NCBI GenBank assembly: GCA_963666055.2
Contig: CAXWPH010000015.1
Coordinates: 736,001-800,000 of the forward strand
Reading direction: 5' to 3'
DNA length: 64,000 nucleotides
Source of the DNA: Acidobacteriota bacterium
GTDB lineage: Bacteria; Acidobacteriota; UBA890; WLXD01
A program made the position numbers and the translations under genes. Positions within the stretch are counted from its first letter, which is position 1. Each line of letters opens with the position of its first letter. Under the pieces are notes generated by a model. The model ran no database searches and was not told the origin of the DNA. It was given only the letters and a program-made list of their open reading frames with translations. Of this stretch, positions 1 through 64,000 are shown in pieces.

Positions 1-1068
1 ATCATCCGGCTGGGTCGATCGACGCTCGGACTCGCCTACAGCCTCATCATCACCGACCTCCTTATCGCCCCGGCGTTTCCATCCAACACGGCGCGGTCCG
101 GTGTGCTCTACCCGATCCACTATGCGCTCGCTCGCCAGAGCGGCTCGCGACCCGAGGACGGCACCCAGGGTCACATGGGGAGCTTCCTCATGATGGCCGG
201 CATGACGGGGCTAACAGTTTCGTCGGCGATGTGGATGACGGCAATGGCGGCCAATCCAGCCGGTGCCGGTATCGCCACGCAAAGTGGCATCCCGGTGAGC
301 TTCGGCTCTTGGGCGCTGGCGGCGTCGGTGCCGTCGCTAGCGGCGTTGCTAATCGTGCCCTACCTGCTGTATCGGATCTTCCCGCCGGGAGTGAGACACA
401 CTCCCGAAGCGCCGGCGGCGGCGGCCGAAGCGCTGCGCGCCATGGGTCCAATGTCGCGCCAGGAACGGATCACCGCGCTGACCTTCGCGGGCATGATTAC
501 CGGCTGGGCACTGTCAGCCTCGCTGGGTATCAACACCGCGGCCATCGCTTTCCTCGGGCTCGGCGTGCTCATGTTGACGGATATATTCACGCTCGCCGAC
601 CTCAAAGAACGCGGCGACGCCCTCGGCATTTATATGTGGTTCGCCATCATGTACACGCTGTCGACGCAGCTCAACGAGCTAGGCTTCATGTCGCTGGCTG
701 CCGGCGGTATGGCCAGCCGACTCGAGGGCCTGCCATGGCCCCTGGTGTACGTCGCGTTGATCGTCACCTACGTGCTGATCCATTACCTGTTCGTATCGCA
801 GACGGCGCACATGCTGGCGCTGTACGGAGTTTTCCTGAACGTTGGCCTACAGGCAGGCGTACCCGGCCCCCTTCTGGCGTACATGCTGCTGTTCGCCACC
901 AACTTCTTCGCGGCGATCACACCACAGGGCTCGAGCGCCAACGCCATCTTTCTGAGCAGCGGCTACATCGAGCCGCGTCAGGTGTATCACTATGGTGGGC
1001 TGGTGACGCTCTTCAACCTGATCGTCTACCTCGTGGTCGGCACACCCTGGATCCTGTTGGTCACCTAG
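1..1068 (+). CDS. DASS (SLC13/CitT-like) sodium-coupled di/tricarboxylate transporter, 5' partial
   Basis: The frame is open from base 1 (IIRLGRSTLGLAYSL...APAFPSNTARSG). It has the DASS motifs PSNTAR, TAMAANP and HYLFVSQTAH and many TM helices. Confidence 0.88.
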   Translation: MIRLGRSTLGLAYSLIITDLLIAPAFPSNTARSGVLYPIHYALARQSGSRPEDGTQGHMGSFLMMAGMTGLTVSSAMWMTAMAANPAGAGIATQSGIPVSFGSWALAASVPSLAALLIVPYLLYRIFPPGVRHTPEAPAAAAEALRAMGPMSRQERITALTFAGMITGWALSASLGINTAAIAFLGLGVLMLTDIFTLADLKERGDALGIYMWFAIMYTLSTQLNELGFMSLAAGGMASRLEGLPWPLVYVALIVTYVLIHYLFVSQTAHMLALYGVFLNVGLQAGVPGPLLAYMLLFATNFFAAITPQGSSANAIFLSSGYIEPRQVYHYGGLVTLFNLIVYLVVGTPWILLVT

Positions 1069-1167
1069 AAGCAAGCGCGGCAGGTGCTGCGAGCGAGCTT
1101 TCTTTCGACACGTCACGCGACTAGAGTCGATTTTCTCGTCGCCGCAAACCAGCTGGGATAGAGCAAC

Positions 1168-1277
1168 ATGGTCACTACAGGCACATCAGGGAACGGCCGG
1201 TCGAGCGAAGCACCACGGCTGCGCAACTTCATCGGCGGCAAGTGGGGCGTGAGCGCGTGGTGATCACGCGCTGGTAG
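1168..1277 (+). pseudogene. Collapsed remnant of a (methyl)malonate-semialdehyde dehydrogenase gene: N-terminus joined to C-terminus
   Basis: ATG1168 reads MVTTG...RLRNFIGGKW (an ALDH N-terminal signature). It is joined out of frame to ERVVITRW-TAG, resembling the MmsA/IolA C-terminus. Confidence 0.6.
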
Positions 1278-1415
1278 CACCACCCCAGGATGTGCCAGAG
1301 TACGAACCGTCGGACCCATCGATCGACCGATTCTGATCTGCAGACGGCTTGATCGCGACGGTTCGAGCTACGTGTTCCCACCGCGCCAGCGGTGTACCTA
1401 CGAGGCCAGACTACG

Positions 1416-2750
1416 ATGAGCGAGACCGGGTCGGCAGTGATGGCAAGTGCCTCCGCTGAGGCGCACGATGCGCAGCGCGACTACCTGTTCCCCTGCGTTT
1501 CGACCCTCTACACCGAGCCCCTGGTCATGGCCGAGGCGCAGGGCGTGCGGGTAAAGGATGTCGAAGGCAACGAGTACCTCGACATATTCGCAGGCATCCT
1601 GACAACCTCGGTCGGGCACTGCCATCCGGAGGTCACAGCCGCCACCAAGGCGCAGATCGACAAGCTCGGGCACACATCGAGCCTTTACATTACGGATCCG
1701 CAGATCGACGCTGCACGTCGGCTGGCGGAGATCGCGCCCGGCGCTCTCCGCAAGTCGTTCTTCACCAACAGCGGCACCGAGGCGATCGAGACCGCGATCA
1801 TGCTGGCCTGCATGTACACCGGGCGAAGCGAGATCATGGCGCTCCGACTCGCCTACTCTGGCCGGAGCATCCTCGCCACCAACGTCACCGGCCACGCCGC
1901 CTGGCGACCGCTGAGCAGCTCGCTACCGATCAAGCACGCGCTGGCACCCTATCCGTACCGTTGTCCGTTCAAGTCGCCCTGCGACGAAAGCTGCGTCGAC
2001 AAGTTCGCCAACGATCTCGAAGAGGCGATCGTCACCACCACCAGCGGCAAGCCGGCGGCGTTCATCGCCGAAACCATCCTCGGCCTTGGCGGCTACATCG
2101 TGCCGCCGCCAGGCTACTTCCAACGGGCTGCCGAGATCATCCGATCGTATGGCGGAGTATTCATCTGCGACGAGGTGCAGGCGGGATTCGGACGTACCGG
2201 CGATAAGTGGTTCGGGATCGAGCACTGGGACGTCGAGCCCGACATCATGGTGATGGCCAAGGGCATCGCCAATGGACAACCGGTCGGCGCCACCATCACG
2301 CGTGACGAGATCGCCGACGCCTGGACCGCCAAGACCATCTCAACGTACGGCGGCAACCCGGTGAGCATGGCGGCAATGGCAGCGACCCTCGATGTTCTAC
2401 GCCGCGAAGATGCGCCGTCGAACGCCGCGGCACGGGGACGCGAGCTGCGCGCCGGCCTCGATGCGCTGGCTGAGCGCCATGAATGGATCGGCGAGATCCG
2501 TGGCATGGGTCTGATGCAGGCGCTCGAGCTGGTCGAGGACCGTGAGTCCAAGACCCCGAGCCCTGAAAAGGGCCAGGCACTGCTCGAGGCTGCTAGGCAG
2601 GAAGGACTGCTGATCGGGCTCGGTGGCCAGCACGGCCACGTCATCCGCCTCGGCCCCTCGTTGCTGATCACCGAAGACGAGACCACGGAAGCCCTACAAC
2701 GGCTCGAGAGAGCCTGCGACCGCGTCAGCTCCGGGGGCTCCGGGGTTTAG
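1416..2750 (+). CDS. Class III PLP aminotransferase (GABA/beta-alanine/alanine-glyoxylate type)
   Basis: Motifs FTNSGTEAIE, FICDEVQAGFGRTG, DIMVMAKG (PLP lysine) and STYGGNP. Confidence 0.92.
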   Translation: MSETGSAVMASASAEAHDAQRDYLFPCVSTLYTEPLVMAEAQGVRVKDVEGNEYLDIFAGILTTSVGHCHPEVTAATKAQIDKLGHTSSLYITDPQIDAARRLAEIAPGALRKSFFTNSGTEAIETAIMLACMYTGRSEIMALRLAYSGRSILATNVTGHAAWRPLSSSLPIKHALAPYPYRCPFKSPCDESCVDKFANDLEEAIVTTTSGKPAAFIAETILGLGGYIVPPPGYFQRAAEIIRSYGGVFICDEVQAGFGRTGDKWFGIEHWDVEPDIMVMAKGIANGQPVGATITRDEIADAWTAKTISTYGGNPVSMAAMAATLDVLRREDAPSNAAARGRELRAGLDALAERHEWIGEIRGMGLMQALELVEDRESKTPSPEKGQALLEAARQEGLLIGLGGQHGHVIRLGPSLLITEDETTEALQRLERACDRVSSGGSGV

Positions 2751-2842
2751 ATCGTTGATCGCGGGAATGCCCTGGAGCGCCTGGGTGCTGCTTGTGGTGG
2801 CCGTGGGCACCGGGTTGACGGTGGAACTGGTGCACTACCGAC

Positions 2843-4399
2843 GTGGGCGAAGCCGCCGCGGCGACCAGGGCCGCGGCATTGCTGACAGCGACCAGGGCCC
2901 CGACGCTACCGACCGGGGAAATTGAGTTGGCGTTCGCCACCATCATCACCGTCCTGGGCGTTTATCTCGCCGTCCTGCTCGGCCTCGGCTGGTGGGCCGG
3001 CCGCGGATCGGGCAGCGTGGCGGGGTACTACGTCGCCGACAAACAGCTGCCCTCGTGGGTCATCGCCTTCAGCTCCAACAGCACTGGAGAGAGCGCCTGG
3101 CTGCTGCTCGGCCTCACCGGCATGGGCTATACCATCGGCATCCACTCGCTGTGGATCATCTTCGGTGAGGTCCTCGGGGTGGCTCTCGCCTGGACGCTGG
3201 TAGCAAAACCGTTCAAGGCCTGGACGGATCGCTACGACTCGATCACCGTGCCCGACTATCTGGAGGCGCGGTTCCGCGACTCCAGCCACGTGATCCGCTG
3301 GCTCAGCCTGATAATCATCGTCAGTATGGTCACCGCATACACCGCCGCCCAGCTCACCGCGGCCGGCAAGGCGTTCGCGTCGTTCCTCGACACCAGCTAC
3401 GTCGTCGGCGCCCTCATCGGGGCGGCGGTTGTTCTGTACTACACCATCGTCGGCGGCTTCAAAGCGGTCGCCTATAGCGACCTGTTTCAGGGCATATTGA
3501 TGCTCGGCGGATTGCTGGCGCTACCGTTTGTAGCAATGTCGGCCGCCGGCGGCTGGACCGCGACCATGACGCAACTCAACGCCACCGATCCGGCGTTGTT
3601 GCGGCCGATGGGCAGCTACGGAATGAGCATCGAGGGCTTCGTGTCGGCGATCGGCTTCATCGGCATCGGTCTCGCGTTCCTCGGCGCACCGCAGCTGCTC
3701 AGCCGGTTCATCGCCGCTCGCAGCCGGCGCGACATCCACGAGGGAGGGCTGATCGCGGTGCTGTGCATCATCGTCTTCGACCTCGGAGCGGTGTTCGCGG
3801 GCATGGCCGGCCGGGTGATCTTCCCGGTGCTCGACGATCCCGAGACAATCTTGCCGATGATGACATCGTCGTTGATGCCGGCGCTATTCACCGGCATCTA
3901 TCTGGTAATCGTGCTCGCCGCCATCATGTCGACCGCGGACTCGCTGCTGATCATGGCCTCGGCAACGGTGGTACGCGACATCGTGCAGCGCATCTACCGG
4001 CCGCACGAGACCGATCGGCGGCTAGCACTGTATGGCAGAGCCACGACGGCATTGATCGGCATCGTTGCGTTGCTATTTGCGCTCGGAGAGGTGCGCGTCA
4101 TCTTCTGGTTCGTGCTGTTCGCATGGTCGGGGCTGGCGTGTGCCTTCACCCCGGTGGTGTTGTGTTCGCTGTACTGGAAGCGGACGACCCGCGCCGGTGC
4201 CATCGCCGGCATGATCGGCGGCTTCCTGACCGCCATCGTTTGGGTGCTGGCGTTCAAGCCGTATACCTACGACCTGTACGAGATGATCCCGGGCTTCTTC
4301 GTCGGCTTCCTGCTCACCATCGGGGTCAGTCTGGTCACCGAGCCGCCTGAGGGAGCCGCAGAAGAGTTTGACGCCGTCTGGCGGCAGCTGAGCCAATGA
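2843..4399 (+). CDS. Sodium:solute (proline-type) symporter, SSS family; start uncertain
   Basis: Motifs GESAWLLLGLTG, YTIVGGFKAVAYSD and LAAIMSTADS, with about 13 TM helices. Confidence 0.88.
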   Translation: MGEAAAATRAAALLTATRAPTLPTGEIELAFATIITVLGVYLAVLLGLGWWAGRGSGSVAGYYVADKQLPSWVIAFSSNSTGESAWLLLGLTGMGYTIGIHSLWIIFGEVLGVALAWTLVAKPFKAWTDRYDSITVPDYLEARFRDSSHVIRWLSLIIIVSMVTAYTAAQLTAAGKAFASFLDTSYVVGALIGAAVVLYYTIVGGFKAVAYSDLFQGILMLGGLLALPFVAMSAAGGWTATMTQLNATDPALLRPMGSYGMSIEGFVSAIGFIGIGLAFLGAPQLLSRFIAARSRRDIHEGGLIAVLCIIVFDLGAVFAGMAGRVIFPVLDDPETILPMMTSSLMPALFTGIYLVIVLAAIMSTADSLLIMASATVVRDIVQRIYRPHETDRRLALYGRATTALIGIVALLFALGEVRVIFWFVLFAWSGLACAFTPVVLCSLYWKRTTRAGAIAGMIGGFLTAIVWVLAFKPYTYDLYEMIPGFFVGFLLTIGVSLVTEPPEGAAEEFDAVWRQLSQ

Positions 4400-5622
4400 G
4401 CCAGTTGCCCACCTGCGGAGGCTGGGCCTGGCTCATCGTAGTGATCGTGACAGTCGCCATCAGCGCAACAGCGACCACGCCTGACGCCGTTGCAGCGCCT
4501 CAGCAAGACCCGCGAGCTCGAGACCTCGGCATTCCCTTCTACGGCGAGCCGGGCCCGAGCAACGCAATCACCGATGTCGGCGACGTCGAGGTGGGACACG
4601 TCACCCTGATCCGTGGTGACGGCCCCCTGTCGGTCGGCGAGGGGCCGGTGCGTACCGGAGTCACGGCAATCCGACCGCGTGGCCGACAGAGCGAGCCGGT
4701 GTTCGCCGGTTGGTATTCGCTCAATGGCAACGGCGAGATGACCGGAACGACCTGGATTGAGGAGTCCGGCGTTCTGGAAGGCCCGGTGATGATCACCAAC
4801 ACGCATAGCGTCGGAGTGGTGCGCGACGCGGTGATCGACTGGCTAGTACGCGCTGGCCACGGCCGCCAACCCTGGGCGCTGCCGGTGGTTGCCGAAACCT
4901 ACGACGGCTTCCTCAACGACATCAACGGGTTTCATGTGCACCGCGAGCACGTCTTCGAGGCGCTCGGCAAGGCGCACGGTGGGACCGTGTCCGAGGGCGC
5001 CGTGGGCGGCGGCACTGGAATGATCTGCCACGGCTTCAAGTGCGGTATCGGAACGTCCTCCCGCTCGGTGGAGATCCAAGGCCGGCGCTACATGCTCGGG
5101 GCGCTGGTGCAGGCGAACTACGGACGCCGCGACGACCTGATGATCGCCGGCGCACCGATCGGCCGCGAGATTGCCGACCTGCGACCGCGCCCCGGCGCCA
5201 CCAGCGCCGATGCCGAGGCGCTCGGCATACCCGGCGACCGCGACTTCGGTTCGATCATCGTGGTGATCGCAACCGACGCGCCACTGCTGCCCTATCAGCT
5301 CAAGCGCATAGCGCGGCGAGTGCCACTCGGCATCGCCCGGATGGGCGGTATGGCGGGCAATGGCTCTGGCGACATCTTCGTCGCCTTCTCCACCGCCAAC
5401 CGCGGCGCCGCCGGAAATAGCGACGCAAGTACTGTCGAGCTGCTGCCGAATGGGTGGCTGACGCCGCTATTTCAGGCCACGGCGTACGCCGTGGAGGAAG
5501 CGATTACCAATGCGCTCGTCGCCGGCACCATGATCGTCGGCCGGGACGACAACACCGTGTATGCGCTTCCACACGAGCGACTACGCGACGTGTTGCGACG
5601 CTACAACCGCCTGCGCCAGTAA
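4396..5622 (+). CDS. DmpA/P1 family (S58) aminopeptidase with signal peptide
   Basis: Motifs NAITDV, NGNGEMTG, GAVGGGTGM, the GSIIVVIATDAP autocleavage site and GSGDIF. Confidence 0.9.
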   Translation: MSQLPTCGGWAWLIVVIVTVAISATATTPDAVAAPQQDPRARDLGIPFYGEPGPSNAITDVGDVEVGHVTLIRGDGPLSVGEGPVRTGVTAIRPRGRQSEPVFAGWYSLNGNGEMTGTTWIEESGVLEGPVMITNTHSVGVVRDAVIDWLVRAGHGRQPWALPVVAETYDGFLNDINGFHVHREHVFEALGKAHGGTVSEGAVGGGTGMICHGFKCGIGTSSRSVEIQGRRYMLGALVQANYGRRDDLMIAGAPIGREIADLRPRPGATSADAEALGIPGDRDFGSIIVVIATDAPLLPYQLKRIARRVPLGIARMGGMAGNGSGDIFVAFSTANRGAAGNSDASTVELLPNGWLTPLFQATAYAVEEAITNALVAGTMIVGRDDNTVYALPHERLRDVLRRYNRLRQ

Positions 5623-5664
5623 GCCACGCCTGATCGGGTCGGCGGGCCAGAGCAGCGCGCGGAT

Positions 5665-6750
5665 TCAGGCCGCCTCGCGTGGCTTACGTAGCGTCTCGAG
5701 AGCCAACAGGGCGCGGCGTTTGGCGCGCTTGACCACATCGAGACCAGCCAACGCCAGCCGCCCGACGTTGCTACAGGGGAGCAGCGCCTTGGCCACCGGA
5801 ACCCGGTCGCGCCAGTAGGAACCGATGAACGACTTGGCGTTGGCGCCGCTCTCAGCAAACACTAGCTCGGGGCTCGCGAGGAAAAGCCGCACTTCTTGAA
5901 CGGCGTTCAGCAATCCGGGCGAATACTCGCCGTAGGCGGGATCGAAGGCAACCTTGAAACCGCACAACGTCATGCCCTCGACGAGGCTCGCGCACATGGC
6001 AGCGGCAACACCATCGATCCGAACCTCGGTGTAGAACAGGTCGGCGCGATGACCGTAGGCGTTTGTCAGTTCATCGAAGAACTCCACATCAGCGGCGCAG
6101 CAGGCGAGCGCTGAGCCACGCTCGCCCTTCCAGCCGGAAGCCTCCATCTACATGAACTGCGACGCCCAGTCGGATCCCTCGTCGAGGGATCGATGTTGCC
6201 GCACCTCAACCTCAGCGACCCGGTTCAGGGCCCGCCATTGCCGCCGATAGTTCTTGCGGCGTTTCGCCGACAGCGACGCCAGATACTCATCGAACGACCC
6301 GCACCGACGCAGCACCGGACGCGGGAATCCATACCGAATCAGCGGCGTGGCGTGGCGCGCCGATGGGACTCGGTCCACGACATCCCAGGTCAGCGAGTCG
6401 ACACCGACGAGCGGCAGCACCACCAGGTCGATCGCCGGCGCCGCATCCTCGACCCAATCCCACATCGCGGCGATGGCCTCGGCAGCGAAGTCGCGCTGCA
6501 GCAGCGGCTGCGAGAGATACGAATGTGGCGTGCTCCAGAAGCTGACCGTGCGGAGCCGGCCTTGGGTGTGTGGCACCGGGACCTCGAACGGTGCACAGCC
6601 AATGAGCTGCTTGCGCGCCCCGTCGACCTGATAGACGAACACGAGCTTGAACGGTCGCATCGGGTAACTACGCAAACCGGCGTGGCACCGCCGACAAATC
6701 TCTACTTTGCCCGAGTGGAACAATCCGGTGGCTTGGAGCTTGCCGAACAT
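5665..6750 (-). pseudogene. GNAT family (CelD/BcsL-like) acetyltransferase interrupted by an in-frame TAG at 6148-6150
   Basis: Two in-frame ORFs join as FDEYLASLSAKRRKNYRR...QFM*MEASGWKG...FKVAFDPAYGEYSPGLL. Confidence 0.7.
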
Positions 6751-6803
6751 GCCAGCATGGAGCCTGGAGTGGACGGGCTGCAGCCGCCCGGGAGAATGGA
6801 AAC

Positions 6804-7127
6804 ATGCACAATTGGCGTCGTGACAAGCACATCCTGGTCGATGAGGCCGAACACAACATCGGCATCGGCGTGGTCAGGTCGCTCGGCCAGGCCGGCTACC
6901 GAGTCACGGCCTGTTCATCCGATCCGGATGCCCTGGGCTTCTCCTCCCGTTTCGCAACGCGCACTGAAGTGTGTCCCAGCCCGTTTCGTCGCCAGGCCTT
7001 CCTGAGTTGGCTCGACGACACCATCGAAGCACAGCGCATCGACGCCATCATCGCCACCGAGGGCCTGCGGATCTCTTGTACCCCGGCGATCGGCACCTCT
7101 ACTGGAAGGCTCTGCAGCGGTACCTGA
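6804..7127 (+). pseudogene. N-terminal fragment of an ATP-grasp/carboxylate-amine ligase-like protein
   Basis: GIGVVRSLGQAGYRV...SSRFA...IDAIIATE, after which the similarity stops. Confidence 0.5.
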
Positions 7128-7188
7128 GGGAAATGCTGGGCTCACTGCCCGGTCGGCTGCGGCGCCGACAAACAACCGGAGATCAAGC

Positions 7189-7980
7189 ATGCGTCGAGGG
7201 TTAGCCAGGCTGATGCGCCAGCTACAATCATTGGCCCCGACCCTGGCGTTGATGTACGTGCCAGTCTTCGGGTTGATGGGTGCGGCGTTGGTGGTGAGCT
7301 TCTACACCGATACCACGCTGGCGGAATTTACCCGGGATCCGGCAGCCAGCACCGGCGCTCACCCGTTGCTCGGCGTGGTATCGAACATCGGCGTGCTCTG
7401 CTGGTGCGCTGCCGCCGCGATGTGCTTCCTGGGCGCCGCCGTATTGCACCGCCAAGGTTCTAGCACCCCGCTCCGTCCTTTCCTTGCCACTGCCGGCCTG
7501 CTGACCAGCGTCCTGCTGGTCGACGATCTGTTCATGCTGCACGACTCCGTAATCTACGGCCTGCACATGGACGAGAAGTTGCTGTTCGGCGTCTACGGAA
7601 TCATGGTTGCGGCATTTCTGGTCCACTTCCGCGCCGTCATCCTGGCCAGCGAGTTCCTCCTGCTGGGACTGGCGCTGAGCTTCTTCGCTCTTTCGCTGGC
7701 GGTCGATGCGCTGGCGCCGGAGACCCTTCCGATACAGGACCTATACGAAGACGGAGCCAAGCTCCTCGGCATCGTCAGCTGGCTCGGCTACTTCTGCACA
7801 ACTTCGTTGGAGGCGCTGGCCCCTCGCCACGCTAGCGCTGCCGCCCACCTCGGCGACGCGGCTTCCTCTTCGGACGCTCGCTACGACGAGCATCCTCACC
7901 GGCCGGCGCGGGGTCCAGCGCTACCGGCTCACCGAGCGGTGCATGCAGGCTTTCCTGGTAGTAGTCGTCCAGGAGCATAG
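7189..7980 (+). CDS. Uncharacterised multi-pass membrane protein; its 3' end overlaps the convergent helicase gene
   Basis: About 6 TM helices, with SNIGVLCW, LLVDDLFMLHD and EDGAKLLG motifs. Confidence 0.7.
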   Translation: MRRGLARLMRQLQSLAPTLALMYVPVFGLMGAALVVSFYTDTTLAEFTRDPAASTGAHPLLGVVSNIGVLCWCAAAAMCFLGAAVLHRQGSSTPLRPFLATAGLLTSVLLVDDLFMLHDSVIYGLHMDEKLLFGVYGIMVAAFLVHFRAVILASEFLLLGLALSFFALSLAVDALAPETLPIQDLYEDGAKLLGIVSWLGYFCTTSLEALAPRHASAAAHLGDAASSSDARYDEHPHRPARGPALPAHRAVHAGFPGSSRPGA

Positions 7981-9397
7981 CGATCACCGAGACTTCATCG
8001 CGGCTTTCGCCCAAGCTACGGGCAAGCGGCACGAATCGCTGCATGCGCTCCGTTTGCAGGGGGCTGCGATCACGTAATCGCGCCTCGAGCAAAGCGGTGA
8101 CACGCTCGCCGACAATTCGCTCCACCTCTTCCTTGGTCGGCGCGGGCCGCTCCTGCAGTTCGATGCCGTAGGTACGCGCGATGTGCCGAAGATGAATTCC
8201 TTCGAGGCCGGACACCAGCGTGAGCGCCTCCCCGGAGGCACCCGCACGGCTCGTTCGTCCCACCCGGTGGATGTAGCCCTCGGGGTCCCTTGGAGGACCG
8301 TACTGGATCACGTGGGAGAGGTCGTGGATATCGATTCCGCGCGCCGCGACGTCGGTAGCAACGAGAAACCGCAACGTACCGTGTCGAACGCGCTCGAGGA
8401 CCTTTTCGCGTGCCGCCTGCGCCAGGTCCGAGCTGAGCTCGTCGGCATCGTATCCGAAGCGCTTCAGAACCAGCGCCACGTAGTGAACGTCGGCCTTCGT
8501 ATTGCAAAATATGATCGCCGACGCAGGGTTCTCGATCTCGATGATCCGCATTAAGTAACGGTCCTTGTCCATCGACGGCACGTCGTAGAACACGTGCTCG
8601 GTGGACGCCACGTGCACGCGATCGCGACTGAGGCTCAGGAACTCCGGGGTCTCGAGGAACTCGCTGGCGAGATTTCGCACATGCGGCGGGAACGTGGCCG
8701 AGAACATCGAGCCACTGATGCGCCGTTTCGGCAGGAATGCCTGTAGCCGCTTCATGTCGGGATAGAACCCCATCGACAGCATGCGGTCGGCCTCGTCGAA
8801 TACCAGGTTCTTCAGACCGTCTAGCGACAGATTGCGCTTGAGAAGGTGGTCGAGCACCCGGCCGGGAGTGCCTACGACGAGGTGGGCGCCACGCTCGAAG
8901 GCTTCGAGCTGGGGTCCGTAGGCGACGCCGCCATATACCGCGGTCGGTAGCAGACCCGTCGAAGCACTGAGCTCCTCCGCCGCGGTCATCACCTGCTTGG
9001 CAAGCTCACGCGTCGGCACGAGCACCAGCGCCTGGCACCGGCGGTCGTCCGGATCGAGGCGATCGATGATCGGCAACAGAAAAGCGCCTGTCTTGCCGCT
9101 GCCGGTGCGCGACTGGATCATCAGGTCGCGTCCCGCCAACATGTACGGGATCGCCTTGGCCTGGACTGGCATGAGCGTGGACCAGCCGACGCGCGCGGAG
9201 GCCTCCTGCAAGGCGCTCGGGAGCTCGTCGAAGGTAATCTCCGGTAGCGCGTCTTCGGGTTCGACAACGTCCCGGTCGACAACTCCGTCGGCGATCGCGG
9301 CGGTAGTATCGACAGCCCCGTCGGACCGTGCCTTCAGCGCGTCGTCCCGACGGCGACGCGACAGGCGCCGTGGGCTGGGACGTTTCTGTCGTGCCAA
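7832..9397 (-). CDS. DEAD-box ATP-dependent RNA helicase
   Basis: Q motif, TGSGKT, PTRELA, DEAD, SAT, TDVAARGID and HRVGRT. An AAGGAG RBS precedes the TTG start. Confidence 0.96.
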   Translation of the reverse strand: MARQKRPSPRRLSRRRRDDALKARSDGAVDTTAAIADGVVDRDVVEPEDALPEITFDELPSALQEASARVGWSTLMPVQAKAIPYMLAGRDLMIQSRTGSGKTGAFLLPIIDRLDPDDRRCQALVLVPTRELAKQVMTAAEELSASTGLLPTAVYGGVAYGPQLEAFERGAHLVVGTPGRVLDHLLKRNLSLDGLKNLVFDEADRMLSMGFYPDMKRLQAFLPKRRISGSMFSATFPPHVRNLASEFLETPEFLSLSRDRVHVASTEHVFYDVPSMDKDRYLMRIIEIENPASAIIFCNTKADVHYVALVLKRFGYDADELSSDLAQAAREKVLERVRHGTLRFLVATDVAARGIDIHDLSHVIQYGPPRDPEGYIHRVGRTSRAGASGEALTLVSGLEGIHLRHIARTYGIELQERPAPTKEEVERIVGERVTALLEARLRDRSPLQTERMQRFVPLARSLGESRDEVSVIAMLLDDYYQESLHAPLGEPVALDPAPAGEDARRSERPKRKPRRRGGRQR

Positions 9398-9640
9398 GCT
9401 CCCTCCTTGTTCTCTCCGCTCGTGGCGTCACGGCAACGCAGGCGCGTTGGCCAAACGCATGATGTCACGGATGCGCGGAAGCCGCCCGATACGCGTAGCC
9501 CGGTCGCGGCCACTACCAAGACGGGTCCGCCAACCGCCTCTGCCTGAGCACACGAGCCGGCAGCCAACAAGCTCGCCGGGATCCATAAGAAGCAGCCCGG
9601 CGCCGGCTTTGTGCGGCGGCAGCGGGAAACTGCTACCGCG

Positions 9641-10660
9641 TCACGCCTGGGCTCGCTTGTACCCCCTGAGATAGCCGAATCCGACCATCTGGCGGCGCTC
9701 TTCATCCCACAAGCGAAAGCCTAACGACCGCAAGCTGGAGAGCAGGCTGATCGACGGGATCGACGCCAGGCTCGGGTTTTCTTCGTGGCACCTTTGCAGG
9801 AAGTAGTTTGGAATCCGCGGGCAAAGATGGTGGATGTGGTGGTAGCCGATATTCCCCGAGAACCACTGCAGGATACGCGGCAGCTTGTAGTAAGAGCTGC
9901 CATGAAGCGCCGCAGGGTAGTAGTCCCATTGCTCGTGCCTCTCCCAGTAAACCGACTCGAACTGGTGCTGCACGTAAAAGAGCCACACGCCGGCGGCTCC
10001 AGCGACAAGGCTGATGGGGAGCTGGATCATTAGATAGGACCTCAGACCCATGGCGGTCACGAGACTCCCAACCAGCACCACCACGCCGAGATTCGTCCAC
10101 CAAACACTGGCCCGCTCGCGCTTGTGCTCGCTCCGATAAGAGATCCGCTGGGCGATGGCGAACAGAACCATCGGGCCGACAAGGAACATCACCAACGGAT
10201 GTCGGTAGATCCGATACCGCAAGCGCGTCAACAAGGGCGCCGCCAAGTACTCCTCTACTGTGAGGGTCCAGATCTCGCCACCCGAGTCGCGCCGATCGAG
10301 GTCACCCGAGGTGGCATGGTGCTTGGCGTGATCGTAGCGCCAGCGATAGTAGGGTGTGAACGTCATCACCCCGGTGATGTAGCCGACAATGTCGTTGAGC
10401 CGCTTGGATTTGAAGAACGCGCCGTGGCCACAGTCGTGGAAGATGATGAAGATGCGGATCATGAAGCCCGCGGCGAGAGGAGTAAGCGCCAGCGTCAGCC
10501 AGTAGGACACCGCCAAGCTGCGATACATCAAGTACCAGAGCACCACGTATGGAACGAGCGAGTTCACCATTTGCCAGGCGCTACGAAGCGGCTCCGGGTT
10601 CTGGTACTTCACCGTCAACTGCTGCCAGGTGCTGGCATCGGCAGTCGTTACTGGCCCCAT
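9641..10660 (-). CDS. Membrane fatty acid desaturase (Des-like)
   Basis: Histidine boxes HDCGH, HAKHH and HHIHH. Confidence 0.93.
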   Translation of the reverse strand: MGPVTTADASTWQQLTVKYQNPEPLRSAWQMVNSLVPYVVLWYLMYRSLAVSYWLTLALTPLAAGFMIRIFIIFHDCGHGAFFKSKRLNDIVGYITGVMTFTPYYRWRYDHAKHHATSGDLDRRDSGGEIWTLTVEEYLAAPLLTRLRYRIYRHPLVMFLVGPMVLFAIAQRISYRSEHKRERASVWWTNLGVVVLVGSLVTAMGLRSYLMIQLPISLVAGAAGVWLFYVQHQFESVYWERHEQWDYYPAALHGSSYYKLPRILQWFSGNIGYHHIHHLCPRIPNYFLQRCHEENPSLASIPSISLLSSLRSLGFRLWDEERRQMVGFGYLRGYKRAQA

Positions 10661-10791
10661 TTACGCTCTCCATGCTGGTCAGAGATAACGCTCCCGCAAC
10701 GTCAACCACGGTTGTAGCACTGTCGCCGCCCCGAGGGAAGCATTTGGCCGCTCAACGGCGCAGGCGTGAGCCTACGCGCGCCCCGTCGGGG

Positions 10792-11355
10792 TCACGAATC
10801 AACCGTCTGCGGGTAGTCGATGCTGACGATCTCGAGCACCGCATCGTCCCGCGGCAGGTGCGCCACCACCTCGTCTCCGGCGCGCGCCGAAAGCAGCGCC
10901 TTGGCAAGAGGCGATACCCAGCTGATACGGCCTTCCGACGCATCAGCCTCGTCGACGCCGACGATAGTGTACACACGCTCTTCGCCCGCCGCGTCCATCA
11001 CGGTGACGGTGGCGCCGAAACGCGCCCGGTCGCCATCCTGCTGCGCCGGGTCGATCACCTCGAAGCCGGCCACCCGCTCGCCGAGCCAGCGGATCTGCTC
11101 GTCGAGCTCGCGCAACCGATGCTGATCGGCGCGATGCTCCGCCTCCTCCTGTCGACCCGCCTCCACTCGACGCGACAACTCCGCAGCTAGCCGGGGACGT
11201 TCCACCTCAGCGAGCATCGCGAGCTCCTGCCGCAGGCGACGAGCACCCGATGGAGTGATGTAGTTCCTGACGCCAGCAGGCAGCACGTTGCGAGGTCGAA
11301 CCGAGACCTCGAGCCCGGGATCGAAGTCCGATTCCTTGGTGAACGCCTTGTTCAT
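10792..11355 (-). CDS. GreA/GreB family transcription elongation factor
   Basis: MNKAFTKESD...NYITPSG, FGATVTV, IVGVDEAD and ISWVSPLAKALL. Confidence 0.9.
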   Translation of the reverse strand: MNKAFTKESDFDPGLEVSVRPRNVLPAGVRNYITPSGARRLRQELAMLAEVERPRLAAELSRRVEAGRQEEAEHRADQHRLRELDEQIRWLGERVAGFEVIDPAQQDGDRARFGATVTVMDAAGEERVYTIVGVDEADASEGRISWVSPLAKALLSARAGDEVVAHLPRDDAVLEIVSIDYPQTVDS

Positions 11356-11661
11356 AGAGAAAGGATTGTAACCCACTGAAACGCTGTGACTTATGGACTC
11401 CAGGCAACCACAGGTTGCCCAGAAAAGCGCACCAGAGCGCCTTCTTGTTGCCCTACAACCGAGGGGCAACCAGTTGAGCGTGCCCCGCGCAGATCACCCG
11501 ATTGATCGATGAAGGTGTTGCGCGGTCGGCTTACGACGAAAACGGGGCGAAAATACAGGCGGAAACGAGCCTACACAGTGGTGGGCGAACCGTCCAGATG
11601 CGGACTAGTCCCGTCAGCATCAGCAGTTACGCGACGCGGCCTTGGTTTCCAGACTACTCCG

Positions 11662-12267
11662 TTACTGCGTCGCCAGCTGCAGCCGCTCGATGACCTCAGC
11701 GACCGGCGGGCGCAGGCGGTAATTGGTCTCGACAAACAGGTACCGGACGATGCCGTCAACGTCGAGAATAACCACAGCCGGGTGCGGTATCAGGCTGTCG
11801 CTGTCAGCTTCGTTGAGCAGGCCCCATGCTTTGATGGCCTCGGCGTCAGGATCGAGCAGGAAGGGGAACTCGAAACCCTCCTCCTCACGATAGGCCCGCA
11901 GCTTGTCGGTGTCGTCGTTGGCAATGGCCCAAAACTCGGCCCCGGTAGCCCGGATCTCGTCTATGGCTTCATGCAGCTGCACGAGCTGCTCGCGGCAGAA
12001 CGGTCACCATGTACCCCGGAAGAAAAGCAACATCAGCGGCCGCTCGCCGCGGGCCGCCGCCAGGTCATAGACGTCACCGTCAGTGGATTCGAGCGAGAAC
12101 GTCGAGGGCGGCAACTGGCCGAGCTCGAGCAGGGTCTCGTGCGGCAGCCCGGGCGCCAGTCGATCGGCATCCTGGGCGTAGGCAGCGGCTGGCCACACGA
12201 CGGCAAACAAGAGCGGCATCGCCAGACGCGCCCATGACAGCGTTGGCAACGAGAAGCGACCTTTCAC
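11662..12267 (-). CDS. Selenocysteine-containing peroxiredoxin-like (AhpC/TSA) redoxin with signal peptide; TGA at 12004-12006 read as Sec
   Basis: The two listed ORFs are in frame: LLFFRGTW-TGA-PFCREQLVQLHE gives a UxxC motif. A GGAGG RBS precedes GTG12267. Confidence 0.88.
11968..12003 (-). promoter_or_regulatory. Putative bacterial SECIS hairpin
   Basis: After the UGA come 14 nt, then stem GCAGCU / loop CGUGC / AGCUGC. The loop starts 20 nt from the UGA and has G at position 2. Confidence 0.65.
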
Positions 12268-12397
12268 CGGACCTCCGTGAGGTTGGATGTTGCTAACGCG
12301 CCTCGGCCGACCGGGTCGGTGACGGACGTTACAGGCAACACCGGAACAGCGTGCGCCCTGATGCGCTCGAGCCGGGATCGAGATCGTAACACCGAGT

Positions 12398-12426
12398 TTG
12401 ACAGGGTACAGGGGGGCCGCTAGCTT
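12398..12426 (+). promoter_or_regulatory. Putative sigma70 promoter upstream of the frd operon
   Basis: TTGACA (12398-12403), a 17-bp spacer, then TAGCTT (12421-12426). Confidence 0.5.
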
Positions 12427-12618
12427 ACGATCGGAGCCGCCGTACAGCCGCTAACAGCTACCGTGGAGAGCACGACCTCATGTCGACGCCGGCTGGACCG
12501 GTCGTTACCGGTGCCTTCGGCGCCACCTCTCGTCGCGGTAGCTGGTGGCGCCTGCCACTGCTGACCTTTCTGGGCCTCGGCGCGAGACCCGTTGGCAGTA
12601 CCGGGAGCAACTAAACCC

Positions 12619-14397
12619 ATGAGCGTACGGCACGACGTGGTGATCGTCGGTGGAGGTGGTGCGGGGCTGCGGGCGGCGATCGCCATCGCCGAGATCAACC
12701 CCTCCCTGAGCGTTGCGCTGGTAAGCAAAGTCTACCCGATGCGCAGCCACACGGTGGCAGCTGAGGGCGGTGCCGCGGCAGTGATCAAAGACAACGACAG
12801 CCTTGAAGATCATTTCCGAGACACCGTCGGCGGCAGTGACTGGTTGGCCGATCAGGACGCGGTCGAGCTGTTTGTCAACGAAGCGCCGGCCGAGTTGATC
12901 CAGCTCGAGCACTGGGGCTGTCCGTGGAGCCGAGAACCGGACGGCACGGTTGCAGTGCGGCCATTCGGAGGCATGAAGATCGAACGGACATGGTTTGCCT
13001 CCGACAAGACCGGCTTCCACATGTTGCACGCGCTGTATCAGACGTCTCTCAAGTACAGCCCGATTGCCAGTTATGACGAGTCGTTCGCGACCAAGATCTT
13101 GGTGGAGGACGGACGTTGCCAGGGCGTCAGTGCGCTCGATCTACAGACCGGCCGGGTCGAGACGATTATTGCCAATGCTGTCATCCTCTGCACCGGCGGG
13201 GCCGGGAGGGTATTCCCATTCACAACCAACGGGGCGATCAAGACCGGCGACGGGATGGCGATGGCCTACCGCGCCGGAGTCGCCCTCAAGGACATGGAGT
13301 TCATCCAGTACCACCCGACCGGGCTGCCCGGAACCGGCATTCTCATCACCGAGGCTTCACGGGGCGAAGGAGGCATCCTCGTCAACAAGGACGGCTACCG
13401 GTACTTGCAGGACTACGATCTGGGAACGCCACTGCAGGTCACCGACCCCGAGCACCCGGTCAAGAAGAGTATGGAGCTGGGTCCTCGCGACCGACTCAGC
13501 CAGGCGTTCGTCAAGGAATTGGAACAAGGTCGGACGATACCCGGGCCGCACGGAGATGTCGTCCATCTCGACATACGACACCTCGGCGAGAAGAAAATCG
13601 ACAAGAAGCTGCCTTTCGTGCGCGAGCTAGCTAGGAACTACGCCCGCATCGACCCGGTATACGAGCCCATTCCCGTGCGCCCCGTCATTCACTACATCAT
13701 GGGCGGTGTCGACACCGATACCGACGGCGCCACATCGCTTCCGGGATTGTTCGCGGCGGGCGAGGTCGCCTGCGTGTCGATCAACGGGGCAAATCGGCTT
13801 GGCTCCAACTCTCTGACCGAACTCCTCGTCTTCGGCGCGCGTGCCGGACGGGCGGCGGCTATCTTCGCAGCCCAGAACCCGAACCCTGACGTCGAGGCGG
13901 TGGAGAAGCAAGGCGCCGACGAGCAAGAGCGCATCGCCCGGGACTTCATTCGCAAGGAGGGCGGTACGGAGAGGATCGCTACCCTCCGCAGAGAGATGAA
14001 CGAGACGATGGAAAGCGGCGCCGGCATCTACCGTTCCGAACAGGGCCTCAGCGAGACGTGTGACACGCTGATGGAATTGAGGCAACGCTTCTCGAATCTC
14101 TTGATCGAAGACCGAAGCCTGACCTTCAATACCGAGCTCACCTCCGCTCTCGAGCTCGACTTCATGCTCGACGTGGCGCTCACCATCGGTCGCAGTGCCC
14201 TGGCACGGACCGAAAGTCGCGGCTCCCACCAGCGCACCGATCACCCCGATCGTGACGACGAGAACTTTCTCAAACACTCGCTTGCGTTCCGCACCGACGA
14301 CGGGCTTCGCACCGACTACAAGGATGTCGTCATCACCAAGTGGCCACCCGAGGAACGTGTGTACGGTAGACAGACGTCGAGAGCGGACACGCACTGA
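12619..14397 (+). CDS. frdA: Fumarate reductase/succinate dehydrogenase flavoprotein subunit
   Basis: [16 protein letters not shown] (covalent FAD histidine), [21 protein letters not shown] and ESRGSH. Confidence 0.95.
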
Positions 14398-14399
14398 CG

Positions 14400-15152
14400 A
14401 TGGGGGAGACGATGGAGCTCGAGATCTTCCGGTACCTCCCTGAGCAGGACTCCGCGCCCACTTTCCAGACTTACGAGGTTCCGTTTCACGGAGAGTGGGT
14501 CGTTCTCGATGCCATCAACTACATCAAAGAGGAGATCGACGGCACGCTCTCGTACCGCTGGTCGTGTCGGATGGGCGTGTGCGGAAGCTGTGGAATGATG
14601 GTAAACGGCGTGCCGAAGCTCACCTGCGCGGTCTTTCTGAAGGACTACTATCCCGGCAAGATCCGTGTCGAACCTCTCGACGGCTTCCCGGTCGAGCGGG
14701 ACCTCATTTTCGGCATGGATGACTTCATCGAGAAGCTGAAGAGCGTCAAGCCGTGGATCATCCGTAAGGAAGGTGAGGAGAAGCCGATCGAGGAAGGCGA
14801 ATACCTACAAACCCCACGCCAGCTTGTTGAGTACATGCCGTACTCGATGTGCATCAACTGCATGCTTTGTTACGCGGCGTGCCCCGTCTACGCGATCGAC
14901 ACCACGTTCTTGGGACCGGCGGCGATCGCCCTGGGCCAACGCTACAACATGGATTCACGCGATCAGGGGAGAGATCAGCGGCAAGAGGTGATCGCCAGCC
15001 ACGAAGGGATTTGGCAGTGCACCTTCGTCGGTGAGTGTAGCGCCGTGTGTCCCAAGGATGTCGATCCGGCAGGCGCGATCCAGCGCGCCAAGGTCGCCAG
15101 CACGATCGATTACTTCAAGGAACTGCTTTTGCCCTGGGGCAAGAAGAATTGA
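14400..15152 (+). CDS. frdB: Fumarate reductase iron-sulfur subunit
   Basis: Cluster motifs [22 protein letters not shown] and [12 protein letters not shown]. Confidence 0.95.
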
Positions 15153-15529
15153 GCTATCAGCGACGAGTTCCGAATACCTGGTGGCTCAAGCGGTGGCCCT
15201 ACTTCCTGTTCATGGTTCGGGAGCTCACCAGCCTCGGCGTTGCCGGCTACAGCGTGTTCCTTCTGTTTCTGGTTTATCGACTCGGTCAAGGGCGCGAGGC
15301 CTACGAGGCGGCGATCGGCCTGATCATGTCGCCGACCAGCATCGCGCTGCATTCGGTCGCGCTGGTGCTCGCCGTCTACCACACGGTCACTTGGTTCAAT
15401 GTGACTCCCAAGGTCATCGTGATTCACTTTGGCGAGGAGCGTATTCCCGGCTTCATGATCGCCGGCGCTCACTACGCCGGATGGCTCGCGGTGTCGATGA
15501 TCGTCGCGTGGGCCGTGCTGGGAGGGTAA
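15149..15529 (+). CDS. frdC: Fumarate reductase membrane anchor subunit C
   Basis: The TTG start overlaps the frdB stop. [10 protein letters not shown]...FMVRELTS and [11 protein letters not shown]; 3 TM helices. Confidence 0.88.
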
Positions 15530-15534
15530 TCACC

Positions 15535-15888
15535 ATGGCCAAGTCCAACGAACCAATTCCCTGGTCACTGTTCTCGGCCGGTGGGATGTTGTCGGCAATG
15601 CTGCTGCCTATCCTCGTCGTCATCACCGGAATTCTGGTGCCCTTCGGCTTTGCGCCGCTGGAGTCCCTCGGCTTCGACAAAGCGCACGCCGCCGTTTCGG
15701 GCAACCTCCTGGTAAAGCTGATTCTGTTCGGACTGATCTCTCTGTCGCTCTTCCACTGGGCACACCGGTTCAGGTTCGCGCTCGTCGACATGGGCCTGCA
15801 GAAGATCAAAGGGCTGATCGGCTTTGCCTGCTACGGCAGCGCCCTTTCCGGCGCCGTAATCACCGCCGCGCTTCTCTGGCGGATCTAG
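15535..15888 (+). CDS. frdD: Fumarate reductase membrane anchor subunit D
   Basis: SNEPIPWSLFSAGGM and LFHWAHR. Confidence 0.9.
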   Translation: MAKSNEPIPWSLFSAGGMLSAMLLPILVVITGILVPFGFAPLESLGFDKAHAAVSGNLLVKLILFGLISLSLFHWAHRFRFALVDMGLQKIKGLIGFACYGSALSGAVITAALLWRI

Positions 15889-16163
15889 CAGGCCGTGGTG
15901 AAAGTGTGGTGGGTCTGGTTACGGCGAGTTGGGGCCAGATGCAAGGCGGCCTGACACAGGCGATGCCCTAGCCATCGTCCAGGAAGGCCAACGTCGCAAA
16001 TGGCCCCAAATCGCCGTAACCCTTCGGGCGACAGGGGGTTGCGCGCGTATCCTGCGTCGTTCCTTGTCAACGATGGGCTAACCATCGCCTCCTCCTCTCT
16101 CCTTGCCTCCACTTCGCAAGACCCTGTCGCCAGACCCACCACACTTTCACCTCGGCCTGCTAG
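15885..16163. mobile_element. 279-bp MITE-like structured repeat, copy 1
   Basis: CTAG-bounded terminal inverted repeats of about 34 bp (CTAGCAGGCCGTGGTGAAAGTGTGGTGGGTCTGG...CCAGACCCACCACACTTTCACCTCGGCCTGCTAG). It is near-identical to 23578-23856. Confidence 0.88.
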
Positions 16164-16190
16164 TGGCCTGAGTCAGCTGGGCACGCCGCC

Positions 16191-16880
16191 TTATCCCGCC
16201 GCGTGCTCCTTGCGATGCGCGATGACATCGAAGCCGATCTTCATGAGCACCATCAACACCAGGCCGGCGGTTGGTGAGCCGCTGAGCAAGAGCAGAAATC
16301 CGCTGCCGATGATCACCAGGTGCAGCAGGATGACGCGCCGGTATGGCCCGGTCATCAGACCCTGCAGCGTCGCAGATCGATACTCGCCGGCACCGAGATA
16401 GTTGACCAGGAACGACACTCCATGGCTGACGATCAGGGTGATCGCGCCATAGGCGAGCGTGTCCTGGCTCAGCGCATGCGCCAGCGTACCCCGGATGAGC
16501 ACGGGCACCAGCATGATGGGCGAGTCGAAGTTGGCGCCCAAGAGCAACGCCGGTATCTCCGACCCCTGCCCCCTGAACAACGCCGTCAGCAAGACTCCAT
16601 GCACTGCGGCGAATCCGCCGTAGTGAACCGCAAAGAACGGGATCAGCACCACTTTGCCCAGCCATGCCGCCGGATCTCGGATCCGCACGGCGAGAATGCG
16701 CAACATGTTGAATCCGCCGACGATGAGGTTCTCCATCCAGTACAGGAGCATGACGTCGCCGACCTCCCAGCCCAGCCACAGCACACCGGCCAGCGGCACC
16801 AAGTTGGCCAGGATCAAGGCGGCAACCGACGGCGTCAGCCACGGCGGCAGCCCGAGCCAGTTCAATCGACTGAACGTCAC
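16191..16880 (-). CDS. DUF6498-like membrane protein
   Basis: NLVPLAGVLWLGW, LYWMENLIVG, FFAVHYGGF and PYRRVILLH. Confidence 0.75.
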   Translation of the reverse strand: MTFSRLNWLGLPPWLTPSVAALILANLVPLAGVLWLGWEVGDVMLLYWMENLIVGGFNMLRILAVRIRDPAAWLGKVVLIPFFAVHYGGFAAVHGVLLTALFRGQGSEIPALLLGANFDSPIMLVPVLIRGTLAHALSQDTLAYGAITLIVSHGVSFLVNYLGAGEYRSATLQGLMTGPYRRVILLHLVIIGSGFLLLLSGSPTAGLVLMVLMKIGFDVIAHRKEHAAG

Positions 16881-16981
16881 CCTCCGCTCACGAGTCGTGC
16901 CCCGCGGTAGATTGTGCCCGGAATGGCGTAGCGGCGATACAATGCCGCCGCGAACGTGAGTAAGCCACTGGGAGGTGTGCG

Positions 16982-18256
16982 GTGAGTCGATTCGTCGGTT
17001 GTTTTGCGCTACTCGTAACGCTCGGATGTAGCCCGTCCGCGCCGCAGCCCATTCCCGGCTACAAGGCGTTCGTCGGCGCCACCCTCATCGACGGAACCGG
17101 CGCCGATCCGACCCGCGACGCCGTCGTGGTAGTCCGCGACGGCCGCATCGAGGCGGTCGGATCTGCCGCCGCGGTCAACATCCCGGAGCGCGCCGAGATC
17201 ATCGATCTATCCGGTCGCACTGTGATCCCGGGCCTGATCAACGCCCACGGCCACGTCGGGGATACGTTGGGTCTGGAGGGCGGCCACTACTCCGAGGACA
17301 ACGTGCGGGCGCACCTCGGCCTGTACGCTCGCTACGGCGTCACCACCGTGCTCAGCCTGGGCGGTGACGGCGCCGAGGGCGTCGACGTGCGCGACGCTGA
17401 GGGGGTCGACCTGAGCCATGCCCGTCTTCGAGTTGCCGGCGCCGTGGTTACCGCCGAATCGCCCGATGAGGCCCGGTCGCAGGTACGCGCCAACGCCGAT
17501 CTCGGGGTCGACTTCATCAAGATCCGCGTCGACGACAACCTCGGCACCAGCGCCAAGATGGCGCCTGAGATCTACGCCTCGGTCATCGAGGCGGCACACG
17601 CCAACGACCTTCCCCTGGCGGCGCACCTGTTCTACCTCGACGACGCCAAGAACCTGCTCAGAGCCGGAGCCGACTTCATCGCTCACAGCGTGCGCGATGC
17701 TGCCGTCGACGAGGAGCTCATCGGATTGCTGCGTGACACCGGCGTGTGCTATAGCCCGACGCTGACGCGCGAGGTGTCGACCTTCATCTACGAGAGCGAG
17801 CCGGAGTTCTTCGCCGATCCGTTCTTCCTGGCACACGCAGATACCAGCGTGCTGGATGCGCTGCGTACACCCGAACAGCAGCAGCGTTATCGCGACAGCC
17901 CGGCCGCGCAACGCTACAAAGAGGCGCTGCGCGTGGCCCAGGCGAACCTCAAGACACTCGCCGATGCCGGCATTCCGATCGCGTTCGGCACCGACAGCGG
18001 GCCCCCGGCGCGCTTCCAGGGCTACTTCGAGCACTTGGAGACCGCGCTGATGGCCGAGGCGGGGCTGTCGGCAGAGCAGATTCTGCTTTCGGCCACCGGC
18101 GTCGCTGCCGCATGCGTCGGACTCGACGACGTCGGCACCATCGAGCCGGGAAAGTGGGCCGACATGGTCGTGCTGACCGATGATCCGTTGGCAGATATCG
18201 CCAACCTGCGCACCATCGATTCTGTATGGATCGCCGCCAACCGCGTTGCATCGTAA
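16982..18256 (+). CDS. Amidohydrolase family lipoprotein
   Basis: Lipobox LGC, PGLINAHGH, FGTDSG and GTIEPGKWAD. Confidence 0.88.
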   Translation: MSRFVGCFALLVTLGCSPSAPQPIPGYKAFVGATLIDGTGADPTRDAVVVVRDGRIEAVGSAAAVNIPERAEIIDLSGRTVIPGLINAHGHVGDTLGLEGGHYSEDNVRAHLGLYARYGVTTVLSLGGDGAEGVDVRDAEGVDLSHARLRVAGAVVTAESPDEARSQVRANADLGVDFIKIRVDDNLGTSAKMAPEIYASVIEAAHANDLPLAAHLFYLDDAKNLLRAGADFIAHSVRDAAVDEELIGLLRDTGVCYSPTLTREVSTFIYESEPEFFADPFFLAHADTSVLDALRTPEQQQRYRDSPAAQRYKEALRVAQANLKTLADAGIPIAFGTDSGPPARFQGYFEHLETALMAEAGLSAEQILLSATGVAAACVGLDDVGTIEPGKWADMVVLTDDPLADIANLRTIDSVWIAANRVAS

Positions 18257-18359
18257 CGAGTTCGCCGCGATGCCGAGTTGTATGATCCAAACAGGTGGCT
18301 AACCGGCCTGTGGGGGCCAACTCGGAGAGCAACGATCCTTGCGAATCCTCTGCACGGGA

Positions 18360-19826
18360 ATGCGTTTCGGCGGCGCTTCGCTTGTTTCGGCCACCGCTGC
18401 GTTGCTCGCGGTGCTGGCCATGCCACCCGCCGCGCTGGCGCAGCAGACCGACGAGGTCCGGCGGATGGCGGGCGAGCGGCTGCGCGCCACACGGAGCGTC
18501 GCCTCGATTCTCCAGGCGGCGCTTCTTCGCCGGTCGGATCCGGCAGCACCCGTGGCGTTTCGGCTTGTCCTGCCCGAGCTGCCCCAACCCACGTCTCCCC
18601 CGGCCGCCGACAAGACCCGCCTGCAGGTGGGAGTTCACCGCGACATCTTGGATGCGCGCGCGCGCCGAATCGACGGGGCCGCCCTGGAGTGGGAACCTGC
18701 TGCCGACGGCGGCTACACGACCACGTTCGCGGTAGTCTCGGCTGGCGCACGAGGCATCCAGGTGGCGCTGCGCGTTGCCGCCCTGCCCGTCGATGCGGAG
18801 GTGCGCTTCTTCAACCCCTCCGATCCAGTGCAGGCGCATGGACCGTTCAGGTCGGAGCTCATGGTGCCCTCACCAGAGGTTCGAGCGCGGGCCGACGGCA
18901 GCGAGCTGTTCTGGTCACCGGTCATCAGCGGCGCCGAGCTGGGGGTCGAGATCTATTTGCCGCGATCGGCGCTCCCCGGCGAGTTGCGCTTTGCGGTCGC
19001 GAAGGTGGCCCACCTGACCCACGTCGTGGACACCAAGGAACTTTCCCACTTAGGGACTTCCGGCGCCTGTGAACGCAACATCGCCTGCGACGCCCGCTGG
19101 ATTTCAGCGGCAGCAAGCGTCGCCAAGATCATCTTCCAATCCGCTGGCGGCTCGTTTCTATGCACGGGCCAGCTCCTCGTCGATAGCGACGCGAAGACGC
19201 AGCGACTCTGGTTCTTGACCGCGGCGCATTGCATGGCGTAGGCGGCAGAAACCCGGTCGGCGGTGATGTTCTGGGGGTTCCAGCACGCTCGCTGCGCTGG
19301 CAACGATACGCCGCCGATCGTCCAAACAGCCGGTGGCGGGAAGCTCAGGTTCACCACCAAGGCCAACGGACGGACGAACGACCATACGCTGTTGGAGTTG
19401 AGTCAAACGCCGCCGGCAGGAACAACCCTGGCTGGCTGGAGCACGGAAGACCCCGCAAAGCTGCTACGGAAGACTGTACAGGGCAGTCACCATCCGGCTG
19501 GCGATGCGAAGAAGAGCAGCATCGGCAAGCTGGACGGTTTGGACAGCGTGAGCTTCACGGCAGAAGGGTTTCTGGTGTTAGCGGGAGTCTCACATCTCCG
19601 CGTGCGATGGAAGAACAACAAGGGCGTGACCGAAGGGGGGAGCAGCGGCTCAGCTTTGTGGTACGGGCGAAGATGGCCGAAGCAGTTCGTGATCGGCACG
19701 CTCTCGGGCGGGGTGGCGTCGTGCTTGAACACGACAGCACCCGATTGGTACGGCAGCTTGGCGCGTACCTACGAGGAGTTCGGTAAGTTCCGGCGCTTGA
19801 TCGACCCGGCGAAGAACCGGGAGTAA
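18360..19826 (+). pseudogene. Secreted trypsin-like (lysyl endopeptidase-like) serine protease with an in-frame TAG at 19239-19241
   Basis: Signal peptide, then TAAHC (His), DHTLLEL (Asp) and EGGSSGS (Ser), all in one frame across a single TAG. Confidence 0.8.
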
Positions 19827-19848
19827 GGCGACGCAGGCTTCAGACCTG

Positions 19849-20103
19849 CTATGACTGCTCTAGAATCGCCCGCCCGTCGGCGGTCAGGCTGACCGTTTCC
19901 CCGAGCTTGCCGTGCTTACCCAACCAGTCCTCGGCCTGGATCAAGTCCCAGCCCTTGAGGTCCTCGTACCAGCCGACGAGGAAGTCCTGCGAGTGGTGGT
20001 CGAAGCCGACGGTGCCGTTCTTGAGGGTGGCGGTGCAGGTATCGCCGGCTTGAACGACACCGAGCAGAGCGGTGTGGCCACGATGAAGCTTTCGTTCAGA
20101 CAT
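19849..20103 (-). CDS. Small hypothetical protein
   Basis: An 84-aa ORF with host-like codon usage in an otherwise empty interval. Confidence 0.5.
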   Translation of the reverse strand: MSERKLHRGHTALLGVVQAGDTCTATLKNGTVGFDHHSQDFLVGWYEDLKGWDLIQAEDWLGKHGKLGETVSLTADGRAILEQS

Positions 20104-20405
20104 TTCTGCGCCAGATTTGGGGGGATTGTCTGGAAGCCCGAGGCCCGTCAAGCTGCCCCGCTATTGGATAGACGCATGAAACGCCCGGAAGGTTTCTAGA
20201 AAAAACGTCACCCGAAGCGAGTTGTGCGCCCAGCAACATCGTAGCAGCAGTAACATGCCGGCGTCTGACTCGTCCGGCCCGCTTCCGATAGTCTTGGGCG
20301 CAATCTCAGACTACCAACACGGAGCCGGTTCTGACCTGGTTGCGAGTCGCGGGCACACCCGCGAGGTCGGGAGCCGGTAGCCGGTAGCCGCCAAGGAGAA
20401 CCGCG

Positions 20406-22034
20406 GTGAACGGTTTTGCGCGCATCCCGACCCCGGTAAACGAACCTGCCCTCGACTACTCTCCTGGCTCCGACGAACGAGGCCGCATCAAGGCGCGCCT
20501 GGAGCAGATGCTCGGTGAGCGCATCGAGATCCCGGCCATCATCGGCGGCAAAGACGTAACCACGGGCGATACGCTCAACGTCGTGTGTCCTCACGACCAC
20601 GGGCACGTGCTGGCAGTCTGTCACCAGGTCGATGAAACCTCCGTCGAGCAGGCCATCGAAGCGGCCGCCGAAGCTTGGCGCGAATGGTCCGAGATGAGCT
20701 GGGAGTCGCGTGCGGCGGTCTTTCTCAAGGCGGCCGAGCTACTCGCCGGCCCTTGGCGCGACACCATGATTGCTGCCACGATGCTCGGCCAATCCAAGAC
20801 CGTTCACCAAGCAGAGGTCGAGGCCGCTGCCGAGCTATGCGACTTCTGGCGATTCAACGCCCACTATCTAGAGAAGGTCTACACAGGACAACCCGAGTCA
20901 GATGGCGGCATGTGGAACTACGTCGAATATCGCCCGCTCGAGGGTTTCGTGTTCGCCGTTTCGCCGTTCAACTTCACCGCCATTGGCGGCAACCTCCCCA
21001 GCGCTCCCGCGCTCATGGGCAACACGGTGCTGTGGAAGCCGGCTTCGAGTTCGTTGCTCTCGAACTACTACGTCATGCGCCTGCTGCAAGAGGCCGGGCT
21101 GCCTGACGGCGTGATCAACTTCGTTCCGGGCCGCGGGGCACGGGTCGGCGATCCGGTCTTCGCGAGCAGCCAGCTGGCCGGGCTGCATTTCACCGGGTCA
21201 ACCGCCACCTTCCAGCGCATGTGGCGAACGATGGCCGACAACCTCGGAACCTACGGTCGATATCCGCGCATCGTCGGAGAAACCGGCGGCAAGGACTTCG
21301 TGTTCGCACACCCGTCCGCGGACGTCGCCGCATTGGTCACCGCGTTGGTGCGTGGCGCGTTCGAGTACCAAGGCCAGAAGTGTTCCGCCGCGTCCCGTGC
21401 CTACATCCCGGCTTCGTTGTGGAGCCAGGTCAGGGAGCTGCTCGTAGACACCGTGGGCCAATTGAAAATGGGCCCGCCGACAGATTTCAGTAATTTTCTT
21501 TGTGCGGTGATCGACCGTCCGGCTTTCGACAGCATCAGCAACTTCATCGACGAGGCCAACTCCAAGCCTGAGTACGAGGTCCTGGTCGGTGGGAACTACG
21601 ACGGCTCGCGCGGTTACTTCGTCGAGCCGACAGTGGTCCAGGCGCAAGACGCTGGCGCGCGGCTCATGTGCGAGGAGATCTTCGGTCCGGTGCTCACGGT
21701 GTACATATATGACGACGCCGATCTGAACGAGACCCTCGAACTGTGCGATACGGGCAGTCGCTACGCGCTGACGGGTGCGATCTTCGCGCGGGACCGACGT
21801 GACATCGTGCGGCTCAGCAAGCGACTCCGGCATGCCGCGGGCAACTTCTACATCAACGACAAGCCGACCGGCGCCGTGGTAGGCCAGCAACCATTTGGCG
21901 GGGGGCGCGCCTCCGGTACCAACGACAAGGCCGGATCGACGGCCAACCTCATGCGCTGGGTATCTCAACGCACCGTGAAGGAAACCTTCGTGCCGGCCAC
22001 GTCGTACGAATATCCGTTCATGGGCGACGACTAG
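20406..22034 (+). CDS. pruA: L-glutamate gamma-semialdehyde (P5C) dehydrogenase
   Basis: SPFNFTAI, FTGST, GETGGKDF, FEYQGQKCSA, EEIFGP and YINDKPTGAVVGQQPFGG. Confidence 0.95.
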   Translation: MNGFARIPTPVNEPALDYSPGSDERGRIKARLEQMLGERIEIPAIIGGKDVTTGDTLNVVCPHDHGHVLAVCHQVDETSVEQAIEAAAEAWREWSEMSWESRAAVFLKAAELLAGPWRDTMIAATMLGQSKTVHQAEVEAAAELCDFWRFNAHYLEKVYTGQPESDGGMWNYVEYRPLEGFVFAVSPFNFTAIGGNLPSAPALMGNTVLWKPASSSLLSNYYVMRLLQEAGLPDGVINFVPGRGARVGDPVFASSQLAGLHFTGSTATFQRMWRTMADNLGTYGRYPRIVGETGGKDFVFAHPSADVAALVTALVRGAFEYQGQKCSAASRAYIPASLWSQVRELLVDTVGQLKMGPPTDFSNFLCAVIDRPAFDSISNFIDEANSKPEYEVLVGGNYDGSRGYFVEPTVVQAQDAGARLMCEEIFGPVLTVYIYDDADLNETLELCDTGSRYALTGAIFARDRRDIVRLSKRLRHAAGNFYINDKPTGAVVGQQPFGGGRASGTNDKAGSTANLMRWVSQRTVKETFVPATSYEYPFMGDD

Positions 22035-22164
22035 CGCGGCGCCAGCGCGAATCAGCCGCGGCGCCCGAGCTCGTCGAGACCTGTCCCGATCATGTTGCTC
22101 GCCGGCGCCCTAGCCGCTAGGGGATTCCCTGCGATACGCTATTTGGGATACTATTGCTTATTGT

Positions 22165-23508
22165 TTGATATCTAAGCGCATCCAAATGGTCCGCAAAGCC
22201 GGCAACACTTACCCAGACCCTTCGAGCCGACGTCGACGCTCTCTGAGCGCGCACTGTCTGGGCGTCGCGTTGTCGACGATGCTGTTGATCAGCAGTGCTC
22301 CGGCGGCGCAACCTGAGGCTGCCCAGCGCGACGATCGTGACCTAGCGGGGCGCCTGGAGCGCAAGGCGCGCCGCGTTGCACGCGAGCTCAAGCGGCGCCA
22401 TCTGCCACACGGGGCCGTCTTCGACCCGATATACGCCGCACCCGACTCCAACGAGATCGTGCGCTACACGCACGCCGGCGACTCGGCAATCTGGACCGGC
22501 CACTACCTCGCCGCGGCCGCCTTCGAGTACGCCGTCACCGGTTCCAGCAAGGCAAAGAGCAAGGTACGTAAGGCCGTCGCGGCGATTCGCGTGCTTCTGG
22601 AAATCACCGGCAACGAGACTCTGGCGCGTGGCGCCGTTCCAACAGATTCGCCGTGGATCGAGGCCATCACCGTGGGTGAGGCTCACCAGGGCGTCTTCGA
22701 GGGAAGCTACGGTGGCATCGACTACCGCTGGGCGGGCACGACGTCGCGCGATCAGTACTCCGGGGTGATCTTCGGCCTCGGCTTCGCGTGGGAGCTGGTG
22801 CCACTCGACGGCATCCGCGCCGAGATCCGCGAGATCGTCACTCGACTCGTCGACTACCTACGCAACCACGCTTGGACCGTGCAAAACCCGGACGGCAGCA
22901 TCAGCACGACGTTCGTTGCGCGGCCTGAACAGATGCTGGCGTTCCTGCAAGTGGCGCGCAGAATCCACCCCGAGCGCTTCGAATTACCTTATGGCGAGGT
23001 GCGCGACGCATTCGGTAAGTTGGTAGATCTGCCCATCTCGCTCGAGGTCACCGACCTACACAACTCGTACTTCAAGTTCAATCTCGACGTCATCAACCTC
23101 GTGCACCTGGTTCGTCTCGAGGAGCCGGGCGAATACCTCGACGAGTATCGCCGCGCCTACGACATCCTCCGCGATGCGGTCGGGTCACACGAGAACGCCC
23201 ACTTCAACATGATCGATCACGTCATCAGTGGCCCGGACAAGGCGCGTGACCGCGAGACCAGGCGGCTCCTAAAGCAATGGTTACAGCGCCCACGACGCAA
23301 CACGACGGTTGACCTTGCCGGTACCTACCCGTCGTGCGGAGACAACCTCGCGTGTGGCGTCATCCCGGTAGCCGAGCGTGTGCCCACCGACTTCCTGTGG
23401 CAACGCGACCCGTTCGTGCTGTCCGGCGGTGGCGGCGGCGATGTCGGCGCGCCGGGAATCGACCTGCTCTTGCCATACTGGATGGCGCGCTATTACGGCG
23501 TGCTGTGA
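22165..23508 (+). CDS. Secreted hypothetical protein, possibly an alpha/alpha-toroid enzyme; start uncertain
   Basis: A long ORF with a signal-like segment and DSAIWTGHYLAA, TSRDQYSG and DLLLPYWMARY. Confidence 0.65.
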   Translation: MISKRIQMVRKAGNTYPDPSSRRRRSLSAHCLGVALSTMLLISSAPAAQPEAAQRDDRDLAGRLERKARRVARELKRRHLPHGAVFDPIYAAPDSNEIVRYTHAGDSAIWTGHYLAAAAFEYAVTGSSKAKSKVRKAVAAIRVLLEITGNETLARGAVPTDSPWIEAITVGEAHQGVFEGSYGGIDYRWAGTTSRDQYSGVIFGLGFAWELVPLDGIRAEIREIVTRLVDYLRNHAWTVQNPDGSISTTFVARPEQMLAFLQVARRIHPERFELPYGEVRDAFGKLVDLPISLEVTDLHNSYFKFNLDVINLVHLVRLEEPGEYLDEYRRAYDILRDAVGSHENAHFNMIDHVISGPDKARDRETRRLLKQWLQRPRRNTTVDLAGTYPSCGDNLACGVIPVAERVPTDFLWQRDPFVLSGGGGGDVGAPGIDLLLPYWMARYYGVL

Positions 23509-23548
23509 GACAGCATCGCCGAGCGACCACCGTCGCACCCCTGGCCTG

Positions 23549-23581
23549 CTAGCAGGCTGTGGTGGGAGTGTGGCCTGCTAG
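23549..23581. repeat. 33-bp mini-derivative of the MITE, abutting copy 2 and preceded by another TIR end
   Basis: CTAGCAGGCTGTGGTGGGAGTGTGGCCTGCTAG, with GGCCTGCTAG ending at 23552. Confidence 0.7.
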
Positions 23582-23856
23582 CAGGCCGTGGTGAAAGTGT
23601 GGTGGGTCTGGTTACGGCGAGTTGGGGCCAGATGCAAGGCGGCCGGACACAGGCGATGCCCTAGCCATCGTCGAGGAAGGCCAACGCTGCAGATGGCCCC
23701 AAATCGCCGTAACCCTTCGGGCGACAGGGGGTTGCGCGCGTAGGCTGCGTCGTTCCTCGTCAACGATGCGGTAACCATCGCCTCCTCCTCTCTCCTTGCC
23801 TCCACTTCGCAAGACCCTGTCGCCAGATCCACCACACTTTCACCACGGCCTGCTAG
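23578..23856. mobile_element. 279-bp MITE-like structured repeat, copy 2
   Basis: Same length, orientation and termini as 15885-16163. Confidence 0.88.
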
Positions 23857-24464
23857 GGTTCCTCCGCGGCGAGCGGGTTACCCATCAACAAGGGGTTGCC
23901 CAGGAGGAACGCGTCGATATCGATCGGTGCGCCGGACTGCTCGATAAGCCGCCGTTGGAGCCGTGCACGCTGAACGGCGGGCATGTTGTCGCCGCTCTCG
24001 TCGGGGAAGAAGGCCTCGCGGATACGGGTTTCGATCGAGGCCAGCAACTGCTGCATGACGATGCCCGTGTAGCGCAGCGCCACCCGGCCGGCCAGGCTAC
24101 GGAGTGTCCAGTAGCTGCGCGCGAAACGCAGGAAAGCTGCCCCCGCCCCCGGATACGCGCGCTCGAGCGATACACCGAACTCGGCCTCGAACCGGTCCAC
24201 CGGAATGAAGGCATGGCCTTCGACGGCAGCGTGAAAGAACCCCTGAAAAGCCGAGTCGAGTACCACTGCCATGCGGTGCTTCAGGCCCGCATCAGCTTCC
24301 CGATCGGTGGCGTGCCGCAGCAAGAGGCCGTCGTCGCCTTCCTCGGCACGAACCCCCACCCGGGCCAACAAGCTGAGAATTGCCGCCTGGCCCTGCTCGA
24401 GTTCGCCGACGTTGGTCATCGATACAGACATTTGACTGGTATAGTAAGGCACTCTGGAGATCAA
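23853..24464 (-). CDS. Hypothetical protein; its stop codon lies in the terminal CTAG of the MITE
   Basis: A 203-aa ORF with no recognisable motif. Confidence 0.55.
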   Translation of the reverse strand: MISRVPYYTSQMSVSMTNVGELEQGQAAILSLLARVGVRAEEGDDGLLLRHATDREADAGLKHRMAVVLDSAFQGFFHAAVEGHAFIPVDRFEAEFGVSLERAYPGAGAAFLRFARSYWTLRSLAGRVALRYTGIVMQQLLASIETRIREAFFPDESGDNMPAVQRARLQRRLIEQSGAPIDIDAFLLGNPLLMGNPLAAEEP

Positions 24465-24466
24465 GT

Positions 24467-25531
24467 ATGGCGCGAAAGCACTCTGATGGCGTCGCCGCGG
24501 CGACGGGTCCCCGCGGACGCGGCGTGGCGCACAACCCGCCGAACCGCTTCGAGCGCTTGTGGATCGAACCCCTCGAGGCGCCCACCGAGCGTGTTCCCAC
24601 GCTCTACATGCGCGACACCACGCGCAGCATCATCGCGCGCAACAACAGTCCCGACGTGCCGTTCGACGCATCGTTGAACCCCTATCGTGGCTGCGAGCAC
24701 GGCTGCGTGTACTGCTACGCGCGCCCTACCCACGAGTATCTCGGTTTCTCGGCCGGGCTCGACTTCGAGACCCGTATCCTGGTGAAGGTCTCGGCGCCCG
24801 AGCTGTTGCGCAAGGAGCTTGCGTCGGCGAACTGGCAACCGCAGGTGCTGAGTCTCAGCGGCGTCACCGACCCCTACCAGCCAATCGAGCGCCGCCTCGA
24901 GCTCACCCGACGCTGCCTCCGAGTGCTGGCAGAGTTCCGCAATCCCGTCACCGTCGTTACCAAGAACGAGCTCGTTGCCCGAGACCTCGACATCCTGAGT
25001 GATCTGGCGCGTCACCAGGCCGCCATGGTGTTTGTTTCGATCACCACGCTGGACGACGAGCTCTGCGGTGCGATGGAGCCCCGCACCTCACGACCTGCTC
25101 GCCGGCTCGAGGCGGTGCAACGAATAACTGCCGCCGGCGTTCCATGTGGAGTCCTGGTCGCGCCGGTGATTCCCGGCCTCACCGACCACGAGATACCGGC
25201 GATCCTTCAAGCCGCCGCCACAGCCGGGGCCACGCAGGCCGGCTACACGACGCTGCGACTGCCGGGCGCGGTTGCCGATATCTTCGAAACTTGGCTACAG
25301 TCGCGGTCGCCGGCCCGGCGAAACAAAGTTCTGGCCCGCATCCGCTCGCTGCGTGGCGGCCGCCGGAGCGATTCGCGCTTCGGTGTACGAATGCGAGGCG
25401 AAGGCGCCTTTGCCGAGCAGATCTCGGCAATATTCTCGATCGCTTGTCGCCGCGTCGGGTTGAACCGGGCACGACGATCCCTCTCGACAACGTCATTTCG
25501 ACGCTCCGGCCAGCAGCGGCTGCCACTTTAG
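24467..25531 (+). CDS. PA0069/SplB-like radical SAM protein
   Basis: NPYRGCEHGCVYCYAR (CxxxCxxC), TDPYQP and APVIPGLTD. Confidence 0.92.
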   Translation: MARKHSDGVAAATGPRGRGVAHNPPNRFERLWIEPLEAPTERVPTLYMRDTTRSIIARNNSPDVPFDASLNPYRGCEHGCVYCYARPTHEYLGFSAGLDFETRILVKVSAPELLRKELASANWQPQVLSLSGVTDPYQPIERRLELTRRCLRVLAEFRNPVTVVTKNELVARDLDILSDLARHQAAMVFVSITTLDDELCGAMEPRTSRPARRLEAVQRITAAGVPCGVLVAPVIPGLTDHEIPAILQAAATAGATQAGYTTLRLPGAVADIFETWLQSRSPARRNKVLARIRSLRGGRRSDSRFGVRMRGEGAFAEQISAIFSIACRRVGLNRARRSLSTTSFRRSGQQRLPL

Positions 25532-25657
25532 ACTCGCACTCAGGACATTCGGCGCCGTGCAACCCACACGGGCCGCGATGCACAATGCAGGTTGCTCGAG
25601 TCCCCAGACTCTCCTGAAGTAGAGGCTCTGCCAGTCCATCTGGGTTCGGTGATATTG

Positions 25658-26737
25658 ATGCCAGCAAATCGTCTGACGCGATTCTCTGTTCTGCCAATTC
25701 TGCTCGCCGCACCCCTCGCCCTGCTGCTGGTAGCAGACTCGGCTCTCGCACAGGATTCCGAGCGCGGTTTCGATCTTTTTCAGTCCGTCGAGTGCGCCGC
25801 CTGCCACGGCAGCGCCGCTCAGGGCATGATGGGGCCGGCCCTCGCCGGCACACGCCTTTCACTGGCGGAGGTTCGTCGTCAGGTACGATCACCGCGCTCG
25901 CGCCGCATGCCGGACTTCAGCGTCGAGGAGCTCTCAGAGGAAGACCTGGCCGACATCTTTGCCTACCTGGCGGCCCTCGAGGCCCCGACGCTCGCAGACA
26001 AGCGCACGTGGTGGGGTATCGACCTGTTGAACCTGCCGACGCCCGCCCTACCGGAAAAGAAGACCCTCGAGCTGCACTTCACGCACCGCTTCTCTGAGTC
26101 CTTGACCGACGCAGGCCGCGAGGGACTCTACGGACTCGATAGCTTCGCTTTCCCGGGTTTCTGGTTCTCCTACGGGCTCAGCGACCGCGTCGCACCCTAC
26201 GTGGGTCGAACCGCGAACCTGGCTACCTGGGAGTTCGGCGTCAAGATCAAGCTGCTCGATGAACACGATAGCTCGTTGCCGATATCAGTCGCTGCCAACA
26301 TCGGTGGCACATTCCTCGACGCCAACGGCATCCCCAACAACAATCGATTCACCGTCGAGCTGCCGGTTGGCGTACGTGCCAGCGAGCGGCTGGCGTTCCA
26401 GTTTGTTCCTATCTACACCACCGACCCCGATGAACAGGACCTCCCGGACAGCGATAGTTATGCGTTCGCCCTGGGATTCGGCGGTAGCCTGCGGCTTTCG
26501 ACAACCTATAGTCTCGACGCCGAGTACATCGCCAACATCGGTGGCTTCGAGCAATTCGATGCCCTCAACCAGTGGCAGGCGGGGGTGACCATCCACGTTC
26601 GACGCCACCTGTTCTCGCTGATGCTGTCGAACAGCATATTGACCACCCCCGATTTCATGGCCGCCGGCTCATTCAGGACCGGAATCAAGAGTAACGTTCG
26701 CTTTGGCTTCAACCTGGTGAGGGCATTCTCGTTCTAG
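25658..26737 (+). CDS. c-type cytochrome fused to a DUF5777-like outer-membrane beta-barrel
   Basis: Signal peptide and CAACH...MP, followed by LELHFTHRF and alternating beta strands. It ends in FGFNLVRAFSF. Confidence 0.75.
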   Translation: MPANRLTRFSVLPILLAAPLALLLVADSALAQDSERGFDLFQSVECAACHGSAAQGMMGPALAGTRLSLAEVRRQVRSPRSRRMPDFSVEELSEEDLADIFAYLAALEAPTLADKRTWWGIDLLNLPTPALPEKKTLELHFTHRFSESLTDAGREGLYGLDSFAFPGFWFSYGLSDRVAPYVGRTANLATWEFGVKIKLLDEHDSSLPISVAANIGGTFLDANGIPNNNRFTVELPVGVRASERLAFQFVPIYTTDPDEQDLPDSDSYAFALGFGGSLRLSTTYSLDAEYIANIGGFEQFDALNQWQAGVTIHVRRHLFSLMLSNSILTTPDFMAAGSFRTGIKSNVRFGFNLVRAFSF

Positions 26738-26802
26738 CTCGGCTGGTGAGCCCCACCTGCCCCGACGCCGGCGCCAACCAACAGGTACACCCCCGAAGGA
26801 CA

Positions 26803-28194
26803 ATGTCGATCTCGCGCCGAGCACCAGCGGCCGCCGTAGCTCTTGCCATCGCGCTTACACTGCCGCTTGCGGTCTCCGGATCGCCACAGAACGAAGATTT
26901 CTTCGACAGCAGCTTCGACGGAGCATGGGCGGGCAGCATCAAGGTCGGCAGCGAGCGTGTGCTCGTGCAGCTAAACCTCAATATCGGCGGCAGCGCCGTC
27001 GGATTCGCCGTCATACAGAACAATCTCGGCTCGACGCCGAGCGGGGTCGACGTGCTGGTTGCCGATTTCACCAAGGTGAGCAACAAGAGCATCCAGTTCC
27101 GCCTCGACGATGCCACGCCGCTGCGCCGGCGCCGCGACACGACGACGTTCAAGCTCAGCCCCAAATCCGGGACGTTGAAGGGCACCGCTTCCGGCAAGGT
27201 GAAAGGCGCCGTCGTGCTCGTGCCCGTGAGCCCCGATCTTCCTCTCCAGAAACTCTGGGCAGGCTCGGTGAAGGTGAACGGCAAGACGATTTTCCTGTTG
27301 CTCCAGCTCACCGACAACGGCGACGGCACCGTGGGTGGGCACGCGGTGGTCGACGGCGAGACAGGCGACGTGGTTGCCACAGCCGACCGTCCCGGTGGTC
27401 GTCGCGCCGGCGTCAGCGGCACCATCAAGCTGAGTTCTGGCGACCTCGGTATCGATCTATCGTTGCAGAAGGGCAACAACCAGCTGGGCGGCAAGATCAT
27501 CGCCGGCGGCAAGCGCGTCAAGGCCAAGCTGAAGCCTGCGGGCAGCAAGGGTAAGCCGATGAAAATTACGGGCACGCAGCGTGCCGCGCTTCGCAACTTA
27601 GCCGCCGGGCAAGCGAACACGATCACGGTGCGCGGCAAGAACTTCGTGGCGGGAGCCAACGTCCACGTCGATAACGGAGCATTCTCGGTTGACAGCGTCG
27701 AGTTCAAATCGGCCAAGCAGCTCGAGGTGGTGATCACACCAGCCGCCTCGGTAGCCAACGGAACCTCGGCGGGCGTGCTCGTGGTCAACGCCGACGGCCA
27801 AACCGGCGAACGCGCCAACGCGCTGACGGTCACGAGCGACGACGGGGGAGGTGGCACCACCGTGAGCTTTGCAGCCGACATTCAACCGATCTTCGACCAG
27901 AGCTGCGCCCTCGCCGGCTGCCACTCCGCCGCTACCGCTAGCGCCGGGTTGGTGCTCGCTGCCGGGTCGGCGTTCGATAACCTCGTCGGCGCACCAAGTA
28001 GCCAACAGCCGGCGACGAGTGGGGTGGCGAGCGGCGACCCCGACAACAGCTACCTCGTACGCAAGATCGAGGGCACCGCCGGAATCAGCGGCGGCCGAAT
28101 GCCGCTGAACCGCAGTCCGTTATCGGCGGTGCAGATCGCCAGCATCCGTGCCTGGATCACCGAGGGGGCTCAAAACAACCGGCGACCCCAGTAG
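26803..28194 (+). CDS. Secreted beta-rich protein with an IPT/TIG-like domain and a C-terminal CxxxxCH cytochrome-like domain
   Basis: ITVRGKNF...VVNADGQ, SFAADIQPIFDQSCALAGCH, GDPDNSYL, GRMP and IRAWITEGA. Confidence 0.7.
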   Translation: MSISRRAPAAAVALAIALTLPLAVSGSPQNEDFFDSSFDGAWAGSIKVGSERVLVQLNLNIGGSAVGFAVIQNNLGSTPSGVDVLVADFTKVSNKSIQFRLDDATPLRRRRDTTTFKLSPKSGTLKGTASGKVKGAVVLVPVSPDLPLQKLWAGSVKVNGKTIFLLLQLTDNGDGTVGGHAVVDGETGDVVATADRPGGRRAGVSGTIKLSSGDLGIDLSLQKGNNQLGGKIIAGGKRVKAKLKPAGSKGKPMKITGTQRAALRNLAAGQANTITVRGKNFVAGANVHVDNGAFSVDSVEFKSAKQLEVVITPAASVANGTSAGVLVVNADGQTGERANALTVTSDDGGGGTTVSFAADIQPIFDQSCALAGCHSAATASAGLVLAAGSAFDNLVGAPSSQQPATSGVASGDPDNSYLVRKIEGTAGISGGRMPLNRSPLSAVQIASIRAWITEGAQNNRRPQ

Positions 28195-28247
28195 TCACGA
28201 CGCGCCGGTCACCACCGCTACCTGATCTCGCAGTCGTGCCATATCGG

Positions 28248-29129
28248 TCACCGCGACGGGTCGAGGGCGGCGCGTTTCATGATGCGCTTTTGGTCACGTG
28301 AGAGAGCGAAGTCGAAACCAATCAGCGCGCCGTCCCATGCCCCGTACTGCGGATTCGGCAGAACGATCCACCGGCTGCCCCAGTACTCGGCATGCTGCCG
28401 CACCATTTCCTTGCGCTTCGATGCGGCAACGTCGTCGCCGGAGACGAAGTCTCCGAGGGCATCGCCGATGAGCAACAGGATGCGATATTCGCGCGCTACT
28501 TCCTGGCGCCTCGTCCCCTTGTCCGAGCCCCAGTCGCCGCGCTCGTCGCGCGTGAGAATCGTGTCGACCTCGGGATCGAGGGGGAAACCGTGGCGGGCGA
28601 GGTTGTTGCGCGTCGCGTCCTCCACCTGGTGGCGCCGGTTGGTGACGTAAAACACTCGTACGCCGCGCTCAGCCGCGGCGCGAGTGAATTCCAGCGCGCC
28701 GGGAATCACCCCCGCCTTCTCCTCGCGGACCCATTCCTGCCAGCCGGGCGTGGCGAAGTCGCGATCGTCCAGTAGCTGGCGGACCTGACTGGGAGAGTTG
28801 TCGAGCACCGTCTCGTCGACATCGAGTATCAGCGCGGGCGGCAGTGCCTCGTAGGCTCCCGTAGCCACCTGCTCGAGGGAGGCGGTCCACGAAACGTCCT
28901 CGAGGGCGCGACCGAGCATCAGCGCCGCGATGGCGTATGCCTGGCGTGTCGTCGCCTCGTACTCACCGGCGGTCTGCACCCAGGCAACGGCGTTGAGGTT
29001 TTCCTCCGTGTAGCTGAACATCGAGCCCGACTGTGCAGTTGGATCCGGGGCACGGATCACTATGAGTCCCAGCGCTGTACCGATCATCACCAGCAGCACC
29101 GCGACCAGCGCGGGAACAATGCGGTTCAT
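28248..29129 (-). CDS. Class C acid phosphatase / 5'-nucleotidase e(P4) family (HAD)
   Basis: DVDETVLDNS, YVTNR, GDALGDF and LPNPQYG. Confidence 0.9.
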   Translation of the reverse strand: MNRIVPALVAVLLVMIGTALGLIVIRAPDPTAQSGSMFSYTEENLNAVAWVQTAGEYEATTRQAYAIAALMLGRALEDVSWTASLEQVATGAYEALPPALILDVDETVLDNSPSQVRQLLDDRDFATPGWQEWVREEKAGVIPGALEFTRAAAERGVRVFYVTNRRHQVEDATRNNLARHGFPLDPEVDTILTRDERGDWGSDKGTRRQEVAREYRILLLIGDALGDFVSGDDVAASKRKEMVRQHAEYWGSRWIVLPNPQYGAWDGALIGFDFALSRDQKRIMKRAALDPSR

Positions 29130-29303
29130 CTCTGTCTCCTGCCGTCCGCGGGCGCTCGCCACCTGCGGGTGGGGATCGGCGGCGGGCCATTGTGTGGGCG
29201 CCCGGCTGGTTCACTCGTCGGCGTCCCAGGTGCCACAATTAAGGTCGTCTGACCTCGGCTCGGCGTCTTGGTCAGCCACCGCGTCCCAGCATAAAGGAAC
29301 CTT

Positions 29304-30644
29304 ATGCGGATCGTGATCACCGGCGACGGTGAGATCGCCTATCAGCTGGCCCAGGCGCTGCACCAGCAGCACGACGTCGTGATCATCGAGAACGACCCGC
29401 GAGAGGCGGATCAGTTCGGCTCGCTCGACGTCCAGCTTCTGCGCGGCGACGCCACCCACCCGGAGATTCTGCGAGAGGCCGGCGTGAGCTCGAGCGACAG
29501 CTTCATCTCCTGTCGTGCATCCGACGAGCTCAACATCATCGCCTGCTTGACAGCCAAGCGGATCGGCTGCGCCCACACGACCTGCTTTGTTTCGAAAGAG
29601 GACTACGTGCGGTCGTTCGCCGGTATCCCCGAGGGCGATGACGCGTTGGCCATCGATCGGATCATCTGGCCGCAGTACATGCTCGCGGAGGAGATCACAC
29701 GCATCGTGCTGGTACCACGGGCCATCGATGTGGAGATCTTCGCCGGCGGCAGAATCTGGCTCATGGAGTTCAAGCTGCGTGAGGACTCGCCCCTGATCGG
29801 GCCATTGCAGCTGCTCAAGCTACCGCTTGGCGTTCTCGCCGTCGCGGTACGTAAGGGCGAGGAGCTGTCTATCCCGTCCGGCAAGACCGAGCTCGAGGCC
29901 GGTGACCGGGTAGCGTTCATGGGGAACCGTGGCGGCCTGCGTCAGCTGCAGGAGCGTTTCATACGAGGGTCCGCGGGTTCGGTCGAGCCACGCGATCGTG
30001 CCGTGATCATCGTCGGCGGCGGCACCGTCGGGCTGACGCTGGCAAAGCGCTTGGAGAGGGAGAAAGACATCCGCCTCAAGATCATCGAACGGGATCGGGA
30101 GCGTTGCCAACACCTCGCCGCTGAGCTACCACGAGCGCTGGTGCTGCGCGGCGATGGCACCGACCTGGCGCTACTCGAGGCAGAACAGGTCGACCAAGCG
30201 AGCGTGCTGGTATCGGTCACCAGCAACGACCAAAGCAATCTGTTGTGCTCGCTGCTCGCCAGCCAGATGCAAGTGCCGAAGATCATCACGCGGGTCAACC
30301 GCAAGCGGAACATCCGGCTTTTCGAGCGCGTCGGCATCGACGTGCCGCTCAACCCGATGGTCACGGCGATCAACGTCGTGTTGAACTCACTCCAAGAGAC
30401 CGGCGTGCAGTTGCTCGCTAGCGTCGAGGGTGGCCAGGCGGCCGTCATCGAGATAAACGTATCCGATGACTTCGAACGTACGCGGGTTCGCGAGCTGCCT
30501 CGGGTTGATGGGACGATCATCGTGGCGGTCACCCGATCCGATCGCACCACGGTCCCGCACGGCGACGACATGATCGAGCCGGGCGATCGGCTGCTCGTCT
30601 TCTCCACGGAAACGGCGCGCGAGAAGCTCCGCAAGCTTTTCTGA
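29304..30644 (+). CDS. trkA: Trk potassium uptake NAD-binding subunit
   Basis: Two RCK_N/RCK_C pairs, including a GGGTVG motif; adjacent to trkH. Confidence 0.92.
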   Translation: MRIVITGDGEIAYQLAQALHQQHDVVIIENDPREADQFGSLDVQLLRGDATHPEILREAGVSSSDSFISCRASDELNIIACLTAKRIGCAHTTCFVSKEDYVRSFAGIPEGDDALAIDRIIWPQYMLAEEITRIVLVPRAIDVEIFAGGRIWLMEFKLREDSPLIGPLQLLKLPLGVLAVAVRKGEELSIPSGKTELEAGDRVAFMGNRGGLRQLQERFIRGSAGSVEPRDRAVIIVGGGTVGLTLAKRLEREKDIRLKIIERDRERCQHLAAELPRALVLRGDGTDLALLEAEQVDQASVLVSVTSNDQSNLLCSLLASQMQVPKIITRVNRKRNIRLFERVGIDVPLNPMVTAINVVLNSLQETGVQLLASVEGGQAAVIEINVSDDFERTRVRELPRVDGTIIVAVTRSDRTTVPHGDDMIEPGDRLLVFSTETAREKLRKLF

Positions 30645-30647
30645 TCG

Positions 30648-32156
30648 ATGCGACTTCGACTCGTCGCCCACGTCGACGGCCTGTTGCTGCGGGCCTTCGG
30701 CGTTTTCCTGTTGGTGCCCATGGTGGTCGATTGGGGCTATGGCAACTGGGCCTCTTCGATCGGGTTCTTGATCGCCGCGCTCAGCGCCGCGGTGTTCGGC
30801 GAGCTGGCCAAACGGATGTCCCCAAAGGGTGAGGACCTGCACCGGGTCGAGGGGATCATGGTGGTGGCTTCAGCATGGTTGGTGGTGTCGTTCTTCAGTG
30901 CCATTCCCTATCTGTGGAACGGCTTGAGCGTGATCGACTCGCTATTCGAATCGATGTCGGGGCTAACCACCACCGGTGCCACCATCTTCACCGACTTCTC
31001 GCGCTACGGTGAAGGCCTGTACCTGTGGCGCAGCATGACCCAGTGGTTCGGCGGAATGGGCGTCATAGCATTGTTCATCGCGGTGCTGCCGCGATTGGCG
31101 ATCGCCGGTCGGCAAATGTTCTTCGCCGAGGCGCCCGGCCCACATGAGGAGCGCCTGACACCTCGTATTCGCCACACGGCGATCGCGTTGTGGTCGCTCT
31201 ACGTCGGCCTGACGATCATCCAGGTGATCGCCTTGCTCGCGGTGGGGATGCCGGTCTTCGACGCCGTCTGCAACTCGCTGACCACCGTCGCCGCCGGCGG
31301 CTTCTCACCCCACCCGCAGAGCATCGGCGGCTACGCCAACCCGGCGGCCGAGTGGGTCTTCGTGCTCTTCATCTTCCTGGCCGGCGCCAACTACTCACTG
31401 CAGTACCGTGCCATTCGAGGTCGACCACTCGATTTGTTTCGCGATGAGGAGTTTCGCGTCTACACGCTGCTGGTCATCGTCGCCACGCTGCTTCTGACCT
31501 ACGTGCTACTACCGTTCAGCCGCGACCCGAGTACGGAGTACCTCGCTGCCAGCACCAGCCTCGGGGTCCTGGCCGAGGCACCGCCGCTTACCGTGGTGAG
31601 ACACGCGGCCTTTCAGGTGCTGACGATCGTTACGACAGCGGGGTTCGCCACCGACGACTTCAACCTGTGGAACGACCAGGCGCGCGTCGTGTTGCTGATT
31701 CTGATGTTTGTGGGCGGCTCGGCTGGCTCCGCTGCCGGCGGTCCCAAAGTGGTACGCATATTGCTCATCTTCAAGTACGCTGCCGCCGAGTTGGTTCGCG
31801 TGATACACCCGCAAGCAGTGAATCCAGTGCGATTCAACCGCCGGGTCGTGCCTACGAAAGTGCTCGGCGCGATCGTCACCGTTCTGCTGCTCTACATCCT
31901 GGTGTTCATTATCAGCGTGCTGTTGGTAACGGTGTTCGGCGCCGATATTCTCACCGCGATCACCGCCTCGATCGCCACGCTCGGCAATATCGGCCCAGGA
32001 TTCTCGACGGTCGGGCCTATGGGTAACTACGCCGCCTTCCCGACGGCCACCAAGGTGGTTCTGTTCCTGAACATGTGGATCGGGCGCCTCGAGGTCATCA
32101 CTGTACTGGTGCTGCTGCAGCCAGCGGTCTGGCGGCGCCTACGCTCGGCGAGCTAG
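30648..32156 (+). CDS. trkH: Trk potassium uptake permease
   Basis: FESMSGLTTTGAT, QWFGGMG, GSAAGGPK, LGNIGPG and MWIGRLE. Confidence 0.94.
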   Translation: MRLRLVAHVDGLLLRAFGVFLLVPMVVDWGYGNWASSIGFLIAALSAAVFGELAKRMSPKGEDLHRVEGIMVVASAWLVVSFFSAIPYLWNGLSVIDSLFESMSGLTTTGATIFTDFSRYGEGLYLWRSMTQWFGGMGVIALFIAVLPRLAIAGRQMFFAEAPGPHEERLTPRIRHTAIALWSLYVGLTIIQVIALLAVGMPVFDAVCNSLTTVAAGGFSPHPQSIGGYANPAAEWVFVLFIFLAGANYSLQYRAIRGRPLDLFRDEEFRVYTLLVIVATLLLTYVLLPFSRDPSTEYLAASTSLGVLAEAPPLTVVRHAAFQVLTIVTTAGFATDDFNLWNDQARVVLLILMFVGGSAGSAAGGPKVVRILLIFKYAAAELVRVIHPQAVNPVRFNRRVVPTKVLGAIVTVLLLYILVFIISVLLVTVFGADILTAITASIATLGNIGPGFSTVGPMGNYAAFPTATKVVLFLNMWIGRLEVITVLVLLQPAVWRRLRSAS

Positions 32157-32161
32157 TCGGC

Positions 32162-33286
32162 TCACCCTGAAGGGAGTCGCCCGGCGCGCAGGAGCGCCGA
32201 GTGGATCAAGCGCTCGATGAGCGCCGCAAACGACACTCCCGCCGCCGCTGCACCCTGAGGTAGGAGGCTAGTCTCCGTCAGCCCGGGAATAGTGTTGAGC
32301 TCGAGCATCATCGGGCCCGCCGCCGACAGGATGAAGTCGCTACGCGACATTCCCTCGCAACCCAGCGCCTCGTGCGCCATCACTGCGAGCTCCTGTACGC
32401 GCGCCGTCGTCTGGTCATCGACCTCCGCAGGCGTAATCTCACGGCAGGCGTCGGTAGTGTACTTGGCACGGAAATCGAAGAACTGTCCGTCCCGCGGTCG
32501 GATCTCGGTAAGCGGAAGTGGTTGAGTCGGCTCCCGCCCGCCTCCCAGAACGCCACAGGTCACCTCCACCCCTTCGAGATAGCTCTCGATCAAGACAGGC
32601 TCACCGCCGACGGAGCCGGCACTCAACGCCTCTGCCAGCTCGGCAGGGTCGCGGGCTATGTAGACGCCGACCGAGGAACCCGAGGCCACCGGCTTTACGA
32701 CACACGGCAGCCCGATTTGATCGATGGCGACGTGCAGCGCCGCTGGTTCGCCCTGCTCGTGCCGCACCAATATATCGTCGGGTACAGGAACCCCGAGGCC
32801 GCGGAGATGTCGCTTCGTACGTGCCTTGTCCATCGCCAGTGCCGACGCCAACACGCCGGAGCCGGTGTACGGAACATCTGCCAGGCTGAGCATCCCCTGC
32901 ACGGTGCCGTCCTCTCCACCTGGCCCATGGAGGGCGACGAAAACAACGTCGATGTCAGGCGCGCGCAGACGCTCGAAGGCGCCTCCGGTCGGTGGCGGCA
33001 CCCCGCACGACGACCCTGTTGGGGCGGCAGTAGGCGGCGGGTTTCCGGGCGCACGAGCCAGGACCGGCGTGGCGGGGCGATGATCGAAGTGCCATTCGCC
33101 GCCACGATCTATGTAGATGGGACGCCCGTCAAAGCGGTCAGGATCGAGCGCATCCAGGACATTCAAGCCGCTGCAGACGGACACGTAATGCTCGGCGCTC
33201 TCGCCGCCGAGCAAGACGGCTACGGAGATTCGTGTGCCCACCCCCACGGCCGGAGGGTACCATGACGTCTCCGATCGCCCGATCAA
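32162..33286 (-). CDS. ddl: D-alanine--D-alanine ligase
   Basis: GGESAEHYVS, LHGPGGEDG, GSSVG and ELNTIPGLTETSLLP. Confidence 0.93.
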   Translation of the reverse strand: MIGRSETSWYPPAVGVGTRISVAVLLGGESAEHYVSVCSGLNVLDALDPDRFDGRPIYIDRGGEWHFDHRPATPVLARAPGNPPPTAAPTGSSCGVPPPTGGAFERLRAPDIDVVFVALHGPGGEDGTVQGMLSLADVPYTGSGVLASALAMDKARTKRHLRGLGVPVPDDILVRHEQGEPAALHVAIDQIGLPCVVKPVASGSSVGVYIARDPAELAEALSAGSVGGEPVLIESYLEGVEVTCGVLGGGREPTQPLPLTEIRPRDGQFFDFRAKYTTDACREITPAEVDDQTTARVQELAVMAHEALGCEGMSRSDFILSAAGPMMLELNTIPGLTETSLLPQGAAAAGVSFAALIERLIHSALLRAGRLPSG

Positions 33287-33307
33287 CAGTGCTCGCAGGA
33301 GTGATCA

Positions 33308-33625
33308 ATGAGTCCCGACAGTATCTTCGACAAGCTGGCGAGCCGTGTCTCGCAGCGGCCCGAGCTGGTGGACGAAGTAGCCGCCGTTTATCAGTTCGAC
33401 GTGGGCGGCGAACAGGGAGGCTCCTGGGTCGTCGACCTCAAGAACGCTCCCGGTAGCATCCGCGCCGGCGCCGACGCCGACGCCGATTGCGTGATCACCG
33501 TGAATCAGGACGACCTGGCCGGCATCATGGACGGGAGCGTCAACCCGCAGACCGCGTTCTTGATGGGGCGCATCAAGATCGCCGGCAACTTCATGCTGGC
33601 GACGAAGCTCGGCGCTCTCGTCTGA
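33308..33625 (+). CDS. SCP2 sterol/lipid-binding domain protein
   Basis: YQFDVGG and AFLMGRIKIAGN. Confidence 0.88.
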   Translation: MSPDSIFDKLASRVSQRPELVDEVAAVYQFDVGGEQGGSWVVDLKNAPGSIRAGADADADCVITVNQDDLAGIMDGSVNPQTAFLMGRIKIAGNFMLATKLGALV

Positions 33626-33656
33626 CCGACCGCGGACCCTGTTGCACAAGCAGCGC

Positions 33657-34121
33657 TCAGCTCGCAGCTTCCTTGTTCTCGGCCTCTTGGATCAACGAAG
33701 CAATCGACTTCCGACCGAAGGCCGACGAGATCGAATCATCGGACTGCTCGGAGCCTTCGTCATTACGAATGGTCGCGGCTAGCCCGTTCACGGCCTCGTC
33801 ATCGCCGTCCACACGGAACGGCGTGGAGCTCGTCGTGATGAGTTCGACCGGCTCAGGCTCGGCCGCTACCGGCTCGGGCGTCGAGGGAACGGGATCGGGC
33901 ACGATGGCAACAAACTCGGGCCGCGGCGGTCGCGGCACCTCTGCCACCGGCGCCACCTCTTCCTTCCGCTGGCCGTTCTTACGGAACGCATCGAGCTCCT
34001 CGACCGCGGCACGCAAGAACGGCAGTACGATGTCCGCCTCATGCTGGGCGACAACGGCGGCCGCGTAACGGCTTTCCCAGCCTTCGATGGCCTGCTGGAG
34101 TTGCTCCATTCCTTCGCTCAT
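33657..34121 (-). CDS. Acidic, Pro/Glu-rich hypothetical protein
   Basis: GGAGAG RBS-like sequence upstream and an AT-rich promoter region beyond it. Confidence 0.6.
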   Translation of the reverse strand: MSEGMEQLQQAIEGWESRYAAAVVAQHEADIVLPFLRAAVEELDAFRKNGQRKEEVAPVAEVPRPPRPEFVAIVPDPVPSTPEPVAAEPEPVELITTSSTPFRVDGDDEAVNGLAATIRNDEGSEQSDDSISSAFGRKSIASLIQEAENKEAAS

Positions 34122-34564
34122 TTTTCGGTCTCCTCTGCAAGGCACTGATTAGGTGGCCTTTGAGTTACCTGTAATATCCATAAACAAGTACCGCACTGTT
34201 AACAATGTCTACAAGCCTTAACAGTTAATATTAGATATTATTAGTTCTTATTGATTACTTTTGATACCCAGAGCTATCCAGAGACCGGAGCAGGATCGGC
34301 CTGCATAAGATGCGCCCGGTACGCCGCGAACCCGGCAATACGGGTGCGTCAGGCCTCTGGGGATGGTGCGCACCGCGGCCAACGCTCGGAGCTACATGCG
34401 TGCCTGCTCGCCAGCACCGGGCGACACGGCGAAGTTGTTGCGGCACCAGATACACCGCGCCACTACCGCCGCGCCAGCGCCTCGAACGCTCTCCCGACAA
34501 CATCGATGGCGACCGCCATGTCGACGCTGTCGCGAATCTCCTGTTCCGTCAACAAGAGCACCGG

Positions 34565-35530
34565 CTACTCGTCATTGGTCAGCACGGCGGCGAAAAGCGC
34601 CGCGTCGATGTTGCCTCCCGACACCACGAGCGCGGTCGTTCCATCGGGCACCAGCCGGCCAGAAAGGATCGCCGCGAGAGCGACAGACCCACCGCCCTCG
34701 ACCACCAGTCGGTGACGCCAAAAAGCAAAGCGCATGGCGCTGGCGATCCCCTCCTCACTCACCTCGACATAATCGTCAACCAACTCGCTGACCAATCGCA
34801 GCGTGTGATGGTTCTCGGGGCCCAGGTTACCCGACAGGGAGATGGCAAGCGTTTCTTGTTCCGGCAATCTCACCAGCTTGCCGGCCTCGACGCTGCGCGC
34901 CAGTACCGCCGATCGTTCCGCGGACACGCCGGTCACCCGGATGCCCGGGTCGATGCTCTTCAGACCGACGGCAACGCCGGCGATCAGGCCGCCACCCCCC
35001 ATCGGCATGACGACGTGCTTCACGCTGGGCAGCTGCTCGAGGATCTCGCGACCGATCGTCGCCTGTCCGGCGATGACCTCGACCTGATCGAAGGGGTGCA
35101 CATAGGTAAGGCCGCGCTCGCGGGCCAGCCGCAGCGAGACGGCCTCGGCGATCTCCGCCGTCTCGCCCTCGACGATGGCCTCCGCGCCGAACTCGCGAAT
35201 CGCACTCAACTTCGCCGGGTCAACCCATTCGGGAACACAGATCGTCGCAGCCAGCCCCTCGCGCTTGGCGACATACGACGTCGCGAGACCATGGTTGCCA
35301 CTCGAGGTGGTGATGATGCCGCGTCGGCGCTGATCCTCGTCGAGGCCGAGGATTCGATTGGTGGCACCGCGAAGCTTGAACGATCCGGTGACCTGCAGGC
35401 ACTCTAGCTTGAGCCAGATCGGGCACCCGGTTAGATCCGTCAGCCAAGTTGAAGGCAACAGCGGGGTTGTTATGGTCACGCCCGCGATCCGCGCCCGCGC
35501 ACCCTCGACATCGTAGTCACTGAGTCTCAT
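34565..35530 (-). CDS. Threonine/serine dehydratase (PLP fold II)
   Basis: LQVTGSFKLRGA, SSGNHG, GGGGLIAG and SGGNID. Confidence 0.92.
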   Translation of the reverse strand: MRLSDYDVEGARARIAGVTITTPLLPSTWLTDLTGCPIWLKLECLQVTGSFKLRGATNRILGLDEDQRRRGIITTSSGNHGLATSYVAKREGLAATICVPEWVDPAKLSAIREFGAEAIVEGETAEIAEAVSLRLARERGLTYVHPFDQVEVIAGQATIGREILEQLPSVKHVVMPMGGGGLIAGVAVGLKSIDPGIRVTGVSAERSAVLARSVEAGKLVRLPEQETLAISLSGNLGPENHHTLRLVSELVDDYVEVSEEGIASAMRFAFWRHRLVVEGGGSVALAAILSGRLVPDGTTALVVSGGNIDAALFAAVLTNDE

Positions 35531-35893
35531 GGCTGCAGACTATAGCCGGGTCGTAAATGCGCTGCGCCCCTTACGACGCGCCACCTCGGGTAGCGGCAGC
35601 GCCTTGAGTGCATGGGAAGCCAGGCTTCCCCCGCTACTTCTCCCGGTGCTCCACCCGCCCACCTCAGCAGGCTCCAAAAGCACCGCTAGCTGTCGCTCGT
35701 GGATCTCTTGTTGCCGCCCGCGAGAAACCCTTATACGATCCGCCGCGGCGGCCAGCCGCTACGCACGCCATCCACTAGCTAGCAGCTGAGGATCGAAAAA
35801 GGAGAGGGTCTTGCGCCTGTCCACCATCCTCGCACTGGCGTCAATGGCGACACCTATCGCCCTCACCACCCAACAACACTCGCCACTCAACAT

Positions 35894-37120
35894 TGGGCCT
35901 CCCCCGATTTCCCGGACACCTTTGGAAGCCCGATAATGGGCTCGGAGGTGAAGAATGGGGTCACGGCGGCGGTACAGTCGCGAGTTCAAGATTGAGGCTG
36001 TGAGGATGGTGACGCAGCTGGGCCATCCGGTGTCTGAGGTGGCGCGGGATCTGGGCGTTGGCCGCGGCATGTTGACCAAGTGGCGCAAACAACTCCAGGA
36101 GCAGGGGGTCACCGCGTTTCCGGGAGTGGGGAAGATGCCCGACCAGGACCTGGACGGGCAACAGCTACGGCGGGACCCTGCGGGCGAGTACGGCAGGAGC
36201 GCGACATTCTAAAAAAAGCGTTGGCGATCTTCTCGGAACGCCCGCGATGAAAGTACCCGATCATCAAGCAACTGTCCGGCAAGTTCCCGGTGCGGCGGTT
36301 GTGCAAGATGCTCGAGGTGTCTCACGGCGGTTACTACGAGTGGCGAGGAAGGGGGCCGAGCCCGAGAGCGCGAGAAGATCGCCGTCTACGTGTGCAGATC
36401 AGAGCTGCATTCCGAGAGAGCCGCGACCGTTACGGAAGTCCGCGCATCCACAAGCAACTTCGGCAACGAGGGATCCGCTGCTCTCGCAAGCGGGTAGCTC
36501 GGCTGATGCGCCAGGAAGGACTTCGAGCTCGCCAACCCCGTCGGTTCCGGGTGACAACACGGCCCACACCTGGGCGGTCAGCGGCGCCCAACGTGCTGGC
36601 ACGGCGCTTCACGGTGGATGCCGTGGACAGCGTCTGGGTGGGCGACCTGACATACCTGTGGACGCAGGAAGGATGGGCTATACCTGGCCGTGCTGATGGA
36701 TCTGTGCTCGCGACGGATCATCGGCTGGGCGGTGAGCGAGACGATGACGGACGATTTGACGCTGGCGGTCCTGGATCAGGCCTTGGAGCAACGCCGTCCC
36801 GGTTCCGGAGTGCTCCATCACAGCGACCGCGGCAGCCAGTACAGCAGCGACGATTACCTAGACAAGCTGCGTGACCGTGGCTTCACCATCAGCATGAGCA
36901 GGAAAGGAGACTGCTGGGATAACGCGCCGATGGAGAGTTTCTTCTCTACCCTGAAGTTCGAACTCGGTGGCTGCTTCAGTTCCCGGGCGGCGGCCCGAGC
37001 CGAGTTGTTCCACTACATCGAAGTGTTCTACAACCGGGCTCGCATGCACACCTCGATCGGAGACCAGAGTCCGGCTCAGTTGGAGGCGGCAATGCGGCGG
37101 CCAGGCCAGAGCGGCCAATC
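35894..37120 (+). mobile_element. Degenerate IS3-family element; orfA/orfB carry extra frameshifts and no right inverted repeat was found
   Basis: Left end TGGGCCTCCCCCGATTTCCCGGACACC. OrfA HTH (RRYSREFKIEAV) starts at 35955, with an A7G slippery site at 36211-36218. OrfB has YGSPRI, WVGDLTY, HHSDRGSQY and DNAPMESFF. Confidence 0.9.
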
Positions 37121-37121
37121 A

Positions 37122-37210
37122 GCTGTGGAAGCTGACGCGCCCGTGGAAATCGATTCCCGATTTCCACCGTCGCTTGGACAACGCTCCGCGTTGCCAACAG
37201 CTCCCACAGC
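37122..37210. repeat. Palindromic element after IS3 orfB
   Basis: GCTGTGGAAGCTG...CAGCTCCCACAGC termini, with an internal GTGGAAATCG/CGATTTCCAC hairpin. Confidence 0.55.
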
Positions 37211-37253
37211 CGCTACTACGACTACGACAATGGATCTTAAATTAGGGGATGCG

Positions 37254-37681
37254 ATGAACGATGAGACCGTTGGTGGTGTGCACTGGAGTTTCTGGGCAAT
37301 CAGCGCTATCGCGCTGATCTGGAATGTTATGGGGGCGTAATAAATTTCCTCGTGCAAATGAATCCAGATGTACTCACTGCATATCGCGAGTCCGAGCGCG
37401 CGATAGTTGCAGGCCGACCCGCATGGGCCACCGGAGGTTTTGCGATAGCCGTCTTCGGCGGTGCGCTTGGCTGCCTTCTGCTTCTGCTCAAGAAGTCGGC
37501 TGCGTACTATTTGTTTATCGCGTCGCTACTTGGCGTGATTGTGACAATGATCCATACCCTTGGCCTCGATATCGACTTCCGTCTCGGTGAGATCTTGGGA
37601 ATTATTCTGATGCCGCTGGTGGTGGCGGTGTTCTTGATCTGGTATTCGAAGCAAGCCGAGAGCAAGGCTTGGATCAGTTGA
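37254..37681 (+). pseudogene. Small 4-TM membrane protein cassette gene with a frameshift near 37335
   Basis: HWSFWAISAIALIWNVMG continues in another frame as ...RPAWATGGFAIAVFGG. Confidence 0.7.
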
Positions 37682-37818
37682 TTCCTACTCGCCAAACAAC
37701 CACGTGCATGTCTTTCGGCTCGAGTCGTTGGATGAAATTGGCGGCCTCTTTGAGCGCCGGATCCGTGAGGCGTATCAAGTGGGCGAGCAGCGACACCTCA
37801 GTTAATGTGGGCGGCGCG

Positions 37819-37902
37819 GCCTAACAACCGGATGGAGCTGACGGGAACAAGTCGGCGCTCCGCGCCTCCTTTGTTCCCGCAGTTCATCCTTGTCCGTTAG
37901 GC
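37819..37902 (+). mobile_element. Integron attC site
   Basis: GCCTAAC...GTTAGGC cores. The inner arms GGATG-GAGCTG(A)CGGGAACAA / TTGTTCCCG-CAGTTC-ATCC carry extrahelical bases. Confidence 0.9.
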
Positions 37903-37994
37903 AGCCACATCCTTGCGTCCTTTTCGAATGTGGATCGTCTCCTACGGTGAAGACCTCGCATTGGGGCGAGGTCCATACCCAAAGGAGACGAACC

Positions 37995-38621
37995 ATGCAG
38001 ATCGACAATCAGGCATCCAAGCAGAGAACGAACTCGACGCCTCTGGTGATAGACATAGAGCTACTTGCGCTCGATCTGACCAGTTGCACCCGTTGTGTGG
38101 GAACACTGGACAACATCGGGAGGGCGATCGAGACTATCCGCCCTGTACTGGAAGTGACGGGGGCTCAAGTGAACGTGAGAAAGCTTGCCATAGAATCGGA
38201 AGAGCAGGCACGCCAGTACCAGTTCGTCACCTCTCCAACCGTTCGGATCAACGGCAGAGACATTGCCTTCGAGACGCTGGAGAGCGAGTGCGAGTCCTGC
38301 ACCGACCTGTGTGGCTGCGACGAAGGAACAAGCTGCCGCGTTTGGCCCTACCGGGAAGAGGAGTACACGGAGGCGCCGGTGGGGCTTGTCGTAGAATCAA
38401 TACTACGTGAGATCTTCGGTAGCAGCAGCGAGTCCGTTGGTGACGCTCTTGCGTACCGCGGAGTGCCGGAAAACCTCCGACGCTTCTTCAGGAGCAAGTC
38501 AGCTGCGCGACCCGCTGCACAGTCCTGCTGCCCACCGGCCGAACAGGAGACCTGCTGCGAGTCGGGTCAGGAGGCTGCGTGTTGCGATGCCTCAGAACCT
38601 GAAACGTGTGGTTGCCACTGA
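37995..38621 (+). CDS. DUF2703 thioredoxin-like Cys-rich protein (cassette)
   Basis: CTRCVGT, SPTVRINGRDI, CRVW and a Cys-rich tail; AAGGAG RBS. Confidence 0.78.
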   Translation: MQIDNQASKQRTNSTPLVIDIELLALDLTSCTRCVGTLDNIGRAIETIRPVLEVTGAQVNVRKLAIESEEQARQYQFVTSPTVRINGRDIAFETLESECESCTDLCGCDEGTSCRVWPYREEEYTEAPVGLVVESILREIFGSSSESVGDALAYRGVPENLRRFFRSKSAARPAAQSCCPPAEQETCCESGQEAACCDASEPETCGCH

Positions 38622-38625
38622 ACCG

Positions 38626-39208
38626 ATGCAAGTGCGTCACGGCACCATAGAGGCCACGGCCTGGCAGGCGCATAGGGACGAACTGTACCGCTTCGTCCGG
38701 AAGCGCGTGCGCGACGAAGCAGCGGCCGAGGATATCGTCCACGATGTCCTGATCAAGGCCTACGTCCGGCAGGAGACGCTCAAAGAGCCCTCAAACTTGC
38801 GACCATGGTTGTACCAGATCACTCGCAACGCGATCATTGACTATTACCGATTGCAGAAGCCCTCGCAGGCGGTTCCAGACGAGCTCATTTATGAGGACCC
38901 GGGGGAAGAGGATAATCGCGCCGAGCGAGAGTTGGCGCGTTGCCTCGTGCCTCTGCTCGACCAGCTTCCCGAGCCTTATCGCTACGCGCTGAGGCTCGCG
39001 GAGTTCGAGGGTGCCAAGCAGCGGGAAGTTGCATCGAGGCTGGGACTCTCGCTATCTGGAGCGAAGGTCTCGGGTGCAGCGTGCTCGCAAGATGCTGCGC
39101 GGAGTCCTTTTGAAGTGCTGTCAGGTTGAGCTGGATCGTCGTGGCGGCGTTGTGGACTATGAGGCAAGTGAAGGATGCGATGGCTGTCGAGGACCAAGCG
39201 GCACGTAG
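38626..39208 (+). pseudogene. ECF sigma factor, SigZ-like, with a frameshift near 39067
   Basis: AEDIVHDV, WLYQITRNAIIDYYR, LSLSGAK|SRVQRAR and a CC-containing tail. Confidence 0.8.
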
Positions 39209-39222
39209 GGGAAGGTATGGCT

Positions 39223-39284
39223 GCCTAACACCGGCATGCAGCTGACGGCGCTTCGCGCCGCCGCTGATGCCGAAACCGTTAGGT
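39223..39284 (+). mobile_element. Integron attC site (62 bp)
   Basis: GCCTAAC-ACCGGCATGCAGCTGACGGCGCTTCGCGCCGCCGCTGATGCCGAAACC-GTTAGGT. Confidence 0.92.
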
Positions 39285-39429
39285 GGAATCGCGGATCGGT
39301 CCTGCAGGTAGGCGTCGAGGGTCGTGAACTTGACGCTACGTGACCTGAGTTCGAGCGGCACGTGATCTAGTAAATCGGCGCTCAGGTAGGGCAGAGCGTG
39401 GATCGGCCCCGGAATAGAGGAGGAGAGGC

Positions 39430-40035
39430 GTGCGAAAAGAGATCGTCCTGCTTGTGGCCATGTTCGTCGCGACCAGCCAGTCAGCGGTGACCGGACAGGA
39501 GGCGGGAGCAGACACTCCGGTAGAGGTACGAAACAAGCAGATCGCGCGGGCCTTCTATCAGGACCTCTGGTTCAGCCGGAACACCGATCGCTATGCGAAC
39601 TACGTCGCCGAAACGTACGTGGTGCACGATGTCGGAGACCGAAAAGGGGTGACGGAGCCGGCTGTTGAGCAAAAGAACATTGCCGACTTTTTCTGGCAAA
39701 ATGGAGAGCTTTCTGGCCAGATCGACTTCCAGATCGCGGAAGGTGACCTGGTCGCAACCCGTTGGCGGGCGCGACTGGAGCCCAGCACCTTCTTGGGGCG
39801 CTTCCTCATGGGCGAGGGGGATCTACCCATCATCAACGTGTTTCGCATTAGGGACGGCAAGATCGTCGAAATCTGGAATCATCGCCACGACATCGACACC
39901 GGGCAGAATATCCGGTTCAAGGCGCAGGGGTTCGGGTTTGGCTTTCTCTTCGCCCTGATCCCGATCGGGTATGTGATTGTGCTCCGTCGTCGCCTGAAGA
40001 TAGCCACGGAGGAGCCCCGCTCCGGTACACCTTAG
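39430..40035 (+). CDS. SnoaL-like/ester cyclase (NTF2 fold) protein with signal peptide and C-terminal TM (cassette)
   Basis: NKQIARAFY, IAEGDLVATRW and FRIRDGKIVEIW. Confidence 0.8.
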   Translation: MRKEIVLLVAMFVATSQSAVTGQEAGADTPVEVRNKQIARAFYQDLWFSRNTDRYANYVAETYVVHDVGDRKGVTEPAVEQKNIADFFWQNGELSGQIDFQIAEGDLVATRWRARLEPSTFLGRFLMGEGDLPIINVFRIRDGKIVEIWNHRHDIDTGQNIRFKAQGFGFGFLFALIPIGYVIVLRRRLKIATEEPRSGTP

Positions 40036-40147
40036 GCGCGCCCCTGCACTCCAAGAGGCGGTGCGTCCGGTACGCTTGAGCACATTGGGCATCGGGGTTG
40101 GAGCATCAAGCATGCGTGTCACGGTGCGCGCAGGGGACATCGTTTCC

Positions 40148-40238
40148 ACCTAACAAGCGTTAGCAGCTGACGCGGCATACCTTTCGGGTAGTTGCCACGG
40201 CCACAGTGGCGCGCAGCTGAAACACAAATCCGTTAGGA
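40148..40238 (+). mobile_element. Integron attC site
   Basis: ACCTAAC...GCAGCTGACGCG...CGCGCAGCTGA...GTTAGGA. Confidence 0.8.
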
Positions 40239-40277
40239 GGATGGAAGAACTTGTTGCCACGGTGCACAGGTTTACGC

Positions 40278-41423
40278 GTGAAGAGCGGCGTGTTGGAGGT
40301 AGCATTCCCCACCGTAGCGCTCTTGCTCGTGGCCTGCGGGCCCGGGGCTAGCCACGCGGAGCAGGTCGCATCTGCACGTCCCGTTGCCGATGAACTCTCG
40401 GCCGTAGTTGATTCTCTAGTCTTCGCTGAGGCTCTGGATCGATCCGTGCCAGGCGTTGCCGTGACACTCGTCGCAGACGGCGAGGTGCTGCTGAGCCGCG
40501 GGTACGGAACGGCTGACCTTGCCACGGGTCGGGCCGCGTCGGCATCGACTCCGTTCAACATCGCGTCGATCACGAAGCCGTTCACCGCTGCGGTCGTCCT
40601 GAAGTTGGCGGCGGAAGGTGCTGTGGACCTCGATGGACCGGCCGCTGACTACTTGGATCTGCCCGCGATCTATCAAACTCTGACTCTTCGAGATCTCCTT
40701 ACACACACCTCGGGCATCGCACGGGATCTCCGCACCGGCAACAACGACGATCCCAGCGCGTCGGAGTACAGAGACCGACTCTTCAACTCTCAACCGAGCT
40801 TCGCGCCGGGCACCCGCTTCGAATACAGCAACACCGGCTACACAGTCCTTGGGTGGCTCATCGAAAGCGTCGAGGGTCAGCCTCTAGACGCTGTGTTCAG
40901 ACAGCGCCTGTTTTCTCCGCTCGGGATGGACGAAGCAAGGTATCGTGCCCACCTAGAGGACGATCCAAACCGCGCGCGACCTCACGTCATAGTGGGCGAC
41001 ACCGTTAGTGGGGAGCTCTTCGTGTCCGGTGGCTTCGGATCCGGCGGCCTCTCCCTGTCGGCGGATGACTTCGGCGCCTTCGCTCTTGCCCTGCAGCGCG
41101 GTGACTTCCTTGCCCCGAGTCAGCTACTGGATTCTTGGACACCGGCGACGCTCTCTGATGGGAGTCCGGTATCCGTCCGAATCAATGCCGATACCGACAG
41201 CTACGGCTTCGGGTGGTTCCTCAGTGAGCTGGATGGCAGGCGTCTGGTGACCCACGGCGGAGGAATCACTGGGTTCTCGGCCAATCTGTATCACTTCCCC
41301 GACGAACGGGTCACCGTTGCTGTCCTGGCCAACATCAAGGCGCGCGACGATGGCGCAGCCCCCGTTGACGCTCTGGCTCGGCGCATCACCGAAGCGTACT
41401 TCTCGTTGGTGTCCACCTCCTAA
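40278..41423 (+). CDS. Serine hydrolase, beta-lactamase/AmpC-like family (cassette)
   Basis: SITK, YSN, HGG and LLTHTSG motifs. The TAA stop lies inside the attC inverse core. Confidence 0.88.
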   Translation: MKSGVLEVAFPTVALLLVACGPGASHAEQVASARPVADELSAVVDSLVFAEALDRSVPGVAVTLVADGEVLLSRGYGTADLATGRAASASTPFNIASITKPFTAAVVLKLAAEGAVDLDGPAADYLDLPAIYQTLTLRDLLTHTSGIARDLRTGNNDDPSASEYRDRLFNSQPSFAPGTRFEYSNTGYTVLGWLIESVEGQPLDAVFRQRLFSPLGMDEARYRAHLEDDPNRARPHVIVGDTVSGELFVSGGFGSGGLSLSADDFGAFALALQRGDFLAPSQLLDSWTPATLSDGSPVSVRINADTDSYGFGWFLSELDGRRLVTHGGGITGFSANLYHFPDERVTVAVLANIKARDDGAAPVDALARRITEAYFSLVSTS

Positions 41424-41531
41424 CAAGGTGTTGCTGCAGTCGGATCGCGTTTTCAAAGGAGTCCAGCTACGCTACGCTGCGCCGGACCTGATTCGTTTTG
41501 CGCCCGCAGCAGAACAACGGATCCGTTAGGC
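41418..41531 (+). mobile_element. Integron attC site
   Basis: TCCTAAC-AAGGTGTTGCTGC...GCAGCAGAACAACGGATCC-GTTAGGC. Confidence 0.82.
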
Positions 41532-41588
41532 GGCTCCCGGGGCGTTGTGCGAGATCCCACAGCCAATGTGGATCAGGAGAGACTACCT

Positions 41589-42348
41589 ATGCGCGACGAG
41601 GTTACAGCTACCTCCCATGAACCCGCGCGCGGGGCACGACGAGATTCACACGGGATTTTCTTCGTCGGAATGGCAGTCTTACTCACGGCTCTCGTTTTCG
41701 CTGCGTTTGCGCCGACGTTCTACATGAAATCATTGTTCTCGTTTCGCGACCTGACGAACCTCGAGCACATCCATGGCGTGGTAGGAACCGCTTGGCTCCT
41801 TCTCTTCTTCGCCCAGACTGTCTTGTATCTCACGACGACGGGTCGCCCTCCACAAGAGGCTCGGGTTTCTCACGCTAGGACTTGCCGTCGCAATGGCCGG
41901 GCTGATCACGGTTCTCATGATCCAAACTGCCCACACCCGCAACGCTACTGGGACTACAGAGCTTGGGTACGTGACCGCTACGGGGCGCCTGTTCTGGGGA
42001 AATGTGAATATCCTGATTGGGTTCTCGATCTTTGTTGGGCTTGGCTACCGCTACCGACGCCGACCGGAGCTACACAAACGGTTCATGCTTTTGGCCATGC
42101 TGAGTTGGATGCCAACAGTACTTGGACGGATCGCGCGTTTCGCCTTCTGGGGCCTCCCTGTACCTGTGGTCATGGTTCCCCTTTTTCTTTCGACGCTCCT
42201 ATTGATCATTGTGTACGACGTCCGCACTAGAGGGCGCCCTCACCCCGCGTCTCTCATTGGGGCATCCGCGATATTCGTGGGGGCTGTCACTGCAGCCTTT
42301 GTGGTCCCGCAGCTCGAGATCGCACGTAGGATTGTCGCATCCCTGTAG
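41589..42348 (+). pseudogene. Membrane protein cassette gene with a frameshift at about 41840-41890
   Basis: FAAFAPTFY, HIHG...AWLLLFFAQ and RRRPELHKRFML fall in two frames. Confidence 0.7.
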
Positions 42349-42374
42349 CGCTCAACGCCTGGTCGGATAGGGCC

Positions 42375-42507
42375 GCCTAACCAGGGCTTGCAGCTGACAA
42401 CAGACAGCCGAGCGTCCTGAATCCGGTAGCATGCTGGCGTCGGGGCTCCGTGGCATGGCGTTGACGATCAGCACTGTCTGTTGCAGCTGAAGCCCAATCC
42501 GTTATGC
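42375..42507 (+). mobile_element. Integron attC site
   Basis: GCCTAAC-CAGGGCTTGCAGCTGACAACAGACAG...CTGTCTGTTGCAGCTGAAGCCC-AATCC-GTTATGC. Confidence 0.9.
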
Positions 42508-42557
42508 CGCTTGACACGAGTATGGCGGCTCTCGGCCAACCAGCGAACTGGAGACAC

Positions 42558-43036
42558 ATGAAGGCTATTATCCCCTGCGTCCTCCTCGTCCTGCTCGTAG
42601 CCTCGTCCCATGCGCAGGAGCATCTCCCGGTCATCGACATGCATCTCCACGCGCTCGCGGCGGACGACCAGGGACCACCGCCCCTCGCCATCTGTACTCC
42701 CATCGATCCGTTCCCGGTCTGGGATCCAGCACAACCCTATGGTGCGACGTTCATGGCCATGCTGAAGGAGCCGTCCTGTGATAACCCGGTCTGGTCGCCG
42801 ATGACGGACGAGGCGCTGATGATTCAGACGCTTGAGGTCATGGAGCGCCGCAACATCTTTGGTGTCCTGAGTGGCACGCCGGACCGCGTTGCCACGTGGA
42901 TGGCGGCTGCTCCGGGTCGCTTCTTTGCCGGCCTTGGGTTCCGATTGGGCCACGATAGCCCTTCTCCCGACTCCCTGCGTGCATTACATGCGGAGGGTCA
43001 TCTCGCGGTCTTTGCGGAGGTCACCAACCAATACGG
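42558..43036 (+). pseudogene. 5' part of a secreted amidohydrolase_2 family gene, truncated
   Basis: Signal peptide and PVIDMHLH. It breaks at EVTNQYG, where a hicA fragment begins. Confidence 0.7.
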
Positions 43037-43149
43037 ACGGAGCGCGCATCCTCACGATCCCGCGAGCCAACCCGATCAACGCCTACGCGATGGGCGGTAT
43101 CGCTCGCGACGCTGAGCTGACTCCCGAAGTGTTCAAGAAGCTCCTGTAG
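43036..43149 (+). pseudogene. 3' fragment of a HicA-family toxin gene
   Basis: DGARILTIPRANPINAYAMGGIARDAELTPEVFKKLL*. Confidence 0.65.
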
Positions 43150-43155
43150 TCTGCT

Positions 43156-43245
43156 GTCTAACAGGAGCCAGCAGCTGCCGGCTCCGCGTCTGGTTGGGGA
43201 GCCTCAGAAACCCAGAGGCTCTGGCGGGCGACGCTCCCAGTATTA
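43156..43245 (+). mobile_element. Degenerate attC (left arm recognisable)
   Basis: GTCTAAC-AGGAGCCAGCAGCTG, resembling the attC at 50757. The right arm has decayed. Confidence 0.55.
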
Positions 43246-43255
43246 GTCCTTTATA

Positions 43256-43274
43256 TATATCCGCTACGGATATA
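43256..43274. promoter_or_regulatory. Putative PadR operator
   Basis: Perfect inverted repeat TATATCCG-CTA-CGGATATA, 10 bp before the padR ATG. Confidence 0.65.
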
Positions 43275-43284
43275 GTATACAAGC

Positions 43285-43647
43285 ATGGCAAAGAGTACAA
43301 GCAACGCGCCCCTCACTCCGGCGGTGCTTCATATCCTTCTCGCGCTTTCTACGAAAGAGCGGCACGGCTATGGAATCATGAAGCAGGTCGAGTCGGACTC
43401 GCAGGGAAAGGTGAACATGGGGCCGGGTACGCTTTACGGCTCGATTGGTCGCATGATCGAGGCCGGATTGATACGCGAGAGCAACAAAAAGATAGACCCT
43501 GAAATGGACGACGCGCGGCGGGTCTATTACAAAATCACCGGCCTCGGCCAAAAAGCGCTCGCGGCGGAGTTGCAGCGATACCGTGAGGTCGTAGCGGTCG
43601 CCAAACAAAAACGGCTCTCGCCGAGTACTTTTGCGTATGGCATATGA
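43285..43647 (+). CDS. PadR family transcriptional regulator
   Basis: HILLALS, HGYGIMK, GPGTLYGSI and RRVYYKITGLG. Confidence 0.92.
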   Translation: MAKSTSNAPLTPAVLHILLALSTKERHGYGIMKQVESDSQGKVNMGPGTLYGSIGRMIEAGLIRESNKKIDPEMDDARRVYYKITGLGQKALAAELQRYREVVAVAKQKRLSPSTFAYGI

Positions 43648-44404
43648 ACACTCAATACGACGATTCCAAAGCTGTTACGCAACACTGCTTCGTTTCTACC
43701 CGAAGCGGTATCGCGAGCGCTTTGGAGAACCGATGGAGCAAACCTTCAACGATCTTCTCCGAGAGCGCGCAGAGGAAGAAAAAGGATTATTTGGCTTCGC
43801 TCTCTGGATGTTCGTCGAAACATTCGCAGGACTTATTAGAGAGAACATGACAGTTATCATCATGCAAAACAAAAGCATTATCCGCATTGCGCTCGCGACA
43901 GCGTTCATATTGCTGCTGCCCTTGTTAGCGATGCAGTTGACTGATGAAGTGGTCTGGAACCTGGCCGATTTCGCTGCCGCCGGCGTCCTCCTGTTCGGCG
44001 CTGGTCTCACGTATGAGCTGATAGCGAGGAAGGCAGGCCATATCGCGCACCGAGCCGCCGTCGGCGTTGCGGTCGCGGCAGCGCTCCTCCTTGTCTGGAT
44101 AAACCTTGCCGTTGGCATCATCGGAAACGAGGGAAACCCCGCCAACTTGATGTACATTGGGGTGCTCGCCGTCGGAATTATCGGTGCCCTCATCGCGCGC
44201 TTCCAGCCACATGGAATGGCGCGCGCGTTGTTCGCGACGGCGCTTGCTCAGATGTTGGTCGCCGTGATCGCGCTGGCCGCTCGGCTAGGCACCAGTGGAC
44301 CGGTTTGGCCGAGAGATGTATTGATCGCGACTGGATTCTTTGCCACGCTGTGGCTCGGATCGGCTTTGCTGTTTCGACGCGCAAGCGCCTCGGACCCGAC
44401 GTAG
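43637..44404 (+). CDS. PadR-associated membrane protein
   Basis: LLRFYPKRYRERFGEPMEQTF N-terminus, WINLAVGIIG and about 6 TM helices. Confidence 0.8.
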   Translation: MAYEHSIRRFQSCYATLLRFYPKRYRERFGEPMEQTFNDLLRERAEEEKGLFGFALWMFVETFAGLIRENMTVIIMQNKSIIRIALATAFILLLPLLAMQLTDEVVWNLADFAAAGVLLFGAGLTYELIARKAGHIAHRAAVGVAVAAALLLVWINLAVGIIGNEGNPANLMYIGVLAVGIIGALIARFQPHGMARALFATALAQMLVAVIALAARLGTSGPVWPRDVLIATGFFATLWLGSALLFRRASASDPT

Positions 44405-44479
44405 AACTGACGGCTTGAGTGGCGGTTTAGTACGCCAAGCGCAGAGAATGCTTTCGCCTGCGCACTTTGAACCCGACAT

Positions 44480-44851
44480 GGCAAACTTTCTTCTGGCTTG
44501 AGCCTCAGGTCGAGGTGGCTCGAAGGCACAGGCTCAGCGACAAGCAAATCCGTCGGGCGTTGGAGTTCGTCGAGGAGCGTGAGGATGAAATCCGCGAAGC
44601 TTGGCAAGAGCACTTCAGCTGAGCTCTCGAACGTCTCGGCTCACGGAATGTGGATTCTGGTCGATGAGTAAGAGTTCTATCTGTCGTTCGAGCAGTTTCC
44701 GTGGTTCCGCGACGCATCGATCGGTCAGCTCGCCCACATCGAACAACCCCAGCCGCATCACCTGTACTGGGCGGACTTGGATGTCGACTTGACGCTTGAG
44801 TCAATTGAGAACCCCGAGCGCTATCCTCTCGTTAGCAAGTCGCGGCCTAAC
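44480..44851 (+). pseudogene. Relic DUF4160-DUF2442 toxin-antitoxin-like pair
   Basis: FWLEPQVEVA...EDEIREAWQEHFS* ends at 44622. It overlaps ATG44585 MKSAKLGKSTS...DE*EFYLSFEQFPWF...LYWADLDVDL...ERYPL, which has an internal TAA. Confidence 0.75.
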
Positions 44852-44907
44852 AACAGCTAGGAGCCGCCGGCGCTCCGCGCCGCAGCTCAAGCTGTGAACC
44901 GTTATAC
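44845..44907 (+). mobile_element. Integron attC site (63 bp)
   Basis: GCCTAAC-AACAGCTAGGAGCCGCCGGCGCTCCGCGCCGCAGCTCAAGCTGTGAACC-GTTATAC. Confidence 0.85.
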
Positions 44908-44970
44908 GGCGCTGGCGACGGTGAGGTTAGGATTCCCAGCGTTGTGCCGCCGCTTCTGAGCGTAATAGCC

Positions 44971-45369
44971 ATGAATCAGATTGTTCTGTTCTCCAATTCA
45001 GTCAAGCGGGATCCAGCCATCGATGCCTGGATGAAGGAGCATTCGGTTGACTTGGGGGCTATCGCGCGGCATTGGTTTGACGTCATGCGCGAGCGTGGAG
45101 ACGATGTTCGAGAGCTATTGCATGACGGCCATCCGACCGCGTGCGTAGCGGACGCGGCATTCGCCTACGTCAACGCGTTTACGGCCCACGTCAACGTGGG
45201 ATTTTTCCGTGGTGCCGAGCTTGCGGATCCGGCGGAGCTGCTGGAAGGCACCGGCAAGTACATGCGCCATGTGAAGCTCAGCCCCGAAAGCGACGTCGAC
45301 GCTACGGCGCTAATCAAGCTAGTCGATGCGGCATACGCTGATATGAAGGGGCGCCTCGAGGCAGAGTAG
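44971..45369 (+). CDS. DUF1801 domain protein (cassette)
   Basis: HVNVGFFRGAELADP and LLEGTGKYMRHVKL. Confidence 0.85.
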   Translation: MNQIVLFSNSVKRDPAIDAWMKEHSVDLGAIARHWFDVMRERGDDVRELLHDGHPTACVADAAFAYVNAFTAHVNVGFFRGAELADPAELLEGTGKYMRHVKLSPESDVDATALIKLVDAAYADMKGRLEAE

Positions 45370-45419
45370 TTCGTGCCGGCTATCGACAGATCTGGTCTTT
45401 TCGAGGTAATCGAGGAGCC

Positions 45420-45465
45420 GTATGACAACGGGATGGAGCTGACAGTCCAAAAGTGACACGCCGAT
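45420..45465 (+). mobile_element. attC left-arm remnant
   Basis: GTATGAC-AACGGGATGGAGCTGAC. It is one base from GTATAAC, the complement of the upstream GTTATAC core. Confidence 0.6.
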
Positions 45466-45571
45466 CGTGCTCGATCAGCAAGGCTGTCTCCGTGAGAGCA
45501 TCCGCGCTCATCGGGCTCGCGGAAACGAACAGCTCAATCGTTGATCACTTTTGGCCTCGCACACCTGTACT

Positions 45572-46375
45572 ATGCCTGCCATGTTGAGAGGTTCCACCAC
45601 GGGTCCGAATGACGTGCCGCCGGCGCCCGCCCCGCACCGTCCGGGAGATGACCGGCACACGCTTTGGGTCAGGATCACGCACTGGTTAACAACTGCGAGC
45701 TTCTTGACGCTCGCCTTCACCGGATTCGTCATCCTGATGGCCCACCCGCGGCTGTACTGGGGTGAGGTCGGCAACAGCCTGACGCCGGCCCTGCTCGAGT
45801 TGCCGATCAGCCGGAACTATCAACATGGTGGCTGGGAGGATGTGCAGCCCTTCTTCGAAGGTGCTGAATCGCCGGTGAGCGCTGACCGCACCTTCAACAT
45901 GTTCAACCAGAACAGCTGGGGGCGTAGCCTGCACTTCCTGGCGGCCTGGATCCTCGTAGCGACGGGCGCCGTCTACTTGCTCACCGGCATCGTCACGAGC
46001 CACTTCTGGCGACATCTCCTGCCGCGCTCCGGCGAGTTCACCCCACAGCTCCTGTGGCAGGACCTGATGCGCCATTTGCGCCGGCAGTTCCGGCTCGCTA
46101 CAGGCGGGCCGCAGTACGGCCTGCTGCAGAGATGCGCGTACCTCAGCGTCGTCTTCGTGGGCATGCCGCTGATGGTGGTCACCGGTCTGGGGATGTCGCC
46201 CGCGGTTACTGCTGCGTACCCGTTCCTGTCCGGCATGTTCGGCGGGTTCCAATCGGCCCGTACGATCCACTTCTTCCTGTTTGCCGCGCTGGTCCTCTTT
46301 CTGGTCGGCCACGTGCTGATGGTCTTCCTGTCCGGCTTCCGCCGTCAGATACGCGCCATGACCCTAGGGGAATAG
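45572..46375 (+). CDS. Cytochrome b/b6 (Ni-hydrogenase cyt b-like) membrane protein
   Basis: VRITHW, HPRLYWGE, GRSLHF, QYGLLQR and ARTIHF. Confidence 0.85.
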   Translation: MPAMLRGSTTGPNDVPPAPAPHRPGDDRHTLWVRITHWLTTASFLTLAFTGFVILMAHPRLYWGEVGNSLTPALLELPISRNYQHGGWEDVQPFFEGAESPVSADRTFNMFNQNSWGRSLHFLAAWILVATGAVYLLTGIVTSHFWRHLLPRSGEFTPQLLWQDLMRHLRRQFRLATGGPQYGLLQRCAYLSVVFVGMPLMVVTGLGMSPAVTAAYPFLSGMFGGFQSARTIHFFLFAALVLFLVGHVLMVFLSGFRRQIRAMTLGE

Positions 46376-46376
46376 A

Positions 46377-47147
46377 ATGAAAGACGACATGGTCATCACC
46401 CGCCGTCGCGCCCTCCTCACGGGACTCAGCTCGGTCGCTGGACTGGCGCTGACAGGTTGCTCGGACGAGCTACCTCCTACCTACGGCAACCTTCTGCGGA
46501 TGGGCGATGTGCTGACCTACAAGGCGCACCGCCTGCTGCTGCCTGCACGATCGCTGGCGCGCGAATACACCCACGCACAGATCTCCTCGTCCCCCGCCAT
46601 CGGCACCACGGATCCCGGTGACCCGACCCGTTCCTACTTCGACGTCGAAAGTGGACCGATCTACGACCGCCTGAGACATGGAGGGTTCGCCGACTGGCAC
46701 CTCACGATCGAGGGCAGCGTGGCCCGGCCGCAAGCCTTCTCGCTCGCGGATCTGAAACGGCTTCCTTCCCGCACGCAGATTACGAGGCATACGTGCGAGG
46801 AAGGCTGGTCCGCCATCGCCGAGTGGACCGGGGTGCCGCTCCGTCAGGTCCTGGAGGCCGCGGGCATTCTCCCGAGCGCCCGCTTCGTCCAATTCTACGC
46901 CTACGATGCCATCGCCGACGGCATCGACATGCTCGATGCCCTGCACCCACAGACGATTCTGGCGTACGGCATGAACGGTCGCGACCTGCCCGTTCCGCAT
47001 GGAGCGCCGGTGCGCCTGCGAGTGGAAACGCAGATGGGCTACAAGAGCATGAAGTTCCTCCAGCGGATCGTCGTCACCGACCACTTCGACGATCTGGGCA
47101 GCCGCGGACCGCTGCACGGCGGGTGGTCGTGGTACGCGGGGATCTGA
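46377..47147 (+). CDS. Molybdopterin-dependent oxidoreductase (MsrP/YedY, sulfite oxidase family), Tat-exported
   Basis: TRRRALL signal, HTCEEGWS, LAYGMNG, HGAPVRL and GYKSMK. Confidence 0.9.
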   Translation: MKDDMVITRRRALLTGLSSVAGLALTGCSDELPPTYGNLLRMGDVLTYKAHRLLLPARSLAREYTHAQISSSPAIGTTDPGDPTRSYFDVESGPIYDRLRHGGFADWHLTIEGSVARPQAFSLADLKRLPSRTQITRHTCEEGWSAIAEWTGVPLRQVLEAAGILPSARFVQFYAYDAIADGIDMLDALHPQTILAYGMNGRDLPVPHGAPVRLRVETQMGYKSMKFLQRIVVTDHFDDLGSRGPLHGGWSWYAGI

Positions 47148-47175
47148 GCGCGCTCGGTAGTAAGTACTGAGGAAC

Positions 47176-48135
47176 ATGTGGCCCACCACACTTTCACCAC
47201 GGCCTGCTAGACATCTCTCTGCGGTCACGCTCCTGCTCGGCAGCCTGTGCCTCCTCTTCGCGGGTGATCTCGAGGGCCAAGCCCAGTGTCCTTCCAGTGG
47301 TGTGGCAGTACAGGTCCTGGGCTCGGGAGGGCCGCGTGCAGGGACGGCACGTGCGTCGGCGAGCTACCTCGTGTGGGTCGATGGCCGCGCTCGCGTCATG
47401 GTGGATGCTGGGGGAGGGTCATTCGTACGCTTCGGTGAGTCGGGAGCTCGGTTGGCGGACCTTAGTCTCCTGGCCATTAGCCATCTGCATCCGGACCACG
47501 TCACGGATCTGGCCGGGCTCCTCTGGCTGAGTGACTCGGATCGGCAGGAACCACTGCCCCTGGTCGGACCCTCGGGACGCAATGAATACTCCTCCTTCTC
47601 GACCTTTCTCGATCGGTTATTCGACCCGGCCGACGGTGCGTTCCCAGTTCTAAGCGGCACGGTCGGAGGTCCCGGGCGTGGGGTGCTGGTCGAACCGTTG
47701 ACCATCGAGATCGAGACGAGGGCTTCTAGCCTGGTCCTGGAAGAGTCGGGCCTGGTCGTGCGGGCCCTGCCGGTGCCACACGGCAACGTGCCTGCCCTGG
47801 CCTACCGCGTCGAGGTCGGAGGGGTGAGCGTGGTGTTCAGCAGCGACCAGAATGGCAGCGATCCGCGCTTCGTCGAATTCTCCAGGGATGCGACGGCGCT
47901 CGTGATGCATCTTGCCGTATCGCCTACCGCATCGGGTTTCGGCCGCGAGCTTCACGCGACTCCGGCGACCGTGGGTCGCGTGGCGTCTGAAGCGTCCGTT
48001 CGACAGCTAGTTCTTAGCCACTTGTTCGTGCACGAGAGCCCGGAGGAGTTGGAGGCGGGGGTCGCTGAAGTGAGGTCTCACTATTCCGGGATCCTGCGCG
48101 CCGCTGATGACCTCGCGTGTTTCCCGCTCGGATAG
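47176..48135 (+). CDS. MBL-fold metallo-hydrolase (RNase Z/arylsulfatase-like), secreted
   Basis: LGSGGP, SHLHPDH, FSSD and LVLSH. Confidence 0.87.
   Translation: MWPTTLSPRPARHLSAVTLLLGSLCLLFAGDLEGQAQCPSSGVAVQVLGSGGPRAGTARASASYLVWVDGRARVMVDAGGGSFVRFGESGARLADLSLLAISHLHPDHVTDLAGLLWLSDSDRQEPLPLVGPSGRNEYSSFSTFLDRLFDPADGAFPVLSGTVGGPGRGVLVEPLTIEIETRASSLVLEESGLVVRALPVPHGNVPALAYRVEVGGVSVVFSSDQNGSDPRFVEFSRDATALVMHLAVSPTASGFGRELHATPATVGRVASEASVRQLVLSHLFVHESPEELEAGVAEVRSHYSGILRAADDLACFPLG
47182..47210. repeat. Solo right terminal repeat of the 279-bp MITE, inside the MBL gene 5' end
   Basis: CCCACCACACTTTCACCACGGCCTGCTAG matches the MITE terminus. Confidence 0.8.
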
Positions 48136-48601
48136 GGTGCGCCAGAGTGACGGGATAGTCGGGAGCCGCCTGTCAGCTCTCAGCATTTTAGGCTGCCAGC
48201 GCAACACGGAGATTGGCATACGTGCTCCTGACGCTGCCGTTTCTGGTCGTGATTGGCTTGGTGTTGCCGGCGCTGGTCTGGTCGAGTGCTCGCGCGTTGT
48301 CTTCGCCCGACTCTGCCTCGACTGCTATGCCATCGGCACGAGCAATGGCCGTGCAAGTGCTCGCTGTGCAGGCTCTCGTCTTTGGTCTCGCATGGCTAGC
48401 CATGGTCGGTGCGAAGCTCTTGATCCCGTGGCGCTCCTTGTTCACGCCAATGACGGTCGGCATGCTCGTCGCCAGCAGAATCGCGAGACGTTCGACGGCC
48501 AACGCTGAGCGCTGCCGAAATCTCCCCAGGATCGAGGCACGGCCAGCTGCTAGCATCGCTGCAGATCCTGGTATGTCTTGGGTGGTCGCAGCGGAGGGCA
48601 C

Positions 48602-49033
48602 ATGAAAGTAGCACTCGCCAGTCTGGTCCTCGCGGTCTCGGTGGGCTTCGGCCCTGGCCCCGCTCAGTCGTCTGGCTACGTGGTGATCGTGCACCCGGAC
48701 AACCCGGTGAGTTCGATTTCGAAGAAGGAGCTGTCGGCCTACCTGCTCAAGGAGCGTTCTCAATGGCCCGGTGGGGTAGAGGCCAGGCCGGTCGACCAGG
48801 TAGCGAGCTCCTCGTCCCGGCGAGCTTTCTCCCGCGCCGTGCATGGCCGCTCCGCCGCGAGCATCAAGGACTACTGGCAGCAACAGATCTTCTCCGGGGA
48901 TGGTGTTCCGCCTCCCGAAGTTGCGGGAGACGACGAAGTGGTCGCCCACGTCAGGAGAAATCGGGGTGGAATCGGCTACGTTTCCAGATCTATGCGGCTC
49001 GAGGGCGTGAAGGAGCTGGCGATTCCGAACTGA
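48602..49033 (+). CDS. Small periplasmic binding-like protein (phosphate ABC substrate-binding-like)
   Basis: VIVHPDNPV, YWQQQIFSG and GGIGYV. Confidence 0.75.
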   Translation: MKVALASLVLAVSVGFGPGPAQSSGYVVIVHPDNPVSSISKKELSAYLLKERSQWPGGVEARPVDQVASSSSRRAFSRAVHGRSAASIKDYWQQQIFSGDGVPPPEVAGDDEVVAHVRRNRGGIGYVSRSMRLEGVKELAIPN

Positions 49034-49130
49034 TTCCTTCGAGCGTTCCGGGCTCCATCTGGTCCGCTAGTCTCCGGCTGCGGCTGAACTCAAACGTTGG
49101 ATGGCTAAGCGAAGCAGGAGAGCTGCTGGG

Positions 49131-49856
49131 ATGACGACCCTCGTGGTTGGAGCTAGCGGGGCGACCGGACGGCTGCTCGTGCAGCAATTGCTCCATCGCG
49201 GACAGAACGTCAAGGTGATCGTACGATCACCCGACAAGCTGCCCGAAGCCCTCGAGAATCACGATAGCTTGTCCGTGATCCGCGCAAGCGTCCTGGACCT
49301 CAGCGACGCCGAGATGGCCCAGCACGTCAACGGGTGTGACGCGGTGGCTTCGTGCCTGGGACACAACATGAGCTTGAAGGGTATCTACGGGCACCCGCGC
49401 AGGCTTGTCACCGATGCAACTCGCCGCTTGTGCGATGCCATCAAGGCACACAAGTCCGAACAGCCAACCAAGTTCGTGCTCATGAACACGGCCGGCAACA
49501 GCAACCGCGATCTTGACGAACGGGTTTCGTTTGGCCAGAAGTGCGTCATCGGGCTTCTTCGTCTACTGCTGCCTCCGCACGTCGACAATGAGAAGGCTGC
49601 GGACTATCTGCGAATCAAGATTGGCCAAAACAACGGTGCGATCGAATGGGCCGCGGTTCGCCCGGACAATTTGATCGATGAGGACGAGGTCACGGAGTAC
49701 GAAGTCCATTCTTCGCCGACTAGAAGCGCGATCTTTGATGCGGGTGTGACCAGTCGAAGCAACGTTGGTCACTTCATGGCTGACCTGATCACCGACGACG
49801 ACACATGGAACAAGTGGAAGGGGCAAATGCCGGTGATTTACAACAAGGGATCGTAG
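49131..49856 (+). CDS. NAD(P)H-binding Rossmann protein (biliverdin reductase B-like)
   Basis: TLVVGASGATG and WAAVRP. Confidence 0.85.
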   Translation: MTTLVVGASGATGRLLVQQLLHRGQNVKVIVRSPDKLPEALENHDSLSVIRASVLDLSDAEMAQHVNGCDAVASCLGHNMSLKGIYGHPRRLVTDATRRLCDAIKAHKSEQPTKFVLMNTAGNSNRDLDERVSFGQKCVIGLLRLLLPPHVDNEKAADYLRIKIGQNNGAIEWAAVRPDNLIDEDEVTEYEVHSSPTRSAIFDAGVTSRSNVGHFMADLITDDDTWNKWKGQMPVIYNKGS

Positions 49857-49972
49857 TCGAGCGAAATGGAGGTTCATCCGGAAATCGCTCTGCTCGACCG
49901 GGTGATCTTCCATGGCCTGGGCCGCATCCGCCGGGGTCATCATCCAAAACTGATAGAGAGGATGAGGTGCTT

Positions 49973-50638
49973 ATGGCCAATTCCACTGACTATGCTGCTC
50001 GCCTGGAGATCGACTATTCGGAGACACTGGACCGGCTGACCACTTTCTTGCGTCTTGTCTGGATCGTTCCCATCGCCATCACCCTGGGCCTCATCTCGGG
50101 GGCCGGCGAGACAGTCGTGGAGACGGTGGTCATCGATGCCGCCGGTGAGGTCGTGGAAAGAAGCAGGGAGACGGCTGGGCGGCTGGCCAGCGGTCTTGTA
50201 GCGGCAACGGTGCTGATGATCGTCTTTCGCCAGCGTTATCCGCGCTGGTGGTTCGACTTCTCTCGCGAGTTGGTCCGATTCGGGGCCAGAGTCGGCGCCT
50301 ACCTATTCCTTCTCACCGACCGATACCCGTCGACCGTAGAGGAGCAGGCTGTCCACCTGGACATCGACTACCCCGACGCGAAACGTGATCTCAATCGGTG
50401 GTTACCGCTGGTCAAGTGGCTGCTTGCGATCCCCCATGTCGTCGTCCTGTTCTTTCTCAACATCGTGGCCATCTTTGCCGTGATCTTGGCTTGGCTCGCC
50501 ATTCTGGCCACCGGTCGATACCCGAAAGGGATCTTCGACTTCATCGTGGGAGTCGGCCGCTGGCATCTGCGGGTGGGGGCCTACGCACTCCTGCTGGTGA
50601 CCGATCGCTATCCACCATTCAGCCTGCGTGCCGCCTGA
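49973..50638 (+). CDS. DUF4389 membrane protein
   Basis: Two repeats: RYPRWWFDF...LTDRYP and RYPKGIFDF...VTDRYPPF. Confidence 0.85.
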   Translation: MANSTDYAARLEIDYSETLDRLTTFLRLVWIVPIAITLGLISGAGETVVETVVIDAAGEVVERSRETAGRLASGLVAATVLMIVFRQRYPRWWFDFSRELVRFGARVGAYLFLLTDRYPSTVEEQAVHLDIDYPDAKRDLNRWLPLVKWLLAIPHVVVLFFLNIVAIFAVILAWLAILATGRYPKGIFDFIVGVGRWHLRVGAYALLLVTDRYPPFSLRAA

Positions 50639-50756
50639 GGGGCGTGTCGAGTAGGGCGCGAAGCGACGACTGAGGATCCAAGTATCGCTGATGGGCGGTA
50701 TCGCGCGCGACGCCGGGCTGACTCGCGAAGCGCTCAAGAGCTCCTGTAGTCTATTT

Positions 50757-50873
50757 GTATGACAGGAGGAGCCAGCGGCTGACAGCGGCGCGGTTCGCTG
50801 GGAGAGTGTCGGAAACTGACGACTCCAGACAAGGCCGCGGAGGCGCCGCAGCTGTGGCTCAGGACCGTTAGCG
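50757..50873 (+). mobile_element. Integron attC site, slightly degenerate, preceded by a second hicA 3' fragment (about 50690-50749)
   Basis: GTATGAC...GAGCCAGCGGCTGACAGCGGCGC...GCGCCGCAGCTGTGGCTC-AGGACC-GTTAGCG. Confidence 0.75.
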
Positions 50874-51644
50874 TGTGCTGGAGACTCCTCACGAGGTTGG
50901 TGGTCATCTTATCGGGCGGTGTTGGCGTACTGCTTAGCGCCTGTGCGCCAACCCCTCCTCCTGATGCGGAGACGGTGATCCTGGTCCACGGCCTGGGTCG
51001 CACGCCCGCGTCGATGTCGGTACTGAGTCTGCGTCTCAGGGGGGGGGGATTCCAGGTCGTCAACTTTGGCTACCCGTCGACCTCCGCAGAGATCGAGGAT
51101 CTGGTCGATACTCTCGAGGCGGCGGTCGCCTCCTGTTGTGAGGACCCGGCCGGCACCACGCACTTCGTGACTCACTCCCTGGGCGGTGTGCTTGTCCGGA
51201 GCTATCTCGCAGGCCGGGCGCCCGGGTTCGCTGGCCGTGTCGTGATGCTGAGTCCCTCCGAACCAGGGAAGCGAGTTCATTGACGCTTTCAACGACTCAC
51301 CGCTCCTTCGATCGCTCCTGGGCCCGGCCGGCGCTCGACTTGGCACCGACTCGAGTGGCATCGCTCAGGAGCTCGGGCCGATCGACTTCCGCCTCGGCAT
51401 CATCACAGGTGATCGAAGCATCAACCCGATCGGATCTTGGCTGATTCCCGGACCCGACGATGGCAAGGTCGGCGTCGACAGGGCGCGACTCGACGGAGCT
51501 GCAGACTTCCTCGTGGTCCCCGCTACGCACACCTTCATCATGAACCGCGGAGATGTAGCCGGAGAGATCGTACATTTCCTCACGCGGGGAACATTCATGA
51601 ATGAAGGCAATGGAGTGGGTGCACGAACAACTGGGGGCAGGTAG
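50873..51644 (+). pseudogene. Alpha/beta hydrolase (lipase-like) cassette gene with a frameshift near 51256
   Basis: LVHGLGRT and THSLGG, then in a shifted frame PNQGSE, DDGKV and HTFIM. Confidence 0.78.
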
Positions 51645-51788
51645 CCAAGATCCAGGGCTCCGACGGCTTGGACGGCGACGAGTTCGGCGTTGCGGTGGCG
51701 ATTTCGGGCGACACCGCCGTTGTCGGGGCTTTCCTGGTGGGCCTTGGACACGGCGCGGCGTATGTCTTTCAGGACCCCGTTGCGGCTA
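51625..51788 (+). pseudogene. FG-GAP repeat fragment
   Basis: WGQVAKIQGSDGLDGDEFGVAVAISGDTAVVGA...GAAYVF. Confidence 0.65.
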
Positions 51789-51840
51789 GGAACCGCCGCC
51801 GATGGCAGTGAACGGTGCGCCCTATGCGGTGCCGCAGGCG

Positions 51841-51954
51841 TCAATGAAGGTCATCACGATCCAGCGTCGTGTCGCGTGCTCGGTACACCTGCCCCATCCC
51901 GCCTTCACCGAGCGGGGCGAGGATCTCGTAGTGGCCGAGCGTCTTGCCGATCAT
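51841..51954 (-). pseudogene. 5' fragment of a Ser/Thr kinase gene
   Basis: [34 protein letters not shown]. The ATG overlaps the TGA of the upstream kinase gene. Confidence 0.8.
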
Positions 51955-54753
51955 CAGGAGCCGCCCGTCGGCACGCGCTGCTTCAACTCCTCGAACCAAT
52001 TTAGGACCACGTTGAGTCGTGTGTTGGGTGCCGTTGCCTCAGTCTCATCACTACCAGCGGGCACCGTCACCAGGAACTTGTCGCCATCGGCGGTGACATC
52101 GAAGTTGCCAGTGCGACTTATGTCGATGTCCGAGACTTCGACAGGGTCGGATGCGGAAAACGACTCCACATCCACTTCCGCAACGAGGATGCCTGGACCT
52201 ACGCGGGATCGGTAGTAAATCTCCCTTCCATGCTGCGACCAGCGAGGGAAAAAACCACCACGGGGTACTCGTAGGCCGTCTTGTCTATCGTCGAAATGGC
52301 GCGCGACAGTGGGCACTGCACCGAACCGACGCAATCGAGACCGGAAATGTCCGACCGCTCGATACCTCCCGCACGTACACCTCATATTGCCCGGTCTCGT
52401 TTGACGAAAAGGCGAAAAAGCGACCGTCCGGCGAGAAACTGCCCCGTCGCTCATCGGCGGCGGTATCGGCGAGCATCTCCGGCTCCTGATCTGAATCGAG
52501 AGCCAGTAATCCCAAGTCGCGATTCGGGAAGACCCCGCTGTCAAACAGCAGCATCTCACCGTCGTCCGAGATCGATACTGGGGCCACGGGAGCCTCTGCA
52601 TCCAACACCAGCTCGGCGTCGAGACTCCGGTCAGCCCGGCGCTTCCAGATGTCGTTGTTGCCACCCCGATCCGACCTAAAGAAGACCCACTCTCCATCGG
52701 GCGACCAAACGGGCAATTGGTTGTTACCCTCCGTGGTCAGCAGCACCTGGCTGCCCCCTCGTTCGATCTCGTAGATCCAGATGTCCCAGTCCCCATCATC
52801 TCCCCGGATTTGGAGCGCGATGCGCTGGTCATCCGGCGAGAGGTCTAAGTACTGAGACCTACGCGGCTCGAAGGGCAGCGGCTCGATTTGGCCGTCACGT
52901 TCCACCCAGGCGAGTTGGAAAGCGCTCAAAGCGCTGCCACTTCTGATGTGATAGATGAGCATCCCGGTCTCGGAGAAGTCGAACGAGACCCCGCCTTGAG
53001 CGTTGGCGGCGAGGTTCTCGACGACGGGTATCGGCGGGCCGGTCGTCTCCAGGGTATCGAGGTCGAAGGGCACCGCGAACAACGCTCCAGCGTCTGAATA
53101 CACCAGATGGCCCGTCGGCACGTATCGGCCGTAGGTGCCGCCCTGGTGCACGACCTGGCGCTCGCCAACCTCGAGATCTACGACCTCGAGGTTGGCCCCG
53201 TCGAAGCCTCCGGTCCCGGCCGAAGTGAATAGCACGGCCTTGTCGCCGGGTAAGAACTGGGGCCAGCGGTGGCTGCGCTCGCCTTCGGAAAGCTCGGTGA
53301 GCGTTCCTGGCTCACCCTCGACAGCCGACACGACAAACAGGCCGCTGGTGCGGTTTGGTGTGAAGACGATCGTATCGTCGGGTCCCCAATCCGCACCTCG
53401 ACTCGCGTTCACCGGCGCGATCGACTGCGGGGTGCCTCCGGTTATGGACACCTTTTTCAGCTCCCTTGGGGTGACGAACCCTACCCACTGCCCGTCGGGC
53501 GAGAAGAATGGATGGTACGGCGAACCCTCGATGGTTGCCGACGACGCGAGTGTCGTCGAGTCCTCCTGGTCCAGAGCGCGAAGGTACAGCGCGCTTCCAT
53601 CGTTCGGGTCACCCTCGACGTAGGCAACGTGCCGTCCATCGGGCGATAGCACGACTGCGGAGCCGTTCCTACTCATGATCGTGTCGACGCGGGGGTCGAG
53701 CTGCACGCGGATGGTGCTTCCGGGCTCCTCGGGCTCCGGCTGCATTGCCCACCAGGTGGCAAGAACCGCCACCAGCATGAGCGCGGCAACCACAGGGGCG
53801 GCCAGCTTCAACGAGATGCCGCGAGCCGTTTCCACGGCGCTTGGAGCGATGGCCATCTCGCCGCTTCCAGTCAGGACCGCCACACCCGCTGCGATGTCAT
53901 CGTGGAGTTGGCGAAGGTCAGCTCCGAGATCGCCCGCTGTGTGGTAGCGACGGTTCACGTCCTTCGCCAGCGCCTTGTCGATGATCCATTCGAGCTTCAA
54001 CGGCAAATCATCACGGATCTCGTGAACCGCCTGCGGAGTCTTGCTGATGATCTGGCTGAGCGTCTCGTGAATGTTGCCGCCCGCAAACGCCCGCCGTCCT
54101 GTGACCATCTCGTAGAACACCGCACCAAAGGCAAACAGGTCGGCCCGATGGTCGATCTTGTCGGAGCCCTCAACCTGCTCCGGGGCCATGTAGCCGGCAG
54201 TACCCATCACCTGACCAGCAACCGTCCCCATCATCGTCGGTGACTGCGTTGCACCGCCCGGCGAGCCTGCCCCCGCCACCTCGGTGAGCTTCGCCAACCC
54301 GAAGTCCAGCACCTTGGCGTGGCCCTCCTTGGTGACGAAGATGTTCTCCGGCTTCAAATCCCGGTGGATGATCCCGGCGGCATGTGCCGCTGCCAGCGCC
54401 TCGGCAATCTCGGTGGCCAATCCGAGCGCCTTCTTGAGCGGTAGCGCACCCTTCTGTAGCGGCACCCGAAGCGTGTCTCCCTCCAGGTACTCCTGCACCA
54501 TGAAGTGGGTGCCGTCCTCGGTTCCGACATCGAAGACCGAGGCGATGTGAGGATGGTTCAGGGCGGCAGCAGCACGAGCCTCCTGCTCGAAGCGGGCGAG
54601 GCGCTCGGGGTCAGAGGAAAACTCGGCGGGCAGCACCTTGATGGCCACCTTGCGGCCCAGGCGTGTGTCCTGAGCCAGGTACACCTCTCCCATGCCGCCA
54701 GCACCGAGCTGCTCGGTGATCTCGTAGGGGCCTAGTTTGGTGCCTGGTTCCAT
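51954..54753 (-). CDS. Hanks-type Ser/Thr kinase with TM and TolB/PD40 beta-propeller, disrupted near 52265-52333
   Basis: [29 protein letters not shown] and SPDG repeats. The C-terminal VVLNWFEEL is in a shifted frame. Confidence 0.9.
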
Positions 54754-54822
54754 CGCGCTACCGCAGTAGGGTGGATGAGCGCCTGAAGCCTATCGCCGGA
54801 GCGTGCGAGGGTCCAAGGGAGA
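54739..54822. repeat. 84-bp direct repeat (kinase start plus upstream region), copy A; copy B is at 60509-60592
   Basis: Shared GGTTCCAT..GCGCT..AGGGTGG.TGAGCGCCTGAAGCCTATCG..GGAGC.TGCG...TCCAAGGGAGA. Confidence 0.82.
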
Positions 54823-55020
54823 CGCCGGAATGCCGCCGCTCAGCGCCTTTCTAACGTCCACCGTAGCCCAGCCCACCCCAAGTGCCGGTCAGGTTGTCGG
54901 CGGCCCGTAGCGGGGCCTTCTCGGGGCTCCTAAACAGACATATGACTGGTGTCTGTCCCGGCACTACGGACGAGCGGAATCGAAGGTCGCTGGGCGCTTC
55001 GCGAGACTCGGCTGAGCGCG

Positions 55021-55100
55021 CTACGGGTCCGTCGGCACGAGCCGCTCTAGCTCGTCGAACCAGTTGAGGACGGCGTTCAGCTCGTTACTGGGGCCATCGC
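55021..55100 (-). pseudogene. 3' fragment of another kinase-TolB gene
   Basis: NELNAVLNWFDELERLVPTDP*, paralogous to [18 protein letters not shown]. Confidence 0.78.
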
Positions 55101-55103
55101 CGA

Positions 55104-58100
55104 CTACCAGTTGAGCGATCGGGTGACCTTCAGAGTCAGTGAGCGGTCGTGGCGGCCGAACCGGAAGCCGTCATATTCACCCGCTTGGCGATAGACAAGA
55201 TAGATGTCGTCGCCGACGCGATAGATGTAGCGCAGCCGCGCGAAGATCGACAGCGAGTCCGACTGACTGTTGTACTGAACCATAGCGTCGGTGAGCCACC
55301 GGTCAGAAAAGCTGTAGTTGGCGTCGGCATTGAGCACGTTGGTCGTGAAGCTCCCCCCGGGCAGCTCGACCCGGTTGTAGCTGAAGCTCGGCGAGATGCG
55401 GAACCGCTCGTTGAACCTGAACGATACACGCGGCTCGATGGTGACGACATCGCCGTCGTAGATCTCACCGATGCGCCCGCTGACGCTGGCGCTAAATGCG
55501 CGGCCGCCATACGTGGACAGGAAGAAGAACAAGTAGCGGAAGTCGTAATCCCCGGGCGGGATGGTCACGTCTGGATGGATCTGGAAGGGGAGGTCCAGTC
55601 GATCGAAGTTATCGACGAAGAAGGTGCCGAAACTGTCCCCAGACTCGAGGTTGATGACCGACGCCACCCACCGCTGCCCGCTGACCAACGTGCCGGATGT
55701 GTCGTGGAAGGTCGTGTCGGCGACGTTGAAGTTCACCTGCCGGAGCCATGGAACGCTCGGTCGAGGCTTCCACGAGCCCCGGTAGGCTCGACGAATGATG
55801 TCCTCCCGCAGGACGAAGCCCAGATCGCTTCGGAAGTCGGGGTCGATGCGCATCACGTCGAAGCTGGCCTCCCACAGGTCGCTCTCCCACCCCACCCGGA
55901 ACTGGCCGGCGAGCTTACCTTCGTCGAGCTCGTCGTCGGTAGCACGGGCGCCGAACGCCGAGATGTTGAGGTTATCGAAGAACGTGAAGTTGGCGTCGGC
56001 TGCGACGACCGTGTTGATGGCGCCGTCGGGCCTCTGGACGTTGGTCACCAAGGCTCCGACGCTGGAACGGGCCAGTACGTCCTGTCGCCAGCGAAACGCG
56101 CTGTAGTTGTGTCCGCCGCCGATCGTTGCGTCGCTGGTCTGCACGTGCAACAGGCCGAGGTTGCCGGCACCGACCTTGCCGGTCACCCGACCGCCAAAGT
56201 CGATCGGAATCGGCACGCCGTCATCCGACAGCCCGATGTTGCGCGAGTGGAAGAGATTTAGAATAGGCGGGTCGGAAGTGTCGAAGCCGCTGCGCTGCTG
56301 GCCGAAGCTGAAGTTGTTGGCGGCCTCGAGGAAGAAGTCGCGCTTTTCCGGAAAGAACAGCGAGAAGCGCGTCAGGTTCACGCGCTGCTGATCGAGCTCG
56401 ACCTGGGCGAAATCGGTCTTGTAGGTGAGATCGGCCGTGAGGTTCGAGGTCAGTTGCACCTTGAACACGTCGATGCCGAGTTGGTTGGTGACGTCGGATT
56501 GCCGTCCGGGGTCCTGGAACACCGACGTCGCGCCGCCCAGGAAATACGGCTTGAGGCGGAAGCGCTGCGTGACCGAAAGGTTCTCAAAGCCGCGCAGGTC
56601 ACCGGCCTGCGAGACGGCGATGAACTCGTAATCGCGTCGGTAATTGCTCCATATCGCCTGTTCGTTCTTGCGCCGGATCTGCCGTTCGAAGTCGACTCCC
56701 CAGTCGGCAACGCCGGAGGAGAACCTCAGGATCGATAGCGGGATCACGAGCTCGGCCTCCCAGCCGCGCGCGGTGATTTGCGCAGCCGCGCGCCACGCCT
56801 CGTCCCAGTCGGTATTGAGCTCGCTCTCGTTCCTGATCAGCGCATCGTGCCGGGTGCCCAGTGCGTTGACCGTGAACTGAAAGGCGCTGCGGCCGTCGTG
56901 GAAGGTGTCGAACAGGATGGTGAAGGTGTCGTCGGACCCCCCCCCTGCGTCCACCGAGCTCGTCGCGTCGCAACTCGGTCGCGAGGATGGCGCCCGGGTT
57001 GCTGTCGTAGGCGATGACGCCGACGTAGACGTTCTTGTCGTCGTAGAGAATGCGCACCTCGGTGCGCTCGGTTGCGGGCTGTCCCTCGTTGGGCTCACGC
57101 TGAAGAAAGTCGCTGGCGACGTCGGCGCCATCCCAGCTGGCCTCGTTCACCAGCCCGTCGAGCACCGGTACTTCCGGCGCGCGCCCGACCACCATGCTGG
57201 GTGCGACGCCGGGGGCTCGTATGGTGCGCGGCGCTGCCGGCACCTCGGTCGTAGCGGCGGCACCAGGCGTTCTCGGCGGCGGGTTGGCGGTTCCAGACAG
57301 CTCCGGCGGCGCGAGCGGCACGACGACGATCTGCACACGGCCCGAGGAACCACGTCTCGATGGTGTCACCATCTTGAAGTCCTCGATGCCGAACGCGGCA
57401 GAGCTCTCCGAGATCGGCACCTCCCGCTGCTGGAAGGAATCGTATCCACCGAGCACATAGGGCTTGAGGCGAAAGCGCCCCGTTAATCGCAGGTCTACCA
57501 GGCCCTGCAACTGGCCCGCCTGGGAGATCGTCGTGAACTCGTAGTCCTGGCCGTAGTTGCTCCAGACGACCTCCTCGTTCTTGCGACGAATCTGGCGCCG
57601 AAAGTCGATCCCCCATATCGGATTGCCCTGCGCATAACGCAAGCTGGCCCAGGGAATGCTCATCTCGGCCTCCCATCCCCGGTCGGTGATCTGGGCTGCC
57701 GCCTCCCAGCGCTCATCCCAATCCTGATTGACCTCGCGCTCGTTTCGCACCGTCGCATCGCTGCGCGTACCCAACGCGTTGACGGTGAACACGAAGGCGT
57801 TGCGATGATCGTGAAAGGTGTCCAGGATCACGCTGACGGTGTCGTCGGATAGTCCGGCCGCTGCGGCTCCGGCACCGCCCCCACCCGTACCTCTGCCCGG
57901 CCGCCGGGTGCGAAGCCGGAGGCTGTCGCGTCGCAGTTGGGTGGCGCGAATCCCGCTCGGGTCGCTATCGAAGAGAACGAACCCGAAGTAGAGGTTGTCG
58001 TCGTCGTAGAGGATGCGAACCTCGGTTCTCTCGGATGCCGGCGCTCCCTCGATCGGCTCCCGCTGACGGAATTCGGAGGCCGCGATCGCTTCGGTCCAGA

Positions 58101-58410
58101 CCTGGTCGTCGAGGCGACCGTCGAGCGTCGGCGCGACGGTTACCCGGGTTGCAGCGATGGACTTCTCCAGGTCAACGGTGCCCGGCACCTGTACCCCCGC
58201 CGCGACCCCTCCATCGGCTGCCTGGGCCATTGGGATCCACGCTGCCGGCAGCAGCGCACAGGTCGCCACCAACAGGCGCGCGAGGCGCGTAGGCACAGCA
58301 CCGCCGTGTTCCAAGGGGCCTGTTGTCACGGGCGCTCCAATCTCTGGAGATCCACAATTGCTTTCGGTAAGCAGATCCCCCGAAGCGGTATTCTTACCAG
58401 ATCGCCGCAC
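55104..58410 (-). pseudogene. CBM9-like/DUF5916 outer-membrane protein(s): a truncated paralog fused to a second copy, with a frameshift at poly-C near 56940
   Basis: The block LDG..W..QREP.EG.PA.ERTEVRILYDD.N.Y / DTFHD / RFRLKPY.LGG occurs twice. TDFAQVE and LFFPEKRDFFLE occur once. Confidence 0.75.
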
Positions 58411-58562
58411 GCTGACCAGTCCACACAGGTCCTTGCTACCGGCCGGCGCTCGCTAGTTGGCTTCCACTACGTGGAGCGTCAACGACCGGACCGCCTGCTC
58501 GTCGGCGATCGTATCTATGATCTACAACTCGACCAGGTACTCATCGAGGTCGAGATACGTCA

Positions 58563-60380
58563 TCACTTCAACGAGTCGAGAAACGCCATGATCTTCAGCA
58601 TCTCGTCGAGGGTGATGCGGCCGGCGGCGGGCTGCATCGCGCCCACCCCGCCGGCGTAGATCACCTCGAACATCCCGACGTCCGTGGAGACGCGCGCGTG
58701 AGTGTATTGATCGTCGACGAGGCTCGACCCGATGCGGCCGGTACCATCCTCCAGGTGACAGGAGGCGCACTCCTGGAGATAGGTCGTCCTTCCCTCGCCG
58801 ACGGCCGTCGCATTCCCGTTGTAGGGATTCAGCCCGGAATCCCGGAACTGCCGGACCGTCGCGGACAGGCTTGCCTCCGGCTCGCTGTTGAAATCCAGCG
58901 GCGTGTCATCCAAGGCGTTCCGAAACACCAGGGGACCGCCGCCCGCCACTGCGCCCGTCGAATCCCCGGTGACCACTCTTGCGACCTCGGTGCCGGGCCC
59001 GACTTCGCTCGAAGGGACGATGCGCCAGAGCGAGCCCGGCGGATTCGCGGCGGGACCGCGGTCCGACGTGTAGAAGCAGTTGCAGTTGACGGCGAGGACG
59101 AACCCGTCTTCGTCATAGCCGCCGGCGGTGAACTGCAGGTTCGTCTGCAGGAGCTCCTCCAGCTGCCAACGCGCGCCGTCCCATCCAAGACCGAAGAGCC
59201 GCCCCGAGCACCAGTCCCCTACCAGATAGACGCCGTTCATTCCGCCGTAATTCGCCACCCCCAGTCCCTGCACCGAGCAGCCAAAGCCTCCCGTGAGCGG
59301 CGCTGCGCCCGGGTAAGGGACTTCGTGCGGATACTCCGCTGCCGGCAGCAATCCCACCTGCGGGCATTGGTCGGAAGGGCCCGTCATTGGGTAGCACTTC
59401 GTTCCGTTCATCCTCGGCCAGCCGTAGTTTTCTCCTCCACGGCTCGCTGAGGGCTGGAAGATGATTTCCTCCCAGTGGTTCTGTCCGACGTCGGCGATGT
59501 ACAGATCGCCCGTCTTCAGGTCGAAGGAAAACTCGTAAGGATTGCGCACGCCGTAAGCCCAGATTTCCGGGCGCGACCTCGTCTTGATCTTCGAGAAATC
59601 GAGCTCCGAAATTCCGAAAAGCTGCATCAGCCGCTCGTCACTGGCGCTGGCTAGGGGGTTCGTCTCGGGAATTCTGTAGGGGATGCGATCGTTGTCGGAG
59701 GTGTCGACGTCGATCCTGATCATCTTGCCGAGCAGCGTCGAGAGATCCTGCCCAGCCTCCAGTGGATCACCTTCCCAACCGCCGTCCCCGGACCCGATGT
59801 AGAGATAGCCGTCGGGACCGAACTCGATCTGCCCGCCGTTGTGGTTGTAGTAGGGCTGCTCGATCCGCATCAGGACCTTCGCGGTCTGGCGTGTGCGCTC
59901 CGCCGTCACGATGTCCGGGCTCTCGGGGTCGACCTGGAAACGCACGATCATCCCGTCTCCGTTGAACGGCAGCGACGCGTAGTGCGCATAGAAATACCCG
60001 TTCTCCCTGAAACTGGGATGGAACGCGATCGCGTAAAGCCCCTGCTCGACGAAGCCCGTTTGCACGTCGCTCCCCAGGGGATTGATGTTGGTGAGATCGA
60101 GAAACGGCTCCTTCTGCACTCGCCCGTCCCGGTGGACGATCCGGACCCGGCCGGCGCGCTCGACCACGAAGATCCGGCCGGTGCCGTCCCCGGCGCTGGC
60201 AACATTGGTCGGATCCCGAAAGCCGTCCGCGATCTTGACGAGCGAGATCTGGACGTTGCCCGGCAGCTTCCCTCCGGGCCGGGCGACCTGCCCGGGCGTC
60301 GCGGGCATGCGGGGCTGCTGCGCCACAACGGCAGAAACCGGCAAAAGAAGTATCACGGTCAGGATCCGAATCGTCTTCAT
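58563..60380 (-). CDS. PQQ-dependent sugar (glucose/sorbosone) dehydrogenase family protein fused to a C-terminal cytochrome c
   Basis: NHNGGQIEFGPDGYLYIGSGDGG, YGVRNP and DVGQNHWEE, then LNPY...CASCH...GAMQP. Confidence 0.87.
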   Translation of the reverse strand: MKTIRILTVILLLPVSAVVAQQPRMPATPGQVARPGGKLPGNVQISLVKIADGFRDPTNVASAGDGTGRIFVVERAGRVRIVHRDGRVQKEPFLDLTNINPLGSDVQTGFVEQGLYAIAFHPSFRENGYFYAHYASLPFNGDGMIVRFQVDPESPDIVTAERTRQTAKVLMRIEQPYYNHNGGQIEFGPDGYLYIGSGDGGWEGDPLEAGQDLSTLLGKMIRIDVDTSDNDRIPYRIPETNPLASASDERLMQLFGISELDFSKIKTRSRPEIWAYGVRNPYEFSFDLKTGDLYIADVGQNHWEEIIFQPSASRGGENYGWPRMNGTKCYPMTGPSDQCPQVGLLPAAEYPHEVPYPGAAPLTGGFGCSVQGLGVANYGGMNGVYLVGDWCSGRLFGLGWDGARWQLEELLQTNLQFTAGGYDEDGFVLAVNCNCFYTSDRGPAANPPGSLWRIVPSSEVGPGTEVARVVTGDSTGAVAGGGPLVFRNALDDTPLDFNSEPEASLSATVRQFRDSGLNPYNGNATAVGEGRTTYLQECASCHLEDGTGRIGSSLVDDQYTHARVSTDVGMFEVIYAGGVGAMQPAAGRITLDEMLKIMAFLDSLK

Positions 60381-60395
60381 AGTCACCTCGTTGTT

Positions 60396-60506
60396 CTCCG
60401 GTGGACGGCGGTCACGAACCTACTCGGAGCCGGCGTACCAGGCACCGTGGCGATGAAGATCACAGGGCACAAGACGCGAAACGTCTTCGACAGGTGCGCG
60501 ATCGCG
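60396..60506 (+). pseudogene. Tyrosine recombinase C-terminal (box II) scar
   Basis: LRWTAVTNLLGAGVPGTVAMKITGHKTRNVFDRCAI, with the catalytic Tyr position read as Cys. Confidence 0.75.
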
Positions 60507-60508
60507 AA

Positions 60509-60592
60509 GGTACCGGGTTCCATGGCGCTCCCGAGGCAGGGTGGGTGAGCGCCTGAAGCCTATCGTTGGAGCTTGCGTGGATCCAAGGGAGA
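60509..60592. repeat. 84-bp direct repeat copy B, containing an orphan kinase start (MEPGT, minus strand, ATG at 60523)
   Basis: Colinear match to 54739-54822. Confidence 0.82.
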
Positions 60593-60700
60593 AGCGAGGA
60601 CGGCGAGCAACACTCGGCCCAGGGCGCACGGACCTGCGGCGAGACAGTAGCCAGCTGAGTCAACCGGGCTCCAGGCCCCGACTCGTCGCAACCAGGCGCA

Positions 60701-60725
60701 CCAGACTTCCCCCACGGCCTGCTAG
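60701..60725. repeat. Degenerate MITE right end
   Basis: CCAGACTTCCCCCACGGCCTGCTAG. Confidence 0.55.
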
Positions 60726-60739
60726 CCAGGATCGGCAGC

Positions 60740-61693
60740 CTACTCCGACGCCGAGTGCGCCATGCTCGCAGCCACCAGGTCGGTTAATGCCTGGCCGATG
60801 GCTTTGAATACGGTGATCTCTTTGTCGTCGGTTCGCAGCGTGGCCTTGCCCGAACACATTTCGGACAGCTCGGCAACAACGTCTCCCTTCGTGAAGACGC
60901 CCTCTTGGATGGGCACCAGAATCTCACCGGCTTCCTTGAAGGCGTTGACGTAGCTGTCCACGTAAACGCGGCTCTTGGTGATCACTTCGGTGTCACATTC
61001 CCGCTTGTCGGCGTGGTGGTTGCCGATGAAATCTAGGTGCGTGCCGTCTTTGATCCAGGCACCCCTGACCAAGATGTCGGGAGAAGAGGTGGCGCTAACG
61101 ATGATGTCGGCTTCGCCGCAGGCGGCCTCGAGATCCGTGATGACGGAGAAATCGATGTCGGGCAGCTCTGCCGACGCTCGTGCGACGAGAGCTTCGGCAT
61201 CAGCCACCGGGGGCATGCCATCGGGGTTTCCCCAGACCATGATTTTCTCGAGGGGTCGCACCGAGGCATTGGCCCGGATCATGTAGGTAGACAGGTTGCC
61301 GGTGCCCAATAGCAACATGGTGGAAGAGTCCTCACGACTCAGCAACCGTGTGGCCAAGCCCGAAACGCCGCCGGTGCGCCAGAAGGTACACGTGGCGCCG
61401 TCCACTAGTGCCAAAGGCTCGCCGTGGGGCCGGTCGAAGATCATGATCTTGGAGTAGAGAAGATCGTAAGGCGGCGAGTTGCTGGGGAAATAGGTGAACG
61501 CCTTGATGGCGATGATCTTGTCGTTCCAGGCGGGCAGCAACGCAAAGGCGTCGAAGTTGTCGTCGGCGTCATCGAGCAAGAAGACCTGGCGCGGCGGCTG
61601 CTTGTAGTCCTTGCCGAAAGCGTCTTGTAGAGCGTCGACCAACTCGGGATAGCTGAGTGCGGCGTGTACCTGGTCCGCGCTGATGATCTTCAT
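60740..61693 (-). CDS. Ornithine cyclodeaminase/mu-crystallin family protein (possibly pyrroline-2-carboxylate reductase)
   Basis: LLPAW, TFWRT, LGTG, ADIIVSAT, EAGE and ITVFKAIG. Confidence 0.88.
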   Translation of the reverse strand: MKIISADQVHAALSYPELVDALQDAFGKDYKQPPRQVFLLDDADDNFDAFALLPAWNDKIIAIKAFTYFPSNSPPYDLLYSKIMIFDRPHGEPLALVDGATCTFWRTGGVSGLATRLLSREDSSTMLLLGTGNLSTYMIRANASVRPLEKIMVWGNPDGMPPVADAEALVARASAELPDIDFSVITDLEAACGEADIIVSATSSPDILVRGAWIKDGTHLDFIGNHHADKRECDTEVITKSRVYVDSYVNAFKEAGEILVPIQEGVFTKGDVVAELSEMCSGKATLRTDDKEITVFKAIGQALTDLVAASMAHSASE

Positions 61694-62013
61694 GTTGCGA
61701 GCCTCTGCTGAGAGTTGTTGTGAGTGCGATTTCGTCAGGCAGCATCGAGCGCTAGCCCAGGGTTCAATCCCGATCGAGATACTGTCAAGTTAGCTCGCAA
61801 TCGGCAACAAGCGTGTGATCGCTGAATCCCGAGGTACTTGACGTGCGGGCAGCGACGGCAAACTCACCAGCGGCACGCGAAGGCCGCTCGTGTCCTCCAG
61901 TAACTCACCAGGGAGATCGATTTTGCTTTCGCTAAAGTAACTAATTGTATCTAATACTAGCCAAAGAGAACGTAAAAAACGTTGAGACAACCAATAATGT
62001 TTTTAAAACTCGC

Positions 62014-63419
62014 ATGAGGGGCCAAAGGGTCTCCAACGGTGCCAGCGAGCGCGGCAGCATCATTGTGGCGCTGTTGCTGGTCATGTGCCTGAGCGCGGTG
62101 GTGATGTCGAGCCTTATGATCTCTACCGTCGAGTACGAGCTGTCGGCGAACACCCTGCGCGAAGCGCAAGCGTTCGCGTTCTCCGATTCCGGCATCGAGT
62201 ACGGCCTGCACATGCTCCGCGAACCCGGCGTAGACGCCAACGGCGACCCGATCGTCGTCAAACATCGACGCCCTGCTGCTGGGCGACGACGGCACCGCCA
62301 ACACCGACGATGACGGCCTGCTCCTGGATGCGCCGCTGATCATCGCCGACGGCGGCTTTTGGATCCAGGTTGTCGACAACGACGACGGCGATGGCGATCC
62401 GTTCACCGATCTCGACGGGAGTTTCAGGCTTGGCTCCACCGGCTTCTCGCACAACAGCGGGCGGCGGACGTGGGTCGAACTCAGCCGCTCCGGAGGGGGT
62501 GGCAGTAAGGGTGGCGGTCCGAACTCGTTCGTCACCAACGGGGCGCTCGAAGTCGGCGGGCACACCAACTTGTATGGATCGGGCGGGGGTGCTGCACTCC
62601 AACACGGAGCTGGTACTGAAGAACAGAACGACGGTGGAGGGCGTGGTGACGAGCTCCGGCGCGCTTGTGCTGGAGCGCGATCTCATGATTGGCGGCGAGC
62701 TGCTCGATACCGACGCCGAGAAGGACGCCTACATCGCGACGCACTCTAACGTCGGGGAGATCGAAGTCCCGCAGGTCGACCCGCGAGAGATCCAGCATCT
62801 CGCCGACTACAAGCTGGGGGCCGATGGCAAGGTGCGCGACAACAACGACAACGTTGTCTTTGACGCCTCGGATGATCCCTTCAATGGCTGGGTCTACAAG
62901 GGCTCCCACGGCTGGGTTCTGGGCGACGTGGAAGCTGCGGACTTCCCGCCTGCCACCTACTACGTTCAGGGCGATGCCAAGATCGATCGTCATAGTGGCA
63001 CCCCCACGGAGCCGTTGCGAATGACCCTGATTGCCGAGGGGACGATTGAGATCAAAGGGCACACCTACCTCAATGCTGACACCCCGGACCTGCTGCTCGT
63101 GGCCGGCGGTGACCTGAGGATGAGCGGACACTCAGAGTCGGGCTTCGAGTACGACGGAGCCATCTTTGTCCACGAACAAATCTCCTTGCACGGCCACACA
63201 CGGTTCCGAGGCGCTATTTGGGTGGAAAATGCCGAGGACGAGCACAGCCTCGTGTCGGAGAACGGGGTCCACGGGCATGTGGACGTGCTGGCCGGATCAG
63301 GAGCCGGATGGCCGGGCGGCGGCGGCGGCGACGACAGTTTCACGGTGATTACCTGGCACGAGGAGCCCATGGGCAACGTCAGCATCACGTACAGGGCGAA
63401 GCACCAAAACGGCGCCTGA
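62014..63419 (+). pseudogene. PilX-like minor pilin/pilus assembly protein with frameshifts at about 62260 and 62585
   Basis: ERGSIIVALLLVMCLS...QAFAFSDSGIEYG N-terminus, an acidic DNDDGDGDP segment and a beta-helix-like C-terminus. Confidence 0.65.
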
Positions 63420-63548
63420 CCCTCGCGTTAGTTGTGCATTCGGAGGACTGGTTATTTTAACTTTAGTTTGCGTGACTGATCGTATTCAATAGTGGGTATC
63501 GATGTTAAAGAACTGTTCTTCTAGTCTTCGAAACGCGTGGAGAATCGT

Positions 63549-63956
63549 ATGAAGTCCAGGGCGAACCACGAGAACGACGCCGATCGTCGGACCGCTGGAT
63601 TTTCGTTGATCGAGGTCATGGTGGCCGCCCTCATCGTGGTGATGGTGGTGCCGCTGCTGGTGGCGCTGCAGATCCGCGTGCTGAAGATGAACGGCGAAGC
63701 GGCGCAGATGGACATTGCGGTGTGGGCTGCCGAGGCCAAGCTCGAGGCGCTCACCACCGCCGACATCGCGACGCTTTTCGGCGGCAGCGAGGAGATCGTG
63801 CTGGCCGACGGTCGCAAGTTGCTACGGACCTGGAAGACGGACGTCGACAACCCCGAGACCGGGCTCACGGCGGTCGAGGTGACCGTCATTGACATGTCGA
63901 TCGACGAGGCAAAACCGGTGACGCTGTGGTTCGTCATCGGTCCACAAGGCTCATGA
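63549..63956 (+). CDS. Prepilin-type N-terminal cleavage/methylation protein (PilV-like)
   Basis: AG|FSLIEVMVA class III signal. Confidence 0.85.
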   Translation: MKSRANHENDADRRTAGFSLIEVMVAALIVVMVVPLLVALQIRVLKMNGEAAQMDIAVWAAEAKLEALTTADIATLFGGSEEIVLADGRKLLRTWKTDVDNPETGLTAVEVTVIDMSIDEAKPVTLWFVIGPQGS

Positions 63957-64000
63957 GGCGCCTCGCCGACCGCCGCGGATTCTCGATCGTGGAGGTGCTT
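63953..64000 (+). CDS. Prepilin-type protein, 3' partial
   Basis: ATGA overlap with the previous gene; MRRLADRRG|FSIVEVL. Confidence 0.75.
   Translation, partial: MRRLADRRGFSIVEVL

Follow-up and report, generated by a model that had tools for sequence, protein, structure and literature searches.

The window analysed here, a stretch of 64,000 nucleotides from an Acidobacteriota genome, carries on its minus strand a gene that runs in one frame from a GTG start codon at position 12267 to a TAA end codon, with one in-frame TGA located within FFRGTW-TGA-PFC (Table 1). Gene calling with translation table 11 splits this gene into two ORFs, at positions 12004-12267 (87 aa) and 11662-11982 (106 aa). 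On the read-through protein, the Pfam AhpC-TSA domain (PF00578) was matched over residues 56-176 (E 6e-25, 88 bits vs a cut-off of 26), and both this match and that of the Redoxin domain (78.3 bits) extend across the TGA, which is codon 88. The first-pass annotation had placed the TGA exactly at the first Cys of the redoxin CxxC motif in a continuous frame, and this placement is borne out, the resulting motif being U88-P-F-C91. Despite its apparent break at the TGA, the gene very likely codes for an intact redox protein that contains selenium. Protein databases carry the C-terminal halves of relatives as proteins of their own (P0002, P0003 (114 aa) and P0118 (104 aa, 84% identical)), and a homolog search with the single sequence returned three proteins only, two of them C-terminal halves. 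Reading the gene as a single unit corrects the annotation of a clade, present in 20 of the 25 genomes of the order searched, that split calls leave in the databases as fragments without an active site.

Table 1. Features at the selenoprotein locus and their positions in the window.
Feature	Position	Strand	Remarks
Full coding sequence, predicted selenoprotein	11662..12267	-	201 codons + TAA, one frame, single internal TGA
Shine-Dalgarno-like GGAGG	12272..12276	-	4 nt before GTG; kept in 5/5 genus members
Predicted signal peptide, residues 1-31	12175..12267	-	Ends A-Y-A before Gln32; based on hydropathy
Predicted Sec88, first position of UxxC	12004..12006	-	TGA in 22/22 close relatives; Cys in 117/120 homologs
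Cys91, second position of UxxC	11995..11997	-	Invariant 22/22; aligns with the peroxidatic Cys of BCP/PrxQ (2cx3)
Candidate bacterial SECIS upper stem-loop	11973..11989	-	6 bp, 5-nt loop CGUGC (11983-11979), loop 20 nt after UGA
Pro163 of the PHP motif, at the place of the peroxiredoxin catalytic Arg	11779..11781	-	Invariant 22/22 and 120/120
GreA/GreB-family gene, downstream	10792..11469	-	PF01272/PF03449
frdABCD, divergent neighbour, not part of the element	12592..15888	+	TIGR01176 over cut-off, PRK12385, PF02300, PF02313

The integrity of the sequence was assessed in contigs of other sequencing runs. Contigs of runs X3 and X4, either of which is possibly the source of this DNA itself, spanned the whole stretch without a single difference. 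In run X8, the contigs of a related strain showed 31 differences over the stretch, none of them at positions 12004-12006. A TGC or TGT at these positions would have spoken against selenocysteine (Sec), and no variant was present there in the contigs of the three runs; the TGA is therefore not an assembly error. Within the codons of the gene, the X8 strain showed 12 non-synonymous vs 8 synonymous changes, one of them at the nearly invariant Phe83, and contig error and relaxed selection are indistinguishable here as sources of this excess.

The genome (5.73 Mb, 95.7% complete) encodes the machinery for Sec decoding, as the first-pass annotation had supposed. Genes selA (533.6 bits, cut-off 267.9), selB (367.5 bits, cut-off 242.25) and selD (326.6 bits, cut-off 125) were all detected, the SelD sequence forming the end of a 758-codon frame and having Cys in place of Sec, and ARAGORN identified two tRNA-Sec genes with UCA anticodon, on contigs C13 and C6. 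A search of 40 relatives, in which a match was an E value of 4e-29 or better, found the gene in 22 of them, distributed as 9 of 10 genomes of the same family, 11 of 15 sister-family genomes and 2 of the 15 other members of the phylum. Among genomes of the same order, orthologs were present in 20 of 25, and the five without a match are 55-90% complete. Column 88 held TGA in every one of the 22 close relatives, down to about 40% identity, and selA was detected in 21 of the 22 ortholog-bearing genomes, the exception being 69% complete. By contrast with this all-TGA group, the column was occupied by Cys in 117, by Trp in 2 and was missing in 1 of 120 database homologs (27-38% identical, save for one 84% fragment).

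The protein is constrained on both sides of the TGA. In the four comparisons made within the genus, dN/dS was 0.06-0.34 for codons 32-87, before the TGA, and 0.09-0.16 for codons 100-154, after it, values that place the codons beyond the TGA under purifying selection. A tree was built from 62 rows, corresponding to the 22 Sec rows and the 40 top-ranking single-domain homologs; 78 homologs of lower rank, two two-domain proteins and one fragment were left out. In this unrooted tree, 20 Sec rows formed one supported side (97/89), and the two Sec rows from other families fell outside it; having no root, the tree is compatible with change in either direction, Cys to Sec or Sec to Cys. The two homologs with Trp at the Sec column, P0010 and P0020, grouped with the TGA-bearing locus L045, and they may come from selenoprotein genes whose UGA was rendered as Trp in translation.

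Downstream of the TGA, the first-pass annotation had pointed to the hairpin GCAGCU-CGUGC-AGCUGC with its loop 20 nt from the UGA, which we located at positions 11989-11973. According to PMC13188914, bacterial SECIS elements have a loop of 3-9 nt, a stem of 4-16 bp and a G in the first two loop positions, lie 16-37 nt from the UGA and show an MFE of -7.5 kcal/mol or lower. Compared with these values, the hairpin, with its 5-nt loop, 6 bp, G at the second position, distance of 20 nt and MFE of -7.5 kcal/mol, falls within every published limit. The 60-nt window around it has an MFE of -15.4 kcal/mol and is unpaired in the centroid fold. In three windows compared with shuffled sequences, the hairpin was not unusually stable (z +0.87, -0.20 and +0.90), and these non-significant scores led us to drop stability as evidence for a SECIS element. 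A loose genome-wide hairpin filter gave no enrichment behind TGA (40/171 for TGA, 45/244 for TAG and 3/50 for TAA); a stricter filter was passed by 32 of 1753 TGA vs 30 of 3315 TAG/TAA sites, and, having been tuned after the loose-filter result, it is not independent of this site.

The comparative data were more informative. In 28 TGA-bearing rows (23 close and 5 distant), 93.5% of the 168 stem cells were paired, and in 5 cells changes had occurred on both sides of the stem. None of 500 shuffles scored as high, a count that overstates the case because the relatives are kin and not independent, and slid controls were 10-50% paired. Codon usage in the stem-loop was also skewed. CAA at Gln94 occurred only in two of the 23 close rows, exactly those with TTG at Leu98, so that the silent changes kept the pair; Leu95 was CTC or CTA in all 23 rows (CTG in 0 of 23 vs 41% genome-wide), and the Gly of the loop was GGT in 11 of 17 rows vs 18% genome-wide. 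Values of dS for codons 89-99 were 0, 0, 0.15 and 0.34, vs 0.15, 0.59, 0.91 and 0.77 downstream. Loops starting with CGUG were found at 18-24 nt in other candidate genes of the same genome, among them unrelated candidates with loops CGUGC, CGUGU and CGUGA at 18-21 nt, and short matches from other contigs pile up mostly on the 38 nt at 11972-12009. The palindrome is partly expected from the protein and from codon bias, because Q-L-x-x-L is conserved in the Cys homologs too. The compensatory changes, the codon skew and the low dS are evidence for selection acting on the RNA of the stem-loop. Altogether, the strong part of the case for Sec is comparative, and the hairpin by itself is weak evidence.

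Export of the protein had been proposed from an N-terminal signal peptide, and the N-terminal region agrees with this proposal. The GTG start is kept in 5 of 5 genus members, as is the A-x-A before Gln32, and an alternative ATG start (Met17) is missing in the other four. The leader has no twin-arginine motif; residues 15-32 form an 18-residue stretch without charge, the hydrophobic core is short, and the Kyte-Doolittle maximum over 11 residues is 2.33. With the N-termini and starts of relatives set by eye, hydropathy values of at least 2.0 were found in 21 of 22 aligned N-termini vs 8.3% of 3000 random open stretches, and a hydrophobic N-terminus was present in 95 of 117 motif-bearing database homologs. 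The leader sequence is poorly conserved, and some relatives lack a clear AxA site. Export to the cell envelope is thus likely for the window protein, and, because hydrophobic N-termini recur through both sets of relatives, it would be a trait of the whole subfamily, the Cys forms included.

The AlphaFold model of the protein (mean pLDDT 90.5, pTM 0.81) resembles BCP/AhpE peroxiredoxins and ResA-type reductases to about the same degree, its fold neighbours including 3hjp (E 3e-13, TM 0.90 by target length) and 4nmu (E 2e-12), and the best PDB profile match was 2cx3 (E 1.7e-25). The peroxiredoxin catalytic Arg precedes a late beta-strand. In the alignment with 2cx3, the Pro of the peroxiredoxin active site is replaced by Arg84, the Thr/Ser by Sec88 and the catalytic Arg by Pro163, and the peroxidatic Cys corresponds to Cys91. 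The peroxiredoxin pattern P-x3-T/S-x2-C...R thus reads R-x3-U-x2-C...P in the window protein, which contains neither the PxxxT/SxxC nor the PxxxTxxU peroxiredoxin motif (P-x3-S-x2-C in 2cx3). At the place of the catalytic Arg of peroxiredoxins proper, the invariant Pro163 aligns with the Arg of 2cx3, 2ywn and 1xvw, and it is likely the cis-Pro of the thioredoxin fold. Arg84 and Arg186 are invariant in the 22 close relatives, His162 is nearly so, and Arg186 is found in all 120 database homologs. As judged from the sequence, in which Pro stands for the catalytic Arg, the protein is not a true peroxiredoxin; the designation peroxiredoxin-like in the first-pass annotation is adequate as a family label, and the catalytic triad that it might suggest is missing.

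A nucleophile at the first position of the motif, together with a Pro of this kind, is the layout of thiol-disulfide oxidoreductases (thioredoxin-family chemistry), and for this reason we favour a periplasmic reductase. We consider it probable, by a modest degree, that the gene produces one 201-residue selenoprotein, predicted to be periplasmic, that uses its UxxC motif for thiol-disulfide oxidoreductase activity. The starting point of the proposed sequence of events is observed: a single frame with TGA at the catalytic column, in a genome with selA, selB, selD and tRNA-Sec. SelB would almost certainly bind the stem-loop that lies 20 nt downstream and deliver Sec-tRNA to the UGA. The 31-residue leader would then, very probably, direct the chain to the general secretory pathway and be cut after A-Y-A, and the mature chain is predicted to adopt a thioredoxin fold of BCP/ResA type in which Sec88 starts the active-site helix. 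It is fairly probable, taking the remaining steps jointly and by analogy with thioredoxin-family chemistry, that the selenolate would attack the oxidised sulfur of an envelope protein (a disulfide, sulfenic acid or persulfide), that Cys91 would resolve the intermediate to give a selenenylsulfide, and that a membrane protein of DsbD/CcdA type would re-reduce it. The presence of ResA-type proteins among the fold neighbours and of one DsbD transmembrane domain in the genome is in favour of the reductase. Against it, BCP/AhpE peroxiredoxins, and not ResA, come out closest by sequence and by fold, the invariant Arg84 and Arg186 and the nearly invariant His162 are unexplained by a plain ResA mechanism, and no partner gene is kept adjacent.

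Three other explanations were weighed against this reading. That the TGA is a true stop (in a pseudogene or a split gene), an assembly error, or a codon for Trp or Gly under a reassigned code is highly improbable, and the comparative data have already largely refuted it. Such an explanation could draw on the separate annotation of the two halves by gene callers, on the W found at this column in 2 of 120 homolog records and on a frameshift in another gene of the assembly (fdhA). It is opposed by the retention of TGA at the exact column in all 22 relatives, by purifying selection on both sides of it and by the same TGA in contigs of other runs. Genome-wide reassignment of UGA is ruled out: TGA is a usual stop codon here, ending 740 of 1398 open frames of at least 500 codons and also closing frdA and frdB, all 23 rows have TGG for the neighbouring Trp, and both tRNAs with UCA anticodon are tRNA-Sec by ARAGORN. 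An improbable variant, although less so, is that the selenoprotein is real and is not released to the periplasm, either because the leader remains as an uncleaved anchor or because translation starts later and the product is cytoplasmic. The AlphaFold model, which predicts a single helix of low confidence for residues 12-36, would agree with such a variant, as would the unclear AxA site of some relatives, cleavage being predicted from the leader sequence. Retention of GTG, GGAGG and A-x-A-Q across the genus, and the 18-residue charge-free stretch with its short hydrophobic core, argue against it, and even an uncleaved anchor would probably leave the domain outside.

A rather unlikely, but more serious, alternative keeps the same exported selenoprotein and makes it a non-canonical periplasmic peroxidase, in which Sec88 would directly reduce H2O2, organic hydroperoxides or peroxynitrite, Arg84, His162 and Arg186 would replace the peroxiredoxin Arg, and Cys91 would resolve. 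The top PDB matches by profile and by fold are indeed BCP/PrxQ/AhpE proteins (2cx3 and 3hjp with the scores given above), and the conservation of the two Arg residues and of His162 would find an explanation in this chemistry. The host also encodes a protein resembling heme-copper oxidase subunit I (586.9 bits, below the CtaD model cut-off of 670.75), and a Crp/Fnr-type regulator lies just upstream in sister-family loci. On the other hand, none of the peroxiredoxin residues Pro, Thr/Ser and Arg is retained, and Sec stands at the thioredoxin-type first position, whereas Sec-containing peroxiredoxins are listed as TxxU (PMC13188914 Table 1).

Several characterised groups can be compared with the reductase favoured here. 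A Prx-like thiol:disulfide oxidoreductase family with PF00578 and UxxC or UxxU (representative WP_010940744.1) has for years been catalogued as "predicted with high confidence" (PMC13188914 Table 1) and is absent from the list of experimentally verified families; its early record comprises 8 members in early genomes (PMC1794560 Table 1), and 225 members of 'Prx-like 1' were reported in ocean metagenomes (PMC2398784 Table 2). The window protein shares with this family PF00578, UxxC, Cys homologs and a downstream bacterial SECIS, and it likely belongs to it, an assignment made by domain and motif. Its subfamily is set apart, by description, by its own leader peptide and its PHP...Y-x-x-RP signature; in the passages of PMC13188914 consulted, neither 'signal peptide' nor 'periplasm' is mentioned for the Prx-like family. 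BCP/PrxQ and AhpE peroxiredoxins (2cx3, 2ywn, 3hjp, 1xvw) are the closest solved sequences and folds, with Cys91 at the peroxidatic Cys, and the window protein differs from them in having Arg84 for Pro, Sec88 for Thr/Ser, Pro163 for Arg and a leader, at 20-28% identity. With ResA/TlpA/DsbE proteins (4nmu, 1st9) it shares a close fold, a W-C-x-x-C-type motif and the cis-Pro place, and its hydrophobic leader may give it the extracytoplasmic targeting of that group; unlike them, it has Sec for the first Cys, and no cytochrome c maturation genes were noticed adjacent to it. No NCBIfam model reached its cut-off on the window protein: scores were 35.5 bits (cut-off 170) for ResA, 20.8 (359) for DsbE and 16.3 (230) for a further model of the ResA/TlpA/DsbE group, and the best match, the SelL-related redox protein NF040769 (E 2.8e-14), gave 53.2 bits vs a cut-off of 120 and covered residues 56-151 only. 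The gene adds a new member to a bacterial selenoprotein family that has been catalogued before, and the finding is real and well supported.

Export of selenoproteins is not new, since MccSep of the MccSep/ExtKL system is located in the periplasm with its leader cleaved (bioRxiv 10.1101/2025.11.18.688581); SaoX and SaoC have been described as lipoproteins (bioRxiv 10.1101/2022.07.06.499078). Signal peptide and Sec are common to these proteins and to the window protein, whereas their folds and functions are unrelated and their hosts anaerobic. Searches of the open literature found no paper that combines 'Thermoanaerobaculia' with 'selenocysteine' and none on this redoxin subfamily, and family sequence files in supplements could already list this very subfamily. 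A lone gene of this kind will not surprise a selenoprotein specialist. The exported Sec form and its widespread Cys counterparts do provide a workable pair for studying the benefit of Sec in an oxidising compartment.

The gene is transcribed divergently from frdABCD in the window, as noted in the first-pass annotation, and this arrangement is not conserved. It was found in two genomes only, the window genome and G002; G003 and G004 have the gene downstream of frdB, on the same strand, and the G001 contig ends upstream. Outside the genus, no frdA or frdB was present within the fetched flanks (about 1.5 kb, 3 kb for some loci). The divergence is for these reasons probably incidental, and a functional link to fumarate reductase is not supported. 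The frd operon of the window is itself a four-subunit fumarate reductase operon of the E. coli type, with FrdC and FrdD as anchors, here in a member of the Acidobacteriota. The GreA/GreB-family gene adjoins the selenoprotein gene in four of the five genus loci, and none of the other loci has it there. A promoter scan gave 0 sigma-70 sites, and a terminator scan gave two terminator-like matches, both inside the gene (shuffle mean 0.9). In the sister family, a similar ORF, read by eye, lies just upstream on the same strand in 8 of 11 loci; the two that were scanned (L033:2147-2977 and L042:470-1249) are Crp/Fnr-type regulators, and similar upstream ORFs occur in L034, L036-L038, L040 and L041. 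In several sister-family loci the ortholog precedes a large exported protein that had no Pfam match in the part scanned.

The selenoproteome of the genome was surveyed with two hairpin/TGA scans and the search of relatives, from which 23 other TGA candidates were picked by eye. For 21 of them, a Pfam or NCBIfam family matched across the TGA: AhpD-like, DUF3179 (4), FdhA, rhodanese (2), TlpA/ResA-like (4), deiodinase-like, SelW-like, DsrE-like, PrdB-like, Prx-like (3), OsmC-like and arsenite methyltransferase. Of the remaining two, neither of which had a family match, one is a two-TGA MerB-like protein and the other is the unsupported candidate C6:334089. The genome would thus contain about 24 selenoprotein genes (loci L070-L093) when the gene studied here and a further DsrE-like copy are added, a rough count, as the scans miss short and C-terminal Sec sites and some pairs are possibly assembly duplicates. 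With the window gene, Prx-like selenoprotein genes number four, one of which (L087) is fused to a DsbD N-terminal domain, and roughly a dozen candidates have, by eye, leader- or lipoprotein-like N-termini. This number is rich but no record, published maxima being 57-63 (PMC13188914), and it marks a selenoprotein-rich Acidobacteriota lineage when compared with the 4 selenoproteins in total counted earlier for the phylum (PMC1794560) and the 3 of one Acidobacteriota test genome (PMC12013277).

Candidates with export signals include TlpA-like, DUF3179, rhodanese, deiodinase-like and two-Sec MerB-like proteins. A wider proposal, which we regard as tentative and rather doubtful, places the window gene, conserved and always with Sec, at the core of an envelope redox network based on selenium, in an order of Acidobacteriota that respires oxygen; in this proposal, the subfamily defined by R-x3-U-x2-C, PHP and Y-x-x-R may use an undescribed arginine-assisted active site. 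If true, such a network would run counter to the view that aerobes rarely keep selenoproteins.

The MerB-like gene (G000:C14:448198-449055, plus strand; L078/L095) encodes 286 aa, including a leader peptide; its frame contains two TGAs, and a hairpin with a UGGUCA loop follows each of them. Both TGAs are kept in three relatives (L096-L098, 68-73% identity), and matches were found in 5 of 26 genomes of the order. The protein had no Pfam or NCBIfam match at the thresholds used and matched MerB2 (5c17) weakly (E 0.043), with both TGAs aligned with Cys. The catalogued MerB-like protein SaoL carries a single Sec, which belongs to a CU motif (PMC13188914; bioRxiv 10.1101/2022.07.06.499078). The exported two-Sec MerB-like protein may represent an unlisted selenoprotein family, and it is probably more interesting than the window redoxin. 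The formate dehydrogenase-N alpha gene at L072 (G000:C3, about 78394-79554, minus strand) has a Sec TGA and a Tat-like leader, with a frame change about 170 codons after the TGA that corresponds to an assembly indel or a broken copy.

A putative tRNA-Pyl (CUA anticodon; ARAGORN) at C5:65608-65685 on the minus strand was rejected: PylS scored 23.2 bits vs a cut-off of 178, and the tRNA, with two G.A mismatches in the anticodon stem, looks like a degenerate ordinary tRNA. Finally, near-identical duplicates were observed for tRNA-Sec (C6:7932-8029 and C13:66090-66187), for the DsrE-like selenoprotein (C14:289437 and C15:433226) and for a Lys-Glu-Thr tRNA cluster (C7 and C10), which suggest either real duplication or strain mixing in the assembly.
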